This document shows, in pieces, positions 1 to 64,000 of a stretch of DNA of 64,000 nucleotides. The first letter of the stretch is position 1. Each line of letters begins with the position of its first letter. Below the pieces are notes generated by a model. That model was not told where the DNA came from and ran no database searches. It worked only from the letters and a program-made list of their open reading frames with translations. Source of the DNA: Neophaeotheca triangularis (Eukaryota); the NCBI GenBank assembly GCA_054600435.1, contig BAAIJX010000013.1, positions 372,001 through 436,000 on the forward strand, in the 5' to 3' direction. The translations under genes were made by a program, and so were the position numbers.

Positions 1-382
1 TCTTTCTTTTCAACCACCTGTGACCGGTTGGGCGGCCCTTCAGTCAGTCTTTCTTTACTTGCCGTTTCACGAGAGGCCGCCGTTATGTCCTCGGCCAATC
101 ATCTCTCCACCAGGCCAGCTTCCGGCATCCCCGCCAAGTCTTCTCGCGTGCGTCGCTACAGCCAATCCAAGGTTTGCAAAACACTAGCGCTTTCCTTATA
201 CACCACTCTAGTTACTCTACACGTGCATAAATGATGTACAAGGTTCTATTCCCTTACCTACCTACCTAGGTAGGTACCACATACAATTGCAATGCCACAC
301 CGCGAACATGGACGGGTCGACCTAATTCTCCAACAAGAATCCCTACTTTTACCCTAACCCCACCAACAACAACCCCTCCTCT

Positions 383-3300
383 CTACCCCCTCAACTCAAC
401 CCCCCTCACCAACTCCCCACCCAAAACCCCAATCTCACTCAAAACAGCCTCCCGATTAACCTCCGCCTCCGCCTCCACCTCAGTCCCCTCCGCCTCCTCC
501 TTCCCCTTCAAAACAGGCCTAGTATTGAAAGCCAGATTAACCTTCCACCCCCTCCTCCTCTGAACCCCCGGCATCCACAACCCCGCCAGCACAGCCCTCT
601 CCCCACCCCCAGAAAAGAAAAGCACAGACTGTCCATACAAAACCTCCAATTCGCTCAAAAAAGCAGCCGCCGGGTCGAATCCCAGCAGTTTCGAGTCCAC
701 GGTGGCTTCCATATCTAGGTTCTTGAAGGCTTGCTTTTTCGCTGCGGTTTTCTTTCCCCCCGCGACGGCGGTGGGGTTGAGGTGGATTGTGAAGTCGAAA
801 TCGCTGAGGGGCGAGTTGAAGAGCGCTTCCGGCTGCAAGTGCAGGGCTTGGGCTTCGATTTCGCTGCATGCGGCGCGAGCGAGTGCGCTCATCCGGCCTG
901 CCACGACCGGCGCAGGCGTGCTGTTGTCTGTCCACGTGGCGCCGGAGGTGTCGACCGAGGACGCTGCGAAGATTGCTAGACGGTTTAGGGCTGGGTCGAC
1001 GGAGCGCCAGGCTTCGAAGTTGGTGCGGATTGTTTGTACCGTGCTAGGTGTGAGGTTGTCGCTGCCCGTCGGGCTTAAGTTTACGATTAGGGGTGCTGTG
1101 CGCCAATCCCAGCGGGCCAGAAAGGCGAGGGTACGGAGGAAAGCTATTTGAGGCGTGGCTGGGGCAGAGTAGGGCCAGGGTTGGGTGAATGTTTGAGCTG
1201 CGAGGAGCTCGATCAAGGCCGGGGCGAAGTGGTTTTGCAGGAGGTGAGAGGCGAACCATTTCTTGAGTAGGCGGATGCTGCCACTTAGGGCTTGGTGGTG
1301 GTTGCAAAGGCGTGCCAGCGCTTGGGTATGGGCGGGTGCCGCAATATAGCCGCGTTTGTAGGCTGCCAGACCCGTGGCTGCCAGTTCTTTGGAGCGCGGG
1401 TCGATGGTGGGGGATTTGACTTGGCGCTCGAGTAGAGTCTGCTCGCGTTCATGATGGATACGGAGACGGAAGGAAGCACTCTCTGAGTATGTGATGTCGA
1501 GGTAAGCCTGGTTGAGAATGTCGCGATCTTCGTTCTCAAGACCAATTCGCGATTCTATCTCATTATTAGCTTCATGGAGAAGCTCGCTGGTCTTAAGTAA
1601 GAAAGCAATCTTTGTGCGCTGAATAGCTTGAAGATCGTCTGGCCAGCGCCCCGAGCCTTCGAACTGAATCACGCAGTTTGCCGGCATGCGAGGCTGCTTT
1701 CCAGGGCTACCTGGTGGAGCAACCGAGGAATAGCATAGTTGCGAATCCGCCGGACTAATCTGCCGAACCGTCAGGGGCATCCCATCCAAACCACGAATGT
1801 CGCTTTCGAGTTTCTTGAACGCTTCCATGATTGGCTGGTATGGTGCCGTGCCGTGCGGCTGACGGAGAAGGTTTGCAAAATTGTTTCCAGAGAAAGTGGC
1901 CTTGGTAGCTGGCTCGGTGCCGAAATGGCGCCAAAGCACGTAGCGCACAACTTGCTCTAGCACTGTGTGCTCGCCTTCACCCGCCCAGATGAGGGATTCG
2001 TGGATGCTGCCGTCCTTGAAGCGGCGTAGCTCAGCTTTCTCACCCCAAAACTGTCGGAAAGAGGCAGCTTCGGCCTTGCTATCCGCTGAAGGCCCATGAT
2101 CTACTGTACGGGAGACATTTTCTGGGTTCACAGCGAAGCCAACGGTGATGACGGCGTCGGAGCTCGACGCAGGCTTTGCAGCATTGACAGGCCATGACTT
2201 GACTGCCGGTGGCTGAATGCTGACTAGGGTTGTCCGATCGCCGAGACCCCTTTTCAACACTTCGTACAGCTTTGCATGGGCATCCTCCGAGCTTTTTTGG
2301 CTCTTTTGAACAGCAGAAAGCGCAGGGAGCTGCATAACGGTATCGTATCGATAATACACATGGTCAATGCGACGAATGAAGGTCGATTCGAAGCCGTCGA
2401 AAAGCTGATCGTTGAGCATCTTCAACGTACTCTGAGCTTCGTGTCGCAAGAGCCTGTACGAGGAAGGCGTCATCTTGAAGAGCAGGTTGTGCTGTCTTGC
2501 GCCATCCCAAACTATAGGAAAGCCATCACCGAGGGGCTTGATGGTGCTTTCTTCGCCCCCAACGATAAAAGCCTGCTTGCTCAAATCTTTCGAAGCCAGT
2601 AACTGAAGGTTTGCTTTGAACAGCTGGTAGCTACTATAGCCTTCGCTCAGCATCGGTTTGCCACCAGGTCCACCACTTTGCAATAGTATCGCGATCAGGG
2701 CCGACCACTCAAAGTTGCCGAAGCCGCCGGTGGGGATATTGGCGCCAAACCCCCGTTGACGAAGCCATGTACTTCCCAGTAAGCAGACGTCCCGGAATGC
2801 TGAACAGCTGTTTGCTGTAGCATGCAGTAACTTGAGGTAGGACGCGACTAGCATGTCGGAGCGCAGTGATGCGTTGTAGCGAGGTGTTGGAGACTGATCT
2901 TCTGCGCTCTGGTCGCTTTCTCGAACACAATTCTTGTGCGGTTGTAGCTTTTCGGGGCTAAAGACGTCTGAGCCAACCGATAGTATGATGTTGATCTGCC
3001 ACTTGGGCGCAGGCTTCGAGTCTTTGCCTTTCTTGGGCTCGACAGGCCTGGCTATAAGGATAGGACGCAGTGAGTCGTCATGCAACAGTCCGTACTCAAC
3101 CGCAATACCTTTCTGCGATGACTTTAGACCAGCTGCCAGAGAGCCCAAGTAGTAGGCTCGCTTGTAGAAGTAGCGAAGATTGAGGTAGTCCTTCTCTTGG
3201 AATAGCGAAGACGGCATAGTCACAACCATGTCTGCCTCGACAACGGGTTTTGTTCTACTGCTCGTATTCAGAATGTAGCTCCCTGCTACGTTGATATTGG

Positions 3301-3871
3301 CAGGCTTCGCATAGGCCAGCTTGTACTTGGCATCTTTCGGCGGGCGCGGTTGAGGAAAAGGCGTCACCACCTTCTCCTTCAACAGTGCTCGCTCTGCATC
3401 CTCGACAGGCAATGGCTCTCTGGCAGGGATCTGCCCAATTGCGGTTCGCAAGCTATGCAAAGCTTCGTCAATAGCAGCTTCTTTGGCACCATGCTTCGGC
3501 CTTATTTGCTCTAGAAGCTCATCGACCTGCAGCTTGAACGCATTACTCTTGAAGTTACCCCCAGTGTACGCTCCTCCTGTTTCCGGTTTGCGCGGCTGTG
3601 TTTTGGGTGCGATCTTTTGCGATTGCGCCGCATGCCTCACAGGAGCATCTTCCACATCCTCAGCGCCTGCCTCGTCATCCATACTCTCGTCGTAAGGTTC
3701 TTCCTCGTTATCGTTGCCAAAACGATCGTCTTCCTCTTCCTCTGAGCTCTGGCCAGCGCCGTCTACAGCATCCTGCCCACTGTCGCCGAACGACGCAAAT
3801 GAACCCTCGTCCGACTCTTCGTCAGAGGTCACGTGCTCTGTCTTTCGCTTCTTTTGCGCCGGTAAAGCCAT
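383..3871 (-). CDS. UTP22: U3 snoRNA-associated protein 22 (Nrap family), rRNA processing
   Basis: Intronless ORF from ATG 3871 (MALPAQKKRK, acidic N-terminus). Nrap motifs FQEKDYLNLRYFYKRAYYL, FWGEKAELRRFKDGSI, FEGSGRWPDDL. Confidence 0.93.
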   Translation of the reverse strand: MALPAQKKRKTEHVTSDEESDEGSFASFGDSGQDAVDGAGQSSEEEEDDRFGNDNEEEPYDESMDDEAGAEDVEDAPVRHAAQSQKIAPKTQPRKPETGGAYTGGNFKSNAFKLQVDELLEQIRPKHGAKEAAIDEALHSLRTAIGQIPAREPLPVEDAERALLKEKVVTPFPQPRPPKDAKYKLAYAKPANINVAGSYILNTSSRTKPVVEADMVVTMPSSLFQEKDYLNLRYFYKRAYYLGSLAAGLKSSQKGIAVEYGLLHDDSLRPILIARPVEPKKGKDSKPAPKWQINIILSVGSDVFSPEKLQPHKNCVRESDQSAEDQSPTPRYNASLRSDMLVASYLKLLHATANSCSAFRDVCLLGSTWLRQRGFGANIPTGGFGNFEWSALIAILLQSGGPGGKPMLSEGYSSYQLFKANLQLLASKDLSKQAFIVGGEESTIKPLGDGFPIVWDGARQHNLLFKMTPSSYRLLRHEAQSTLKMLNDQLFDGFESTFIRRIDHVYYRYDTVMQLPALSAVQKSQKSSEDAHAKLYEVLKRGLGDRTTLVSIQPPAVKSWPVNAAKPASSSDAVITVGFAVNPENVSRTVDHGPSADSKAEAASFRQFWGEKAELRRFKDGSIHESLIWAGEGEHTVLEQVVRYVLWRHFGTEPATKATFSGNNFANLLRQPHGTAPYQPIMEAFKKLESDIRGLDGMPLTVRQISPADSQLCYSSVAPPGSPGKQPRMPANCVIQFEGSGRWPDDLQAIQRTKIAFLLKTSELLHEANNEIESRIGLENEDRDILNQAYLDITYSESASFRLRIHHEREQTLLERQVKSPTIDPRSKELAATGLAAYKRGYIAAPAHTQALARLCNHHQALSGSIRLLKKWFASHLLQNHFAPALIELLAAQTFTQPWPYSAPATPQIAFLRTLAFLARWDWRTAPLIVNLSPTGSDNLTPSTVQTIRTNFEAWRSVDPALNRLAIFAASSVDTSGATWTDNSTPAPVVAGRMSALARAACSEIEAQALHLQPEALFNSPLSDFDFTIHLNPTAVAGGKKTAAKKQAFKNLDMEATVDSKLLGFDPAAAFLSELEVLYGQSVLFFSGGGERAVLAGLWMPGVQRRRGWKVNLAFNTRPVLKGKEEAEGTEVEAEAEVNREAVLSEIGVLGGELVRGVELRG

Positions 3872-4219
3872 GTTTGGTGTGTGTGAGAGAGTAGGAAGTG
3901 CAAAAGGAAGCAAGTCGGATCAAACTTCATCTGAACTTTTGTCAGGCCAAGCTTTGTGGCTGCCACGCGGGGTGCAGGGTTCATCGCTCACCGTGAAGAT
4001 GACCCGGGCCGAGATTCGACTACATCCGATCTCGGAATCGAGCATTTTCCCTCTAAACATCATCGCAGTCATTACCTTATTATTGCCGCCGTCGAGCGTC
4101 CCCGGTTGAGTCAATACAATATCTCGTCCTGAACACGTGGAACCTTGATCGATCAGGGGATATATCAACGCCCTGCGTGAAGTTGCAACTCGTCTCCTCG
4201 TTGCCATCTTCAATTCGAC

Positions 4220-6162
4220 ATGCTACCCTTCAACGAAACCCTCGGGGAAACAATACCCTCAGATACGCCACACGTGCGTTCGTCTCCTCCTGGGGCACGG
4301 GTCGGATATCTACTGACATCTCTATAGGCTGTCAGTGTCTCTCTCCCAACATGGGAAGCCAATGTCGGCTACGAGGAGGGCAAGGACTGGGTCGTCAGCA
4401 AGATGCAGACCGGCTACCCAAGGTACGTCACGATAATCTAGGCAACAGACGACAAGGTGTTAAATTGATCCCATTCAGATTCTTCATTCATAAATCGATC
4501 AAAAGACTTGCCGCCTCTATCGTAGAGAAACACAGCTCGCCCTCCACTACCAACGCCATGCTCTTCCCCACTCCCCGATGTGCAGCACGATGCCATGATT
4601 TCTTATGCAGTCAGAACAGCGATCTAAGCAAGGACGCCGTCAGAGTTTTGGAATTCGTGCCGCATCCCGAGAAGCTGACTACTGATCCTGCTAAACATGT
4701 AGTTCCCCGAGTCTGCGCTGTGCTCTATCCCAGGGAGTTCTGGCCGACGGCCAAAGTATTCTGGCAACACACTGGTGAGGGTATCTCCAGCAGACGGGCT
4801 GAGTTCTGCGAGAAAGCTTTCGACGAGGGCACAATGGTGGAGAAATCCTCTCTGCGCCAATCGCCACCTCGCTTAGCCAAGGGCCCACGGCGGTACCAGC
4901 GGCCAATGTCTGTTGATATTGGAGGGACTAATGGCGTAGATAGCGCCTCCCAAAGTAACGGCAATGGCGATGCCACTCCAACCGGAGAGCGTACAGATGA
5001 AAGCACCCAATTCGTTGAAGAGCGTTTCGGCCGCAACATGAGCGTAGCTTTCGCAGCACAAGCCAAACTGGCCATCCGCAAACGCATCGCCGGCTTCTTG
5101 ACAGCAGACGAAGACCTCCCGCAATCCCTCGAGCAACCAACCGACACCTCACACGAGCGCACGAAAGACGTCCCCGGCTTCTCCGTTGAAGACGTCTACC
5201 TCCACGCCAGCGGCATGAACGCCATCTTCACCTCCCACCGCATCCTCCGTCTCGCCCGTGGCGAGCTCAAAAGCATCATGTACGGCTTCCCCTACGTCGA
5301 CACGTTGAAAATCCTTGAGAAATTCGGCGCCGGCGCCCACTTCTACGGCCACGGCAACGCCGCCGACCTCGAAGACCTCGAAACCCGCCTTGAAAACGGC
5401 GAACGATTCCTGGCCCTCTACTGCGAATTCCCAGGCAACCCACTCCTCCGCACCTCTGACCTCAAGCGCATCCGCCAGCTCGCCGACAAATTCGACTTCG
5501 CCGTCGTCGTGGACGAAACCATCGGCAACTTCCTCAACATCCACGTCCTCCCCTACGCCGACATTGTCGTCAGCAGCCTAACAAAACTCTTCTCAGGCGA
5601 CAGCAACGTCATGGGCGGCAGCTTGATCCTCAACCCCGAATCCCACTACTACAGCGCCCTGAAAACCGTCCTGGCCCAAGAGTACGAGGACCTGCAATTC
5701 GAAGAGGACTCGCTATACCTCGAGCGCAACAGCCGCGACTTCGTCAGCCGCATCTCCCGCATCAACGCCAACGCCGAGACCATTGCCGAAACGCTAATCG
5801 CCCACCCGCGCGTCAAGCAAGTCTACTACCCCAAGTACGGCGACACGCGCGCCTTCTACGACGACTGCCGGCTCCCGAATGGAGGTTACGGCGGGCTTTT
5901 GAGCGCGACTTTCTACTCCATTGAGGACGCGGCTGTCTTTTATGATAATTTGGATACGCAGAAGGGGCCGAGTTTGGGCACGAATTTCACGCTGAGCTCG
6001 CCTTTTGTGATCTTGGCTCACTATACTGAGCTTGATTGGGCGGCGCAGTTTGGCGTCGAGGCGAGCTTGGTTAGGTTTAGTGTGGGGTTGGAGGAAAACC
6101 AGGCTTTGAAGGCGGTTTTTGAGAGGGCACTGGAAGCTATCCCTCAGCCCAAGGTTGAATGA
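4220..6162 (+). CDS. STR2: Cystathionine gamma-synthase (STR2/met-7 type, PLP enzyme)
   Basis: Two short 5' introns (4274-4327 and ~4423-4478) give ..[28 protein letters not shown]. Motifs [24 protein letters not shown] (PLP Lys), [10 protein letters not shown]. Confidence 0.92.
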
Positions 6163-6354
6163 AGATCTGGAGCAGGTGGCTTTTGGGAAGAAGCTCATTA
6201 CGAATGGAGAGGCTGCATTGCGCTGGGATTCTTGGGCATTGCGGGGGTTCAAAAGTTTCATGTGCCCCTTGCGGGCCTCGTTAACGTGATATGTAGTATG
6301 ACACTTTATGTTACAATTGCAGAGACGAAGGGCTCAGTCCTCCTCGTGGTGGCA

Positions 6355-9300
6355 CTAAGCTTGGGTACTCCCAAACGGTAGCGAAGTCTGCCCGCGCTCT
6401 GGGTCGCTCATCCTGTTCATAATGTTAGCAGAAACTCTGCGAAGCACATCCGGCCAAAAGCAGCTTTCCGGAAAAGAGAGGAGAGAACTCACCTGTAAAC
6501 TCGCACGTCATCGTGGCTATCCACGCTCCCCAGCCCTTGCGGCGAGATAAGGATAAACTGCCGTCCCACACTTCTCCTCGCAGCCTTAATCATCATATCC
6601 ATACTCGTCGCGCGATTCACGCTGTCCATAAAAACATCGAACTCATCTAGACAGCGGATGGGACTTCCCATGGCTTCCCAGATACTCAGCAGCAAGCAAA
6701 TGGTCGAGAAAGACTTCTCACCCCCACTGAGTGTCCTGGCTTCCCGACCTTGCGCGTCGGATCGAGTGAAATCTGGCTGTACACTGATGTCGAGTTCATG
6801 TGTGTCGTGGTCCATAAGAACTTCACCACGGAAGTTGCGCTCGCTGAGAAGGTAGGTGAACGTGATGCAAGCGCGAGCGGCGATGTACTTGCGGAAGAGC
6901 TTCCAACGGCTCTTACGGGTTGCGAGAGCCTTGCCGAGAATCTGAGGGAATTGTGTTAGCAATCACGGAGTGCGTAAGAGCGCGGAGAGATTCGAAGACT
7001 TACTCTTCTGGTGTCATTCAAAGTTTTCAGTTGGCTGGCCGCTTGCTCGTACTCGACCGTCGCTTTCTCCCAGGCTGCATGGACCTCTTCTCGTGTTCCA
7101 CCGGCTTGTCGTTGGGCTTTCTCCTGGTCAGCATACAACCGGGTGAGTCTCTGATCAAGAGCCTCGGTAGTTAGACCCTGCTCGATGGTAACTCGACGGC
7201 ATATCAACTCGGCGCTGGGGATGAACTCTTTCTCCAGTCGTTCCCTAGCCTCATTCACCCGCTCCTCCAGTTCCGAGAGCTGCCTCTTTGCAAGATCAAT
7301 ATCGTTGAGTGCAGCATTTTTGTGACGAAGCGCGTCTTGTCTGGCTTGTTCGAGGCGAGTGATCTTTCCCTCGATCTTGTTAAGTCGTTGCTTTCCGGCA
7401 TCAAGCTCTGCTTGCGCAGCGTCGAGCCGAGCCTTATTCTCGGTCTGCTCGTCGTTGATACCTTGCTTGCTTACGACAACGTCCTGGTACGAGCTAGCAT
7501 GGTTTGCGTGCTCATCCTTGGCTTCCTGAAGCTGCGATTGAAGTTCTTGCAGTCTACCATCTTGAGGGCGAAGACTATCGATCTCGTTTTGCAATGCCTC
7601 AACGGCATCTTCCGCCCTTTGCAGGGCAGTCCGCAACTCTATTGTCCTTCGACCGTGGCGTTGCAGTTCTTGGTCGGCCCTGTTGGCTTCGTTTTGAAGA
7701 GAACGCAAACTTTGCTCGGCTGCGTCGAGTTCTTGCTTGGCGTGGTCGATTCGCTGTTGTTGCAGCGCCGTCTGTGCCTCAATGTCCGTCTTCATTCGGC
7801 AACGGCCTCTGAAAGCGGTAACAGGGCCCGTTGTGCCAGCCCCAGTTCGAGAGAAGCCATTGCGAATGCCGCCTTCGCCCCTCGCATCATGCGCAATCGT
7901 AGCTTTGACGTTCATCGGCTTGCGCCCGCTCTCAGGGTTCATGAAGTCGTGAGCATCTTGTTGCATGGGTATCAAGGCAGTCTGGTCGATCAGGTTTTGA
8001 ACAATCAGGTTGTTACGGACGGCGTCGTTGTCGATTTCCAGAACGCGCAGTATGGTATCGACTCCTTCCTCGGGTTCGTTCCGGCTAGTGTCGATGCGGT
8101 TTGGATTACCTATGAAAATTGGGCATTGACAACCCACACGTTTCATGACCTGAGAGAGCAGATTTTGGTCTTCTTTCTGCGTGCAAATGAAGCCCTCCAT
8201 GCCTCCACCGATTATCTTTTCAACGACGCCAGTCCACTCTGGCTTCTTAATTCGGATGTGCAGCCCCATTGGTCCTACAGGCTTGCTTCGCCATCGGGTT
8301 TCATTGTTGATTGCTTTGATGAGGCTACTCATCCCTTGACGATAGCCGGCCAGTTGTTGGCCTCTATCTCTGCGTAGGGAATCCATTTGGGACTGCGCGG
8401 TCCTCTCGGCATCCCTCAAAGGAGGCAGAGCACGCCGAGCTTGCTCTGCTTCGTGTTGGGCATCATTGCGTTTCTTCTCCAGGGCGGCATATTCGCTTGA
8501 GTGCTCGTCTCTCGACTGCTGAGCCTGAACCACCTCTTCACGTAGTTGCTCGAGCCGTTGAAGGCGCTGAGTATGTTCATTACCCTCAGCACCAGCCAGA
8601 CGCTGCGTCTCCTCAGCAATGTCACCCTCGAGCTTCTTTATCGTCTTCCGACTCTGCGTCATGTGCTCTTTGATCTGCCGTTCTTGTGTATGGGTGTCCA
8701 TCAGCTCAGTCTTCTTCTCGTCGAATCTCGATTTCTCGACATCTCTATTCTCTTCCAGATGTGCGAGATCTCCCCTGCCCTGCTCGACATTGCGTTGAGC
8801 CGCTTCGTAGGCTTGGTTATGGCCCTCGTAAGTGCCAGAAGCAGTCTCGGCGGCATCGGTGACCTCTTGGACTTTGGCTTGTTGAGCATCGACAGCTTCC
8901 TGGAAACTATCGACATGTTGTTCTTGCTCTTCCACTTGTGCCCACGCGTGCATGTGCATCGTCTTCTCGACCTTCTCCGAGATGGCCTTTATCCGGTCGA
9001 TCCTCTTCCTCCGTTGCTCGGCCTCCTGTGCCTTGTGCTTGAGAACCTCGACATCTCCTTCCCGGCTTTGAAGCTTGTACTGCATACTGTCGTACTGATC
9101 CTCCATAATCTTGTAATCATTGTCGAGAGCCTCGAGCTGCGTGCCCTTGATGAAGAACTTGTACTTATCCGCGGGACTGCTGTTCGAAAGGAACTGACGA
9201 GCCATATCCTGTGTCAAGACGTTGATGGGGTTGTCGAGCTGAAATGCGAAGAAATCCAAAATGTCATCTAGATCCGCCTTCTTCGTCGAAATGATACGGT

Positions 9301-10055
9301 CTTCGGCATTCTTCAACTTGAAGCCAGAGGTACCGGCGCTCGTGAAATTGCGCTCGACGGTGATGCTCTGTCCGTAGAGATCCGGCTTGTACGCTCCATC
9401 ACCCTGGTTCTTGATCTTCACAGCCAGCGTAGCACTGTCGCAGCCCTCCTTGATCAAGCTCTTCAGACTGCCTCCTCGGTTCGTAGCCGTCGCCTTGCCT
9501 CCCAAGCACATGGTCAACGCCGTTAGTACCGCACTCTTCCCGCTGCCATTGTGTCCGACGACGAAGTTGATCAGCGGGCCGAGCTTGATGCGCAGTTTCG
9601 AATGACACATGAAGTTGCGGCAATAAACCTCCTCAATAATGCCCTCTTTAGCCGCAACATTCTCTTGAAACTGTCGCATCTGCTTCTCCACGATCTGGGC
9701 AGCCCGCTTCATATCAAGAGCCTCATCTTCTGCTTCGGGCTCTTCCTCTTCCATGTCATCGTCCTCACTGACGCCATTCTCGGCTGGGATTGCTCCAGAC
9801 GCCCGGTCGTAAGAGCCTCGGTATCCGTTTGCTCTCACTTCAGGCTCGTCGTCGTCGTCAGACACTACCGAGCCACCTTGCTCTTGAGCGACTGTTAGGC
9901 GGTTTCGCTTGGGCTGTAGCGAGTTAGTAGGGTCGTAACTTGCAAACGATCGCATCACTTACTTGGGACTGGCGGAAGCTGGAACTCGCACTTTCGACCT
10001 CAAGCTCTGCGCTTCCATCGTCGTCGTCGGGCCGTAACCTCTTCCGCGAAGCCAT
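6355..10055 (-). CDS. SMC6: Structural maintenance of chromosomes protein 6 (Rad18/Smc6)
   Basis: Walker A GHNGSGKS, coiled coils and hinge, LSGGEKSF signature, CLDEFDVFMD Walker B. Introns 9914-9962, 6942-7003, 6413-6492; C-terminus RMSDPERGQTSLPFGSTQA*. Confidence 0.95.
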
Positions 10056-10142
10056 GTCGAGATCGTTGTGGTCTGCGGGTGAGGGTGTCTCAAGTGGCCT
10101 GGCCGGCCAAGGAGGGGTGAAGTCAGCCTTGGAAATGTTAGG

Positions 10143-10210
10143 ACGCGTCGGAGGCAGTCGCGTTACCAACGCGAGATAACCTTATCTCGCGATTAGATAT
10201 CCCGCGATTA
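10143..10210. promoter_or_regulatory. MCB-like (ACGCGT/CGCG) cluster upstream of SMC6
   Basis: ACGCGT at 10143-10148, further TCGCGT/ACGCGA, and a direct repeat CGCGATTAGAT, all 90-150 bp upstream of the SMC6 ATG. Confidence 0.35.
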
Positions 10211-10630
10211 GATCAGATATGTCTGCCTGAACTTTGGGGCATCAGTCACAAGCTCCGAAAATGAACCACCAAAATGTCTTCGGACGTAGCGCACGCAGAA
10301 TAGCAAAGGTGCTAAAAGGGGCACAAGGGTAGGAATGCACACAGTGTGGTCAAATTCAAAGCTAAAACGCTCTTGGAGCTGCTTCGCATATAAATCGAAG
10401 CAATGGTGACGGAAATTAATTGGATCGCAAAGGGAGCACCAAATTGGGCTCTTTCACACTTTGGGGTATTGGTCACTATCTTGCTTCGAAGAGCACTGTA
10501 GTCGTTCCCACCCCGAATTGCGGCTCACACTGGCCGATTCAACCACCAACGCCATGCTATGCCTTCTACCGTAAAACAATCATCAATATTGGCATCGAAG
10601 CAGTCAATGAACACATAACCCGCAACACGC

Positions 10631-11567
10631 TCAAGCCGGCTGCTCGTAAGCACGCTTGACAATCCTCGAGAACTGCCCGAACTTGACGTCTTCCCTGACG
10701 ACCTGGCCCTTGGCCTCGTTCTCCTTGTTCAGCGGCACCTTGACGGTGTTGCCTTCGATCTTCCAGCCGCACACCTCCTTGACAAAGTGGTCGAAGTCGC
10801 CGCTGCTAACGTTCAACCAGCCCTCCAACAGGTCCCGGCTGACTTCTTGCATGCATTGACTCACAACCACGGCGATGCGGATTCTCATCAATTCCTCGAA
10901 ACCTTGCACGTCTGCTATTAGGTCGGCGTACAGGTCGTCGGAGTTGAGAGTATCCCAGAAAGCTGCGTAGTCGGCGTTGCTGACTTGAGAGTTGAGAAGA
11001 GAGAGGTGTTGGACCGCTTCTGCAAGCGAGCCAGATGAGGGTGGTGTCTGGGTGTTCTTGGAGCTGAGGAGTACGTAAGGTGGGAGAAGTGCGAGACACA
11101 GGCTGAAGTCTGGCGCAGGGAAGACTGTGAGGGCTTTGACGAGGATGTTGGTAATGGTTTCGTCACGTGCGAGGTGAGGGTTGAATTGGTAGCTAGGAGA
11201 GCAGCAGGGTCAGCTGGTTGCTCAACACATGATCTTGTGCGTTTTGAGTGTAGAGCAAGAGAATTTTTCAGATAGAGCTAATATTTATTCGCTTTCATGC
11301 AGGCAGGGCCTGTCAGGTAATAGGAAACGTTGTGGTAGTTTATTCATCATTGAAGATATCGCGAGTGACGCTTGACACGAATAAGTGATATACGTACAGT
11401 TTGAGGAGGGCGAGGTTCGCGTAGCAGTCATATGTCTGGGTCTCGCATTGCTGCGCAACGTATTCTTGGAAGATGCCAGTGGTCTCTGGATTGTACCTGT
11501 CCAAGCCGTTGAGGATGGTGTCGATGTTCTCCGGCCTGTCCGGGCAGTAATCGAAGGCGTTGACCAT
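10631..11567 (-). CDS. eIF3k: Eukaryotic translation initiation factor 3 subunit K
   Basis: Exon 1 [28 protein letters not shown] joins across intron 11193-11397 to [24 protein letters not shown]; ends [13 protein letters not shown]. Confidence 0.93.
11264..11354 (-). ncRNA. Intronic box C/D snoRNA (18S and 25S rRNA guides)
   Basis: Inside the 205-nt eIF3k intron: C box ATGATGA (11350-11344), D' CTGA (11316-11313), D CTGA (11271-11268). Antisense elements TATTAGCTCTA and ACGTTTCCTATTA match conserved rRNA segments. Confidence 0.85.
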
Positions 11568-11972
11568 AATTACGATGATGTGTGAAGGTCTAAGGGGGTG
11601 TTGGCGAGTGAGACTTGACGGGCGCGAGTCGAAGAAAGGAGTTTGGTTGAGGACGTGGTGAAGTCGCAAAGTTGAAAGCGGCCTTACCTTCGATTGTGGG
11701 CAAAATCTTCTTGGCATCCCAAGGCTGAGGGTTTGGGTTTCCAGTTGGTTTGCGGGTGGGTCTTGTTGAACGTCACTTCACTCGCCTCATCACCACGACA
11801 TGCCAGGTTTCGTTCCGATAACAACATTGTCGGATACAGTCGCAAGGTCTTTTTGATCGATAGCAAACGCTTTCGGAATCGTATATATTTCCCCAGGCTG
11901 AATTCAACCCGTTCCCGCAGAAACATCAACTCCAACATATAAACCGGACGACAAGCCCACAACTTTCTCACC

Positions 11973-13034
11973 ATGCGTGTTCGTGTCAGAGGACCCCAAG
12001 GCGTCGCCACAATCAACATCGAGGACTCAGCAACATGGCAAGACCTGCTGAACCAAATCGCCGAAAAGACGGGCGTATCCACCGACTTTGACCTCAAATA
12101 CGGCTACCCGCCACAGCCACTCAACACAGAAACAATCGACACAGCAACGCCCCTCTCGGCCCTTGAAACCCCTCTAGACGGCGAACAACTAATAGTAAAC
12201 CCGCGCAACATCCAAGCCGACCTCTCCAAGCCCGTCGAACCCACCCCAAACCCTCAGGCCGTAAAACCGCTCCCCGGCCAAAACCTCAACCCTCCTCAAC
12301 ACCAACCAGGCGACTTCCCCACCCAACCGCCCAACCCCTCCCCCACCCGCCAAAAACCCAACTCCCTCGAATCCGACCCCCCGGAAATCCCCGTCCCCCA
12401 ACTCGAAGGCTCCCTAACCCTGCGCATCATGCCCGACGACAACAGCTGCCTCTTCCGCGCCCTCAGCTCCGCAGTCCTCGGCAGCAGTCTAGACGGGATG
12501 ACGGAACTCCGATCCATCGTGGCGCAAACCATCCAAGCCCAGCCAGACTTCTACACGGCCGGGCTCCTGGAGAAAGAACCCTCGGACTACTGCCGCTGGA
12601 TCCAGAACGAGAACTCGTGGGGCGGCGGCATCGAATTGTCCATCCTGTCCCAGCATTTCGAGCTCGAGGTCTGTAGCATTAACGTCCAAGACGGGCGCGT
12701 GGATCGCTTCAACGAGCGCCAGCCGCGTCGCTGCGTTTTGGTGTACAGTGGTATCCATTACGATGTCTGTGCCGTGACGCCTTTTGCCGGCGCGCCGCCG
12801 GAGATGGATCGTAAGGTTTTTGACGTTCTGAGATTGGGCGAGGGCGAGGAGGTGGATGGCGGGGTTTTGGAGGCTGCTGGCTTGCTTTGTGGGAAGTTGA
12901 GGGAGCAGCATTATTTCACTGATACGGCGGGATTTGATGTTCGGTGTAATGTTTGTGGTACGGCGGGGAAGGGGCAGATGTGGGCCGTGGAGCATGCGAG
13001 AGGCACAGGGCATGGGGATTTCGGGGAGGCATAG
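11973..13034 (+). CDS. OTU1: Ubiquitin thioesterase OTU1 (UBL-OTU-C2H2)
   Basis: N-terminal MRVRVRGPQG UBL domain, catalytic MPDDNSCLF, WGGGIEL, YSGIHYD, C-terminal CNVC..HARGTGH finger. Confidence 0.93.
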   Translation: MRVRVRGPQGVATINIEDSATWQDLLNQIAEKTGVSTDFDLKYGYPPQPLNTETIDTATPLSALETPLDGEQLIVNPRNIQADLSKPVEPTPNPQAVKPLPGQNLNPPQHQPGDFPTQPPNPSPTRQKPNSLESDPPEIPVPQLEGSLTLRIMPDDNSCLFRALSSAVLGSSLDGMTELRSIVAQTIQAQPDFYTAGLLEKEPSDYCRWIQNENSWGGGIELSILSQHFELEVCSINVQDGRVDRFNERQPRRCVLVYSGIHYDVCAVTPFAGAPPEMDRKVFDVLRLGEGEEVDGGVLEAAGLLCGKLREQHYFTDTAGFDVRCNVCGTAGKGQMWAVEHARGTGHGDFGEA

Positions 13035-13391
13035 AGGTTTTGTTGATTCTGGCGAGGGGGGTTTTGAAGGAGGTGTTGAATCGTGAGGTTGTGAGATGGC
13101 CGTGTTGGGGCTCGGAATGTTTGCATGTACGCTTCGCTTGTCTGAAGCATACGGACGTGACACGTTCAACACGTAAACTGCCTAGACTTCGTGATACAAC
13201 CTTAAAGCCGAGCGGCCCAGCCGCACGGCATATGACGCCCCTTAGCTGTGCCGTTGTACCAGCACAAGAATTTCGCGCAAACACCGCACTCCATGCCATA
13301 TCCCATTATCGCCAAGCTTGAAAGCACACTTGGCAGCTCAGTTCCCTAATCCTGAGCCTCAATCCCTCGAAGCCCAATACCCAACTTATCC

Positions 13392-15526
13392 TTACTGCTG
13401 CTGTTGCTCCCGCTGCTTCTGCGCCTCCTTAGTATTACTAACCTGCCCGACCCCCTCGCTCTCCGCCCTACTCCCAGTCTTGCCCCTCAAAAACTCCTCC
13501 ACATTACGCGGATCCATCTCTTCAACCCTCGGATCTTGCTGTTTTTCTTCCTCTTCTCTTTGCTCGCGCTCCTTCCTCTCCTCCTCTTCCCTCTGCGCCG
13601 CCCCACCGTCGCCATACCCCACGGCATTCATGGCCATTCCCGGCACAGCCTTGGCAGTTTCTAGCGCCCCTCCGGCTAGACTCTTCGCTTGATCGAGGTA
13701 GCTCGGCTGCGAGGGAGCTTGCGAAGGTTCCGGGGTGTCGAAGGAAGTCGGGTGGTCTTTGGGCGCTTGGCCGATGGTACCGGGTTCGATGACGGCTTGT
13801 TTCTCTCCGCGAGCGTCGGTTCGCTGGTAGGGCGTCGTATCGGACATGGTGCCCGAGGCGTGCGTGTGGTCTTGCTGTTCGTAGCGGGAGGACGAGGTGC
13901 CTGCGCGGACGTTGGAAACGCCGGGGGCTTGCGGGCGGTCGGGCGCCGATTGTTGGGTATTGGCGGGATTGGAGGGATGGGATGGGATGGAAGTGCCGCT
14001 TGGGCGGTAGGAGCCTGGGCTGCCGGCTGCAACGGATGAGCCTGCGGCGGCAGAAACTGCAGCGTTAGGCGCGGTGTTGCTGGATGCGGATGCAGGCGCA
14101 GGTGCGGACGCGGGTGAGGTTGTGCCTTGAGCGTCATCTTGCGTCTTTGTGGTAGCGGAGTCGGCGGCGTAAGCACCGCTGGCTACGGTTGAGGGAGCAG
14201 TGCTGCCAGTCTGTGGCGTTGAGGCGGCGCCAGCATCAAAGTCATCGCTTGGGCTACGGTCGGTGACGCTTTCCGGAGGAGTCGGAGGATGTGTGGCTTG
14301 ACCAGTCGTAGTGCGCTGCAAGGCAGCGCGCTCGTTGCGGCCAGGGTTAAGAGCAAGCGTTGAAACACCCTCTTCAGGGTGCAAGCTTGCGATCACTTTG
14401 TTGCGAGGAACGCCCTTCTCTGTACCCACAGCGACGGCTACAAGGTCGCCTGCATTGTCGTACTGCCACTTGATGGGGCCTGTAGGGATGGTCTTGTGAC
14501 CTTCTTTGCCAGACTGGGGCGCCTTCCATCGGAGGTAGTTCTCGATTGACGGTTCCAGAACGGGGAGATCACCAAACTTGAAGTCCAGCTTACCGCCGTA
14601 CTTCTTCGGGATGTTGTCAGGATCAATGTACTGCTCCAGAGTCTGCTTCATGTCCGCGTTGGAGAGAATGAAGATCTTGTTCACCGTGATTGGATCGAAC
14701 CATCTCTTGATCCACCCCCAGACAGTCGGGAAGAAGCTAGGTGCGCCAATGATGAAGATACGATCAAGTGTCTCAGGGTAATGTGCCGTGGCCAGTTGAC
14801 TGGCATCCTGCATGTGCGCTTTCAGATTCCAGAACTGCTTCAAGCCGACTTTGCTAATGTCGACGATGTTGTTGGACTGGCTGATTGGTGTCTCGGTGTG
14901 CGGTCGGTCCGGGATGGCAGAACAGAGCGGCATGACGAACCTGCAAAGATTCTCGTACAAGGCAAACAAGCGCAACATCTTGACGGGCACTTTCGACTTG
15001 GTCTTCATGCCAGCTGCGCTCGTGCTGCTTGAGTAGGCCTCAATCGCTTTGCTGTTCAGGCCCGCAACCTCGTAGACGTAGACCGGAATGCCGCGTTTGT
15101 CCCTCCGACCAGTCCATTGCGGGTAGAGTCGACGAGTTTGCTCATACTCTTCAATATCGATGGTCTCGTACAGCTTGTCCAGTTCGTTCTCCTTGCGCCA
15201 GTCCTCCGTCTCCTTGAATTGGGCAAATGCTTCTTGAGGGTTGAACTTCCTGGCGCGTAGGTAGCGAAGGAGCGTCTCGTCATCGTGAGAGGCTGGCGTC
15301 TTGCCTGAAGCGGGGATGTAGTATCCCTTGCTCGAGGATAAATCTTTGAACTTTGTGAGTGCGCCTTGCTGACCTTCTGTGAGGTGACCGATGTGGGCGG
15401 CCGGGAACTAATGGGGTCAATTGGGATTCTGTGGTGCTGGAGTTCCAACAGGAACTGATTGCTTACCTGAAACGACTCTGTCCGCTCCAAGTCGGAGCCG
15501 TTTGGCGGTTGGAGTGATGCTGACAT
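13392..15526 (-). CDS. Sec14/CRAL-TRIO lipid-binding protein with long disordered C-terminal tail
   Basis: Intron 15408-15466. DDETLLRYLRARKF (CRAL-TRIO N), HYPETLDRIFIIGAPSFF, IPKKYGG. Confidence 0.88.
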
Positions 15527-16620
15527 GGCAGCTTGGTGGTGTACGAGAGACTTCCAAGGTTGGTTGGTATTCAGGGTGGATTGTAGTCTCTGGCGGGATT
15601 ATATCGGCGAGAGCTGTGGCAGATGGAGAGGAAGGGAAGGGAAGAGGAATGAACCTGTGATGGAGAGAAGCTGTGATGGAAGGAAAAGGAGGAGAAGGTA
15701 AGGCAAGTCAAGGCCGAGGAGTCTGACTTTGTTTTGTCAGGTAAGGTAGGTAAGGTAAGGTAGGTGCCCTCCAACGTTACCTCATCGCCAAGGATGGATG
15801 GATGTGATCGGATAGCGGGTAGAAAGTAGATCCGTCACCGAACCAACCTTAGGTACCTCACGGCGTTTGGGCGCATTTCTTCTTACGGACGGGAGGTACC
15901 GGGTTCGTGTCATTATTCTATATCTACTTTACCTACGTATTCTCCCGTCAGTGTCCAGTGATGAAGGACGCCCCGGTGACCGGTGACCGGCATTTTGCTT
16001 GACCGCCGTACCGTGTTGTGGCGTTGGCATTGTTATTATTACTGTTTTGCACAAGATCCATCATGAACACAAAAGACGTCCTTGATCAGGTCGCGATCTA
16101 TCTATCAAACCCCACTTATACACTTATACTTAAGGTAGGTTACCTTAGTCGTGCTGACTGATATCGTTATCAGCCCTGCCCGTAGCCCAAGCCTCTAGTG
16201 GGACAACTTAAAAAGAGCACCTGCACCCTTTACTTCCTACGAGAAGAGAGGGCAATTTGTTAATAATTCAGACCGTCATCGGTATGTACATACTTATGTA
16301 CTGCACTGAACGACTGTGATCCCGAGCGTGCTGTGGATGCAAGGCCACCGGCATCAGTGACTTTGTTCTAGTCGTTATGTAGGTGGATATTGAGTACAGG
16401 ACTTCGCTAAATCCGAGATCCGACCTAAACCTACCTAAGCCTCAAAGTCGCATCCCGTCTTCGGTGACGGCATTGTTGCTCTCACTTGGGAGCTGGAGTG
16501 AGGTGCTTCACGCCGCCACTCCATTTGACTTCACCCCTCCATCTCTTCATATCAAACCTTTGGCTAGTCCGCATCGCCAACAAACGACATTACCTATTTC
16601 GAAACCGACCTGTTACCAAC

Positions 16621-18451
16621 ATGGACATACCCCGCATTTTGACCCTACCAGATGAGCTCCTAGAGTCCATCGTCTACTACCTTGGCCCGGAGGAAACTGT
16701 CGCGTGCGGGCTTACGTGCAGACAATTGAACAAGATCACGCATGAACCCTTGGTATGGCGCCGTCACTGTCGACAAACCTGGCGATTTTGGAAAGAGGGG
16801 CAAGATTTCGAAGAGCGCTTGAAGCGACCCCCGGTGCAGACTAAATGGCAGCAGCTATTTAATCAGCGGACAGCCTTGGATCAAGAAAATGCGAGGCTGT
16901 TTGATACCATGTTGCAGGAGCAGAGCAAGCGTGTGGAGAGGATGGATCGATTGGCACAGGATAGCTATGATGCGAAAGACTTGCTGCTGCGCTTGAGAGA
17001 TACTACGCCGGATGATGCTGAGGATGTTTTGGCGAGGCGGTATCATGCTGCCGCTGTGCTTGGGATGATTCACAGGCGAATAGCTCTGGACAAGTGGAAG
17101 AGACTGCAGCAACAGCAAATGATCGGCTTGGAGGAAGTGCTGGGTTCGTTCGATCTGTTCGTACTGAACGGCACGCAAGGGGACCTCACAGACATCGCGA
17201 AAGAGCTTGATAGACTGGCCAACGCCATACGAGCTCGGGACCCGGACTTTGACGATCTATCGGTACGCAGAAAGGCTTGTCAGATCACAAAGTACTTGCG
17301 AGCAGAGCATCTTGTCGGCAACCCAGACACGGATAACTACCATGCGTTGCGCAACAACTTCCTCAGCATGGCGCTTTTCGACGAGCCCCACACATCGCTT
17401 CCTCTCCAATCTGCCGCAATCTACTGCGCCGTCGCACGCCGCCTAGGCGTCAACGCCAAACCCTCCAACTTCCCAATGCACGTCCATGTAGTCATCGAAG
17501 CCCCGACTCACGAAACCCTCGACGGCCGCGCAAAAGGCGCGCCCCTCCCAGGCGTCGAGCAAGAGGCCGAGCTTATGCACGTCGACCCCTGGCGCTCTTC
17601 GGAAGAAATCTCCCGCTCTGAGCTTACCCTGCGCCTCAGTCAAATGGGCGCCCCTGCTGCCCAACACGCTCACCATCTCGGCGCAACCTCGACTCTGGAG
17701 ATTGCAAATCGTACCGGCCGCAATATCATGAACTCCGTCCAGCATGTACGCGACCGCTACAGGGGGAACCCCGATATACCTTCTCATCCCGATGTCGAGG
17801 GCGCCTGGTACGCTATGCTCTGGAGCATGGTACTCCTCGGCCAGCCAACGCAAGCAGGAACGATGCACACTCGCCGACAGTGCCTGCCATACCTTATTGA
17901 ACACTGGCAGACGCACTTTCCCGAGGACCTTGGCCTGATCCGCGACGTACTAGCGCCCATGTTCCAAGGCGAGGGCGAGCAAGACGCCTTTGGCCGTATC
18001 ATAGAAACAGCGCACGCGGCCGATCGCAACAAACCCGCGCCCTCGCCACGAACCGCTGCGGCGCAAGGAGTGTCTTTCAAGATTGGGCATTACTTTAGAC
18101 ACAGGCGGTATCAGTACGAGGGCGTCATCGTGGGCTGGGACGTCAGGTGCGGCGCAGAGCCTAGATGGATTCAGCAGATGCGGGTCGATGACTTGCCTAA
18201 GGGGCGGGAGCAGCCGTTCTACAATGTCGTGTAAGTAAACGCTTTTGCGCGTTCGAGATTGCCATGCTAACATGTTGGTGATTAGGGCCAATGACCGCTC
18301 CTCTAGGTACGTGGCGCAAGAGAATATCGAGTTGTTGGACACCTACCCCGCCGATACGATTATGCGGATGGCGGGGAAGCATTTTAAGCGTTATGACCAG
18401 GAGAAGAAGATGTTTGTGAGTAATATCAAGGACGAGTATCCGGATGATTGA
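16621..18451 (+). CDS. F-box protein with transglutaminase-like and YccV (hemimethylated-DNA-binding-like) domains, FBXO21-like
   Basis: F-box ILTLPDELLESIVYYL; AIYCAVARRLG..NFPMHV; FKIGHYFRHRRYQYEGVIVGWD..QPFYNV..RYVAQENI. Intron 18231-18285. Confidence 0.85.
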
Positions 18452-18827
18452 GAGGTTTCATGGAGGCGTTGTAGGATGGTGATGAATCGGTGCGACGAGA
18501 TACCAGGTTGACGGCTTAGTACTACTACCTTCATGTGAATTTCAATAACGAGATCAGCTTTGCAGCCCAGCACCGAGGCCGCCGAGCCTTTATACTACTA
18601 GCTATATGCGTTCAATCTATCATAACACACCTTTGATAGGAGTATTTGATATTCATCCGCGAATGTAGTCGAGCGGTGTGCACATTCTGCCGAATCTGGG
18701 CTTGGCACTCAGCTCACCTCTCCGTCGCCAGTCGCGTCTCCCAGCGACCTCATCCCTCTGCAAGCTTCACTTTCTTTGCGCCTGGCGCACTCTCTGCCCA
18801 CACACGCACACACCCGCCGTCGCAACC

Positions 18828-21458
18828 ATGCCACCCAAACGGGACCCAAGCAGCGCGACGCCCATGGCGAGCACCGAGAAATCCGACGGCTCGCACCTTC
18901 CCGCAGGCGAGTGGGAAGCGATGCAACGCGTTCTCAACGCCATCTACGAGTACCGCACGCCGGACGAACTCAACCCTTCCAAGCTCTTCCACAAGCAAGT
19001 CAACAGCCGGCACTTCCCCGACTACTACCAGACGGTGCAGACGCCCATGGCCATGTCCATCATCAAGCTCAAAATCAAGAATCACGAGTACAAGTCTCTG
19101 GACGAGTTTGTGCGCGATTTCGCGCTCATTCCGCATAACGCGTTTTTGTACAATACGCCGAGCGCGGGCGCCTATCAGGATGCGATTATTTTCAAGGAGA
19201 GATTGGAGGGGGAGTTGCAGGCGCTTGTTGCTGAGGGCGTTATGAAGCCCGAGACTGCCATTTTGCCCGATTTGGGCGAGATTCCGACGTATACTGCTCC
19301 TGAGGGGGAAATGGATGGAGAGGGTGAGGAGGGAGAAGAGGAGAGCGATGAGGATGCTGAGGGGGAGGAGGATGATGAGGATGAGGACGAAGGGGGTGCC
19401 GGAAGGAAGAGGAAGAGGGGCAGGCCTCCCTTGGGCAGAGGGAAGAGTGGGGGTGAGGATGCTGAGGCTAGGAAGAGGAGGGGTAGGCCACCGAAGTTGC
19501 TGACGCCGACCGAGGCGAGGATTCAGGGAGTCTTGAAGGGGATTCGCAAGCCTAGGAACAAGGAAGGTGTTCTCGCCATCAAAGCTTTCGACAAACTTCC
19601 CGAGAAGTCGCAGTTTCCAGACTATTATCAGGAAGTCAAGAACCCGATGGCGTATGATTTGCTCAAGCGTAAGGTCAAGCGGAAGAAGTACGCGACGTTT
19701 GAGCAGTTCATGCAAGATGTGAACCTGATGTTTACGAACGCCAAGAGCTACAATACTGACGACTCGCAAATCTTCAAGGATGCTGTGGCGTTGCAGATCG
19801 AGGCTGGCAAGCTATACGACGCAGAGAAGGCCAAACCGGACGAGTCGTTTGCCGACGAGGAAGGCAAGCTTCCCATGCCGAATGGCGTCTTCCACAACGG
19901 CGAAAACTACAAGGTCGGTGACTGGGTGCATATCCGCAACCCCAATGACCTCACGAAACCTGTCCCTGCGCAGATTTACCGCACTTTTAAAAACCCAAAG
20001 GGTGAGGCCATGGTCAACGTTTGCTGGTACTATCGTCCAGAGCAGACAGTCCATCGCTTTGACAAGCACTTCTTCCCAAATGAAGTTGTCAAAACTGGGA
20101 GGTATAGGGATCACAACATAGAGGAGGTCGAGGCCAAGTGCTTCGTCATGTTTTACACCCGCTATTTCAAGGGTCGGCCAAGAAACTTGCCGTCAGGCAT
20201 TGATCTGTACGTCTGTGCCGCGCGCTACAATGAGGTGCTTCACCAATTCAACGTCATCAAGACCTGGGCAAGCTGCCAGCCTGACGAGATCAGAGATCAA
20301 GACTACGAGATGGATCTTTTCCAGCAACCACAGAAGATGAGGAAGGTACAATCCCCTATTGCCTACATGCTTCGTGACGATCAAAAGGAGACGGACGAGT
20401 TGCCAAAGGTTCAGTGGGGTGCTGAGGGTGCGCCGCCGAAAATAGGGGCCGTGCACCGAAAGCCACGAGGTGAAAAAGACTCCCCGCCACCTGAGCCCAC
20501 CCCTCCACCTCCACCGAAGATGCCAACTCCTCCGCCCAGACAGCTGCAAAGCATCCAGTCCAACAACAACTACAACACTCCATCCATCTCACAGCAGCAG
20601 TCTGCTCGTCAACCAATCATGCAGCAACAAGCCTACACTGCGCCCCGACCAACGACGACCAACTACCCCTCCGCCTCACCCGCTCCCCAACGCCCCCCAA
20701 GCGCGACACACCAACACCCCTCCTACAATCTCCCACAAACCCCACAAACCGCTCCTCAACCACCACCCACTCGGCCGCAACTCGCCAGCAACCCCTCATC
20801 CACCTACGGCCACCAATCCCAGGCCCAACCAACCGCCACCCCAGCCCTCCCACCAAACCCCGCCAACTACCCCCCACCCCGCGCGCCAACAGCCTCTTAC
20901 CGCGATCCGCCTCAAATCGAAGTCTACACCCTCCCCGATCAAGCCAATCTCTCCATCCCCCCAGAAATTCGCGACCAATACCAGCGCGACGCCGCCGGCC
21001 GCGTCCTCTTCTTCACCGCCCCCCCAACCGTCGTCGAAGACACTCCTGGCAAAGTCACAGGCCATTCGGTCAGGTACCTAGCCGCAAAAGCGCGCCGCGC
21101 AGAGCTGCTAGCGCAGAAACGCAAAGAGCGCGACGAAACGCTGCCGGACGAGCAAGAAGCCGCCAAGAAGATCAAACTCGCTGAGGAGACTGCTGCGACT
21201 CAAGCGAGGGTTGAGGCGCTGAAGGCTAGGGCGTTGAAGACTTTTGAGGAGCAGATGGCTGTTAGCGCCGCGGGGACTTTGAGCGAGCGGGATTTGGAGG
21301 TTTTGGAGGCTAGGCAGAAGGCTGTGAGGGAGCGGCAGGCGGCTGTGGAGGTTAAGATGAAGGAGAGGAGGGAGAGGAGGGAGGTTAAGCTCGGACCTGG
21401 GAGGTTGGGATTTGGGGAGGGGAGTTTTGCTGATGAGGAGGGGGGGAGGGGGCTTTGA
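18828..21458 (+). CDS. RSC1: RSC chromatin-remodelling subunit Rsc1/Rsc2 (two bromodomains, AT-hooks, BAH)
   Basis: Two bromodomains (FPDYYQ..), RGRPP AT-hooks, BAH YKVGDWVHIRNPND..CWYYRPEQTVH. Confidence 0.9.
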   Translation: MPPKRDPSSATPMASTEKSDGSHLPAGEWEAMQRVLNAIYEYRTPDELNPSKLFHKQVNSRHFPDYYQTVQTPMAMSIIKLKIKNHEYKSLDEFVRDFALIPHNAFLYNTPSAGAYQDAIIFKERLEGELQALVAEGVMKPETAILPDLGEIPTYTAPEGEMDGEGEEGEEESDEDAEGEEDDEDEDEGGAGRKRKRGRPPLGRGKSGGEDAEARKRRGRPPKLLTPTEARIQGVLKGIRKPRNKEGVLAIKAFDKLPEKSQFPDYYQEVKNPMAYDLLKRKVKRKKYATFEQFMQDVNLMFTNAKSYNTDDSQIFKDAVALQIEAGKLYDAEKAKPDESFADEEGKLPMPNGVFHNGENYKVGDWVHIRNPNDLTKPVPAQIYRTFKNPKGEAMVNVCWYYRPEQTVHRFDKHFFPNEVVKTGRYRDHNIEEVEAKCFVMFYTRYFKGRPRNLPSGIDLYVCAARYNEVLHQFNVIKTWASCQPDEIRDQDYEMDLFQQPQKMRKVQSPIAYMLRDDQKETDELPKVQWGAEGAPPKIGAVHRKPRGEKDSPPPEPTPPPPPKMPTPPPRQLQSIQSNNNYNTPSISQQQSARQPIMQQQAYTAPRPTTTNYPSASPAPQRPPSATHQHPSYNLPQTPQTAPQPPPTRPQLASNPSSTYGHQSQAQPTATPALPPNPANYPPPRAPTASYRDPPQIEVYTLPDQANLSIPPEIRDQYQRDAAGRVLFFTAPPTVVEDTPGKVTGHSVRYLAAKARRAELLAQKRKERDETLPDEQEAAKKIKLAEETAATQARVEALKARALKTFEEQMAVSAAGTLSERDLEVLEARQKAVRERQAAVEVKMKERRERREVKLGPGRLGFGEGSFADEEGGRGL

Positions 21459-22793
21459 GTTGCTGGGTGATAGGCGTGTTGATGAGTCTGAAATAAGAAG
21501 GGAAGTGGAGATGAGGATGCTCGTTTTTTGCGAGGGTAAGATGGTAACGTTTCGAGGATGCTGTGTGAGAAGCTTTCGCGCTGGTGGGGCGGAAAAGAAT
21601 GGGTGTGGAGATGAAAGTGCGTGTTTCCTGCGCTGGGAAATGGCTGGTGGCGAGCGAGGCTAAGTTGCTTTGATGATATCCATTAGCTTCCGAAAAATTG
21701 TACTAGCAGTATCGAAATAACTACGAATCCGAATCCCAAGCACTGATAGTATCTGTCGAGGCGTGGGCGTCAAACGACAACTAATGAGACGTGTATTGTG
21801 GAGCGTCCATGGAGGCCCTGTCTGTGTAGAGACCGCCAACCAGCAACACCATTTGCCTTCATCTGACCATACTGCTTCCCAATCCAAGACCCATTGTCCT
21901 ACCATTCCCCTTCCCCCGCTCCGCCTTCTCCATCCTGACTTCGAGAGCTTTTGGCTAGGGCTGCAAGGCTTGCGGACAACTTTCTTCGTCTTTCTTAGTC
22001 CTGTCCATCTCCCTGGTTAGTCCGATCGCCGACCCCATTGTCCTTTCGTAGCCGATCGTTGCAGACAACCTGTTCCCCTTTCCGCTGATGTCTCGAAGCT
22101 TCTCATCATGCGTTGGCAGGCTTACCACCAGCCTGTCATCTAGAGGGCTCTTCCAGCCCCTTTTGCTCTGATCGTTGCGATTCCCCTGAGCAAAGACTGT
22201 CGTTGTCAATCTCCATTCTTGCGTAACTACCGGATAACAATAGTGGCTTCCGGTAGCGAGAGGCGTCTGGGTAATACCGTCGCAACGACTACTAGAATCG
22301 TTCAATATACATATATATATACATATACATACGTTGATCAGCGACCGTCTCTGCAACATCCTCTTCTCTCCCAGACAAGCACCACAACTTCTCTCTTCTT
22401 ATGCTTCCACTCCTCTATTACCACTTCCCGCACAGTATATACCGATTGTTCCCGCTAGTAAATAGCTGCTTCACGAGACCTTTCCCCTGAGTGAAATTTT
22501 GCCCACCAAGCTTCAGCCAATTCACTGGCATTCACGTCGACGACGGCAGCTCCCGTCGCTAGAGGCTATATAGTTGTTTGCCTGGCTGCCACTGACCTTC
22601 GACTTCCGAGTTCTCTTTCCTCGTCATCGACAACACAAACTCTCTTGCTTTGGAAGACTTCGCCCTTTTCCACGTTCACCCATATCTACGGACAACACCC
22701 ACGGCGTTTTCACACCATCTCGCACCTTTCTACGACACTCACAACTCTCTCTATCTCTTTCCTCTTTTTCATCCCCCTTCGAAAACTCCCGGA

Positions 22794-24203
22794 ATGTCTG
22801 CGCCCTCCAGCAACGGGAACGACTTCACGGAAATCGCACCAACCAACGCGGGGGCGATCGACGACGACGACCATGTGAGCATGGTGAGCGACGACCTTCA
22901 CACGATCGGCGAGGAGACGGAGGGAAACCAACGTCAGAAGCGCCGTCGCGAAGATGACCATACGGAGGAGGCACCACCAGCAACCCGTCGTCGGGTCGAA
23001 GGAAGCTCCACAGTCCGAGACGCTTTCTTGCCAGGCGGACCACTCGCCTCCGGCCCTTCGATCGATCCTTCGGCTCTACAGTACCCACCCCTCCCTGGCG
23101 CACAATTGCCACCATTACAATTGCCGCCGACCCTCCCGCCACGACGACGCGCAGCTCCTCCTCCACGACGTCCCTCGTCACCGCTGGATCTACCATCATT
23201 TGCGCATCCCTCGGCTACAGCGCGCATGCTAGCTCCGACGGGTGTGGTGCAATCGACTCCACAGGGCCGATACGACCAGCCGACGATGAGCAGTTCTGCT
23301 CCGAGGCATCCGACCCCTGAAAAAGCACCGCCGGCATTCGTAACACCAGCTACTCACGCTCGTGCCTCTGCGTCTGGCCCTTCTTCTCTACAGCAATCAC
23401 CCCAGGGTTACGCGATGATGAGTGGGGCCCTCCCTTCCAGCACCATCCATACGGGCTCGGTTGCGCAACCCCCGCCGCTTTCAACAGAAATGCCAGCGGT
23501 CACGGCGCCAGATCTTCACGCTGGTGCTGGCGCTGCTTCAACCGGTGGAGCGACGGTAGCTCTACCACCGGAACCTCGGCCGGAGTCTGCTTCTCGCCCC
23601 TCTGCCGCTGAGACTGCGCGACCGCTCCCCTCACTCGCCGCTGGGGCGCCTGTTTCCGGCTCGATAGCTGCTGCGGGGGTCTTGGCCCCATACAATCCTG
23701 CTGGTCCGGCGAGCTATCCCCAACGGGCAACGACGGCTGTGCCTGCTGGCCCTGCGTCAACGATGGGCGGATTCACAGCTACTGGTCCATCTGCCCCATC
23801 AGCCGCTCCCGCTCCTCCGCCATCGGCTGCTGTTGGCCCCGCTGCTGGCTCCGCGCCTGCGCCTGCTGCTGGGCCAGGGACAATGGGCCCGCAAACCCTG
23901 CAGCTCCCTCCCCCATCAGCTGACCAGCTAGCCGCACGAAGCCAGCCCGTGCCAGCCTGGGTCCAAAACGTGCGAAGAGCGATGCTGGACCTGCCGGTGG
24001 GCAGCAACGATTACCCGCTCCGCGCATACATCGAGCGGGACCCCATCTTGCGCCCGCACTTCCTCAGAGCGAGGGGTACAGTCAAGAGAACCTCGGAGCT
24101 GCGCCGTTGGATCGGGGACACGAGGGTCTTCACAACGGGGATGTGGTACCATTTGACGCAGCAGGGGAGGTACAACGGGAACAATCTTGGGCCGGCGAGG
24201 TGA
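22794..24203 (+). CDS. Pro/Ala-rich orphan protein (3' end may be spliced)
   Basis: ~470-codon open frame from MSAPSSNG, with an NLS-like QKRRRE, a low-complexity body and a more globular C-terminal ~80 aa. No recognisable family. Confidence 0.6.
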   Translation: MSAPSSNGNDFTEIAPTNAGAIDDDDHVSMVSDDLHTIGEETEGNQRQKRRREDDHTEEAPPATRRRVEGSSTVRDAFLPGGPLASGPSIDPSALQYPPLPGAQLPPLQLPPTLPPRRRAAPPPRRPSSPLDLPSFAHPSATARMLAPTGVVQSTPQGRYDQPTMSSSAPRHPTPEKAPPAFVTPATHARASASGPSSLQQSPQGYAMMSGALPSSTIHTGSVAQPPPLSTEMPAVTAPDLHAGAGAASTGGATVALPPEPRPESASRPSAAETARPLPSLAAGAPVSGSIAAAGVLAPYNPAGPASYPQRATTAVPAGPASTMGGFTATGPSAPSAAPAPPPSAAVGPAAGSAPAPAAGPGTMGPQTLQLPPPSADQLAARSQPVPAWVQNVRRAMLDLPVGSNDYPLRAYIERDPILRPHFLRARGTVKRTSELRRWIGDTRVFTTGMWYHLTQQGRYNGNNLGPAR

Positions 24204-24405
24204 GGTGGGATGGCGCACATCTACGTGCATGTCCAGTACGATGCGGCCGGCCGTGTCTCCGACTTGGTTTCTAGCGAATTGGTCTCACTCCCCTAAAGCT
24301 TCTTGTTCATCTCACATACCTCTCTGATTCCTTTCTCATACGTATCTCGTTCTTATCAACTGCCTCTCCATAGCACACATCTCATACGTATCGAAAACGT
24401 ACACC

Positions 24406-24937
24406 ATGCAGACTGCACCTGGCAGGTCTCCTGCCGGCAAGGCGCCTGCCAAGCCGAGGAACTTTGTGAGTCACGCCATGGAGGAAGATGCATGAAAATA
24501 CATATCTGATAGTAATCACAGGGCCCATTCACCAACTACGAGTCGATTGTTCTGGCTGGAACCGTCCCCGCCGGCCTGGCCCCATACTCGTTGAGTCTTC
24601 CCTGCTCAGATATATGGAGAGCACATCTGATACATATCCAGTACGACGCAGCGGGCCACATCTCCGACTTGGTTTCTAGCGAGTTGGTCTGTCGGTTTGT
24701 TATCAAAGGTCAGTCAAATACATTTAATACCTTTCGCATACATAGCTGACGTCGATAGGCGGACACATTTGCGGTACTACCTTTCAGATGACCAATACCC
24801 TCCGCCAACACATCCGCTCGTTGAGCAGCACGCTTACAACGCGTGCCCGATACGTAGCTAATTCATCCTAGCACGCTGCTCAGGACATGACCGTTACGGA
24901 TGTCCATAGTCGTTTGGAGTCTGGGGGCTCCGGTTAA
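24406..24937 (+). CDS. Small multi-exon C2H2 zinc-finger-like gene (possibly a pseudogene)
   Basis: Exons 24406-24465, 24522-24590, 24642-24708, 24759-24820 and 24872-24937 give ..ELVCRFVIKGGHICGTTFQMTNTLRQHIRSH..; two of the donors read TTGAG instead of GTGAG. Confidence 0.5.
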
Positions 24938-25470
24938 TTTGGTGCTCGGGCGCTACTGGATACGGGGTGACATGGATGTTTTGCGTGCTTTCTTTTTTTG
25001 CTTTTTTTGGCCTTGCGAGGTACTGTCGCGTTGTCACTTCTTTGCTTGGAGGCTTTCGTGCTGGATGGTTCGCCTGCAGGGCAGAAGCCAATGCAGCAAG
25101 GTCGAGCATGAAGACATCGCAGCGAAGGCCAAGCTGGAGCAAGAGAAGAGAGCAGGAGAGAAGGGAGAGCAGAAGTAAGAAGAGGCAAAGGGGAGGGAGA
25201 CGGACACATTCAGTGATGTAAGCCAGTAAATTACCTCGACTGATTCAATTTTGCGCCGATGCATGGCAAACATCAGAGTGACCTCCTCTTTTATGCTTGC
25301 TGCCTTTCAACCAACAGATCGGCAAAAAGATACACAAGCGAGTAAGCAGTGAAGGATGGATGTGTTGAACCTACTGAAAACTGGCAAAAAGGAAAGGCTC
25401 TAGAGAGCTGAAAGGAAAACCTTTCTGAAGTCACCCCGAAGGGATCGCAGCGGTTTTGCGCTTTGCGGTG

Positions 25471-25705
25471 CGCCCGGGTCTTTGATTAACGTCATAACCG
25501 AGGAAGAGGACGCCCGAGTCTGTGATTAACGTCATAACTAAGGAAGAGGACGTCCAGGGTACTGGGGATCGAACCCAGAACCCCAGATGGGTGTTTATGG
25601 TCGCAATCGGTAGTCCGGATTGGGACCCCCGGGTCTTTGATTAGCGTGGTAACCAAGGGAGAACACGGTCGGGTCTTTGATTTACGCCATAACCAAACGA
25701 GAGGG
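25471..25705. repeat. Four degenerate 40-bp repeats in two tandem pairs around a tRNA-like T-arm/B-box
   Basis: Unit ~CCGGGTCTTTGATTAACGTCATAACCRAGGAAGAGGA at 25471, 25511, 25626 and 25666. CTGGGTTCGATCCCCAG on the minus strand at 25562-25578. Confidence 0.8.
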
Positions 25706-28127
25706 CGGATTTGTATTAGGTTTCTGCGCAAGTCGAATATATAGTCTGGAGGACTTTGGCTTGGGAGTGGATTGGTCTGTGCGGCGTGAGGTAGTGAGGT
25801 AGTGGTGTTGTGTTGGGTCAAGGTGGGACGCATACCTTCACTCACTACACTTCTCTCCTTCTCTGAACCAAACGTCGCAGCATTGTACGGCAGCGGCGCT
25901 GCTGCTTGTGGCATTCAACATCGGCGCAAGATATCGTGCTATCCACAGCATTTTCTTCATCTGCCGTCTGACATCGCACTACGTGCCTGGTGCACTCCCC
26001 CCCAGCCATTTGTTCTCCTTGAATTCTCCGCCTCGGCGAGACAGAAAGGCGAGAACTGAAGCCCTCACGGACAATGGAAAGAGCTCGATGATTGCGCAAA
26101 CCCGTCTGCTCGTTGGCCAAATGAAAAAGCTGCTGCAGCATCTGCACAACAGCGAGTGAAGTCCTGGCCATTGAGAAAGGAGGACCTCACGCCGATGGAA
26201 GCGTTCTCAAGAAGAGATAAAGTGTTCTGCGACGATGTAGAGGGCCTCTCCTAAGCATCGCGAGCACGAGTAAGCCAGGAGACCACATATCCAGCATCGC
26301 CAGGAAAGAGGAGATTCTTCCGGCCAATAGTGTGTACTGATTAGCGCCTGGTAGCAAGACCACGACGTTGAGGATAGCTTCACCCTCCATGCGCAGGCCA
26401 TCAGATTCAATGCCGTAGTGGTCCAATGCGCCAAGTCCTCAGCGGCCTGGCAAACCGAGCTTACCCACTCTACGGTCATTCCAGGACCCGTCACACAATC
26501 ATGACTTGGTTATGCTGGTCCTCTTGGTGCTTCCAAGAATTCTGGCAGCCAGGCAAGTGATGGAATCAGATCCGAGAGACATCAAGATGTCTTTGCTGCT
26601 TGTGGACAGCAACGCGGCTTTCCGGAAAGTGTGGACAGCATCAACTGGCCCGGGGAAGGGGCCGTGTGTGTCTCGCGACACGAGCATTGAAGTCAGATCT
26701 GTCCAATGACCGAGTAGCGAAGCAGCTGGCGGAGTGGTGACAATGCTTCTTTGGACCCTCTCTAAGACCATGATATCCTTGCTGCCGCTTTGCGACCGCA
26801 ATACGAGCGCCAGGCAGCCGGGAAATGCGAGCATCTTGCAGGGCTACTCGTTCGGTCATGGGAAAGGCAGTAGATTTCGGCTGATGGTCCAGGGTCGCCA
26901 TCTTCCATCTCGCTCGCTCGCGCGTTATACTCTCAACGCTCCGTCTTAGCGGCGGAGCCTGAGTATGACGGTAGTAACAATACGTTGATGAAGACAGAAA
27001 ACGGTATTTTCACAGCTTGAAGCAGACAGGACGAGACGAGATGAGGTTGGATTTGAAAAGCGGGTCTTGCGGAGCGTCGGCTCTTCCCTCTTGGGCTGAG
27101 AGATGCGAACACGCTCTCAATCACATTCTTTGCACTGGGCTTTTGTCTCTATGTCTTCGAGCACATCCATGGCTGGAGTACGAATGGCTACGTAGTACGT
27201 ACGCAGGGCATGCTGCGGAAGGTAGCTAAGAAGGATGAGTTACTACGACTACCTGTCTGAAAACACTCACAAACACCCTGTCACCAGCAACTGTGCCTCA
27301 ATTTCTACGCCGAGAGCACCTAGCAAACATCAAACTGCTCCCGAAAGCATGCTTTGAGTGATGCGCTGGCCAATGATCTTGCGAACACTTTCCATCTAGA
27401 GACCACGAGAGTGAGAGAGATGCTTAGAGTCGCGAAAAGTGTCTAACCCGGAGCACTACTGTTCCACGCCAATGTTATCGACGGCTACCTCGCAGTCATG
27501 GGCGTGGACTCCCTGCGCGCCTTTGATAATATCGTCGGTTCTCAGCCTCTAGATTGGTAGCCGCGCTACCTCGTAGTTTACACCCTTGCGCTCGCCGGGA
27601 GGGATGTCTGTTGGCTTGCTACAGCCACATCTACCTCATTCTCGGCGAGCTCTTACGAAAGCCTCGGGAATCGCCTGGGAGCAGATAGTGTGTCGGCCTT
27701 GTAAGGGCATGTCGAGGAGCGAGTCGCTGCGGTCAAGTGATGTCTACTCTTCTCGCCGGAGACTCTCGAAGCAGTTGGCAGCCAGCTCCCAGAGAACTAC
27801 CCTTACGAGACATGATCAAGCTTTGAAGCGCGCGACCTCTCGACTGGTCAAGCGGTGATGGATGTGGTGACCCTGATGGTGCGTCGGATCTGGTGGAGGA
27901 AGCAGAAGCTCGTGGTCCACCATTCCTTATGGTCTCAATAGAAATGATGAACAGTAGCGACTAGCGACCCATACAGAGATATCATGCTAGTAGGAGGTAG
28001 AGCAACAACAATAGCAGAACCTCGGTTAGGCCGTTGAGCCAGCACGAATGGGATTTGAAATTGGGAAGCTCGTGGCGGCAAGCAGATGGGGGTCCGGGAT
28101 GATTACATTTACAGGTGTTACCGAGCC

Positions 28128-28290
28128 AGTAGTACTACTAGTAGTACTACTAGTAGTAGTTCTTTAACTTCTGGCTTCGGGACGGGTGGGAGCGCGCACC
28201 AATTTTCCACCCACGGCGTCTAACTAGTAGTAGTAACTCTACCTAGCATTGGATCCTAGGTACTAGTAGTACTAGTAGTAGTAGTAGCTC
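28128..28290. repeat. TAG/CTA palindromic microsatellite patches
   Basis: AGTAGTACTACTAGTAGTACTACTAGTAGTAG and TACTAGTAGTACTAGTAGTAGTAGTAG. Confidence 0.8.
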
Positions 28291-29162
28291 AGTATGTAGC
28301 CTCTAGGCACTGTAGGCAGGTGATCAGTGGTCCGTGAGACGATCTTCATTTACCGCTGGACAAGGTTGTTTTATTAGCGTTACCGCGGAGCGAGCACTTT
28401 GGTAGCAATCTTACCACCACCCAACTACCTACCTAGGTGACTTGCCAATTTCGCCGCGAGCAAACCGCTGTGGGTGGGGAAGAGATAGAAGTCGACTCGG
28501 ATAGCACTGAAAGAGCACTCACAGTTATTACCTTACCTTGGCATTGATCAATAAAGCCCAGATGTTGTTAAGGTGGTGTTATTTAAAGTGGAAGTGGAAG
28601 TGCTGGTTGGTGACGTCGAGGTCGAGGCGAGAGCTTTTGAGCTAGGTACCTTACCTTCCTTACCTTCCAAAGGTAAAGCTTGCCCGGGTTTGGGAGGGGA
28701 GTGGACTCGGTGGTGGAGGGGCGCCTTTGTGCTGAGACTGACTTATTACCGACTGATGACTTAGAGGGAAATGCTTCCGGCCTCCCGCATAGGCAGCGTC
28801 ACTCCACTGCGGGCCACACTGGATGACTGGCAGATTGGTACCTCTTCTCTCGCTTTCTCTCCCTCTCTCTTCTCTCTGTGCCGTCCTCCTCCCTCCCTTC
28901 CTGTCCCTCTTCCTTCGACCTCGTCGCCGTTTTCGAGTCCTCGCCTAACTTATCACCTAATTGGAAGTCACGCAGTCGCTTGTTATTGACATCATCTCCA
29001 CCTCTGCGCTGCATGCTTCCACCTACCTTTTACCCTTAGGCTTACCCTCCCTCACCTTCCGCTTCAACCCCCTCCCGTACTCTCATCTCCAACCGCAAGC
29101 AATTACTACCTAGCAGGAGCATTGCTTCTTGTACCTCCTCCCTTCCATCACTAACCGCCGCC

Positions 29163-32106
29163 ATGTCAGCCCCAACAACCCCATACGGCAACGTGCCGCA
29201 GCTCAACACTCAGCAGCAAGGTCGCGGTTACGGTGGTACCGGTCCAGGCATGCTACAGCGATCAGGCACGGGTGTGAGCGACTTTGGCGCAACTCAAGGC
29301 AACCCTTCCGCTTCCACCTCGTCGCCGCTCGCACAGCAGCCAGCGCAGTCGCCGCAATCGCCGCAGTCGCCTCTATCGTCAACCCCACAAGGACAAAGCG
29401 CTTTCCGCGAGGAACTCGGCAACAGCCCGCAGCAGCAGCAGACGGGCGAGACTTCCACTCTCAACGAGGCCAATGGGTCTGCTCCGACTCTTGAGCGATC
29501 GACTTCGCGCGCGTCTACGGCTGTTCCGGCTGCGACGCCGTCACGGGGCGGTACGCTGAAGAAGAGAACTAGCCTCTCGCGCAAAGTCAGTTTGCGCCGC
29601 AGCGGTAGCAAGCGCAGCTTCAAAGCCGGCAGCATCAAGGGCATTGAAACCGACGACGACCACGACTACAACAGCGCATTCCACACACCTATTCCTACAT
29701 CTGGTGTCCCGACTGATGTGCTTGCGAACCGCTTCCAGGCTTGGCGCCAATTGCTCAAATCGCTCATCGCGTACTTCCGCGAAATTCAGACTTCTTACGA
29801 TCAGCGCGCCAAGGCTGTGCAGAAAGTGCAGAATACCATTCAAAACATTTCGCATCCTTCTTCCTTTATCAGTGACGGCGGTCTCGGCGAAGCCACGCGC
29901 ATCCTTACCGACTACCACAAACACACCATCACCGAAGCAAACAAGTCGCGGGACATTGAGAATGATGTCGTAGGAGCTCTAACCGGATTGAGGAGCGATC
30001 TGGGTCAGAAGATCAAAGAAATCAAGGGCTTGAGCGGGGACTTTAAGAACAGCGTCGACAAAGAGCAGGGATCAACGCGCAGAGCTCTGGATGGATATCA
30101 AAGTTCTCTTCAACACGTTGAACACGAGGATGCCAACGCCGGCAAGAACGACCCCTATCTTATGAAGCTGGGCGTTGATCGCTGTGTCGAGAGGCAGATT
30201 GATGAGGAAAACTACTTGCACAGAGTAAGAATTGCAGATCCCTCGATTTCTAACGAGCAATTAATTAACACATCAAAGGCCTATCTCAACCTCGAAAGCT
30301 CTGGTCGTGAACTCGAGTCCATCGTAGTGGGTGAGATTCAAAAGGCCTACAATGCGTTTGCTGGCATACTCAAGCGCGAAGGTGACGATGCTTTCAGCGT
30401 TGTTGAAAGCTTGCGCACCGGCCCAATTGCTCTACCAAAGGACATGGAGTGGAAGCGGTTTGTGGAGCACGACCCACACTTCATCAACCCCAGCCTTCCT
30501 CTCCGTCAGATTGAACAGATTGAATACCCCGGCAAGGATCACCCCTCTGGGATGGAAGTGCGCGCTGGTATGCTCGAAAGGAAGAGCAAGTACCTCAAGT
30601 CCTACACGCCTGGATGGTATGTCTTGTCCTCGACCCACCTGCACGAGTTCAAGTCGGCCGACAAGATTTACTCCCAACCGCCAATCATGTCGCTCTACCT
30701 CCCGGAACAGAAGCTGGGCTCCAAGAGTGAAGAAGGATCTTCATCCCACAAATTCATGCTCAAAGGCAAGCAGAGCAGCGGCATGCACCGTGGCCATAAC
30801 TGGGTTTTCCGTGCCGAGAGCTACGAGACTATGCTTGCATGGTATGAAGCGATCAAGGCTTTGACGGAGAAGACTGGCGAAGAGCGTAATGCGTACGTTC
30901 GCAAACATGCTAGCAGTGTCAGCGGCAACAGCGCTCGTAGTGTTAGCAGTGACGGTATGGAAGAAGACGAGGCGGACAAAGTACCTTACTCTGCCGATGC
31001 AGCGAGCCTTTCTGAGCAGAATCCTGTAGAGGAGAAGCCACAGCGGCCGCAGCCAGGTGAGTGAGTGGAGCCCCTTTTATTGCGTTCACCTAAACATTTT
31101 CGACTTGACATGACGCTGACAGTAATTCACCATAGGTGGAAGGTTCCCGTCTGATATGAACGTGCCGAGGAATGAGCCTTTGAGCCCTTCAGATGACAGT
31201 TCAGAAACAGATGCCATTGCCGCCTCCTCTGGAATGCCTGGGTCCGGTCAGCAAGAATACGAACAGAGTGGTGTGAACCCGTACGCTTTGGATGGTGTTG
31301 CCGCTGGCGCAGGTGTGGCTGGTGGAGCTGCCATGGCTCAGCGTCGTCAATATGAGCAGGAAAACAACCAGCCAGCACACGAAGAGATTGCCGACCGCAA
31401 CATCCAAGCCGACCACGATCGCAGCGAAATCGGACCAGCGCCGCCCACCCAGCAGTACTTTCCTCCGGTCCAACAACAGCCCATCATACCAATCTACCAA
31501 TCTGAGCCTCCTCAGCAGCAGCAAAACCCGTTTGATAGATTTCACGGCGCCGCAGCAGCCATGCCCGGTCGCTCCCCGGAACCCCGTAACTACAACTCCT
31601 CCCCCTTCCAAAGCATGGACGAGCCGCTAGCCGACCCAATACCAGCTGCCTCAACACCAGCTGCCCCAACACCAGCTGCACCCATGCCCGCCGAGCCCAC
31701 TCGCGCAGACACCCAGCAACCACTCTACCGCCACCAAAGCAGCTACGCAGACTGGCTCGCACCGGCCGCCGCGGGCGCAGGCGCGGGCGCTCTAGGCACC
31801 GCAGCTTACAACCACCACCGTGACAACAACAACGCCGCAGCTCCCGCTCCCGTCGAGCCCCCCGTCTCGTCGCAGGAACCCTACGGCGCTGCTACCTACT
31901 CCCCCGTCACCAACCAGGACTCGACGTTCGGCGGCAGCAGCGGTTTCAGCAACCGCACTTCCGCTAGCAATGGCAGAGGCAATGGGTTGGGGGGTTTGGA
32001 AAAGGAGGGTGCTCGCGAGACAGGCAATGTCATGCCCCCTGTCGTCAGACATGATACTGATATGAGTGTGAGCAAGTTGCACGTGCCTGGGGAATGGGGG
32101 AGGTGA
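29163..32106 (+). CDS. SLM1: BAR-PH domain protein, Slm1/Slm2-like (PI(4,5)P2 effector)
   Basis: PTDVLANRFQAWRQLLK BAR region; PH GMLERKSKYLKSY..YVLSSTHLHEFKS..HNWVFRAES. Introns 30225-30278 and 31057-31135. Confidence 0.82.
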
Positions 32107-32199
32107 AAATGGAGAAACAATACGAGGGATTCGTTTATGATGAGTTGGGGGGTGGGATATGGATGGGGCTGGCTGGGTTATAGAACGGAGCGCTACAGT

Positions 32200-34850
32200 A
32201 TCCTATGAGCTACGATGGGTCGGTTGTAGGTGGTTGGTTTGGAAGGGAGGATAACGAACGAGCGGCGCGTGGGTTTTGCTTTGGTTGATTCTTGCGGGGT
32301 TTTACGTTTGTTCTAGGCGCGTGTGGTTGCCGCCGCTTACGCTGCTGCTGTAGTGCCGGCTGCGCTTGGTCCGCAATAATGCAATTTGTGTTTCTGAAGG
32401 CCTTTTGGAATTTTCCTTTCAACTCTTCATCAAGCCCCATGCGGACTCTCAGGACACCGGGCCCCATCCCTTGCTTTGTGGATGCGCGAGAAGAGACGCT
32501 CTCGTCGGGCTTTGTCGCTGCTTCATGCAATTCCGCCGTTTCAAAGGCTTCGTGTGGTTGCGGCTGGCTCGCAAGAAGAAGGGACTCACACTTTGCTGCG
32601 TCGTGGCATGGCGAGGGGAGGCGAGTGGCCTCTTCGTCCGTTCGCCAGAGGCGGAGGTCTATACCATATATAGGGTTAGGGTTTGAGCATCACTGGAAAC
32701 TCAAACTTCGACAGTCGGGCTCAAACTGGACGACTTTGGCATCTACTCTGTATGAGGCACTCATGGTGGTCTTGGTGTGTACTGGTCAATTTGGCAACGG
32801 GGAGATCGTTAGTTGACGACAGAGAGAGGACACGGAGTGGGGCATTGCTGGTGCGCAGCATCTTTCAACCCACACCAAAGCACGAAGACACACACGGCTT
32901 TAGCGATTGTGCCTTTTCCAGACGGAGAAACAGGCTGGAGCCTCGTGTCTTTCCCACTACCGCTATCGAGGTACCTATCCCGTCCACACCCAGATCAGCT
33001 CAACCGAGATCCCCGACCCCCCAAGCCACCACCCTCCCTGCCTCCCGTGACCCCAGCTTCCGCACCCTCGTCCGCAGCCTCCCGACGCCGCCGCAACCCC
33101 GGACCCCCCCTAACGGCCATCTCCCCGCTCGCAGGACTTACTCCTACAGCCAGTTGCCGGGCGAGCAGCTAGCGCGAACGAAGAACAGAACCACATGCGC
33201 TTCTTCTGGTTCATCCCGAGCGTTCCCCGGAGCCGGTGATCTGGTGAAAAGCCGTGTTTGTTTCTCTCGAGCCAAGCCACGCCGCGCAAGGTCCTTTCCT
33301 CTTCTCTTCTTCGCTACCGAGTTGTTGCGGCGGAGCGTTGGGGTCGGAAGGGTTGCGGGGCCACTTGGGTGTGGAGGTTGCGTGGCTCAGGGTGGGGTTT
33401 GGAGGCTGGGGGTTTACTTGCAGCTGGGTTCGCGGCGGAGAAGTGTAGGGTCTCCTGAAGGTTAGCGCGGATCCATGTGGTGGTGGTGATGCGGAAGGGT
33501 CACTGGTGGTCTGGAGCTCTTGGCTCTTGGTGACTTGCCCTTGGGATTGGGATTCTTTTTGTACTCGCGGCCTTGAAGGGAAGGGCTGTGGAAGCACTGC
33601 TTGGGTTGTCTGAGGCAGTTGATGGCTTACTGAAAGTCGAGAGTATTTGAGATGTCTTATGCATACAAGTTGCATTTCGTGTTATGTCTACTTGAATCAT
33701 CTTGGTTAACGCCATGGCTATGGCGATCCATCCTCAGCACCGCGTAGAGGTGTGATTAGATTGCTGGGATTGGTTTGGTAGCTGGGTTACCCCCCGGGTA
33801 TGTCTTCATTTATTTGAAGTGTTTGTGATTGCGGAGTTACCAGCTCTCGTGCTTAAACCACTCACCGATGGCTTCGGCCATCAGCCTTTTGAGGAGGGTG
33901 GTGGAAGCCTTTAGCCTCCGCTTGTTCGGCACTGGTTGCTGCGGTGGGGCGTCGGTTGTTGGCGCCGTTGTTGCATGAGGCGCTAGCATGTTATTCGGCT
34001 AGCAGCCTTTGGTGAAGGGGGAAAGGGGGCTGAGGGTGTTGGCCTGGCGGGTTTGACCCATTGGACCTACCTGTTGCTGACATTGGAAGCCGGGCTGTAG
34101 GTATGATTAAGCCATGGTGTTGGCATCAAATCGCTCTCGAGTTAGCCATACACTCGTTGGTCGAGCGGAAATGGTGCCTCTGGTTGACATCGCCGCTGGC
34201 AGGCTCTTTGGAGTATTTCGGCAAAGGCGACACCCGGTTGAGAAGCGTTGCTCAGTTGGTCGCTGCCGGGCTCTTCAGCCATCATGCCTATTTGCCGTTG
34301 CATTGATGCTGGGGGTGCCATATCGTTAGCGCTCTGCCTTGGCTGATGCGCCTATTCTGCTTGAAGTTGCGTCTGCGGCATCCGTGTCGATCACCCTGAA
34401 AGCATGGCAGTTTTACTAGCACGCTGTCGTAAAAGGCTGCGAGCATGGTATCTGCTCTCTCGTTTGGAGGCCTTGACGGACCGGATGCCGCGACATTTGC
34501 ACCGCATTCTCAGCCGTTGCGTCTACCGCACGATGGGCAAGGTATACACTTTCCATGGTGTCGTCTGTGACAGGTGCGGCATCTTGGAATCGGCCTGCAT
34601 TCCCCTCCGTGCCTCCTGTTGCAACTCCTGCAGTCGTGTACAGCAGATCGCCTTGCGGAGTAGAGCTTGCGCCCTGCTACGGCACAGTACCTTGTGAGCT
34701 AAAGCTTGCGCTATGCTGCGGCATTTGAGGTTTGCCCTGTGAGCTGGAGCTTGTGCTCTGGTGCGGCGCATTGGCATTTGTGCAGCTGGGTGCCTTCAAT
34801 ACAACCCGTGTCCCCTAGGGGATGCTCTGAGTTTGTAGCAGGTTCCATAT
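32200..34850 (-). pseudogene. Probable decayed low-complexity gene (no intact ORF)
   Basis: The minus strand reads as protein-like P/Q/S/T-rich fragments broken by stops (e.g. ..FSSQGTVP*QGASSTPQG..). Three ~40-45-bp repeats at 34651, 34690 and 34735; branch/acceptor-like GCTAACCTTCAG near 33455-33466. Confidence 0.3.
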
Positions 34851-35147
34851 GAAATTCGAAATCTACCTAGAGATCAGGAAGAAGAGAAAGAAAGAGTGAA
34901 ATGTGCAAAACGTAGAAGCCTCCAAGAACTCACCGTACAGGGGTCCAAGCTTACATTGAAGGGTGTCGCTGTCGTGGCCTCAGACCAGAACCCGACTCTA
35001 CGCTCCAACAGGGTATGCCCTCTACGCTTCCTCTGGCACCTACTGACACTGCCACAATGGAACCTTCTCGTTGCTTGCTCGAGGTGATTTGGCTTTGATC
35101 TGATCTTCTGCCGAACCAATGCTTAGGCTGACGTTATATATCCCCCT

Positions 35148-36284
35148 TTATACAAACGACCTCAAGAATTCAGCCAACAGCAGCATGCCCATCGCTTGCC
35201 CATACGGCATTGCAGTTCGACTTATGTTGTAATAATGTTGAAGGTCGCTTCCCATGCCAGTGCCGAAGCTGACGTCCTGCAGCTCACCCTTGTCATCGAT
35301 CCTCGTCACGACTGCATTCAAAGCCTTCATCGCCACGTCCTTATATTCCTTGCCGATATACCTTTTCCTCTCAGCCTTGAGGATACCGTAAGCGAATCCA
35401 GCTGTAGCTGAGGACTCTATGTAGCTGCCCTCGCTATCTGGCTTGTCAAGGATCGTCCTCCAGCTTCCGTCAGGGGTTTGTAGGCGTTTGAGAGCTGCAC
35501 ATTGTGCCTCGAGGGTATCGATGAGGTGGAGTCTCAGCGCATCATTTGGTGGCAAGTTCAGCAGCTCAATGAAGTCAGGAATTACAATCGTCAACCACGC
35601 ATTGCCTCTCCCCCAGCGAGCACGGGCGAAGTTGTGGCCGACACCTCCTTCAGCGCTCTCATCAAACTTCCAGCCGTGGAAGAATAGTCCTGTCTTCGCG
35701 TCGAAGAGATACTTGATATGCAGCATGAATTGGCGTTTCGCCTCCTCGACGTAGTGCGGCCGGTCAAGCAAGAGCCCGATCTTCGCCAGCGGCATGACAG
35801 TCATCATCAGTGTGTCGTCCCAGAGCTCGTTGTGGTTGGTTTCCAGATAGGTCATATGCTGCATCCCGCCAAATCGCGTACGGGGCAAATCATGCATGAC
35901 CCATTCAGCCCACGAATCGAGCCAAGGCAGCCAAGTAGGGTTTCGATCGCTCTCGTAGAGATATGCCAGCGTGAGGAAAGGCGACATGGTGTTGATGTTC
36001 TTGGTGGTGCCTTCGCTCAAGCGGCCAGAGAACCAGTCTAGCATTACTTGCTTTGCGCTTTCGCTGCCGGTCAGGGTGTGGTATTGGTAGAGGCCGTAAA
36101 GGCCAATTCCGTGGGTCCATTCCCAGTCGTTCCAGCCTTTGGTGTCAATTACTCGGCCGTCTGGAAGGCGGAGGAGAAATTCGCCCGTTGTGTCTTTGAT
36201 ATTAACAAGGTTTTGAGTAAGAAGATCGATTTTGGAGCGAATCTCGGCGGCTGAGTAGCCGGCAACTTGCAGTGCTGTAGGCAT
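35148..36284 (-). CDS. GH105 unsaturated rhamnogalacturonyl hydrolase (YteR-like), no signal peptide
   Basis: WEWTHGIGLYG, ELWDDTLMM, HNFARARWGRGNAW, ESSATAGFAYG, PYGQA motifs of the GH105/GH88 (alpha/alpha)6 barrel. Confidence 0.9.
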   Translation of the reverse strand: MPTALQVAGYSAAEIRSKIDLLTQNLVNIKDTTGEFLLRLPDGRVIDTKGWNDWEWTHGIGLYGLYQYHTLTGSESAKQVMLDWFSGRLSEGTTKNINTMSPFLTLAYLYESDRNPTWLPWLDSWAEWVMHDLPRTRFGGMQHMTYLETNHNELWDDTLMMTVMPLAKIGLLLDRPHYVEEAKRQFMLHIKYLFDAKTGLFFHGWKFDESAEGGVGHNFARARWGRGNAWLTIVIPDFIELLNLPPNDALRLHLIDTLEAQCAALKRLQTPDGSWRTILDKPDSEGSYIESSATAGFAYGILKAERKRYIGKEYKDVAMKALNAVVTRIDDKGELQDVSFGTGMGSDLQHYYNISRTAMPYGQAMGMLLLAEFLRSFV

Positions 36285-36508
36285 GGTGGGAGTTTGCTGT
36301 AGATTCGGAGCCCTGCGGTTTGAGTTCGTAGCGTGGCTTATCCCGTGCGAAATCCCGGAAAGTCGATTTCTGCTCTACCGGCGAGATCCTACCTCAAGTA
36401 GTAGCTATGAGATCTGCTCTCTGAGGCTCGTGAATCGTAGCTTGACAACGTGGCCAATATCCCTTACTCGCGATAACAGTGGAGCTCGCCTAGGCCCACA
36501 ATTGTGCT

Positions 36509-37039
36509 CGGGATGCCGTTGTCCGTCTGAAAACGGATGCGACCGGGTCGTGTATTATTGAATGATCCCTTGCGGTCCGGATGGGAAGGTTCCTCCAGGT
36601 TTCGCGTCGAACTGAGTTTCTTGATCTGGTCTATGCCCGCCTGATCTTGTGAGGAGCAAGTAACCTTGGAAGATATTGAGGCGTTTGTTCGAGGAATATC
36701 GTCCCATTTTATTGACAGCCCAATGCATGCCAACTCTCGGCGTGTACGCATCTATGCCATGGGACAAGACTTGCTTCGGGGTGACGCTGTCCGAGTACGC
36801 AGACCGAACGAATCATGCGTTGTGTACGGAAAAGATGGAGTGTCGTCTCCCGGGCCGCCAAGGATTACGAGACTTTTCGGGGTTTCGGGATAAATGTCCC
36901 CGCCGCATGGAGAACCCCAAACCTTCACCCACGTTCTCCGCAAGAAGCTTTGAATCAAGACCCACCAAGGACCCGCCCAGGGCAAGTTTTCAGCCTTTGA
37001 AAACGATGCTGGGGCTCTTGGTATTGACATTCCTCCAAT
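36509..37039. promoter_or_regulatory. Divergent GH105/MFS promoter with three CGG-N11-CCG sites and GARE motifs
   Basis: CGG-N11-CCG at 36509-36525, 36777-36793 and 36886-36902. CCNCCAA at 36855 and 36962; TCCTCCAAT at 37031-37039. Confidence 0.65.
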
Positions 37040-37353
37040 GTAATGAGAGGACGTCCGGTACGGTACCCAGGGCTTGATAAGCAAGCGAACTGCTTGCACC
37101 GTGCTTGACGTGCTTCCTCGCTTCGCTCTCCAAAAGATCCTCCGACAGAGGCTCAACGTGAATAGTTGCAGGAGTCCGTGACGTTGGCCTATTTCGTACA
37201 ATTCTAGTTGAGATAGAAATCACCGTGGTCTCCCTTTCTTCTGTCGTTCCGTTTCTCCTTTCGTCTTTTATAACGACTCTCAGTCAGTCAATTCCTTTTC
37301 GTTCCCGGCATCACCTTTGGATCAAGCACTCCTTGCAGCGATTCAACTTCAAC

Positions 37354-39583
37354 ATGGCCAACAATGCAGACATGCCCGATGTCGTACCGGCGCCGGGAAA
37401 CCCCAACCCTATGCTGGGCGAGAAGACAGATCTAGCACAAGTCGAGAGGGCCTTTTCGGAAGACGACATCCAGAAAAACCATGCAGACCACGATCGAATG
37501 GACGCGGAAGTCGCCAAGTATACAACTGGCGAGCGCGTCTATGTCGACGAGCATGAGAACAAGAGGTTGAAGAAGATGATCGACAAGAGGGTTCTTTGTA
37601 TGCTGCCGACGTAAAAGGAGGGAGGCCAGAATTTGGAACATCTTCCCGGCTAACTTGACTCCAGCTATTATGATTGTCACCTATTTCCTCCAGGCGATAG
37701 ACAAGGGCACCATCAGCTTTGCCTCAATCATGTTAGTTTACTACCCTGTTGTCTTCGCCGCCAAGGGCGCGGACCATACGATCTGAATTTGGCTGACATC
37801 TTCTCTTAGGGGAATCCAAGAAGGTTCGACCTACCACAACGCCTTGTATCGGCCTATACTGACCTCCTCGTAGATCTGGACATGGAGACAGACAAGAACG
37901 ACCGCTACACATGGCTCACAACGTCCATCTACATCGCCATCATCTTTGTAGAGTACCCTATCAACTGGAGTAAGCGTCTCCACTTGCACGGCCGGGTAAC
38001 GATCCGTGATTGACCTCCAAACAGCGATTCAAAGGGTACCGATTGGAAAATTTCTCGGCACCAGCATCATGAGTGAGCCCTACATCGCCACAGCTGGCCA
38101 AGAAACGCGTGCTGACAGATAACTCAGTTTGGGGCACCGTTCTGGCTTGTCACGCCGCCTCGACAAACTTCACGCAGATCTTGGGTAAGGAGTGTTCATG
38201 CAAGTAATTTCGGTGCTTCCGGCTGACCCTGCGCAGTCTGCCGTATTCTTCTGGGGATCTTTGAGGCCGTTTGCCAGCCTACTAACCTCCTATTGAGCTC
38301 CATGTGGTTTAAGCGCGAAGAACAGGCTGCAACTGTCACGTACTGGTACATGATGAAGCAAGTGATCCCTGCCGCCCCTTTATAACGTCCAACCACTAAT
38401 CGTCGAACAGCGGCGCTCAACAGATCGTCGGTGGTTTGCTCGCGTATTGTTTCTCCTTGATTCCACGAGGAGGGGCATTGAACTCATGGCAGGCGATCGT
38501 TCGTTCTACCTCAATCTTGACTTCTCTGGGCTATCCTAACGTTTAAACAGTTCGTGGCTTACGGCGCGGCCTCTGTGCTGTGGGGCCTGTTCGTCTTTAT
38601 CTACCTACCAGACTCGCCCATGCGAGCTAAGGTACGTTCGCCGGGAAATGCGAGAACCAAGCACAAAGCTGAAACTACCCCAGTGCTTCTCCGAAGACGA
38701 TAAGCGCAAGATGGTCGAGCGTGTCCGCTCCAACGAAACTGGCCTCCAAAACAAGAAATGGCGTAAGGATCAATTTATCGAAGTCTTCAAGGACCCCCAA
38801 GTCTACGGCTTCTGCTTGATACAGATTTGCACCACTCTGCCAACCTCTGGTCTCGGCGCTTTTGCAAACATCATCATCTCAGGCTTTGGCTTCTCCGTGT
38901 TGGAAACCCAGCTTCTTGCAATGGTCCTTGGCGCATACATTATGGCTGTGCTCCTGGGATCGAACTGGCTTGTCACCAAATACAAGCAGAACCTAATCAT
39001 CTGCGCCTGCTTTGTCATCCCGTGAGTTCGTCCCGAACCCCTGAAAGCTCGGACCAAAAATTAACAAACGACTTTTAGCTCCGTTGTGGGCACCGTGGTC
39101 CTAATGACCGTCGAGAACACCAGCACGGCTACCTCAGCAGGCCTCTTAATCTCTTACTACCTAACTCTCTCCTTCTGGGCTGGTTCGTTTCTTTGCCGGG
39201 GTTGTAAGAAAGCTGAAGCTGACTTTTTCATAGCACAAACCATGGGAATGTCCCTGATCTCGCGAAACGTAGGCGGATCGACCAAGAAAGGCTTTGTTAT
39301 GACCATTAACTTCTGCTGCTGGGCCGCGGGCAACGCTGTCGGGCCCCAAGTCTTCAGAAGCGAAGACAACCCTCGCTACTTCCCGGCTTTTGCTACCCAC
39401 ATGGCCTGCTACGCTGTGCTGTTCTGTGCGCTGGCTTTCATGCGCTGGCACTACATCCACAGCAACAAAAAGAAGGACCGCCTGGCCGAGAGTGGCATGA
39501 ACCAGGCGAAAGACGAGGCACACACGCATGCTTTTGACGACTTGACGGATATGCAGAACCCCAACTTCCGATACGTGTACTGA
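37354..39583 (+). CDS. MFS transporter, Dal5/allantoate-permease (anion:cation symporter) family, 11 introns
   Basis: The spliced product has KMIDKRVL..FLQAIDKGTISFASIMGI, WFKREEQ, MMNGAQQIVGGLLAY, LPDSPMRAK, GNAVGPQ and FDDLTDMQNPNFRYVY*. Confidence 0.9.
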
Positions 39584-41222
39584 TCGGACGAGATGGACGG
39601 CTTGGGTAGCAAGGGAAAGCAGGAGAATTCAGCATAGACTCGATACATACGGCTGTATAGCGACGATAGAGTATACTACCTTCCACACCCATATTCTTGA
39701 AGATCTTGTTTGAGGTGAAGTTGTATGTCACGTGCCCGGTTTGGCTTGGCACATGCACCGACCTCCTTTTGTTTCCAACTCCGATATAGGATTTCACGCA
39801 TCACATCGATACATCCCCTAAGTTCCGACTAGTCTTCTCATATTCGTTGAGTATATGCAAAGCATTCGGCCTTGTCCTCACTGGACACCGCTTGCGCAAG
39901 CTCCCGACGGCTACAAGCCAACTCTTCGAAGTGACGCGGCGGAGTGAAGAGAGCCATTACTCTGATCTGGGGACCACTAACCAAGGCTGAGGCCCGCCTT
40001 AACATTGCACAGCATCCACCGAGAGCCTGATGGCCATCTCCTCGAGATTGAAACAAAAAGCTCTCGGCGGCCGAATCACCCTTGGGACCTGGACTCACTG
40101 CTCCAGTTTTTTTGACCAGACCAAGAAGATCAGCCAACCCGACACTCGATGCCAACGTCATCAAAACAACGCAATGTCGTTGCCGAGGATGCTAGGCCGT
40201 CCGGTGAGCCTCCTTCAGATCTGCCAGAATACACCGTCATCGGTTTTGGAGAATCACGGCATCAACACTATGGGCACTACCGCGACGACCTTTCGTAAAG
40301 ATGTTCTTGCGGCAAATGCTACAGGGGCTCGCAAACTCACCGCACAGTGGTAGTGGACGGACGAGAACGGCGACATCACGACCGAGATTCCCGATACCTA
40401 GAACGACAAGATCTATCCCGCCCTCGTCCGCGCAAACTACATAAATTTTTCGACCAACCTCTCCTACCGTATTAGCTTACTTGCTACTTACGGACTCTTC
40501 CTCCTCGAGCATTGTAGGAAGAGTTGCAAGTGCGATTGCGGCATCGGCACCGGTCCACTTAAGAAGCCATCCGATTTCGACGTGGAGGAGAGGAAGAAGT
40601 AGGGATTCAACCTTCTCGGTCTTGCGCTTATTAGGGCTCGTCTCTAGCGCCTAAGGGATCAATTTTCGAGGTAGACTCTTAGGACCCCTCGTCTGACAAC
40701 CTTCAAGAAGAGAGTGACGGAAGGTTCAAGGATTTCGACGACGTTGATCACGCATGAAGTGGAGTACCGGCCTTTGTGGAGGACTATGCTGGTGTTCATC
40801 AGCTCACCCCTGGCGTCCTCCGGCGAGGCAAGTGAGTCTGAAGTGCTATCGTCATGGCCTACAAAATGCGAAGCAAGGTCGTATTGCCGATAGTGAGGAT
40901 GATTGCTGATAGGCGAGTTTAATGCGTTCCACTTGCCAGGGACACAGTCGAAAGCCAACTATCTTCCAGCACGCTTCCCCTGGCGTTTTCAATCTCGCCG
41001 AGTAGCTCAGCCACTCATACTCAGCAATTTGGCGACACGCCGAACTTGCCTACGATAGGATACAGGGTAACATGAACATCTAGCAAATGCGCCGAGAGAC
41101 CAGGTGCCACAACCTCAACGGATTGCCAATGTCTTGCTCATGGTCATATCCGGAAGCAGTCAACTTCTTCAAATATTTTGCTAGGTTTCAACAGTAACGG
41201 ACCAACAAGCTCGGCGTCAACA

Positions 41223-43314
41223 CTACTCAATCTCCATGCGCAAGGCATCGTACTGCACATAAGTCGAACTAGGCAGCAACGCAGGCTCATAGTTTGTCGC
41301 ATTGTACGGCAAACTGAGAATCAACTCGTTCTTCCCGGCGCGCAAGAACTCGGCGTCGAAGACGAACTTATGCGCCAAGTTGTAGCAAATTACGGCCGAG
41401 CGAACAGCGCAGGAGCTGCTCTGGTCGTACCTGGAATCGCCACTTGTTAGCCAGGACACGATGTGAAAAACCAAGGACGAAAACTCACGGGATGATCCAA
41501 GGCTCCAGCTCTTGGCCATTAACCGCGACGGTGTAGTTCAAGTTGGCATGAGGTTCCGACGCATTGAAGATGTCCGTGTTCCCGGCGGCAGTCTTCGCGC
41601 CCGCCAACTGCACCGTCAGCGTCGCTTGCGTCTTCTTGTGCAAAGCGTGCTTCTCGACGTCAAACAGCACGGTCCAGTTGTTGATGTTGCCGTCGCCCTC
41701 GACCTGCTCCTCGCGCTCCGAGTTGGCACGTCCGCCGAAGACGCTCCAGTGCACGTAGTTGAAGTCTTCGACTTCCTTGCTCTCGCCGACGCGGAAAGTC
41801 ACGCCCTCGGGGAAGTCGTCGAGGTAGTCCCAATTGGCCCAGTAAATGCGGTATTGCTCGGGCTCGGTTGGGAATGACAAGTCCCGTTCGTAGCCGTGCT
41901 TGTACTCGCCACCGCTCTTATCGGGAGTGCCGATGCGCCAGAGCTCCTTCCCGGCGGACTCCTCGCGCCAGTGGACACGGGTCTTGGTGTGCTTTCCGGC
42001 GCGGATGACGATGTCGTCTTGTTCGTACTGGCCGAAGATGCCGTCGGCGTAGACGGTTAAGCGGTAGGTGCCGGCGATGACACGAGGGATCTCGACGTGG
42101 CCGGTCTTGGGGTCGATCTCGGCCCAGTACTGGTAGGCGTCCGTGTCCATGTTGTCTTGGAAGTCGATGTCGTTCTGAGCGAGCACTGCGAGCGGCCTCT
42201 TAGCACCGTGGGGGAGCTTGACTTTGGCGTTGAAGGTTCCTCGGCCGCCGGTCTTGACGTAGTTTGGCACGAAATCGGCGATGTCGTCGTAGAATTGGGC
42301 GTTCAGCGTCGGGTCGGCGTATTTAGCGGCGTCGTTGCGCAGTTCTTGAAGTGACGTCCCGGCGGGTGCTTTGTTGAAGTAGTAGTAGAAGGGGCCGAAC
42401 GTACGATCGAAGCCATCGGTGATGTTCGGCGTTTGCTTGCCGTGGTGGTTGGACGAGATATAATTGTAGAGGATGCCGTCGACGGTGAGATCAGATGCCA
42501 GGGGACCGCCGTAGTAAGTATCCTTGGTGTTCATGACAAACCAAGCTCCAAAGGCTGATCCGTCATCGCTAGTGGAGCCGTTGGAGTAGAGGCCGTAGGC
42601 GTCGATATCTCTCCAGTCATCTTGGAAGGTGTACTTGGTGTAGAAGGAGGATTCCGCGTTCAGGTAGGGATCTGCCGACCTGTTTCGCAGGTCCCAGGTT
42701 GCGTCTTGTACAGTGGTAAGGTCCGAGGCGTCGCCACTGGCCGCCGGATTGGGGTTGGGCAGGGGCGCATATTGGATCTCGTTGGTCGCCAGGTCCGTCC
42801 ACAGCGGCGTTTGCGGTCTGAAGAGCGTACGAAGCTCCTGGAGGTTACGCAAAAAAGGCTCCGTCTCGTTGTAGTAAAAGACTCTGGAGAAAGTGTGCAA
42901 GCCCGTCTCGGACTCCCTCAAAAACCAGTACTGTTCGAGAGACTGGTTCGTGGACGGGTAAGTCTCACCCATGACAATGCCAGCCCAGTCGACTCCGTCG
43001 GAATCAGTGCCTTGGTGAAGCATGTATCTCGAGTCCCCGGAGCCCGGCGTCCAGAAACCCTCGGGCGTGCAGTAGCAGTCGAGGTAGGGACCGGTGCCAG
43101 CGTAGCCATTGCGCTCGCCAAGCAGATCCTGTGAATCGAGCCGGAGCTGGTCGATGGTTCCGGAGCTCTTGTTCACGGAAGCGTGAAGACGGTCATTGGC
43201 AACTGTGATGCGGCCATCCGTCTCTTCTGCCGTCAAAGCCCCCAATACTGGCCTCGAAGAAGCAAGAAAACCCAAGGCCAACGCTTTGAGATTGAAGGGA
43301 TTCGTCGACGACAT
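41223..43314 (-). CDS. Secreted rhamnogalacturonan endolyase, PL4 (RglB/C-like)
   Basis: Signal peptide; GPYLDC, LQELRTLFRP, TVQDATW, YISSNHHG, WRIGTPDKS, YVQYDALRME. Intron 41431-41488. Confidence 0.92.
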
Positions 43315-43463
43315 GACTGTTACTCCTACCTTCGAGGACAATTCGTCAAGTATACTAAAATCCAATCACTTGACATGGCGGGCGAGACCATTTTATCTAA
43401 CTCTCAAGACTCATCAATATTGCCAGGAAGCTACTGACGCTCTCCGCACGCAATACAGGATCT

Positions 43464-43480
43464 CGGTATGTTTTACACCG
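43464..43480. promoter_or_regulatory. CGG-N11-CCG site upstream of the PL4 lyase
   Basis: CGGTATGTTTTACACCG, 150 bp upstream of ATG 43314. Confidence 0.55.
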
Positions 43481-45021
43481 GGATATGTATGAAGATCTTG
43501 GCATGATGGAGGTCAAGGGCGAGATATGCAGGTGATATATACTAGTAGCCAGGCGTGAGGGGAATGCGGAGAAGGGGATACATACGGCCCGTGCATGCCT
43601 ATAGAACATACCTGTACTCGGTCTGTGACGCTGTCTGTAAGTCGTGAGCGCGCGGCGAAAGAGAGTAGAGCACTCATTGACACTACCTAAGTTTCTACTG
43701 AGCTGATCGATCTCGGCGCGAACTATAGGTGCCTGACAAGCCCGTGCGGCGCTCGCTGCTCGGTATTGTATACGACGTGTCGGCAAACAGTGCACCCTGA
43801 CCGCCTCAATAATGGAAGACTTTGCTTTTCTCGCCCGGGACAGTGAGACCAAGGCGGCCGTCTCGTCAGCGTTCACAAAGGCTAGGTTTTCACCACGTGA
43901 CTACGCGACTCAGAAGAGTTATTACCTTTACACAAAGTACCTACATGGTATTGTACATCTACTATTTGTTTGATTTTCAGGTGCGCTGGAGAAACAGGTC
44001 TACTCGATTCGGGCTGCGACATCAGTCGACGCAACAGAATACCAATGCCGTAGATGGCGAGAAGCTAAGGTACGGATGCGAAGTGTAATATGTCTAGACT
44101 GTCCAGTGTCCAAGGGGCGTCCATTCCTCCCAAACAATGGAACCAAACCACAATCTGTACGTACCCCCACGCACCACTCCCAGCTCTTTAGGAGGTTGCA
44201 ACCCAAACCGCCGGGAATACCTCAGCGATGATCTGATCCGACATGGGCAAATAATTGGAACGCAGTCGAGTAAAATGAGCTGTTGTTTACGCCAATCCAT
44301 TCTGGACCGCATTTCACAATTCGCAATTTAGGTACTTTATTAGAAAAGTCTTCACCTCACTAACAACATACCTTGGATCCTCCCACACAATACAAATAAC
44401 CTACCATAAAAGCGTTGTTGTGTTATCTACTACGCTCCTTCGCACGAAGCCAAGCTTTCCCTCTAGACCTCCCCCGACTCTGGCGTTTCTTACAGCCTTT
44501 CAAGCCACCCGACTTAAGCCATCTCACGATTCACGTTTTGGAATTCAAAGCCCTACGACGCGGATACTGATAGTGTGGCAGTGTGGCAGTGCTGTCGTGT
44601 TCGACTAGCTTACCGCGCATATTACTGACGACTCGCTCCTTCTCGAATTCGGTTGCCTGGGTTGTTGACGGCGGTTTAGTATAACTACTAGCCAGACTGT
44701 CCGCGCCTTTCGACTATTCAACTCGTTCGCTTTTGATCGGCTATACGCATTCCTTGTAGCGACGACTCTGAATACTGAATATTCTTTGGATCAACGAGAG
44801 CCGACGAGCAGCTGTAATTAAAAGAGAAACTCTCAACGGGCCAGTTTAATCTGCCACCTCTCGCTTTATTCCTAGGCGCCGACTCCAAGCAAGAGACACC
44901 CAGGCAGCCAATTACCACTATTGGGCAAAACCACGGCGGGCATCACCACGACCGCCGCCGGCAAACTCCCAGCCCCCAAACTCACTCCCACCGCGCCACC
45001 GCGCGCGAAATCCCCGGAAGA

Positions 45022-45873
45022 ATGTTCCACCAACTCCACACCCTCACCCTCCTAGCCCTCTCAACCCTCCTCCACTCAACCCAAGCCCACCCAACCTCCC
45101 CACGCCAGCAAATCCTACAATCCCTACAACCGCCCACGCCCCTGCCTCCATACGCCCACCCACCGCCAGAACCGCAACTACAGCCCGCGTTCCGAGAAAT
45201 CGGCGTCTCGAGCGAGCTGCGGGAAGCGGCGCAGAATTCCGTCGGAGTGGTGTTCACTTTTCTCGCCATGGAGGATTCGGAAGAGTGGGTGGGGGAAAGG
45301 GGAGGGGAAGGTGATGAAGGCCTTGGGGATGGGGTTAGGGAGGTTGAGGAAAGGGTGCATTTTTGGCTGCCGTTGGGAAAGCGGGTTTGGTGTCGTGAGT
45401 TAAACTCTTCTTGTTTTTGTCTTCGGTGGTTCGGGGCTCTGGGATCCTTTACGTTGTTGTAGTTGACGGGGTGTCGTGCGCTTGCCGTGAAAATCGCGTG
45501 ACGCGATCTTTCCAAGCTGACCTTGAAAACCGCAGGTGATGTCCCAGCTCTTCCTCTCCATCCCCTTGCCGCTCGGATCACGACTATGATCCACTCGACT
45601 GCCGAGCTGGCGGGTCCGGAAGTTCTGGGCCAAGTCGGTTGTCAACTGCACTTTCGCGATACTGCGTCTTCTCCGGACAGCAAAGTTGAGGCGCGAGACT
45701 TGGCCGCCACGGGGACTACAGTGACTTTGAAGAAACTCGAGGAGCTGGTGCGATTGGTCGACGCGGGGAGCTGGATCGGCGCGAGAAGCGTGGATGAGGA
45801 GGTCGAGGCCGGTTCCGGAGATGAGCGGGTCTGGGTGGAAGCCGGAGAGCTCGAGTGGGTGGAGTGTTCGTGA
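45022..45873 (+). CDS. Hypothetical secreted protein
   Basis: Signal-peptide-like MFHQLHTLTLLALSTLLHSTQA. Intron 45395-45535 (GTGAGT..CTGAC..CAG) joins two ORFs in frame; ends LEWVECS*. Confidence 0.65.
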
Positions 45874-45992
45874 GCGACGACTCATGTGAGATGGCCCTCC
45901 ACCTAGTGTCTCGGCTTCAAACCGAGTTTTCCTAATGTCCTAATGCGCCGGGAAGCGAATAGCGGGCGTTCTAGCTTGTCCTAATGAAATCT

Positions 45993-46755
45993 TCAGACCG
46001 GCTCTTTACGAGCCATATTACCCATCTCGTACTCCCCAGCCATCTCCCCGGACCTCCTCCCCACTGCACCATTCATCCCGCCCTCGGAATCCTCCTTCCC
46101 TCTCTCCCCCGAAGTACGCGGTTGCTGCGATGCAGCCGCTGCTCCGTTTTTGTTTCCACCGAACGACATGGGCTTCAGCTCCCTCCACTGACAAGCCCAC
46201 ATTCCCAACGCAATCATCAACCCCGCTGAAGCGAATTGCAGCAACCACCAGTAGAGGTTCGTCGGCAAGGAGCGCGTATAAAGCGAAGTGACAAGGAGGT
46301 GTATGAAATGGATAGTGAGAGCAAAGTCCGGCACGAGTTTCGAGCGCGCGATGAGCAGGAGGATGGGGATGACGCTGTTTGGCGTTAGCAGACGGACACG
46401 TCGCACAGCCATTCTCTTCCCATGTTCCCATTCTGGAAATGCTATCGCCGTGCATCCAACTCTTGCCACAGCCTTTTCTATTCCCCCCACGGGCGGTGGA
46501 AACTCACGTCAGCACCCCATCGAGCATCCAACAGAGCCCCAGCGTCCAGCCCGTCGTCACGTCGCTTCTGACGTTGTGCCAATCGAACAGCAACCCGGCG
46601 TTTGGATCTCGTCCGGCTACGAAAGTCGTGAAAACGATTAATACCAATGCGACGCCGTAGTAGGAAAGTTGTAGTAGCAGTATTTGCTTGGCGACGCGCA
46701 GAGGACTCAGGTCTGCGAGTGCCCCTGGCCGAGCGGGACGGCGTCGGCGTGGCAT
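45993..46755 (-). CDS. SYS1: Sys1 family Golgi integral membrane protein
   Basis: PLRVAKQILLLQLSYY, IARSKLVPDFALTIHFIHL, GMWACQWRELKPM. Intron 46375-46507. Confidence 0.88.
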
Positions 46756-47069
46756 CGTTAAGAGAATGTGAGAGGGGGTATGTGGTGGTTGTGTTATCAT
46801 CGCGGAAGCTGGGTACAAGCGGCCATGGCGGTCTCCAGGGCCGGGAAGCGGTTATTGAGAAAGCTACAAAGTCGCAAGCTGTTGTGTTCTTTGAGCGACA
46901 AAGCACACTTGCCCGATTCGGAAAGCAAGTGAAGTCCAGCACCGCTTAGTCATCCACCAGTCGTCCGAACCTCCAGGTCATTCATGACTTCATGCCCGCC
47001 ATCTACAACCCTCACACCTAACCTCTCAGCCAAAACGCCTCAGTGTATTCTTCACCGGAACGCCGCACC

Positions 47070-47541
47070 ATGTCTTGGTTTACGACAGCTCCCGAAAAGG
47101 CTCCCGAGCCCAAACCCTCATCTGACGGCGGCTACATCGCCCCCGACCGCAGCGCTCGCGCTCAGTGCTGGGAGGGTCGCGATAACTTTTTCAAATGCCT
47201 GGATAGGGTGGACATCATCGACAGCGTGAAAGAGGACGAGAAAGCACGGCAGCAATGCATGCCCGAGTTGAGGGAGTTCGAGAAGGCTTGCCAAGGGAGT
47301 TGGGTGAGTGGATACCCTCTCGTGCTGTTGGGGTAGGGGGGCGTGTTGCGGCGGCGTGTGTAGGTATGCATGGTTTGCTAATGCGGTTTTGGTTTGTGTG
47401 TAGGTTACGTACTTCAAGAAGAGGAGAGTTATGGAGCATCAGAGGGATCAGACTATCAAGAAGTTGAACGCCGAGGGGGCGACGCCGATGGATAGTTCGA
47501 CGGCAGGGGGTGCCGGGGCTGCGGCGTTGAGGGGGAAGTGA
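47070..47541 (+). CDS. COA6: Cytochrome c oxidase assembly factor 6 (COX6B-like, CX9C-CX10C)
   Basis: APDRSARAQCWEGRDNFFKCLD..C..FEKACQGSW|VTYFKKRR. Intron 47304-47403. Confidence 0.87.
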
Positions 47542-47961
47542 GGTCGTGGATAAGGGTATGAGGGAACTCCGCCCCAGGAAGGTCGAGATTAGAGGTTTGG
47601 TGGCGCTTTGCACGATACCGAGATAGCAAGTGCCGGGAGGGGGAATACACTGGACCACCGTTACGGACGTGGTGACCGCCTGCACAATGTCATGAACGAG
47701 CGATGAGACTGGCGCGATCGAGAAAGACGCACTCCGACGGGGGTAATCAAGGCAGGGTTCGCCAGACTCGAAGACCCCGGCGACTTACCGGCACGCTACG
47801 CGCATGTAAATATGTAAGATATGTATAGTACAGGGTTAGATTTCGATCGATTTACAAAGCCACGTAAAACGCAGAGCATATGCTGGATTATGTACCTAGG
47901 CCTCTCTATAACGATTTACTGGATTGTCATCGGGAAGTCGATGATCAGCGACTCCCGAATC

Positions 47962-48849
47962 TCAGACCTCCTGCGTTCGCTCTGTCCTACCCGACCAGTA
48001 CCCTCTAGCTAGCGTTAAAACCCAACCCATAATCATGATAGCCCAGTGGAGCCAATTAGGTGTGCTGTCGAGCACTTCACCAGCCCAGTCGTAACGATGC
48101 TTGCCCCAAAGAAGCTCCGCACTACCCTCGTCCAATGTCACCATCGAAACCAAAGGATCCAGGCCAAGCGTCATCCTCACAGCAGCCTTGAGCGCAAAAA
48201 GCAGTATCACTCGTCCCAGTCTCGAAGTCAAACCAGATGCCGTGAGCGAGGATTGCCTCCAAAGACGCTTGGATAGGCGAAAGCTACCGTATCCGCAACA
48301 GGAAACGTACAGTGACAACGCCACATAGTTGAAACCCAACTGCACTCCTCTACGCATCGAGGGCGCTGTGATGCTCTCACTTTGCAGCAGCAGTACGGCA
48401 TTTGCCAAAGCGGCCGTTACAAGGGGCCCGAGCAGCCATAGTAAGAGCGGTCTGGAGGCGTGCTTGAACTCCGGCATGGGGTGCTCTCGCTTGTCGTCAC
48501 GCGAAATCGCAGCCTGCGCTTCTGGCTCTCTTCCACGAGCCACAAAATACTGGCGGAGAGAACTCTGCGCGGATTCGCAGCTTAACAGGTAGAGTACAGC
48601 CGCACCCATTTGCAATGCCCAAGGCATCATTGACAGCCAGAGCAGGAATTTGGTCCAGAGCGGTTCGGCTATTGCGTAGATCAAGACTGCGATGATGGTG
48701 GAACGGAGTATGGGCGCAAGCCTTGCGTCGGGAGGCTGGCTCTCGGCCACCACCCACTGGTGCAACGGGAGGCATATATCGTTGAGGATTGTGAGGGAAT
48801 TGAGGATAAGGATCAAGGGCCTTGCGAAGGCTAGTTCCGATGTGGCCAT
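47962..48849 (-). CDS. Orphan multi-pass membrane protein (295 aa)
   Basis: ATG-initiated intronless ORF with about 6-7 hydrophobic segments. No recognised family. Confidence 0.55.
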   Translation of the reverse strand: MATSELAFARPLILILNSLTILNDICLPLHQWVVAESQPPDARLAPILRSTIIAVLIYAIAEPLWTKFLLWLSMMPWALQMGAAVLYLLSCESAQSSLRQYFVARGREPEAQAAISRDDKREHPMPEFKHASRPLLLWLLGPLVTAALANAVLLLQSESITAPSMRRGVQLGFNYVALSLYVSCCGYGSFRLSKRLWRQSSLTASGLTSRLGRVILLFALKAAVRMTLGLDPLVSMVTLDEGSAELLWGKHRYDWAGEVLDSTPNWLHWAIMIMGWVLTLARGYWSGRTERTQEV

Positions 48850-49713
48850 TGGCCGAGTATCTCTGCAGAAAATGCGAAGAGCTAATGCCTGGGGTTGTTG
48901 ATTCTCAGGGGCTAAGTATACGAATAACCGTAATGATATCTCTCAGCCGGAGTTTGTGGCTCAGCGGACCCGCAAGGCCTACGAAGTGCGTCGAGAGGCG
49001 AGAACCTTGTTAGTGTACTTGACATCGAAAGACGAAGATGATGGAAGGTAGGCGATGAAGGCGAGGTACTGCCGGGTAGGTCTGGACAAGCTGATCTTGG
49101 CACATGTCAGCGGAGAAAGATCGGCTGGAGATCGACGACCTGCAGGCGACTACACCTGTGCGTTGCTTTTACTTCAAACCTTCACATTTATTGTTGCTCC
49201 TAGGCTGTCCGTTCAATACCGTCTACCCAATCAATGCGGCGACTTTCTCCCGACCCAATGCCGCTGACAAGCAAAGCCGGTTCCGCATCCACTCCGTTTC
49301 CATCAAGGCATCGGGAGTCTTGCAGCAACTGTGACTTCTATACGCAAAGGCTTTGACAACAACTACTCGGCCAGGACACCTTTTGATCAACCGGCGACGC
49401 GAGAACTGGACGGCGCTTGAAGAGGCGAACTGGGACAACACAAGATATTAACCACCTGGTGATGACACCAGTGATCCACCACAGAGCTATATATCTTCCC
49501 CGCTCAGCTCGCTACGACCACGAGTCTACCACATCCTAGGGTACACTTAGTGCTCCGCCTCATCCTTCATCCTTAGAATGTCCACCATGTCTTCCCTGCC
49601 CCGCATCAGCAAACACAGCTCCAGAAGTCCCGCTTGCCCCGACATCCCAGTACAGTTAGCCTTCCCTAGCATCATCACCGCAGATGATGGCCTTCCCCTG
49701 CTGTGTCAGAGAC

Positions 49714-50031
49714 TTAGGAGATGGCGCGTGAAACGAAGAAAGAATTCGCATTATCGTCTGGAATCGTGAAGCAGATGTCCGTCGATGTCGTGTAGATCTG
49801 ATCTTGACAGTTGCTGTCGGAGTAAACGGTCATGGTCTGGCCAGCGGTGAAATCTGCCATGATCATAGATCGTGCCTGCTGCAACTCGGAGATGTCTTTG
49901 CAGTTTTGGAAAAATGGAATGTCGTATGAGTAGAGTCTCTCGCCGTGGCAACCTTCGGAAATGTAACCATCGACATTTACAGCGGCGGCAGCTTGCAGCA
50001 GTGTAGCTGCGATGGCGGCGGTAAAGAGCAT
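49714..50031 (-). CDS. Small secreted 4-Cys protein (105 aa), single beta/gamma-crystallin-like domain
   Basis: Signal MLFTAAIAATLLQAAAA; two Y-x4-C..S Greek-key-like halves; homologous to the N-terminus of the 51658 gene. Confidence 0.82.
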   Translation of the reverse strand: MLFTAAIAATLLQAAAAVNVDGYISEGCHGERLYSYDIPFFQNCKDISELQQARSMIMADFTAGQTMTVYSDSNCQDQIYTTSTDICFTIPDDNANSFFVSRAIS

Positions 50032-51657
50032 CGTTGTGGGTTTGGGCGAAGACTGAAAGATGTTGGAAAAGTGGTAGTTTGCTGTGTTTCCAAGTCGGTG
50101 GATGGAGCTTAGGGTCGTGGTGAGCGTGGTGGTACTGCGTTTCGAAGACATCAATCTTATAATGCAGTAACTCGCGGGATCAGCCAAGGACCAGCAAGCT
50201 ATGAAAGGAGTACATACGTCCGCGGAGAAGATTGAAGGAGTATTGATCCACTCCACCGCTGCGACCTGCGACACAAGCAACTGTACGCCGTTTAAGACGT
50301 CGTGATGAACTTAAATCACCCGCATCCCCCGGGCAAACGAGGAATGCAATTAACACTGCTATGGAACAGCGTGGAGCATGGCTGCATGAATGGCACCCTG
50401 TTAAACAAGGGTTGCTGTCGATCCATCCGCTCAAGTCGAATATGGGGCTTTCCTGCACGTGCTTAACATCATGCTGAGCTATCAGACCTCAGAGACGACA
50501 AATTATACGTCGTGCCAACGCAGATGCAAGCATCTTAAGGCAGGCGCTTGGTGAAGCTTATACAGAATCTATCGAAGCCACGAGGAAGGATTCTTAGTTT
50601 ACAATCAGAGTTATGCCCCTCCCACGTCCCCGAAACAAAGTGGTGGGGTTGACGGGGCATGTCAATGGAAGTAGACTTTTTGCTAAGCCCATTCTGGGCT
50701 AACGCTTAACACCACGACGTGAGGATTCATCAATACTCCCGAGTCCTTCGTCGACTTGCGTGCAGCTCGCGTAAAAGCGATCACATTATTCCATTGCAGT
50801 AGCGGTCGACTAGCTAAATCCAACCAGATAGTTCGATCTTCGCCGTCACGAGAAGGGAGGCGTATGACTTGATAGCACGTCTTGGTTGAATTTTTACTAC
50901 TGCAACTCCTACGAGACTATTACGTCCATCGTCGGTCAACGACTCTCATGCCTTGTACTCCTTTCTTTTGTCCAACGGAGCGGAATGCAACATGGCTCCG
51001 GCTCTGATTAAGCACATTTACAGCAATACCCATACCGCAAATGCGTCGAATCGTTAGGAGCCTCACTTTGCGGTAGCCAGACTAGCACTCGGCCTGCTTT
51101 GTCACTTCAAACCAGGCTCTCAACTTCCACTGGCCTCAACATTATGGTCGACTCGAGACCACCAGTATCACCACGTGCAGGACCTACTCCAAACGTTAAG
51201 ATGCCCGTGGTACTCTCGTTTCAATTCTAATGGTAAAGCTCCACTGTTTTCTCCGTCGACTTGATGGTGGTGAACTCTCAAGGGCAACCGACATATCGCT
51301 TTGGCCAATAGCCTCGCCTCATCCAGTCGGCAAACAATGCTGCTTATAATCAGGTCTGAATACTGACTTGATGATCTTGCCCTTTCCAAGATTATGTTGG
51401 AGCTGTGGGAGGATGCAGATGCAGTATTGGCCTGTTCGAACCTTACGTTAGGATTCCGCTTTTTCCGCTCTTCGGTTTCGATCATCAATACACAGGCGGC
51501 GGGTGAGACCAAAACTATTAAAGGAGACGTCGAGCCTCAAAGAAATTACGACTCTTCACGCATACTCAGATCATTGTCTCGCAAAGGCAAACCCGGCCTC
51601 AGCAAAGCTCCAACGTACCAAGCATATTGTCGCATTCCCCATTGCCAACCTCTCAAG

Positions 51658-53001
51658 ATGGCAGTATCATGGCGCTCTCTAGCGGTCTTGTTTTTGCCTG
51701 TCGCCAGCTGCGTTAATGTCACCTTCTACGATGGCAACAATTGCTCCGGCTATCGTCTATATGGCGGTTCAATCGACAAAGCATTGCCTTGCTACGATCT
51801 TTCCGACTATGCAGTCTCGAACTCCAGCTCTCTCGAGAACCTTGCACCCGGCCAGGTGGTACACTTTTACTCCGACGCAGCGTGCGAGAATGAGGTTTAC
51901 AAGGCCGAGCAGGAGGTCTGCCACGTTCACACCCGTTTCGACGTAGCATCGTTCAAGATCGCCATGTCCGAGCCCACCGGCCCAGAGGCTGATGGTAGAA
52001 TCGCTGTAACGACTACCGACCTTGCCGTCTACAAGATGGACACCTACGAGGGCGAAGGGACCGTGGCACCTGTTGTGCGCATCCCTTTGTCCACTTACTT
52101 TTTTGCTTACTACGGGCTTGAAGTCCTGACGGGTGCGGTCACTCTGTACAGTGTTGCTTCCACTTGCTACGGAGCCAGATTTGGAGACCCAAAGTCCATC
52201 TTCGACTGCATCGTCTCCCCCGTCTCCACAGTCCTGGCCTACTTTCTCGGCAAAAGGTTACAAAACAACATCCAGGTCCAAACTCGCGGCCGCCTGGACG
52301 CAGCGCAAGGCACCGTCACCAACGTCAAGCGAGGCCTTTTAGAAGAAGCCGCAGACCACGAATACCTCACGGCCTTCCTCAATGGCACCGACACTACGCC
52401 CCGGCACGTAGGCTACACGACCCACGACCTCGGCAACGGCGAGCAAACGTCCCCCGTCTACGAATTCGCCAACCTCGGCACCGGCGAGCCCATGCACATG
52501 GCCGCTTTCTGGCACGCCGGCAGCGAAAGCTACGTGCACCGCATGTACCACCCGCACGCGGCCGAGGCGGAGGAGGCTGCGAAGGACGAGCTCAGCAAAC
52601 GCCAGGGCCCCGGGTACCTCTCGCTCCGCTACAACAGCGGCGGGCTGGAATTCCAGGCTTGCAACTACAACACCGCGGCCGACCGGAGCGTGTTCCAGGG
52701 CCTCGGCATCAACGACCACTACAGCAAGATCTACGAGGATTTGACGTGCCTGTTCGATCCCACGAGCTACCAGGACGATGCCGGCTTCTATTTTGACGTG
52801 TAAGTCTTCTACTTGTTCCCTTCGTGTGGGAACTTTGTCGTCATGGCGCCGGTTACTGACGTGCTTATCCCTCGCAGTTACAATGGCCAACGCAACGTCG
52901 TGTCCGGGATCAAGATAAGGGCTTTCGATGACAACAGGGGCGGTATCGCGAACCTCAACTGCGATTTTCCTACGTCGCAGAACCAGCAATGTCTCAACTG
53001 A
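51658..53001 (+). CDS. Secreted Kex2-processed preproprotein (421 aa), putative K1-like killer toxin with N-terminal crystallin-like domain
   Basis: Signal peptide, 4-Cys domain, hydrophobic hairpin around CYGARFGDPKSIFDC, KR sites at 52327 and 52597, Cys-containing C-terminal chain. Intron 52800-52877. Confidence 0.75.
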
Positions 53002-53526
53002 GAAGTGGCACGGTAGGAGAGGTTATAGCTCGGGGTGGATTGGAAAACTTGTCTTGCGGGTGTATTGAGTGCTCCATTGCGAGTAACCATGCCGTTTGCC
53101 GTTGGAAAAGAGGTTTCTAGATCGTGTTAACGCCCTACAAGCCAGAATCTTTGCTGTAGGATTTAGGTTACCCCTTTCGTGGAGGGTCGGCCGATTGGTA
53201 AGGGGACACAATGATGTGTGTTCACAACGTACGGTCTGCATCTACGAGCTTGTTAGAGCAAAAGAGAAGAGTTAGGATTGGTATTCCTCCCATCCAGTAT
53301 TGGAGCATTCCTACCCTATCATGTGCCTTTCGCAGTGAAGTTTAAAATATGTACGTGCGTGATGTTACTAGAAAACAGCGAACGCGCCGCGAGGGTATCT
53401 ATGCCACAAACACCGAGCAAACCACTTTCTAGCGACCCCATCATTCATCAAGTCATAAACACACACCAACCCCGTACACCACAAACCTCTTCTCCCCCAA
53501 CAATTGCGACAGCCGTCTCCACCCTC

Positions 53527-55197
53527 TCAATCCCACCTCAAAACCTCCGCCCCAACCACACCTATCCCCCTGCCTCTACTCCCACCACTACTCCCACCAC
53601 TCCCCATTCCGCCCTTCACAGCCACTCCCACAGCCCCCCTGGGCCCCTGGCAAATCCCACACCTCCCGGCATCCCCGGGGTTCACGTAGCCCGTGCCCTT
53701 GCAAGTCTCGCTGCCGCAGCGCCAGGAGCCACGCACGAGAGAAGGTTTGAGCACGTGCGAGCAGGCGAGGCATAATGTGCTTTCGGCAGCGTTTTCGAGG
53801 GAGCAGATTGGGCAGGAGCTTGGTGCGGGGTTGTTGTTGGAGGTGGATTCTGATGGTTGAGCTGATTGAGGGGTGGGAGTTGTGGTGGGGTTGTTAGTGG
53901 CGGGAGGGGCGGGGATTTTTTTGGGAAAATTGGAAATGGCTGGGTTCGGTTCGTTGGTGCTCGGGGGTTGTTTTGGAGATTCTGGTTCGCTTTCCGTTTC
54001 GGAACCATCTACTGGAGTTATGTGGAAGGGTTTAGAGGGCGGTGGTTCGATCGCGTTGGCTGTAGGCTTGGTGGGCGGTGGAAGGTTGGAGGCTCCGGTG
54101 GAGTCGTCTTCGCTCTCGGTCTCGGAGTCGTCTAAGGTCACGAATCTATCGTTGTCTTGTTTTCTGGCTCCTTCCGTGTTTCCAGCTTTGTTTGATGTAG
54201 GTTGCGACTTCTTTCCAGCACTGAGCGCTCGAAGTTCGTCCATTTCATCCTGACCGCCTTCGCTCTCTTCTTCATCGCCACACACTCTCACCATGTCGTG
54301 ACCCTTGCCATCGACGACCTTTTTGCCGTTGCCTCCAACGCTAGGACCATCGTCAGAACCAGACCACTCCGTCTCGCTCCCATCGTCTTCGTCAAGCTCA
54401 GGCGTATGTTCTGGCGTAGCTTGTTTCGCAGCATCAAATCTCGCGAGAGCCGCAGCCGCTCTCAATTCTCTCCCCCGCTTACTTTGAGCCACCCTAGGCT
54501 TCCCAGCATGATTCTTCTTCTCCAACCCACCCCTCACGAGCTCGTCATCCCCTAGCGCATTCCCACCTCCATGCTTCCCAAACTTCCTCTGAATTCTCTT
54601 CTGCTGCCTCTCAGCATACGTCTCCTTGGCCCTCTCCCTCTTAGCCCCCTCCCCCCTCTTCCTCTTCCTCCCCCTAGCCCTCCGATAAGTCCCCCCGCAC
54701 AAATGCTCCGGCACATCCTCACCCTGGGGCACACGGTCATGCTCGAACCTGCCAGAACCCAAGCCCTTCCCCCGCCCCCACAAACCCTCACCTACATACT
54801 TGCGCTTCCACAACCACTGCATCTCCTCGGCATACGCATTCCTGACCTTCCAGAAACCCCTGCCATGGTTCATCTCTTTGCAATGCGCGAGCTCATGCAT
54901 CATAACCATTTGCACGAATTTGAAACTCAGCCAGCGGCCTTGCTTGTCTTTCAGGACGAGCTGGATGACTTCCCCCGCGTTGAAGTTGCGGCCGAGGAAT
55001 TCCGGGTTCGGGGCGTATTCTTCTAACGACATGAGGGAGATGTAGTTTTTCTGCATTATCGGGAAGCATTGGGCGGCGATGCGGGAGAGAAAGTCTTGGG
55101 AGGTGGCGCTGTCGGGGCCGGGGAGCGGTTTGATGAAGTTGATGTTGGAGTTGGGTCGTTGGGTGCGCTCGTTTAGGCGCTCGAAGCCGAGGGGCAT
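53527..55197 (-). CDS. WLM-domain zinc metalloprotease (Wss1 family) with C-terminal Zn fingers
   Basis: LEEYAPNPEFLGRNFNAGEVIQL, MMHELAHCKEMNH (HEXXH), CPICSLEN..CLAC and WRC..C..N..CGIC. Confidence 0.88.
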   Translation of the reverse strand: MPLGFERLNERTQRPNSNINFIKPLPGPDSATSQDFLSRIAAQCFPIMQKNYISLMSLEEYAPNPEFLGRNFNAGEVIQLVLKDKQGRWLSFKFVQMVMMHELAHCKEMNHGRGFWKVRNAYAEEMQWLWKRKYVGEGLWGRGKGLGSGRFEHDRVPQGEDVPEHLCGGTYRRARGRKRKRGEGAKRERAKETYAERQQKRIQRKFGKHGGGNALGDDELVRGGLEKKNHAGKPRVAQSKRGRELRAAAALARFDAAKQATPEHTPELDEDDGSETEWSGSDDGPSVGGNGKKVVDGKGHDMVRVCGDEEESEGGQDEMDELRALSAGKKSQPTSNKAGNTEGARKQDNDRFVTLDDSETESEDDSTGASNLPPPTKPTANAIEPPPSKPFHITPVDGSETESEPESPKQPPSTNEPNPAISNFPKKIPAPPATNNPTTTPTPQSAQPSESTSNNNPAPSSCPICSLENAAESTLCLACSHVLKPSLVRGSWRCGSETCKGTGYVNPGDAGRCGICQGPRGAVGVAVKGGMGSGGSSGGSRGRGIGVVGAEVLRWD

Positions 55198-55611
55198 GGT
55201 GGCGGCTGAAAAAGGCGCTGGTGGGCTGGGGATTACGGATGTGCGGTGTTTGGACTACCCATTATCGGTCTCTACGGATGAAGGAGGCGATTTGGTCAGG
55301 ATGAGTGATGATGAGGTCGAAGATATCTACTCTTTCCTAATCGAGCGACGCGACGCGACGCGCTAAGAGTGACGTCGGGAGTTCCGAGCTAGGTAAGGTA
55401 CCTACCTAGGTACCTACCTAGGGTTTTACCAGGCCGGGGCGAGCATTATCATTAGATGCTGACCTCGGGGTGCCCTGAAAGTGGCACTTCCACCACTTCC
55501 AAGAACCCCGACACGACTGGTCCAAGACAGTGTCTGTCCTATACGTGATATCAACAATTATCCGGCTGTGTTTCTGTGTAGATTGTTACTGTTATCAGTA
55601 TTGAAGTAATC

Positions 55612-56890
55612 ATGGCAGAGAAAGGTTCTGCTTTTGACACTCCATGGTTCAACAGTCAGGACAAGAGCTTCTTCAACTCGTTGAACAAGACCAAGATTCC
55701 CCATGTCATCCTCACCGCTGAGACCGAAGACTTCGCCGACGAGGTAACACAGCAATGGATCACCGAAGGCTTTCACACTCAATATGTCGCCTTGCTCAAC
55801 GGCGGTAGTGATTACATCAAGCGTGTTCATGCAGTGGGCGAAAGCTTCGGGCCTAGCGAGCAATATGCCATCGTAGGTAAACGAGACGACTCATCCCCAA
55901 CCACAAGCTCGCAATCAAACTAATACCTCGCCAGCCTTCGGTGACGCTGCCACCTTGATCCTCCAATCCCACACCAAACCCAACAATCCCAAACTGTGCG
56001 CAATAGTAGCCTACTACCCCTCCGCCATCCCCGACCCGCACAAGACGCACTACCCACCCTCAGTGCAAGTGCTCGTTCACCTAGCTGGCACGGAAATCGA
56101 CGTCCACCGCAACCCAGAAGTCCTGGGGATTCAAGGCAAGACCAAGACGGTGCGCAAACGCGTGGGCGGCGGCGCCGGTCTCAGCGGCACCATCAATCTC
56201 AGCTTCAAGACTTACGCTTACCAAGGCTGCGAATCTGGGTTCGCCGAGCACGATCTGGACGAGTTCAATGCCGTCGCTGAGAGCTTGGCTTTCGGGCGGA
56301 GTTTGCAGACGGTGAGGAAAGGGTTTCGGCTGGAAGCTGCCGATGGGATCGAGGCGGTTAGAGACCGTCTAGTGGATAGCACGGCTTCGAGGGACGTGAA
56401 GACGAGCGTCAAGTCTTTGCATGAGTTTGCTCACGTGGTGAATGGGCCTGTTTTGACTGGGGGTGTGGGTGCGCAGCAGTTGCAGCGGTTTTATGCCGAG
56501 TTTTTTGCTCCGCTGCCGCCGACGTATACTGTGCAGCTGCTCAGTAGGACTGTGGGCACGGATAGGGTGGTTGATGAGATGTTTGTGAATTTCACGCATT
56601 CGCAGCCAATTCAGTGGATGCTACCGGGGGTTCCGGCGACGAATCGCAGGGTCGAGGTGATTGTAGTGAGCATTGTCTGTGTGGGGGGAGGCAAATTGGA
56701 GAGCGAGCATGTTTACTGGGATCAGGCGAGTGTGCTTGTGCAGGTTGGGCTGTTGGATCCGAAGCTTGCCGTACCAGAGGCGATGAAAGGCAAGGGCGTT
56801 AATGCTCTACCTGTGCAGGGAGCGGAGGCGGCACGGGCAGTGAAGAGGGGTAGCAGTAAGATGTTGAACAAGAACATGCCTGGGTGGTGA
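55612..56890 (+). CDS. Dienelactone-hydrolase-like / SnoaL(NTF2)-like fusion protein
   Basis: YAIV|AFGDAA, AIVAYYP, GFAEHDL, SRTVGTDRVVDE..FTHSQ..WMLPGVPAT..EHVYWDQASVLVQVGLL. Intron 55877-55934. Confidence 0.82.
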
Positions 56891-57621
56891 GCATGGAAAG
56901 GGCTGCTGCATCCAACTGCATCAGAAAGCCATGTCGGAGCGGACGTCCATACCTAGGGGGTAGCTTGCTTGAATGGATGGAAGCCATCTAAAACCACATG
57001 TCCGCACTACCCGTTGAAGTACTTCGGGAACCTTCAAGATGAAGCTCAATGTTGGCTTCGCTCTGAAACGAAACATGGCGTTTTCCCTTCCCTTCTTGAC
57101 ATTATTATTCTCGTTGTACACACGTTCGAGACTCCGTCAGACGTCTCGATACGCGTTGAAGAGACTCGACTGGACTCGACGACATGTGACATCCGCAATG
57201 TATCCTTTCGAACCTACATTCCCTATTTGGCCTCTTGACCCCCGAGGCCGCAGACTCCCGCATTGCACGCAAAAGGTTATACGTTAAAGCTCTCCGAAAA
57301 GGTATCTGACATCCCCGGACTGCTCACTGGCCCCTCACTGGCCCTCCCCGGCATCGGGCAGTTTAGGGTTGTCGGGGTACATATAGATATAGGAGGACCC
57401 TGTTGCGCCCGATGCTTGGATCGAAGCAAGGTGGGGGCCATCTCGACATTTTTGGGCACCGAGTCATTAATAAGGTCGGTCGGGTACTTGGGTTGTTACT
57501 TTTTCCTGCTTGCTCGATAAATACAGTCCACCTTCACTTCCTTTTCCTACCCTTTCCAAACACATACCAACTCTCTTTCACACACACACACACATTCCTA
57601 CACACAACGATAATCGACACC

Positions 57622-59106
57622 ATGGCCACCAACGGAGACGTTCAGACCAACGGGGTCAACGGTGTCAATGGCACCCACCCCTCCTCCACCTATGCCCTCG
57701 GCCAATCACACCAAGACCTCATGGAGAAGAGCCTGGTAGACACAGACCCGGAGATTGCTGAGATCATGCGCAAAGAGGTGAAGCGTCAACGCGAATCCAT
57801 CCTCCTCATCGCCTCCGAGAACGTTACCTCCAGGGCTGTTTTCGACGCTCTAGGCTCGCCCATGAGCAACAAATACAGTGAGGGATACCCTGGCGCCAGA
57901 TACTACGGCGGTAACGAGCACATCGACGAGATCGAAATCACATGCCAGCAAAGAGCATTGCAGACTTTCGGTCTCGACAGCGAGAGATGGGGTGTCAACG
58001 TCCAATGCTTGTCAGGGTCGCCTGCCAACCTCCAAGTTTACCAAGCCATTATGCGTCCCCACGAGCGCATCATGGGTCTCGACTTGCCTCACGGTGGTCA
58101 CTTGTCCCACGGCTACCAAACCCCGACCAAGAAAATCAGCGCCGTCAGCACCTACTTCGAAACCTTCCCCTACCGCGTAAACCTCGAAACCGGCCTGATC
58201 GACTACGACCAGCTCGAGCAAAACGCCATGATGTACCGCCCCAAAGTCATCGTCGCTGGTACCTCTGCCTACTGCCGCACCATCGACTACGCGCGCATGC
58301 GCGAGATCGCAGACAAGGTCGGCTGCTACCTCATGGTAGACATGGCCCACATCTCCGGCCTGGTCGCCGCGCGCGTCAACGCCAACCCCTTCGAACACGC
58401 CGACATCGTCACAACCACGACGCACAAATCCCTCCGCGGCCCCCGCGGCGCCATGATCTTCTTCCGCCGCGGCGTCCGCAAGACGGAAATGAAAGCCGGC
58501 AAAGAAGTGCAAACCCTCTACGATCTTGAAGGCCCTATTAACTTCTCCGTCTTCCCGGGCCACCAAGGCGGCCCTCACAACCACACCATCACCGCGCTCG
58601 CCGTCGCTCTCAAGCAAGCCCAGAGCAAAGACTTCCTTGCTTACCAAGAGCAAGTCATCAAAAACGCCAAACAGCTCGAACACAGCTTCAAATCGCGCGG
58701 TTACAAGCTCGTCACCGACGGCACCGACAACCACATGGTGCTTCTCGACCTCAAGCCCCTCTCCCTCGACGGCGCTCGTGTCGAAGCCGTTCTCGAGCAA
58801 GTCAACATCGCTTGCAACAAGAACACCACCCCCGGCGACAAGTCGGCGCTCACACCTTGCGGTATCCGTATCGGCGCGCCCGCTATGACGAGCAGAGGCA
58901 TGGGCGAGCAGGATTTCGACCGCATCGTCGGGTACATTGACCGCTGCATCCAGCTCGTCAAGAGCATCCAGGCGGACCTCCCCAAGGAGGCCAACAAGCA
59001 GAAGGATTTCAAGGCCAAGGTCGCCGGTGGCGGTGGTATCAAGGAGATTGCTCAGCTCAAGAGCGAGATTGCCGAGTGGGCTGTCACTTTCCCTCTGCCG
59101 GTCTAA
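57622..59106 (+). CDS. SHM2: Serine hydroxymethyltransferase, cytosolic type
   Basis: [44 protein letters not shown] (PLP Lys), QGGPHNH. No mitochondrial presequence evident. Confidence 0.95.
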
Positions 59107-60966
59107 GAGTTGGATATGGCTAGGGTGATGGCGTTTCTTTTTTTTAAAAATGGCTCGGGGAGCATGTGATACGTATGACGGCTTGTTCAACAATGGCAGC
59201 GTTGGTGTTATTTCTTTTTTGTCTCTTGGGTTTTCCACGATGAGCTAAATGCTATGCTGGGCTTCAACCTGCCTGCTAGAGAAGGACGGGGTTTTCCTTC
59301 CGACTACTATCTACTCTTCAGAACGAAAGGGGCAGAATCCCTGTCTCTGAAATAGAATCGACTATTGCTCTCGCTGATCGCGAGGACTTTGGAACTATAA
59401 CTTCCAAGTTTCTTTCCGATTCCCTTTCATTCTTCGGTCCTTACCCTGTTGCTTTCAACCACCCCCCTTCGCCCCCGTAGCCACGGACGCGCAGGCTCTA
59501 AATAACAGTACGCAGTAAGTCGGTGCTCTTTCGTGCTCTGATTAGCAAAACTCATTCAAGTGGTATAGATACCGGCGAGCTTCACGTGTCTGCAAGACTC
59601 GAGGGACCGTCCATATAGGTTCGGTTTCCGAGGTGCTCAGGGGCAGCAGTCGGTCAACAGCGTTGGATGGCTAGCTGTGCGTTTTTCTTTTCCCCCAGAT
59701 GTCGGCGCAGAGCAGGGCTTTTTACAGTGGCCCTGCTGCTGCCAGCTCATCAACTGTCGCAAAGAGAACCATCTAGGAGCGAGTGCCCCAAAGAGTTTCC
59801 TCCAGACATCACCATACTGCAAACCGCCCACTTTCCAACGCCCCAAGAGCACCGCCACCCCCAAGTCTACCAAGCTGGCAGTAATCCACAAGGTCCCTCC
59901 CAACACCAAGGTCGTATTATTATCCCACGGCCCACTGTCGAGCCGCTGCAAGCTCCGAGCCGCAGTATTCAAAGCGCTTCTCCGCGACCCGCAGACCCGG
60001 ACACTGCGGTTCCACACACGTCTGTCTCCCACGTGGATGACAGCGCGAGGTCATTCATTCGCGCGTAAGAGCTTGTTGAGGGACTCGACGGAAGCTACTA
60101 CCGCAACTGCCGGTGCTGCGGTGGGCGAGATCAAGCCAGTGGTCGTGTGGACACCACACTATACACCGGCGACGCGATTGAGGGCCAGAAGCGCCCCGTC
60201 GTACGTATTCAGTGTAGAGGATGCTTTTTTTTTTTTTTTCTGAGAAGGGACGCGCCGAGAGACTCGCTTTTCAACGCTCGGGTATGATGCATGTCCGCTA
60301 TGGGGCTGAGACGAAAGCATGTCGCTCTCTTATTCGGTGTCTTCCTGGTACGGTCAAAGGGGCTCGAGACTTAAGGGTCTGATTCGATAACAATGGCTTC
60401 CATTGAGTCGCTGTTTGAAGAATCTTTGACGTCGCTAGGAGGCCATGGCCTTGATATGGGTCTCAGCGCTGTGTGAGACGATGTTGCTAGGAGGACTGAC
60501 TCCGATAGTACAGACCAAGATGGTGCCGCGAAAGCCTGGGAGTGGGCAGCCGGAGACGATCAAGGCGCTTCCCGGCGGCGCGAGATACATGGGGTTTTAG
60601 TGCACCTTGAAACCCTCGACTGCCGAGACATGCGATTCTGCGACAAGGATCGGACGAGTCCGGGGGAACTGCCAGGCGAGCGCTGGAGGATGAGGGAGCT
60701 CAATAGAATCCTTGTCAGCTTGTTAGCGCTTGGGACCCACTGTTCCGGAAATTCCAGGTCAAATGCTGCAGTACGCAATAAAAAGCCGACGATGAGACTC
60801 TCACCGGCTCTTCAGGAACGTCAAAGCAGCAACACCATCCTCGCGAGACCAAGAGGACTAGATGGCACCGAAAAGACACAAACTCCAGAAATCTATTAAT
60901 CTCACTCTCACTCTCACCCAAATCCCAACCCCAAAACCAACCTCAGCCACCCCGACGACACCCCCC

Positions 60967-62586
60967 CTACTCCCCAGGCATCCCCCTCCTCAAATTCTCA
61001 AACCGACTCCCAGGATACTCCAGACAATTCCACTGCACCTCCAACCTCTTCCCCCCGTACCCACCCATTTCTTGCGAGACGAGGTTGATAACACTCTGAC
61101 TCGAGTTTCCGGCAAAATCGCCGCTGGTCTCCCACCACATTGCGCCGCCTAATTTGTTCTGCTCAATGTACGCGACCTTCTTGGCGGCGACTTCGAGAGA
61201 GTCGTAGGAGATCATGGTTTTGGTGGTCGGGTTGTAGAGGTAGGAGGCTACGGCTTCGGGGTCGTAGTGGGATTCGAAACCTGGGAGGGGGAGGGCCTGG
61301 GAAGAGGGGTGGGTTAGTTTGGTGGGGTTGGAGAAAGGGGGGGAGGAAGGATTCAGGTGGGTTGTGGAGGAAGTGGTGGAGTGTCAGATTAGATCAAGTT
61401 TATTTTCCACGCCCATTGCTGTCGGTCTTCGCCACTCGCCGGAACCACGTGGTGGGTTGGGTGCGAGAGCTGTAATCAATGGAAGAGAGAGCTCGGCGTT
61501 TTGCTCTATCATCATGCTGTGGTGCGAGGGGAAAGAGAAAAGACTGCGAACTCAACGTACCTTGTAGTCCCAGACACCATTTTCCCAACTGCCGCCTCCA
61601 ACACCATTGTACGGGTGTCCAGGCCCATCAGTCTGCGTAAACGCACGTCCATAGAGTGGCATACCCAGCACGATCTTCGGAGACCTCACGCCATTCTTGA
61701 CGTACCAGTGGATGGCACTGTGGGTATCAAAAGGCGTGCTGGTAGGGTTCGACCGACTTTTGTAGAGGTTTGCTTGGTGGCCAGCTGTCGCGTCCCAAGA
61801 GCCGGCAAAATCGTAAGCCATCATGTTCCAGAAGTCGAGGTACGCGTCCATTTCCTTAAGACGCAACCAACGACTGTTCGAAGGACCGGCAGGACACGCA
61901 ATGGTCAAAAGGAAGTGGGGTCGAGAAGGAAGCGTCGCGGAATAGGCTTCCAGTTCATGTCGGGTGGCGGCGAGTAGCTTGACGTAGTCATTGGCCTCTG
62001 CGTCGTTCTTCGGGTACTCCCAATCAACGTCCAGACCATCGAAGCCATAGTCTTTGAGCAACTTGACAGCGCTGAAGGCGAAATTCTTGCGGCCTTGCTT
62101 TGTGGAAGCCGGTTGCGGGAAGTTCGAGCTGTAGGTCCAGCCACCGATACTGAGCAAAGTCTTGAAGTTGCGATTCCTCTTCTTGTGGAGGTACATTTGC
62201 TTGAGAGAGCCGTAGAGATTCTCGCCGACATCATTCCACGAGTCTCCTTCGTAATGCTTCTGTTCGTCCGACCATGAGTCCGTCAAATACACTTCACCGG
62301 ACTCGGGACGGATGTTGGCGAAGGAGTACAACACGTGCGTGAGTTTGTCCGCTGGGACATCCTGAGGTTGATGATTGCGGCCGTAAATTGCCCAATTGAC
62401 ATAATAGGCTACCGAGCGGTAGCCCTCTTGGTTGGACATGGTTGTGGCTGCCTCTGCCGGGTTCGTAGCGTACTCGTTATTGCCAGTCGACCGTGGGATT
62501 GCTTTGTGTCGAAGGTCTCGCGCTGAGGCATAGTTAGGGGAGAGAGCAAACGCAGCAAGAAGACAATGCACCACCCATCTGGCCAT
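60967..62586 (-). CDS. Secreted GH18 chitinase (class V / subgroup A)
   Basis: Signal peptide; [45 protein letters not shown]. Intron 61297-61560. Confidence 0.95.
61380..61519 (-). ncRNA. Intronic box C/D guide RNA targeting U2 snRNA (G25)
   Basis: In the 264-nt chitinase intron: C box ATGATGA (61515-61509) and D box CTGA (61387-61384), preceded by ACTTGATCTAA, which is complementary to fungal U2 UUAGAUCAAGU. Confidence 0.75.
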
Positions 62587-63523
62587 GGTGTCAGTGCACG
62601 TTTGCGCCTTTTTTTATATTGCTGTAGGAGTCAATGCTCGTAGGGGGGGAGTCTTGAGTCTTTGTTGTCCGACCTGACGTGGCTTTGGGGGCATATGACA
62701 CTTTAAACGTCCATGAACGTGTTGTGACTATAGGAGAGCGCAGGAAAGACATGTGGAAGAGAGAGTCGTTTATATACCTTACCAAAAGAGGTCCAGATGG
62801 GCACCGAAAAGGTTCCAGGCCGAGTTACTCACGCGTTTGGCCTCTTGGTGCCGCACAGGAATGTGCAACTGAGACACAGGTCGGATGGCAAGCGTCCACG
62901 AATCGGCCGGTCGTGACAAGCTGAGAATCTTCTCAAAGGGGCCGAAGACGTGAGGGGGCCCTCAACAGTCAATGATCTGGTGTCGAAAAGTCGGGATACC
63001 GATTATGGTCGGGCGGCGGAGGATCTCGTCGGTGAAGACGTGTGGACACGCTGCAGTTTACCTGATCACCTCACGCTTGATGCCGGGGATGATGAAGCTG
63101 ACAAAGGCAGGGCAGGGTGGGGGCCAGACATACCCGACATACCCGATATATATATCCGATGCGCTCGTGCGAGGAGGGACCGGACGAGATTGGATGATGG
63201 ACAGCCACTCGCTTTGTTGCAAAGTGAGCACCAACCTGGAACTTGAAACTTCACCAGACGAAGTCATTCGGGCGCCGCATACAGAAGCTTGCAGAGGGGC
63301 CGTTCCGAACCTTAAAGAAGATATGTACGCACGCCCAAGCGTTTGGGGCCGTCCCCAAAAGGAAGGTAGGTGGCCTCAGAAGCTGGCTCAAACAACGCCC
63401 AAGACAAGACAACCACTCATACACACCACCTAACATGTCCCTACAAATGACCCTCCGCCTCGTGACAATCCTCGCCTTCACCACCGGAGAATTTCGGTCC
63501 CCCGAGCGCCGCAGCTCCGACCC

Positions 63524-64000
63524 TCACGGCACACCCCTCCCCTTCCTCGTAGCCTTGGCCAGCTCACTCTGCGCAGTATTGAGATGATAGCGCTCATAAA
63601 TGGGCAAATAATGCTCCCGCTCACTCGTCGTGTTCCTGATACTCGGCCGCTGCTCAAGCGCCAGGATCCACTTCCGCAACTTGCGCCACTTCGCCTCGTC
63701 CTCGCCACCTCGCCCCTCATCCGGCAACCCCAAACCCCCCTTGAAATGATCAAAAACCCAAAGCCGCATCTATCCCACAGGGGTCAGTCTGACACACAAA
63801 GAACTCACAAGACAACAGCAAGCGGCAAAACTCACCACCCAAGGCGCAACAACAAAATCCACCAGCCCAGGCTCGGTGCCCATGAAAAAAGGCCCCGCCT
63901 CATCAATCTCCGCGGCAAACTCCCCCAACTTCCCCACAAACTCCTCGCGGGCCTCGCTCAGACCCTGCTCGTCACTCATAGGCTGAAACTGCAAGTAGCG
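63524..64000 (-). CDS. Glutathione S-transferase (C-terminal part; truncated by window end)
   Basis: GPFFMGTEPGLVDFVVAPWV|MRLWVFDHFKGG..W..LEQRPSI..SELAKATRKGRGVP*. Intron 63770-63835. Confidence 0.85.

Follow-up and report, generated by a model that had tools for sequence, protein, structure and literature searches.

The arrangement of three neighbouring genes in a 64,000-nucleotide stretch of Neophaeotheca triangularis DNA (the whole stretch analysed, hereafter the window) suggests that a Dal5/ACS-family MFS transporter is the missing importer of pectin fragments. Most descriptions of pectin use by fungi centre on the extracellular release of monosaccharides, yet fungi keep an intracellular GH105 hydrolase, and the portions of the literature accessible to us leave the entry route of its substrate unexplained. 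Our preferred reading, which we consider rather probable, is that the MFS and GH105 genes form an ancient, RhaR/PDR-1-controlled import-and-finish unit for the products of rhamnogalacturonan-I (RG-I) lyases, and that a PL4 lyase joined the pair in this lineage.

All three genes are intact and have spliced models:

36284..35148, minus strand: GH105 hydrolase, one exon, 378 aa
36285..37353: divergent spacer common to GH105 and MFS, 1,069 bp
37354..39583, plus strand: MFS transporter, Dal5/ACS family, 12 exons, 11 introns, 535 aa
37354-37597, 37665-37731, 37810-37823, 37874-37969, 38025-38072, 38128-38184, plus strand: MFS exons 1-6
38237-38357, 38411-38498, 38551-38631, 38684-39021, 39079-39182, 39234-39583, plus strand: MFS exons 7-12
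43314..41223, minus strand: PL4 rhamnogalacturonan endolyase, 677 aa, single intron 41488-41431

All 11 MFS introns, including a GC-AG intron, are bridged by contigs of three public runs (X1-X3; one study, guessed to be RNA, conditions not on record). There are 10 such joints, as introns 2 and 3 form a single joint with the letters of a 14-nt micro-exon in between; the PL4 intron is likewise bridged. Four short non-canonical joints in these contigs were set aside as likely derived from other organisms. The spacers are without contig cover in X1-X3, contigs on the GH105 side extending to 36597-36598. The flanking genes are unrelated, encoding a PH/BAR protein on one side and SYS1 on the other.

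The hydrolase matches Pfam PF07470 (E 5e-91), and its best PDB matches are the GH105 proteins 4xuv (E 3e-160), 3qwt and 3pmm. All 30 of 30 rows share its WxDxxxM motif (W156-D157-D158..M162), which lines up with that of 4wu0; the Asp expected to be catalytic would correspond to YteR Asp143. The protein is ~60% identical to proteobacterial GH105s of rhamnose/RG-I loci, in which the GH105 kin adjoin GPH or TRAP transporters and which also carry PL26, oligogalacturonate lyase, KduI, KdgR and rhamnose genes. Read from this gene context, the window GH105 is probably an unsaturated rhamnogalacturonyl hydrolase of the RhiN-like subfamily. The GH105 and PL4 trees are quick trees, and the root of the former rests on one very long branch. 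With a hydropathy proxy as the sole gauge of signal peptides, the N-terminal maximum was 0.99 for GH105 vs. 2.04 for PL4, and a maximum of at least 2.0 was reached by 8 of 120 GH105 homologues vs. 85 of 120 PL4 homologues, suggesting that the window GH105 lacks a signal peptide and is cytosolic. The accessible literature on N. crassa places GH105-1 inside the cell.

The lyase matches PF14686 and PF14683 (PL4 domains II and III), has an N-terminal hydrophobic stretch, read as a secretion signal, and is the sole match of its type in the genome; sources name it a 'lyase B/C' type. Its predicted fold resembles the A. aculeatus RG lyase 1nkg (Foldseek E 5e-20, Z 30.2, rmsd 3.9, 421 aligned), consistent with the three-domain RG-lyase architecture, while neither sequence alone nor a profile search up to E 1 matched it to a PDB chain. 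K227 and H290 do not vary across 51 rows; by their similar spacing they are candidate counterparts of the catalytic K150 and H210 that PDB titles name for the A. aculeatus enzyme. We discounted the PL4+GH105 'fusion' proteins seen in Hortaea werneckii: in other strains the two products are separate, at 682 and 379 aa, which marks the fusions as merged gene models. Gene models, domains and the hydropathy proxy together bear out the original prediction of a GH105 without signal peptide, a divergent Dal5-family MFS and a secreted PL4.

In 16 of 22 fungal-type metagenome loci the MFS and GH105 genes are arranged head-to-head. Of the six loci without the pair, five hold at most 1.3 kb of upstream DNA, and at one locus (L011) GH105 occurs without an MFS gene within 10 kb on either side. 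Consecutive gene numbers were found for MFS and GH105 in A. terreus (ATEG_07906/07907), Exophiala bonariae, Orbilia ellipsospora, Dactylellina haptotyla, Patellaria atrata and Sphaceloma murrayae, and for all three genes in Coniosporium apollinis, Elasticomyces elasticus, Zasmidium cellare (window order) and Elsinoe fawcettii; in seven further species PL4 lies at most two gene numbers from MFS or GH105. PL4 is linked in 11 Dothideomycete and Leotiomycete species, is distant from MFS in each of the 9 Sordariomycetes that were compared by accession, as well as in Patellaria, A. terreus and N. crassa, and was found in 1 of 80 metagenome loci, scanned with a query whose first 608 residues were right and last 69 out of frame. 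The GH105-MFS pairing recurs in four classes or more, with everything else in the neighbourhood differing. The linkage exceeds chance, and its presence in other species, which the original prediction called for, favours that prediction; the pair is the conserved core and PL4 a lineage-limited third member. Neighbours of A. niger urhgA were not found in main texts or in the supplements of PMC5674754 and PMC5161314, nor ATEG_07906 in the accessible part of the supplement of PMC7573219.

A search with the RhaR/PDR-1 motif, as defined in the accessible text of PMC5469009, returned candidate sites in the common spacer and upstream of PL4:

36776..36794: perfect TCGG-N11-CCGA palindrome, candidate RhaR/PDR-1 site
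36508..36526: TCGG-N11-CCG, flanked on one side only, under the GH105-side contigs
36885..36903: TCGG-N11-CCG, flanked on one side only
43463..43481: TCGG-N11-CCG, flanked on one side only, ~150 bp upstream of the PL4 start codon

As contigs on the GH105 side cover it, the site at 36508..36526 may sit in a 5′ leader. Three TCGG-N11-CCG sites, the number in the GH105-MFS spacer, were reached in 1 of 5000 shuffles (mean 0.19). Over the window as a whole, bare CGG-N11-CCG is as frequent as chance predicts (20 seen, 20.5 expected), and only the T-flanked form in the spacer exceeds chance; the genome background of the perfect palindrome is 544 per 25.4 Mb. Fifteen orthologous spacers hold five perfect palindromes vs. 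0.25 expected. When the spacing was varied (k=5-17, 16 spacers), N11 yielded 6 perfect sites and N10 yielded 4, all from the related loci L014-L017, where N10 replaces N11. The spacer of L004 has no site, and that of L018, only 79 bp owing to alignment ends, is uninformative. The GH105-MFS promoter region thus carries putative RhaR/PDR-1-type sites.

Co-induction on pectin, another expectation of the original prediction, is seen in the likely Neurospora orthologues, the match between the window MFS and NCU02653 resting on annotation and position. N. crassa mfs-20 (NCU02653) and gh105-1 (NCU02654) are induced ~20-fold by L-rhamnose via PDR-1, according to the accessible part of PMC5469009. FPKM values of NCU02653 were 10.6 without carbon, 0.34 on sucrose, 229.8 on L-rhamnose and 24.4 on pectin; those of NCU02654 were 11.3, 0.43, 228.1 and 47.5, respectively. 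Deletion of pdr-1 lowered the L-rhamnose values to 13.9 and 11.0. In A. niger lacking RhaR, the GH105 gene urhgA was down 60-fold and the PL4 gene rglB 197-fold.

Further RG-I genes of this genome (PL26, GH78, GH28 and rhamnonate dehydratase) reside on contigs other than that of the cluster. Perfect motif sites precede the secreted PL26 gene and 2 of 4 GH78-type genes checked, and one locus (L111) combines GH78 and a sugar porter head-to-head with a perfect site. Two GH78-type genes and a secreted GH105 gene have no site in the 500 bp upstream, and the spacer between rhamnonate dehydratase and a neighbouring Zn2Cys6 gene has a one-mismatch site only. An RhgB_N search gave no match, its control being equally silent.

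By sequence profile and fold, the solved proteins nearest to the MFS clade are DgoT, sialin and VGLUT2, the best PDB match being the D-galactonate symporter DgoT at ~16% identity. That the closest solved relative is a sugar-acid symporter favours the original prediction, against which a carrier of allantoate or dipeptides only would have spoken. The clade retains the TM1 Asp and the TM4 Arg and Glu of DgoT. The TM1 Arg is Lys in the window MFS, which is uninformative on substrate because several paralogues also have Lys. TIGR00893 is the best model, with scores of 198-204, below its cut-off of 395; the model, fold and profile runs used the orthologues P0243 and P0272, the latter 62% identical to the window MFS. 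Orthologues are 56-66% identical, and paralogues in the same genome ~22-33% over the main segments. Near-invariant clade residues, mostly missing in paralogues, are Q189, Q219/Q220, T322/T323, W418 and W449. No characterised member was among the names returned for the clade, and the clusters returned by the ESM Atlas were no more specific than MFS or 'allantoate permease'. Allantoate and vitamins are the cargoes of the characterised Dal5 members that PMC2329640 names.

In the mechanism we envisage, the secreted PL4 would cleave the RG-I backbone and leave a 4,5-unsaturated GalA end, as PL4 lyases do. The secreted PL26 exo-lyase, whose gene carries the same promoter motif, would trim the pieces to ΔGalA-Rha, the disaccharide product of such enzymes. 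The ACS-type MFS might then take up the disaccharide, an anion, or else a short oligomer, in symport with a proton. The GH105 family splits unsaturated rhamnogalacturonides into rhamnose and a keto-deoxy-uronate; the cytosolic enzyme would accordingly yield L-rhamnose and 4-deoxy-L-threo-5-hexosulose uronate. The substrate of a cytosolic GH105 has to be carried into the cell, and, judged from gene context, the MFS cargo is probably unsaturated rhamnogalacturonides, with the ΔGalA-Rha disaccharide favoured, even if we know of no ACS carrier of a disaccharide. Rhamnose would enter the LRA pathway, an intermediate of which is thought to induce RhaR in A. niger (PMC5674754), and could feed forward on the common spacer.

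The same pathway might instead employ the MFS for a monomeric sugar acid, by export (or re-import) of the keto-deoxy-uronate made by GH105 or by import of L-rhamnonate or galacturonate, the disaccharide entering by another route. We regard this as unlikely: the MFS keeps company with the hydrolase rather than with the rhamnonate dehydratase locus (L115), and the import of substrate for a cytosolic GH105 is the role assigned to the bacterial transporter beside RhiN. Yet DgoT and sialin carry single sugar acids, KduI, which would consume the uronate product, had no match in a search of this possibly incomplete genome, other ACS-type transporters adjoin enolase-family dehydratases and DHDPS-like aldolases (L113, L116), and L-rhamnonate is unlikely to use RhtA (PMC5674754).

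Benz et al. dropped NCU02653 as resembling non-sugar transporters (PMC3933009), head-to-head genes can share induction passively, and sources variously call the clade allantoate permease, THI73-like or nicotinic acid transporter; an ordinary allantoate, dipeptide or vitamin permease, co-induced merely through its bidirectional promoter with GH105, nevertheless strikes us as improbable. Those names were transferred automatically and contradict one another, the pairing outlasts all other neighbourhoods across the classes compared, and the clade differs from the other Dal5-like proteins of the genome in identity and conserved residues. It is very improbable, in our judgement, that this GH105 subfamily acts on galactosides, with the pair taking up and finishing galactosylated fragments of RG-I or some other oligosaccharide. 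RG-I does bear galactan side chains, NCBIfam NF051900 ('beta-galactosidase BglB') scores the window GH105 at 432.7 (cut-off 420), and one Sphingobium locus has a beta-galactosidase adjoining GH105, but the company of the bacterial kin is pectinolytic as listed above, the fungal kin cluster with PL4, the WxDxxxM motif of YteR-like enzymes is retained, and our literature search found no source for the BglB label.

Beyond the import-and-finish unit itself, we tentatively entertain a broader proposal, which seems possible though short of probable. The 'allantoate permease' clade, Pezizomycotina-wide, would provide the first case of a eukaryote importer for unsaturated pectin oligosaccharides; a RhiN-type hydrolase taken from proteobacteria, combined with the fungi's own ACS carrier, would have rebuilt RhiE-RhiT-RhiN by convergence, as a selfish-uptake module to which the lyase was added in Dothideomycetes and Leotiomycetes. 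The module names a specific candidate carrier, conserved in Neurospora and Aspergillus and earlier dropped for its label. If true, the fungal Dal5/ACS family would extend to oligosaccharides, the annotation of a large orthologous group would be corrected, and yeast engineering would gain a route to lyase-cleaved RG-I.

Set against known systems, the original interpretation is partly supported. Its likening to a PUL captures the logic of Bacteroidetes PULs, which cut outside, import and finish inside, with physical linkage and co-regulation. The analogy is a loose one, however: here there are three genes, no SusC/SusD-like pair or linked sensor-regulator flanks them, and PL26, GH78, GH28 and rhamnonate dehydratase are scattered over the genome, so that 'PUL' overstates a three-gene, lineage-limited cluster. 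The A. niger rhtA-rhaB pair (L-rhamnose transporter and alpha-L-rhamnosidase) is likewise a hydrolase-transporter pair under RhaR (PMC5674754), but RhtA belongs to the sugar-porter family and carries a neutral monosaccharide, vs. an ACS carrier and a probable anionic disaccharide here. The ACS family itself (E. coli DgoT, sialin, yeast Dal5 subfamily) supplies the best profile and fold matches of the window MFS clade.

N. crassa offers the closest fungal parallel in the accessible parts of its literature: mfs-20 and gh105-1, of the PDR-1 core regulon, are an adjacent Dal5-type permease and intracellular GH105, with three PDR-1 sites each and parallel induction by L-rhamnose, whereas the PL4 gene asd-1 is unlinked and, being repressed by PDR-1, oppositely regulated. 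Those parts give mfs-20 no pectin-related substrate and do not remark on its adjacency to gh105-1. Transporters beside bacterial GH105s are GPH (MFS_2) or TRAP, a family difference from the fungal MFS, which gave no tblastn hit to them; enterobacterial-type GH105s 60-62% identical to the window GH105 sit behind an MFS_2 gene. From the RhiE-RhiT-RhiN system of Dickeya (Erwinia chrysanthemi), likened here by role and gene order, the fungal genes differ in being separate, spliced and divergent, with a Zn2Cys6 activator. That system nonetheless unites the same parts: a secreted RG lyase, an importer of unsaturated rhamnogalacturonides and, in the cytoplasm, an unsaturated galacturonyl hydrolase. 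All belong to the RhaS regulon, whose activator responds to rhamnose, and the transporter gene rhiT adjoins the hydrolase gene rhiN (PMC3870299).

The interval 35148–43314 is taken up by three intact genes of a fungal assembly (25.4 Mb), flanked by unrelated housekeeping genes:

36284..35148, − strand: GH105 hydrolase, one exon, 378 aa
1,069 bp from GH105, + strand: MFS transporter, 12 exons, clean 535-aa frame
43314..41223, − strand: PL4 lyase, 677 aa, one intron

The 11 introns of MFS and the one of PL4 are all bridged by contigs of three runs from one study (runs only guessed to be RNA; contigs mostly 95–99% alike), including a GC-AG intron at 38358–38410 and a 14-nt micro-exon (37810–37823), so the gene models hold. 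The orthologue in the metagenome locus L007 apparently has one intron, vs. 11 here. By a hydropathy proxy, GH105 lacks an N-terminal hydrophobic stretch (0.99) and PL4 possesses one (2.04); of their listed homologues, 8 of 120 and 85 of 120, respectively, reach 2.0. The original prediction of an adjacent GH105 without signal peptide, a divergent MFS and a secreted PL4 was thus confirmed, as regards export by this proxy.

Elsewhere in the window, two Pfam-less frames on opposite strands look secreted, contain cysteines and have similar short N-terminal domains (Y..xxCxGxRLY), and three further genes have no link to the cluster:

49714–50310, − strand: Pfam-less frame
51367–52803, + strand: Pfam-less frame
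55877–56890, + strand: SnoaL-like protein
57367–59106, + strand: serine hydroxymethyltransferase
61552–62613, − strand: GH18

GH105 matched PF07470 (E 5e-91) and the solved GH105s 4xuv, 3qwt and 3pmm (E 3e-160 to 7e-149), and retains the WDDTLMM motif. Its NCBIfam label, beta-galactosidase BglB, scored barely over the cut-off, and a literature search found no source for it. Bacterial kin (59–63% identical) adjoin GPH or TRAP transporters, several loci also holding PL26, oligogalacturonate lyase, KduI, KdgR and rhamnose genes, the same setting as described for RhiN (PMC3870299). In three bacterial loci (L026, L077, L123) the order is DUF1961–PL26–GH105–MFS–oligogalacturonate lyase; the PL26 of L123 is annotated only as 'hypothetical', and DUF1961 may belong to RG-I use. 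Fungal GH105s formed one clade (support 99) amid proteobacterial sequences, but as the root of this tree is unreliable, acquisition from bacteria is a lead only. A second GH105/GH88 protein of this genome (L120:3951–5147; 26% identical, signal-like N-terminus, no motif upstream) belongs to a secreted type that differs from the clustered GH105.

Of 80 metagenome loci retrieved with a fungal GH105 alignment, 22 were counted as fungal-type (L003–L023, L034), and all ten of these placed in the tree fell within the fungal clade. In 16 of these 22 the MFS gene and GH105 lay head-to-head; among the misses, five have ≤1.3 kb of upstream DNA and L011 is a true one. Given that L007 and L008 look duplicate and L014–L017 are 80–93% alike, the independent cases number about 12. 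The remaining 58 loci gave no MFS match. Other neighbours vary, except for Hsp90 downstream of GH105 in L009, L020 and L021 and a common neighbourhood in L015 and L016. Consecutive gene numbers, implying adjacency without showing orientation, were found for the pair in A. terreus, Exophiala bonariae, Orbilia ellipsospora, Dactylellina haptotyla, Patellaria atrata and Sphaceloma murrayae.

Linkage of PL4, like that of the pair by gene number, was compared among species within the best-120 lists, which are not a survey. MFS, GH105 and PL4 are all consecutive in Coniosporium apollinis (W97_06832/33/34), Elasticomyces elasticus (LTR10_009218/19/20), Elsinoe fawcettii (KAF4554947/48/49) and, in the same order as in the window, Zasmidium cellare (PRZ48_011693/94/95). 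MFS and PL4 are consecutive in Aureobasidium pullulans, PL4 and GH105 in Hortaea werneckii, and the numbers of MFS and PL4 differ by two, the middle gene not seen, in Teratosphaeria nubilosa, Phlyctema vagabunda, one Xylogone and two species of Coleophoma. By accession or locus tag, MFS is far from PL4 in all nine Sordariomycetes compared (two Dactylonectria, three Ilyonectria, Neonectria ditissima, Cylindrodendrum, Fusarium oligoseptatum, Chaetomium olivicolor), as well as in Patellaria, A. terreus and N. crassa; just one of the 80 metagenome loci (L010) contains PL4. The linked genes occur in at least three kinds of order, suggesting that linkage has been selected for and is not that of a frozen block. 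The predicted linkage thus proved widespread for the GH105–MFS pair and not general for the lyase, and the overall interpretation is largely right for the former and partly for the latter.

PL4 had no sequence match in the PDB, yet the model predicted from its first exon alone (mean pLDDT 76.5) was best matched by the A. aculeatus RG lyase (E 5e-20; Z 30.2, rmsd 3.9, 421 aligned), and homologues carry the source names rhamnogalacturonate lyase B or C. A quick tree placed it, with no strong support, nearest to Hortaea, Elasticomyces and Teratosphaeria, and linked lyases were spread over several branches. Single PL4–GH105 proteins of ~1,000 aa in many Hortaea werneckii records (P0133, P0233 and others) are probably annotation merges, since other strains have two proteins.

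Co-induction, also predicted, is borne out for the likely N. crassa orthologues of MFS and GH105, 'allantoate permease mfs-20' (NCU02653) and gh105-1 (NCU02654), which belong to the 22-gene PDR-1 core regulon and have three PDR-1 sites each (TCGG-N11-CCGA; PMC5469009). Their profiles in its supplement are near-identical: on no carbon, sucrose, L-Rha and pectin, FPKM were 10.6, 0.34, 229.8 and 24.4 for NCU02653 and 11.3, 0.43, 228.1 and 47.5 for NCU02654, and without pdr-1 the L-Rha values dropped to 13.9 and 11.0 (PMC5469009). NCU02653 is also one of nine MFS genes in another study's cluster of highest pectin specificity, left out there for resembling non-sugar transporters (PMC3933009). In A. 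niger, urhgA and rglB are RhaR-dependent (60- and 197-fold; PMC5674754). Counting against common activation, N. crassa asd-1 is repressed by PDR-1 (PMC5469009).

Searched with this predefined motif, the 1,069-bp spacer contained three T-flanked sites, one of them perfect (three were reached in 1 of 5000 shuffles), and a further T-flanked site lies ~150 bp upstream of PL4. Perfect sites occurred in 5 of 15 orthologous spacers vs. 0.25 expected from the genome rate. Of nine other promoters checked in this genome, those of PL26 and two GH78 genes had perfect sites; none stood before two further GH78-type genes, the secreted GH105, the rhamnonate dehydratase, another dehydratase or the nearest ACS paralogue. 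On the opposing side, the dehydratase–regulator spacer offers no more than a site with one mismatch, sites of one clade are spaced by N10, and L004 lacks a site. This dehydratase (L115:4188–8288; NF011968, E 2e-106) is divergent from a Zn2Cys6 gene that is, by position only, a candidate RhaR/PDR-1. In L111:2275–7335, a GH78 alpha-L-rhamnosidase with a perfect site 232 bp upstream is head-to-head with a sugar-porter gene; a second GH78–sugar-porter pair (L118) has no perfect site in the 500 bp upstream of the first ATG in its GH78 frame.

Searches with MFS orthologues from the intron-poor L007 (P0243) and Elasticomyces (P0272) gave DgoT, sialin and VGLUT2 as nearest solved proteins, identifying an ACS/Dal5-type carrier. 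The window MFS is 56–66% identical to 120 listed orthologues and ~22–33% to own-genome paralogues (main segments). Q189, Q219/Q220, T322/T323, W418 and W449 are among positions kept in 119–120 of these 120, where paralogues mostly differ; by sequence, the clade is a distinct orthologous group. Other ACS/MFS transporters lie beside enolase-family dehydratase and DHDPS-like aldolase genes in L113:840–7885 (with an SDR) and L116:1–8420 (with transcription factors); both are candidate clusters for sugar-acid catabolism in fungi.

As families, PL4 lyases generate an unsaturated GalA end and GH105 hydrolases remove it. Beyond what is established (the three genes, their families, linkage and motif, plus induction of likely orthologues), the MFS would import the anionic lyase product. 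We favour the disaccharide ΔGalA-Rha over long oligomers as cargo, on the grounds that ACS carriers transport small anions and that this genome encodes a secreted PL26 exo-lyase sharing the motif. PL26 releases ΔGalA-Rha, in agreement with PDB titles, and the single PL26 of this genome (L117:4024–7001; signal-like N-terminal stretch, perfect site at −334) is the probable supplier. No KduI that would consume the uronate product of GH105 was found in this genome, and the main rival is that the MFS carries a monomer instead.

In mostly open literature, whose supplements may hold data, we found no paper giving this MFS a pectin-derived substrate or describing a conserved MFS–GH105 pair or a triple with PL4. 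The cluster does not qualify as a PUL in the strict sense; 'PUL-like', as originally predicted, is a loose analogy. The working scheme is similar to Dickeya RhiE–RhiT–RhiN, but the transporter there is of another family and the cluster is therefore not the Dickeya system. A known fungal hydrolase–transporter pair under RhaR, A. niger rhtA–rhaB (PMC5674754), resembles the GH78–sugar-porter pair of L111.

Follow-up and report, generated by a model that had tools for sequence, protein, structure and literature searches.

Killer toxins of the K1/KKT type are made as precursors with delta, alpha, gamma, and beta parts, which Kex2 cuts at dibasic sites; the alpha part is hydrophobic, helical, and toxic alone, and the glycosylated gamma part is removed (bioRxiv 10.1101/2024.10.11.617966). 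The core motif of the K1 superfamily has been described as a sheet mainly of strands between two helices, followed by a strand, a helix, and two strands (PMC13211469). For K45 (ATN38271.1), which is encoded on the M45 dsRNA satellite of Saccharomyces paradoxus, PSI-BLAST has yielded 490 homologues, and Dothideomycetes account for 67 (Creagh et al. 2026, PMC13211469 Table S2). K1 draws immunity from its own precursor, so a separate immunity factor is not strictly needed, and K1 has neither a crystallin domain nor a partner gene.

Other described proteins resemble further parts of the locus presented here. Cladosporium fulvum, among the Dothideomycetes, secretes the small, Cys-stabilized proteins Ecp4, Ecp7, CfCE44, and CfCE72; CfCE72 is a parallel fusion, with a kexin site at the join between a KP6-like killer-toxin region and a crystallin-like one (bioRxiv 10.1101/127746). 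Adjoining divergent genes for two small secreted proteins are known from AvrLm10A/AvrLm10B and SIX5/Avr2, where the genes are co-expressed, the products bind, and the pairs are conserved in Dothideomycetes and Sordariomycetes (PMC10346447).

Here, we analyzed a window of 64,000 nt of Neophaeotheca triangularis (GCA_054600435.1, contig BAAIJX010000013.1, 372,001-436,000, forward strand; positions below are those of the window), in which two genes for predicted secreted proteins diverge from start codons 1626 bp apart. Judging from structural models, the larger gene encodes a toxin-like precursor of the K45 family (K1 superfamily) that carries a beta/gamma-crystallin head in addition, and the smaller gene encodes a free version of that head. 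None of the parts is without precedent: Dothideomycetes have K45 homologues, and secreted proteins with a crystallin fold, a fusion of killer toxin and crystallin, and divergent effector pairs have all been described. The arrangement of a toxin precursor beside a free copy of its head is another matter; our literature search found no description of it, in line with the earlier note on this DNA, which knew of none.

The small gene is an ORF of 105 amino acids on the minus strand (49714-50031). The ORF list also offers a longer frame of 145 amino acids from an upstream ATG at 50151; the protein in the public collection (P0005) is the 105-aa form. The large gene lies on the plus strand in two exons and encodes 421 amino acids: exon 1 (51658-52799) holds codons 1-380 and two bases of codon 381, the intron (52800-52877) is 78 nt long and reads GTAAGT...CAG, and exon 2 (52878-53001) supplies the last 41 residues, with C409 and C419, and a TGA stop. 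The earlier note had placed both genes, and their divergent orientation, correctly. The 381-aa translation of exon 1 matches the 421-aa public protein P0002 at 100% identity and 100% coverage, under the NCBI name [quoted passage not shown]. A contig from run X1 skips exactly 52800-52877, joining 52799 to 52878; this run and a second one, both in the form of contigs, are only putatively RNA. Exon 2 in turn matches positions 366-407 of the large-family profile (E 1.8e-4). The stretch 50120-51979 has no cover in the two runs and is uninformative. Between the start codons lies a spacer of 1626 bp (50032-51657), presumably a divergent promoter region shared by both genes; compared with the spacer of the L001 locus described below, it shows no DNA conservation except one 13-mer. 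The window also carries ordinary chromosomal genes (SHMT, GH18, PL4, and WLM), and these neighbors, with the intron in the large gene, rule out that the locus came from a virus or satellite.

The full-length model of the large protein has a mean pLDDT of 75 and a pTM of 0.56, with residues 133-168 weak (pLDDT <50); a single-sequence fold of the 421-aa protein was not usable (mean pLDDT 32.7). In a Foldseek search of the viral protein models in BFVD, the K45 killer preprotoxin of S. paradoxus ranked first (E 3.9e-5, probability 1.00, 263 columns, 18% identity) and the K1L killer toxin third (E 7e-3, probability 0.80). Together with the processing sites and Cys layout described next, these matches bear out the term "K1-like preprotoxin" that the earlier note had used. 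The sequence has no detectable similarity to K1, and Pfam has no family for the large protein or its relatives P0030 and P0002. As in K45, the parts follow one another in the same order with dibasic boundaries. The alpha-like segment (residues 141-225; 52078-52332, plus strand) is hydrophobic and basic (pI 9.56), has helices at residues 162-175 and 178-200 with Cys170 and Cys184, and ends at the dibasic K224-R225. The gamma-like segment (residues 226-315; 52333-52602, plus strand) has no Cys, carries a sequon at N242, forms one helix and a four-stranded sheet (pLDDT 85-91), and ends at the dibasic K314-R315. The beta-like segment starts with residues 316-380 (52603-52799, plus strand) and continues in exon 2 to residue 421, running through a strand, a helix, two strands, and a Cys-pinned tail, with Cys at 335, 364, 409, and 419. 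The elements assigned by DSSP in the model (H178-200, E249-257, E262-271, E278-286, E291-297, E330-337, H351-365, E376-382, and E388-396) follow an order that agrees with the K1-superfamily core motif, as compared with its text description in section 2.7 of PMC13211469.

These features are widely kept in the family. In alignment A3, [KR]R occurs at position 225 in 17/21 members and at 315/316 in all 21; the gamma-like segment lacks Cys in 21/21 and has an N-glycosylation sequon in 12/21. The large family has ten conserved Cys. C170 and C184, which end the first alpha helix and begin the second, are invariant (21/21), and the four Cys of the beta-like segment are present in 17 of the 21 members; disulfides probably pin C170 to C184 and C364 to C419. 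A dibasic site between head and alpha part is absent from the window's protein and present in 6/21 members. The spacing also follows that of K45: the alpha Cys are 14 residues apart in both proteins (C123-C137 in K45; PMC13211469 Table S5), and the values for the large protein and K45 are 41 and 42 from the second of these Cys to the alpha/gamma site, 90 and 88 residues for gamma, 106 and 103 for beta, and 55 and 56 for the tail Cys pair (C364..C419 and C311-C367; PMC13211469). Because of the K45-like structure, the conserved dibasic sites, the Cys-free middle part, and the K45-like Cys spacing, we assign the modeled protein to the K45 family, a kinship based on structure, processing sites, and Cys spacing. 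It differs from K45 in being encoded by a chromosomal gene with an intron instead of a dsRNA satellite, in having an 85-residue beta/gamma-crystallin domain before alpha and two extra Cys in beta, and in having a free copy of the head encoded next to it.

How far does this kinship carry the toxin label? The label rests on structural kinship, because K45 itself is barely characterized. The large protein could use a K45-like fold and Kex2 processing for some other extracellular role, for instance in the cell wall or in development, and the pair would then be unrelated to antagonism. K45 is without a functional study beyond its discovery, the named relatives of the large protein are all "hypothetical", some K2-family homologues are named cell-wall proteins in the supplementary table of PMC13211469, and a common fold is no proof of common function. 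However, the family keeps the hallmarks of K1/K2 toxicity, namely a central helix that is hydrophobic and pinned by a Cys pair, a gamma part that would be cut out, and the alpha/beta layout. In addition, the family counts at least four divergent paralogues in Zasmidium cellare, which would fit an arms race, as such families often show. On this evidence, we regard a role outside antagonism as improbable, and continue to treat the large protein as a putative toxin precursor.

The head of the large protein (residues 19-103; 51712-51966, plus strand; Cys 29, 45, 76, and 88) is modeled with eight strands at pLDDT 91-97. All matches listed by Foldseek against the PDB have the beta/gamma-crystallin fold (probability 0.97-1.00, target TM 0.33-0.65), and of the best 20 matches of VIA-align among 48,161 chains, 19 have a crystallin fold (Z 8.3-6.8 and rmsd 2.2-3.8 Å for the best 20, over 74-89 aligned residues). 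Individual likenesses by VIA-align include Neurospora APP (5Z6E, Z 7.6), MiAMP1 (1C01, Z 6.8, 75/76 residues aligned), and the Williopsis mrakii toxin WmKT (1WKT, Z 4.8). The shared domain is, as modeled, a beta/gamma-crystallin fold, as had been proposed from its Greek-key signature. At the level of sequence, the fold is faint: no member of the 33-sequence alignment A2, which covers the shared domain, reaches the Pfam threshold for Crystall (PF00030), Inhibitor_I36 (PF03995), or MiAMP1 (PF09117). The best Pfam score in A2 is to MiAMP1 at E 0.028, only 2/33 members match at E<=1, and the shared domain scores 12.9 bits against MiAMP1, where the threshold is 26. Searching PDB sequences with the protein itself, or with profile A2 or A3, returned nothing below E 0.36. 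A distant hint comes from P0091, an Inhibitor_I36 protein (E 9.4e-9), which the family profile matches at E 6.9e-4, and the atlas leads are I36, MiAMP1, and Crystall clusters with scores of 0.81-0.85. The domain of the small protein also differs from MiAMP1 in being acidic and in having four Cys that do not follow the MiAMP1-type pattern. By eye, the microbial double-clamp Ca2+ motif N/D-N/D-x-x-S/T-S is not visible in the A2 family consensus; the second Greek key of the small protein reads D-D-N-A-N-S, off at the fifth place. The word "crystallin" does not occur in the main text of PMC13211469. The CfCE72 fusion has a KP6-like partner with the crystallin region last, whereas the large protein is K45-like with the crystallin region first.

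The small protein consists of a signal-peptide-like stretch (residues 1-17, read by eye from the sequence) and a mature part that is a single four-Cys domain of the beta/gamma-crystallin type. It matches the domain HMM at E 4.6e-41, and a single BLASTP comparison gives an ungapped alignment with the N-terminus of the large protein, with 25/82 identical residues (E 4e-13) and all four Cys aligned, close to the hand count of 24/81 given earlier. A scan of the six-frame translation of the 64-kb window with the domain HMM finds two copies only, the small gene and the large head. The domains of A2 share four Cys only. Both domains of the pair are acidic, that of the mature small protein strongly (pI 4.05, charge -8), and the stand-alone relatives are basic in 4/24 cases. 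Word-index searches found no match to the small protein but P0005 itself, and with profile A2 they gave 8 matches, none named; the clusters of 10 small representatives likewise carried neither names nor locus tags.

A family search among 1.84 billion representatives gave 90 matches at E<=1e-3. Among them are about 20 full-length proteins (400-445 aa) that share the architecture of the large protein, together with many stand-alone proteins 90-120 aa long. One further candidate, P0041 (2438 aa, 11 "stretches"), is an FN3-repeat protein and was taken as a false positive. In a tree of 61 rows, 25 of them stand-alone relatives, a single branch with support 96/88 parts stand-alone from fused domains, and the core tree shows the same groups as the head tree. 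The stand-alone and fused domains are, by their sequences, two old sister groups, and the small gene is an old paralogue of the large head; the 96/88 branch rules out a recent local duplication as its source. The earlier description of the small protein as a copy of the toxin's "own" N-terminal domain holds for homology, but not in the sense of a recent copy. Most stand-alone relatives may be unrelated to any toxin gene. Clusters from Ascomycota and Basidiomycota also appear as leads for stand-alone relatives.

Is the pairing of these two genes kept elsewhere? In a metagenome locus of a distant relative (L001/L002), a 105-aa orthologue of the small protein (52/105 identical) stands head to head with a homologue of the large protein (38-41% identical), 1387 bp apart. 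The metagenome scan used the three-sequence alignment A6, which includes P0024, a protein near-identical to the product of the organism behind L001, and is tilted toward that organism. Two further couples, P0048 with P0010 and P0054 with P0013, each come from one source and from contigs of exactly equal size, and probably represent pairs on shared contigs; they belong to other branches of both trees. The conservation of the linkage is supported by one distant locus besides the window, where it was observed directly, and by two more that the equal-sized contigs point to. Because distant relatives keep the same pairing, the small and large genes probably work together.

The two genes could still be functionally independent, with the small protein being another effector or antimicrobial of the Ecp4/Ecp7 or MiAMP1 class, and with adjacency left over from the past capture, in either direction, of a neighbor's copy and from a shared upstream region. 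Small secreted proteins of the crystallin fold occur widely among fungi (PMC13525658), as with Ecp4, Ecp7, and CfCE44 in C. fulvum (bioRxiv 10.1101/127746). The stand-alone group is large and diverse, and local duplication or fusion would account for adjacency without any interplay. However, the pair is still head to head though its proteins have diverged to ~50% and ~40% identity, the other genes on those contigs, apart from one for a membrane protein, have no match in the window, and both trees place the two probable pairs on other branches. MiAMP1 and WmKT are basic, antifungal, and each marked by a family-specific Cys pattern; unlike them, the small protein is acidic. We consider independence somewhat unlikely, and favor a joint function of the two products.

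What that joint function might be is suggested by analogy. beta/gamma-Crystallin domains pair with one another in two-domain crystallins and in dimers, and the small protein could likewise be a co-subunit or chaperone that pairs with the toxin head, so that folding, secretion, stability, or full killing activity would depend on it, giving synergy and not protection. The conserved linkage fits such a role, as do the divergent and physically interacting effector pairs of Dothideomycetes exemplified by AvrLm10A/AvrLm10B (PMC10346447). The parallel has limits, as the pairs in that source are unrelated in sequence to ours, are not made up of paralogues, and act in plants. Against such a role, both domains are acidic, and most K45-family toxins are presumably active without such a partner. 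A co-subunit or chaperone seems to us distinctly unlikely next to a partner that protects the producer.

A third gene may belong to the module. A multi-pass membrane protein of 295 aa is encoded beside the pair (47962-48849, minus strand), found by its tblastn match to an L002 gene, and is, as far as sequence comparison suggests, a possible member. It aligns with the 280-aa membrane protein of L002 by BLASTP with 20/66 identical residues (30%, E 5e-7); a global alignment of the two reaches z 6.8 relative to 200 shuffles, and hydrophobic segments are present. The membrane-protein gene adjoins the pair in both places, and no genes other than this one and the pair are common to the L002 contig and the window. 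Pore-forming bacteriocins usually come with membrane-embedded immunity proteins, and the membrane protein is as plausible a candidate for immunity as the small protein. This would make it the immunity factor of a three-gene cassette, with the small crystallin protein in another accessory role. Against this, the similarity is weak, the position and orientation of the gene differ between the loci, only one other locus has been observed, and Pfam has no family for either membrane protein. We consider such a cassette very unlikely as a whole, and return to protection by the free head.

Our best guess is a toxin with a protective or cooperating partner. More specifically, we tentatively propose, as a plausible reading that falls somewhat short of the probable, a K45-family precursor with a crystallin head and a free head that serves as decoy or immunity partner, both under one divergent promoter region. 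The large gene would yield a secreted precursor with signal peptide, crystallin head, and alpha, gamma, and beta parts in that order, the alpha part hydrophobic with a disulfide-pinned central helix, the gamma part Cys-free and glycosylated, and the beta part with four Cys. If the protein is processed like K1 and K2, cleavage by Kex2 would fall at KR225 and KR315, leaving an alpha/beta product that would act against competing fungi at their membranes. For the head, a role as a cell-surface binding module for glucan or a receptor is probable. The small gene would supply a free, acidic, secreted head, an old paralogue kept head to head with the toxin gene, which would either occupy the surface ligand that the toxin's head binds or pair with that head. 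Either route, as decoy or as immunity partner, would spare the producer's own cells. There is precedent for such a role in the K2 family, in which the N-terminal prepro region alone confers immunity (PMC13211469, section 2.4.4).

A bolder and rather doubtful extension would be a chromosomal toxin-immunity cassette, in which a crystallin-aimed pore-former of the K1 superfamily and a free head acting in trans, possibly with the membrane protein, have been inherited as a unit since the early radiation of the Dothideomycetes. If this is true, the free head would be the first immunity partner known in the K1 superfamily to have its own gene; to date, immunity there has been traced to the precursor itself. 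In moulds, chromosomal homologues by the hundreds still await characterization, and this locus provides a conserved unit of two genes, perhaps three, that allows separate tests of targeting and self-protection. A domain type frequent in fungal secretomes, the crystallin-fold "effector", can also be a module of a killer-toxin precursor, which links two classes of proteins that have been treated apart until now.

The two divergent genes lie in chromosomal fungal DNA, from a genus that paper listings, as far as they go, place among the marine, halotolerant Dothideomycete black yeasts. The large gene (51658-52799 and 52878-53001, forward strand) encodes a toxin-like precursor of 421 aa in two exons, separated by a 78-nt intron (52800-52877, forward strand; GTAAGT...CAG). 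This model is confirmed because public protein P0002 (421 aa), named by NCBI 'hypothetical protein MBLNU230_g1419t1 [Neophaeotheca triangularis]', agrees with it in length and sequence, being 100% identical to the exon-1 translation over its whole length; because exon 2 fits the family profile (E 1.8e-4); and because a contig from one coded sequencing run (X1) joins 52799 straight to 52878. The small gene (49714-50031, reverse strand) encodes a putative secreted protein, taken here as the 105-aa form recorded as P0005, and 1626 bp separate the divergent start codons. An in-frame ATG upstream, at 50151, opens a 145-aa frame with 40 further residues before the signal peptide; a 180-aa variant (P0094) belongs to the same 90% cluster as the small protein, and related-strain contigs reach at least 50108, beyond the 105-aa start. 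The window neighbours are all ordinary genes, for a PL4-type polysaccharide lyase (41485-43314), a WLM metalloprotease with zinc ribbon (53527-55197), a serine hydroxymethyltransferase (57412-59106) and a GH18 chitinase (61552-62586), and no secondary-metabolite or effector island is apparent among them.

Parts of both genes are also covered by short contigs, 95-99% like the window, from two coded runs of one study, which are RNA by guess only and whose contigs cannot rank expression. The spliced junction of the large gene is present among these contigs, meaning that the joined form exists in that run; an intron-less DNA allele could in principle be its source. Nine coding differences distinguish the run contigs from the window: six are synonymous; of the other three, two lie in the signal peptide of the small protein and the third in a low-confidence linker of the large one.

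The gapless match of the small protein to the N-terminus of the large one, described in the earlier note from the sequence by hand, is a real similarity: BLASTP aligns residues 6-87 with 7-88 ungapped (25/82 identical, E 4e-13), and all four Cys that the note had counted as common are in register. A domain profile search of the window's six frames found no third copy. We then ran a profile built from the small and large proteins together with two Hortaea-type relatives against 1.84 billion representative proteins. It matched 90 of them at E<=1e-3; 50 of these reach E<=1e-10, and 20 reach E<=1e-30. These relatives are of two kinds, one of about 400-445 aa with the end-to-end architecture of the large protein, the other stand-alone, secreted, about 90-120 aa long and matching only the head, as we call the large protein's N-terminal domain. 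Those large-family proteins that carry a name are all 'hypothetical' and belong to Hortaea werneckii, Zasmidium cellare and Alternaria rosae. Z. cellare has at least four divergent large-family paralogues on different contigs (P0019, P0020, P0028 and P0042), which points to expansion of the toxin-like family in some Mycosphaerellaceae. Also among the matches were P0091, a bacterial-type Inhibitor_I36 protein, and P0041 (2438 aa; 11 stretches at E 3.6e-18), a giant FN3-repeat protein rejected as a repeat-driven false positive.

The structure model indicates that the head is a beta/gamma-crystallin domain, as the Greek-key reading in the earlier note had it. Folded as a single sequence, the large protein reached a pLDDT of 32.7; with an 82-row alignment (A4), comprising 79 of the 90 family matches plus P0003, P0005 and P0097 and leaving out P0030, P0041, P0049, P0058, P0062, P0065, P0073, P0080, P0084, P0090 and P0091, the mean pLDDT was 75 and the pTM 0.56. 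Residues 19-103 form eight strands in the model (pLDDT 91-97), and residues 133-168 are unreliable. The Foldseek matches listed against PDB all have the beta/gamma-crystallin fold (probability 0.97-1.00; best E 5.8e-3 with the whole 421 residues as query) and include clostrillin, protein S, spherulin 3a, lens crystallins and MiAMP1. VIA-align agrees: among 48,161 chains, 19 of the top 20 are crystallin-fold (Z 8.3-6.8), with 74-89 residues aligned at an rmsd of 2.2-3.8 A over model range 13-119. Neurospora APP (Z 7.6) and MiAMP1 (Z 6.8, 75/76 residues) are among these, while WmKT scores Z 4.8 and SKLP Z 3.7. Atlas leads agree with the assignment, as leads only, and at the sequence level the domain family reaches no Pfam threshold.

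Beyond the head, the model suggests a K45-like killer preprotoxin, a kinship that is structural and positional, not sequence-based. The K1-like character proposed earlier is borne out in a more specific form, since the K45 killer preprotoxin, encoded by the M45 satellite of S. paradoxus, heads the Foldseek matches among predicted viral proteins (E 3.9e-5, probability 1.00, 263 columns, 18% identity), with K1L killer toxin in third place (E 7e-3). Ten Cys are conserved in a 21-sequence alignment of the large family: the head holds four, the hydrophobic part two and the last part another four (17/21); the middle (gamma) part is Cys-free in 21/21, and [KR]R occurs at position 225 in 17/21 and at 315/316 in 21/21. 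In the available text of PMC13211469 (Creagh et al. 2026), K45 consists of alpha (57-179), gamma (180-267) and beta (268-370) parts, with modelled disulfides C123-C137 and C311-C367, which anchor the central helix by its N-terminal end and pin the tail to beta. Measured against that description, the alpha Cys pair is spaced by 14 in both proteins (C170 and C184 in ours), the second alpha Cys lies 41 residues from the alpha/gamma site versus 42 in K45, the gamma part is 90 residues versus 88, the beta part 106 versus 103, and the tail Cys pair (C364, C419) is spaced by 55 versus 56. C170 ends a modelled helix (162-175) and C184 starts another (178-200), followed by four gamma strands and by a beta part of strand, helix, strand and strand, the same order of elements as PMC13211469 gives for the core of the K1 superfamily. 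With the motif Cys taken as C137, the K45 helix DCVVGAVDTGVTLG and our DCIVSPVSTVLAYF agree by eye at 5/14 residues. K45 relatives in Dothideomycetes are already on record, because Table S2 of PMC13211469, as available, counts 67 of them among 490 PSI-BLAST homologues.

The divergent pair is conserved at one distant locus seen directly. A metagenome scan recovered two contigs (L001 and L002) of the same sequence (99.9% identical over 5965 bp), in which a small orthologue of 105 aa (52/105 identical, C-terminus alike) stands head to head with, and 1387 bp upstream of, a large homologue whose tblastn segments are 38-41% identical. P0048 (small) and P0010 (large) each come from a Logan contig of 3740 bases, and P0054 (small) and P0013 (large) each from an ENA contig of 3148 bases; these are likely further linked pairs, as we roughly estimate that chance would yield about 0.1 such coincidences, given that source contigs were compared for 17 proteins of the small kind and about 22 of the large. 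The three or four pairs sit on separate branches in both trees, consistent with co-inheritance. Other L001/L002 ORFs have no counterpart in the whole 64 kb at E<=1e-3, except a gene for a multi-pass membrane protein, 295 aa beside the small gene (47962-48849, reverse strand) and 280 aa beside the pair on L002 (6674-7516, forward strand). The two membrane proteins resemble each other (20/66 identical, E 5e-7; global score 6.8 SD above 200 shuffles); neither has a Pfam family, and their genes differ in place and orientation. The membrane protein may be a third cluster member and a rival candidate for the immunity role. On the metagenome contig, the stretch from the large gene to the membrane-protein gene contains ORFs (L001 5834-6055, forward; L002 5843-6445, reverse) with low-complexity sequence and, by eye, a pogo/Tc5-type transposase helix-turn-helix-like N-terminus, suggesting that an insertion separated the two genes there.

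The earlier note took the small gene for a copy of its neighbour's own domain. The domain tree, built from 60 A4 rows with >=65 domain residues plus the L001 small protein (61 sequences; 22 fragment rows dropped), tells otherwise: one branch parts 25 stand-alone from 36 fused domains (ultrafast bootstrap 96, SH-aLRT 88), and 94% of 200 bootstrap trees imply a single state change. The small protein clusters with P0033 and its L001 orthologue (95/86), and the head with P0015, P0004, P0006 and P0021 (98/93). A core-only tree (20 rows, P0003 left out) gives the same groups as the head tree, and therefore the head fused once, long ago; thus the small gene is an old paralogue, not a fresh copy.

Crystallin-fold secreted proteins are known in fungi (available text of PMC13525658 and bioRxiv 10.1101/127746), as are a kexin-separated fusion of KP6-like and crystallin-like regions, C. 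fulvum CfCE72 (bioRxiv 10.1101/127746), and divergent cooperating effector pairs (PMC10346447). In openly accessible article text we found neither a K45-like precursor with a crystallin head described nor a conserved divergent partner gene for such a head; the word 'crystallin' is absent from the main text of PMC13211469.

What might the two proteins do? By analogy with K1 and K2, the large protein would enter the ER and form disulfides, Kex2 would cut at KR225 and KR315 with loss of the gamma part, and the alpha/beta product would attack membranes via its basic hydrophobic alpha part (pI 9.56). The head occupies the place of the delta and early alpha parts of K1 and K45. It probably stays attached, because the large protein has no dibasic site between head and alpha, a site found in only 6/21 members. 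In the Alternaria rosae clade (P0059, P0061 and P0067) the head-alpha linker is longer and rich in dibasic sites, and from sequence the head there may be released on its own. WmKT and MiAMP1-class crystallin-fold antifungals act on or bind cell-wall glucan, so a surface-binding role is the simplest guess for the head.

For the small protein, a free form of the head presumably controlled from the upstream region shared with the large gene, action on its own, independent of the large protein, ranks second and is rather unlikely; pairing with the head as a co-subunit ranks third and seems improbable. Protection of the producer ranks first, and is plausible because the N-terminal region of K2 alone confers immunity (available text of PMC13211469). 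Caution is due, however, because the K1 precursor itself suffices for immunity and a membrane protein adjoins the pair. Taken as a whole, the reading of the two genes as a coupled module is tentative, with a little less than an even chance of being right. On the protection reading, the free small protein, which is acidic (pI 4.05), would compete for the head's ligand and thus protect the fungus that makes the toxin.

Follow-up and report, generated by a model that had tools for sequence, protein, structure and literature searches.

The window analysed here is a 64,000-nucleotide stretch of the genome of Neophaeotheca triangularis, a black yeast of saline habitats (PMC13000284), and it carries on its plus strand a spliced gene (51658-53001) for a secreted-type protein of 421 residues that reads from an ATG at 51658 to a TGA at 52999-53001. 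Exon 1 (51658..52799, +) encodes residues 1-380 and supplies two bases of the Val381 codon; a 78-nt GT..AG intron (52800..52877, +; GTAAGT..CGCAG, with a branch-like ACTGAC at 52855) separates it from exon 2 (52878..53001, +), which contributes the end of the beta region with the last core strand, C409, C419 and the stop codon. The NCBI protein P0001 (421 aa, entered as a "hypothetical protein" of Neophaeotheca triangularis) is identical to the spliced product, all of exon 1 included, and uses the same splice. Position 52799 is joined to 52878 in one contig (depth 2.9) of sequencing run X1, which is only presumed to be RNA, and the splice is confirmed on that single contig; X1 and X2 are runs with small shares and cover parts of the window only. 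A homologue of the gene at a second locus, L004, has an intron at the corresponding place. The gene is single-copy, its sole other match in the genome being a small neighbour at 49714-50031, and there is no marked RIP or GC anomaly. A first-pass annotation had started the feature at 51960 and ended its final chain at ..NCDF; the gene begins earlier, at 51658, and the protein continues to ..PTSQNQQCLN, so that the claimed "terminal CD" likeness to K1 is absent.

The precursor opens with a putative signal peptide (aa 1-18; 51658..51711, +), assigned from hydropathy and the family alignment, and goes on to a domain of beta-gamma-crystallin fold (aa 19-103; 51712..51966, +) that has four conserved cysteines (29, 45, 76 and 88). 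The alpha region (aa 104-225; 51967..52332, +) contains a hydrophobic stretch at 148-169, a central helix at 178-200 and two cysteines only, C170 and C184, which enclose the segment CYGARFGDPKSIFDC (aa 170-184; 52165-52209). It ends in the KR of NVKR (aa 224-225; 52327..52332, +), the predicted alpha/gamma Kex2 site, and is followed by the gamma region (aa 226-315; 52333..52602, +), with an NGT sequon at aa 242 (52381), and by the KR of LSKR (aa 314-315; 52597..52602, +), the predicted gamma/beta Kex2 site. The beta region (aa 316-421; 52603..52998, +), which the intron interrupts, carries four cysteines (335, 364, 409 and 419). No dibasic site precedes alpha; behind the crystallin domain there is only a lone Arg115 (52000, +), a possible monobasic cut preceded by Gly. 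A third dibasic site, GKR at aa 199-200, is present at its column in only one of 18 family rows. The motifs singled out by the first-pass annotation, namely CYGARFGDPKSIFDC, NVKR at 52327, NGT at 52381 and LSKR at 52597, are all in place. So is ..GGLEFQAC, given as the beginning of the final chain, but the beta region starts 13 residues earlier, at QGPGYL. Two hydrophobic segments flank the cysteine pair as described, although they are only moderate (19-residue Kyte-Doolittle peaks of 1.20 and 1.37), and the moderate hydrophobicity of the alpha helices was counted against the main reading given below.

A protein family with a conserved toxin-like core

A search of 1.84 billion proteins with a profile of P0001 and its Hortaea werneckii homologue returned 77 representatives at E<=0.001. 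When 98 proteins were sorted by content, redundant cluster members and fragments included, 47 combined the N-terminal domain with the toxin core, 26 had the core only and 25 the N-terminal domain only; the profiles were built from 18 of the 98, so these numbers are a sorting and not a test. The named members with both parts all belong to the Dothideomycetes (Hortaea, Zasmidium, Decorospora, Phaeosphaeria and Pyrenophora). Among 18 near-full-length members K314-R315, C170, C184 and C335 are invariant, a dibasic pair occupies the R225 column in 14, and all ten mature cysteines are present in 15, the other three being truncated or gapped gene models. Judged from this alignment, the conservation of the KR sites and the cysteines exceeds chance. 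Mean pairwise identity (153 pairs) is 31% in gamma, 28% in beta and 23% in alpha.

For the core (aa 152-413) a homologous family exists in the Onygenales (hhalign 97.2%, E 2.9e-11, 246 columns), with the layout signal, short propeptide (delta), alpha, NKR, gamma and beta and with no crystallin domain at its N-terminus, which implies that this domain is an add-on to the classical killer-preprotoxin layout. Pfam has no family for the window protein or its exon 2, and sequence searches of the PDB (with P0001, A4 and A6) gave nothing under E 0.017. The best ESM Atlas scores, 0.86 and 0.87, came from Ascomycota clusters and, being under the 0.9 mark, serve as leads only, while a sequence profile search aimed at K45 and yeast homologues, with its candidate list limited to 8000, returned at least 10 matches, all of them proteins already collected.

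Predicted fold and nearest toxin

We examined an AlphaFold2 model of the window protein built from a 56-row alignment (mean pLDDT 75.4, pTM 0.57) together with a model of P0088, a crystallin-free family member, built from a 49-row alignment (pLDDT 76.7, pTM 0.78); the two alignments overlap in rows, so the results are not independent. In the window model residues 134-161, which include the first hydrophobic stretch, fall under pLDDT 50, and both KR sites that bound gamma lie in low-confidence loops and are known from sequence alone. The core consists of helix 178-200, four strands within 249-297 and a beta end formed by strand 327-336, helix 351-365 and strands 376-382 and 388-398, and the same elements follow in the same order in P0088. 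Helix 163-169 ends at C170, and C184 is in the front half of helix 178-200; neither cysteine varies among the 18 members, and the predicted bond between them would tie the beginning of the central helix to the element before it, as in the K1 superfamily. That superfamily, comprising K1, K2, K45 and K74, is characterised by a buried, disulfide-pinned central alpha helix, an antiparallel sheet of gamma and beta, and a strand-helix-strand-strand beta end (PMC13211469); a similar toxin group is proposed in PMC13404059. In its model the window protein shows the helix and strand elements of this core in the same order, along with the basic sites that bound gamma and the helix cysteine pair. The alpha-gamma-beta layout first proposed from the sequence is borne out by the conserved Kex2-type sites, by the model and by the fold matches to K45 described below. 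What had been called a hydrophilic spacer does contain the NGT sequon, but it is the best conserved region and is predicted to fold as a helix plus four strands.

In a Foldseek search of BFVD the window model matched the K45 preprotoxin, from the M45 satellite of S. paradoxus (A0A2D1CM61; ATN38271.1; PMC13211469), at E 2.9e-6 (prob 1.00, 259 columns, 17% identity), and this was the sole match at E<=0.001 among at least 500 matches. The P0088 model likewise gave K45 (E 9.4e-9, TM 0.47) as the sole match at E<=0.001 among at least 500. Both results set one predicted model against another, with rmsd values of 6.9 and 11.5 Å. K1L was the next killer toxin both times (E 6.7e-3, prob 0.87, as the fourth match of the window model; E 2.6e-2, prob 0.41, for P0088), so that the comparison of predicted structures, suggested by the first-pass annotation as a check on kinship to K1, ranks K45 above K1L in each search. 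K1 was not among the best 50 BFVD matches and may be absent from BFVD. Against solved structures the core had no match with Z>=5; among its weak matches are the pilins 2ret, 4noa and 5bw0 (Z 3.3-3.7), three of the pilins that are given for K1-superfamily models (PMC13211469), and neither SMKT (1KVD) nor KP4 (1KPT) was among the best 50 structural matches of the precursor models.

Several features of the precursor resemble K45 beyond the predicted core fold and the alpha-gamma-beta order, including C-x13-C before the central helix, regions of similar size (gamma 90 versus 88 residues and beta 106 versus 103 in the window protein and K45, respectively), a C-terminal cysteine, and no cysteine to spare for an inter-chain bond. 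The spacing of C170/C184/R225/R315/C364/C419/end is 14, 41, 90, 49, 55 and 2, compared with 14, 42, 88, 44, 56 and 3 in K45, a summed difference of 10 that rises to 58-61 for K1, K1L, K2, K21 and KHS. The central helix DCIVSPVSTVLA also resembles that of K45, DCVVGAVDTGVTLG. Unlike K45, the window protein has four beta cysteines rather than two, it is encoded by a nuclear gene with an intron and two conserved neighbours, and its identity to K45 in the structural alignment is 17%. The short delta propeptide with a basic end that is typical of K45 was looked for and rejected, as a crystallin-fold domain of 85 aa stands in its place. By published PSI-BLAST counts, K45 has 67 homologues in the Dothideomycetes, whereas K1/K1L have none there (PMC13211469). 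With its 421 aa the window protein passes the length filter of that study and may therefore be among the 67; the species name and locus tags have no match in the supplement text searched, which does not include the accession list.

We conclude that the protein is of K1-superfamily toxin type, is nearest to K45 as judged by predicted fold rather than by sequence, and is not a member of the K1/K1L family. The remote kinship to ionophoric yeast killer toxins that the first-pass annotation had proposed is upheld by the K45 fold matches of two models, whereas the K1/K1L membership it had specified is not supported, in view of the rank of K45, the two rather than three alpha cysteines and the absence of Dothideomycetes from the published K1/K1L homologues. 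The K2 family (K2, K21 and KHS) was rejected as well, since DUF5341 gave no Pfam match at E<=0.5 in 41 family proteins. With K74/KTS1 (Leotiomycetes and Eurotiomycetes) and the DUF5341 proteins K2, K21 and KHS the window protein has in common a chromosomal K1-superfamily gene in a filamentous fungus and a predicted non-covalent heterodimer, but the published K74 list is without Dothideomycetes (PMC13211469).

The extra N-terminal domain had been described as crystallin-like, and its model is indeed a crystallin fold: residues 21-100 reach pLDDT 91-97 by block, 79 of 92 residues align to 4fd9 (Z 8.3, rmsd 2.3), and the best 20 matches are all crystallin-fold. Further matches are MiAMP1 (Z 6.9), the X409 glycan-binding module of StcE (Z 5.4) and WmKT (Z 5.0). 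A motif scan for the Ca-binding clamp of microbial crystallins, N/D-N/D-x-x-S/T-S, gave no match in either the fused or the free domain of the window, and the fold of aa 19-103 without this clamp is shared with WmKT (HM-1), MiAMP1 and the C. fulvum proteins Ecp4, Ecp7 and CfCE72 (10.1101/127746). Assignment to the MiAMP1/Ecp4 type was rejected, as the domain has four cysteines where MiAMP1 has six and PF09117 was matched only by the free neighbour, at E 0.14 and 12.9 bits against a cut-off of 26.

The neighbouring genes and a second locus

The small gene that gives the only other genome match lies head-to-head with the toxin-like gene at a distance of 1.6 kb and encodes a free secreted crystallin-fold protein of 105 aa (49714..50031, -; placed by sequence). 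It is partly covered by X1 and X2 contigs, and its product aligns with the fused domain at 31% over 70 aa (BLASTP, E 1e-11). Behind it is a gene for a multi-pass membrane protein of 295 aa (47962..48849, -), single-copy in the genome and with no Pfam match at E<=1. A metagenome scan produced 230 pattern matches of which two, L004 and L005, were confirmed; at 99.98% identity these are one locus. L004 carries a 36%-identical toxin gene, a free crystallin gene head-to-head with it 1.3 kb upstream, and, directly downstream of the toxin gene, a 311-aa homologue of the membrane protein with 25% identity end to end. The two membrane proteins have a local score of 116 (z 13-15, reached by 0/2000 shuffles) and are reciprocal best matches among 199 and 63 ORFs, while plain BLASTP aligned their first 79 columns only (E 1e-5) and tblastn missed the pair. 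The L004 membrane protein has no Pfam family either, no other ORF of the window matched L004, and the other proteins collected yielded no further homologue of the window's membrane protein.

The set of toxin, free crystallin and membrane protein was read at two independent loci only. In the window it is flanked by SYS1 and COX6B-family genes and a WLM protease, and in L004 by RRN6 and a PhoD-like gene; in N. triangularis a distance of 5 kb separates the latter two, on another contig, and no island gene lies in that interval. A second fungus thus carries the three-gene set again, at a site that is not syntenic. At L004 exactly these three genes lie between the copies of a perfect 15-nt direct repeat (0/2000 shuffles), and the window island has no flanking repeat, the longest shared word being 9 nt, a length reached by 1145/2000 shuffles.

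To judge from a tree of 56 crystallin domains over 85 columns, with 6 redundant or gapped rows left out, the free crystallin is an old paralogue of the fused domain: a 97/83 split separates the free domains from the fused ones, and the idea of a recent local copy is rejected on that ground. The free crystallins of the window and of L004 form one supported subgroup, and this, with the separation of the free clade from the fused one, indicates that the pairing of toxin and free crystallin is old. Among 330 comparisons (10 free crystallins with 33 fused proteins) three share both the source and the exact length of the longest contig where 0.05 would be expected, which suggests, indirectly, that more free/fused pairs exist. 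The arrangement recalls the zymocin-like clusters of Pezizomycotina, which are likewise small, nuclear and non-syntenic and have introns, free genes for the binding domain (LysM-only) and a candidate immunity gene; unlike the present set, those clusters consist of tRNases and GH18 chitinases, have no Dothideomycete example (10.1101/2024.10.25.620242) and show no sequence or fold likeness to the window genes. A GH18 chitinase in the window (61552-62586), 8.5 kb away, was considered as a zymocin-like partner and rejected, having no L004 match and housekeeping genes in between.

Chromosomal K45-like genes in filamentous fungi are already known, as table counts (PMC13211469). The first-pass annotation had offered a chromosomal toxin gene in a filamentous fungus as the novelty; the gene is real, but with superfamily homologues in filamentous-fungal chromosomes already in print this part is less new. 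The new part is the fused crystallin and the conserved neighbour genes. The literature searched, which held few subscription papers and no bioRxiv supplements, describes neither the crystallin fusion nor the gene set. No paper in it links K45 and killer toxin with crystallin, and none from 2018 on treats killer toxin and immunity together with a membrane protein, a gene cluster and Dothideomycetes; the word "crystallin" is absent from the main text of PMC13211469.

Proposed maturation and alternative readings

Our main reading, to which we give a probability of roughly two in three, is that the gene encodes a chromosomal, K45-branch preprotoxin of the K1 superfamily acting as a membrane-active antifungal, its toxicity and cleavage being presumed. 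According to PMC13211469, K45 was not followed up functionally after it was discovered, so the mechanism is borrowed from K1 and K2. In the ER, the C170-C184 bond would pin the central alpha helix, buried by the gamma and beta strands. Kex2 in the Golgi would then cut after R225 and R315, gamma would be discarded, and alpha and beta would exit as a heterodimer. We expect this heterodimer to be non-covalent, with all cysteines paired within their chains as modelled for K45 and K2, because with two alpha and four beta cysteines no residue is free for a bond between the chains. Once at the target fungus, the helix of alpha would be released and would permeabilise the plasma membrane, with the crystallin domain, still on alpha, serving as a docking module for the cell wall or its glycans.

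The free crystallin and the membrane protein would act in the same unit as the toxin, and the membrane protein would protect the producer, which is the weakest step of the proposal. Immunity to K1 resides in alpha and the start of gamma, and immunity to K2 in an N-terminal prepro peptide (PMC13211469; PMC13442484); both are thus part of the toxin precursor, whereas the candidate here is a separate protein. The crystallin takes the place of the K2 immunity peptide, and a separate membrane protein that offsets its loss is reasonable on that ground. By its co-location with the toxin gene at two loci the membrane protein is a candidate immunity factor, somewhat less probable than an even chance. 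More tentative still is the wider proposal of a mobile three-gene killer island, carried by black yeasts and other Dothideomycetes, in which a crystallin would target a K45-type pore former, the free crystallin would be a second subunit or decoy, and a membrane protein of a new family would be dedicated to immunity. Target choice and producer immunity are long-open questions for K1-type ionophoric toxins and are hard to study where toxin and immunity share one precursor. If the proposal is true, with targeting in a separate domain and immunity in a separate protein, both could be tested one gene at a time; it would be the first case of a K1-superfamily toxin whose immunity has a gene of its own and would place two unrelated killer folds in one mature toxin, and salt-tolerant black yeasts would carry killer systems that add to antifungal leads.

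The fate of the crystallin domain bears on what is released. The K45 alpha begins 66 residues before its first cysteine (PMC13211469), and 66 residues before C170 is aa 104, the end of the crystallin, which therefore occupies the place of delta. We counted basic sites in the linkers of those representatives (of the 77) that have both parts and a readable cysteine pair. In 25 of the 30 representatives with a short linker, no dibasic site lies between the crystallin and the cysteine pair of alpha; such a site stands behind the crystallin in the remaining 5 and in 7/7 long-linker representatives of Pleosporales type, and the family thus contains both tethered and releasable forms. From these counts the crystallin of the window protein is somewhat more likely to be kept on alpha, as a chain of ~22 kDa, than to be cut off at Arg115. 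An outcome in which Arg115 is cut by Kex2 or another protease, yielding a free WmKT/MiAMP1-like antimicrobial and a K45-type alpha/beta toxin from one polyprotein, is nonetheless a possibility that we weigh as the strongest of the alternatives, if a doubtful one. In P0005, P0013 and P0027 the crystallin is immediately followed by KR, roughly where Arg115 stands, some Arg is present in the front of the linker in 14 of the 30 short-linker members, monobasic delta/alpha sites exist in K1 (LLPR44) and K2 (PMC13211469), and the lower pTM of the whole protein (0.57, against 0.78 for the core-only model) suggests that crystallin and core are not packed against each other. There is also a precedent for fusing a crystallin to a killer-toxin fold in the Cladosporium fulvum precursor CfCE72, although there a KP6-like domain precedes the crystallin with a kexin site between them (10.1101/127746), whereas in the window protein the crystallin precedes a K45-type preprotoxin and the family is mostly without a dibasic site. 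Against release at Arg115, Gly is a poor Kex2 P2 residue where a basic one is asked for (10.1101/2024.10.11.617966), the front of the linker has no Arg at all in the other 16 of the 30 short-linker members, and a free crystallin gene already adjoins.

The K45-like fold might instead belong to a protein that is not an antifungal pore former but a Kex2-matured lectin-like, cell-surface, antibacterial or host-directed protein with a stable, functional gamma, which we regard as unlikely, if less remote than the two alternatives below. In comparisons within the family, conservation of the toxin regions is highest in gamma and lowest in alpha; alpha is the most conserved region in K1 homologues, a statement that compares each homologue to K1 (10.1101/2024.10.11.617966). 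The low-Z resemblance of the core to non-toxic pilins, a gene that is single-copy and not expanded in the genome, relatives in plant pathogens and Onygenales, and the varied roles of secreted crystallin-fold and KP-fold proteins (10.1101/127746; PMC13525658) would also suit such a function. In contrast, the gamma/beta KR, which is invariant, and the two paired cysteines of alpha fit the maturation pattern of a toxin, and a scattered, non-syntenic distribution together with a membrane gene of its own suits a toxin-immunity unit, the pattern described for the zymocin-like clusters (10.1101/2024.10.25.620242).

We consider it improbable that the precursor is a true K1/K1L (KKT) family member maturing to a disulfide-linked alpha/beta heterodimer. 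The superfamily core and the dibasic processing pattern are shared with K1, K1L and KKT (PMC7888664; 10.1101/2024.10.11.617966), K1L ranks next after K45 among the killer toxins in each fold search, and the K1 landmarks named in the first-pass annotation match the tabulated GERK100, C95 and C107 (PMC13211469). Moreover, when landmark spacing is computed with C335 instead of C364, the summed differences of 30 for K1L, 35 for K1 and 56 for K45 favour K1L and K1; with four beta cysteines the protein carries both landmarks. However, in the fold searches K45 is ahead by 3 to 6 orders of magnitude, and alpha has two cysteines where K1 has C92/C95/C107 and K1L has C91/C94/C105 (PMC13211469, Table S5), with which those toxins form the inter-chain disulfide for which the window protein has no cysteine to spare. 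Published K1 homologues are moreover confined to Saccharomycotina (PMC13211469; PMC7888664; 10.1101/2024.10.11.617966), mostly subtelomeric and multicopy, whereas the window gene is single-copy among housekeeping genes. An unrelated secreted enzyme with incidental KR sites is very improbable: nucleotidyltransferase-fold chains occur among the weak core matches (Z up to 4.4), but no confident match to an enzyme family, which the first-pass annotation had named as the outcome that would overturn its reading, appeared in the Pfam, PDB sequence or structure searches, and the invariant residues are cysteines, glycines and KR with no catalytic set.

Models of K1, K1L, K2, K21, KHS, K45 and K74 have pLDDT values of 35-68 (PMC13211469, Table S3), and with mean values of 75-77 the precursors modelled here offer a more promising route to a first solved structure.

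Direct repeats at the metagenome locus L004

At the metagenome locus L004, where the three-gene set recurs, a perfect 15-nt direct repeat (L004:6060-6074 and 10658-10672) encloses these three genes (free crystallin, toxin and membrane protein) and no others, and could represent an insertion scar or a recombination site. No counterpart of this island-bracketing repeat was found in the window. A second direct repeat in L004, of 43 nt and 86% identity (4350-4392 and 5982-6024), lies around a two-exon gene on the minus strand (4489-5993) that is unrelated to the island and is positioned between RRN6 and the island. A 352-aa part of this gene gave no Pfam match, and the gene is possibly a second inserted one.

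Toxin gene composition and neighboring secreted-protein genes

Within exon 1 of the window toxin gene, GC3 reaches 0.86 in the gamma/beta part (52333-52797) compared with 0.65-0.66 in the crystallin and alpha parts, a contrast that may reflect mosaic origin or codon bias. Adjoining the left side of the island's flanking genes, a 146-aa ORF on the plus strand (45022-45462) displays a signal-peptide-like start and a proline-rich stretch and is a candidate small secreted protein; a Pfam search assigned it no family at E <0.06. A secreted GH18 chitinase is encoded on the minus strand (61552-62586), 8.5 kb from the toxin gene, and shows no sign of island membership.

Family members, gene models and spread

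Thirteen homologs (P0014 and P0102-P0113), mostly of 191 aa, form a cluster whose members end just past the first alpha cysteine. These probably correspond to the first exon of a family gene whose intron comes earlier, while a natural crystallin-plus-helix truncation is a conceivable alternative. Apparent errors are frequent in the public gene models of the family (P0002, P0101, P0004, P0021, P0040, P0048 and P0071), and include gaps in Hortaea that remove conserved cysteines, absence of the last exon, and N-termini that begin within the crystallin; the crystallin fusion may have been overlooked so far because of such faulty models.

Zasmidium cellare holds at least three diverged members (P0016, P0017 and P0025), two of them from one strain, and the family is therefore multicopy in some genomes. 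Some Onygenales (Helicocarpus, Emmonsiellopsis, Arthroderma and Blastomyces) possess a K45-like preprotoxin family without the crystallin (P0077 and P0091-P0098), several members of which terminate in a DEL-like or basic C-terminal tail.
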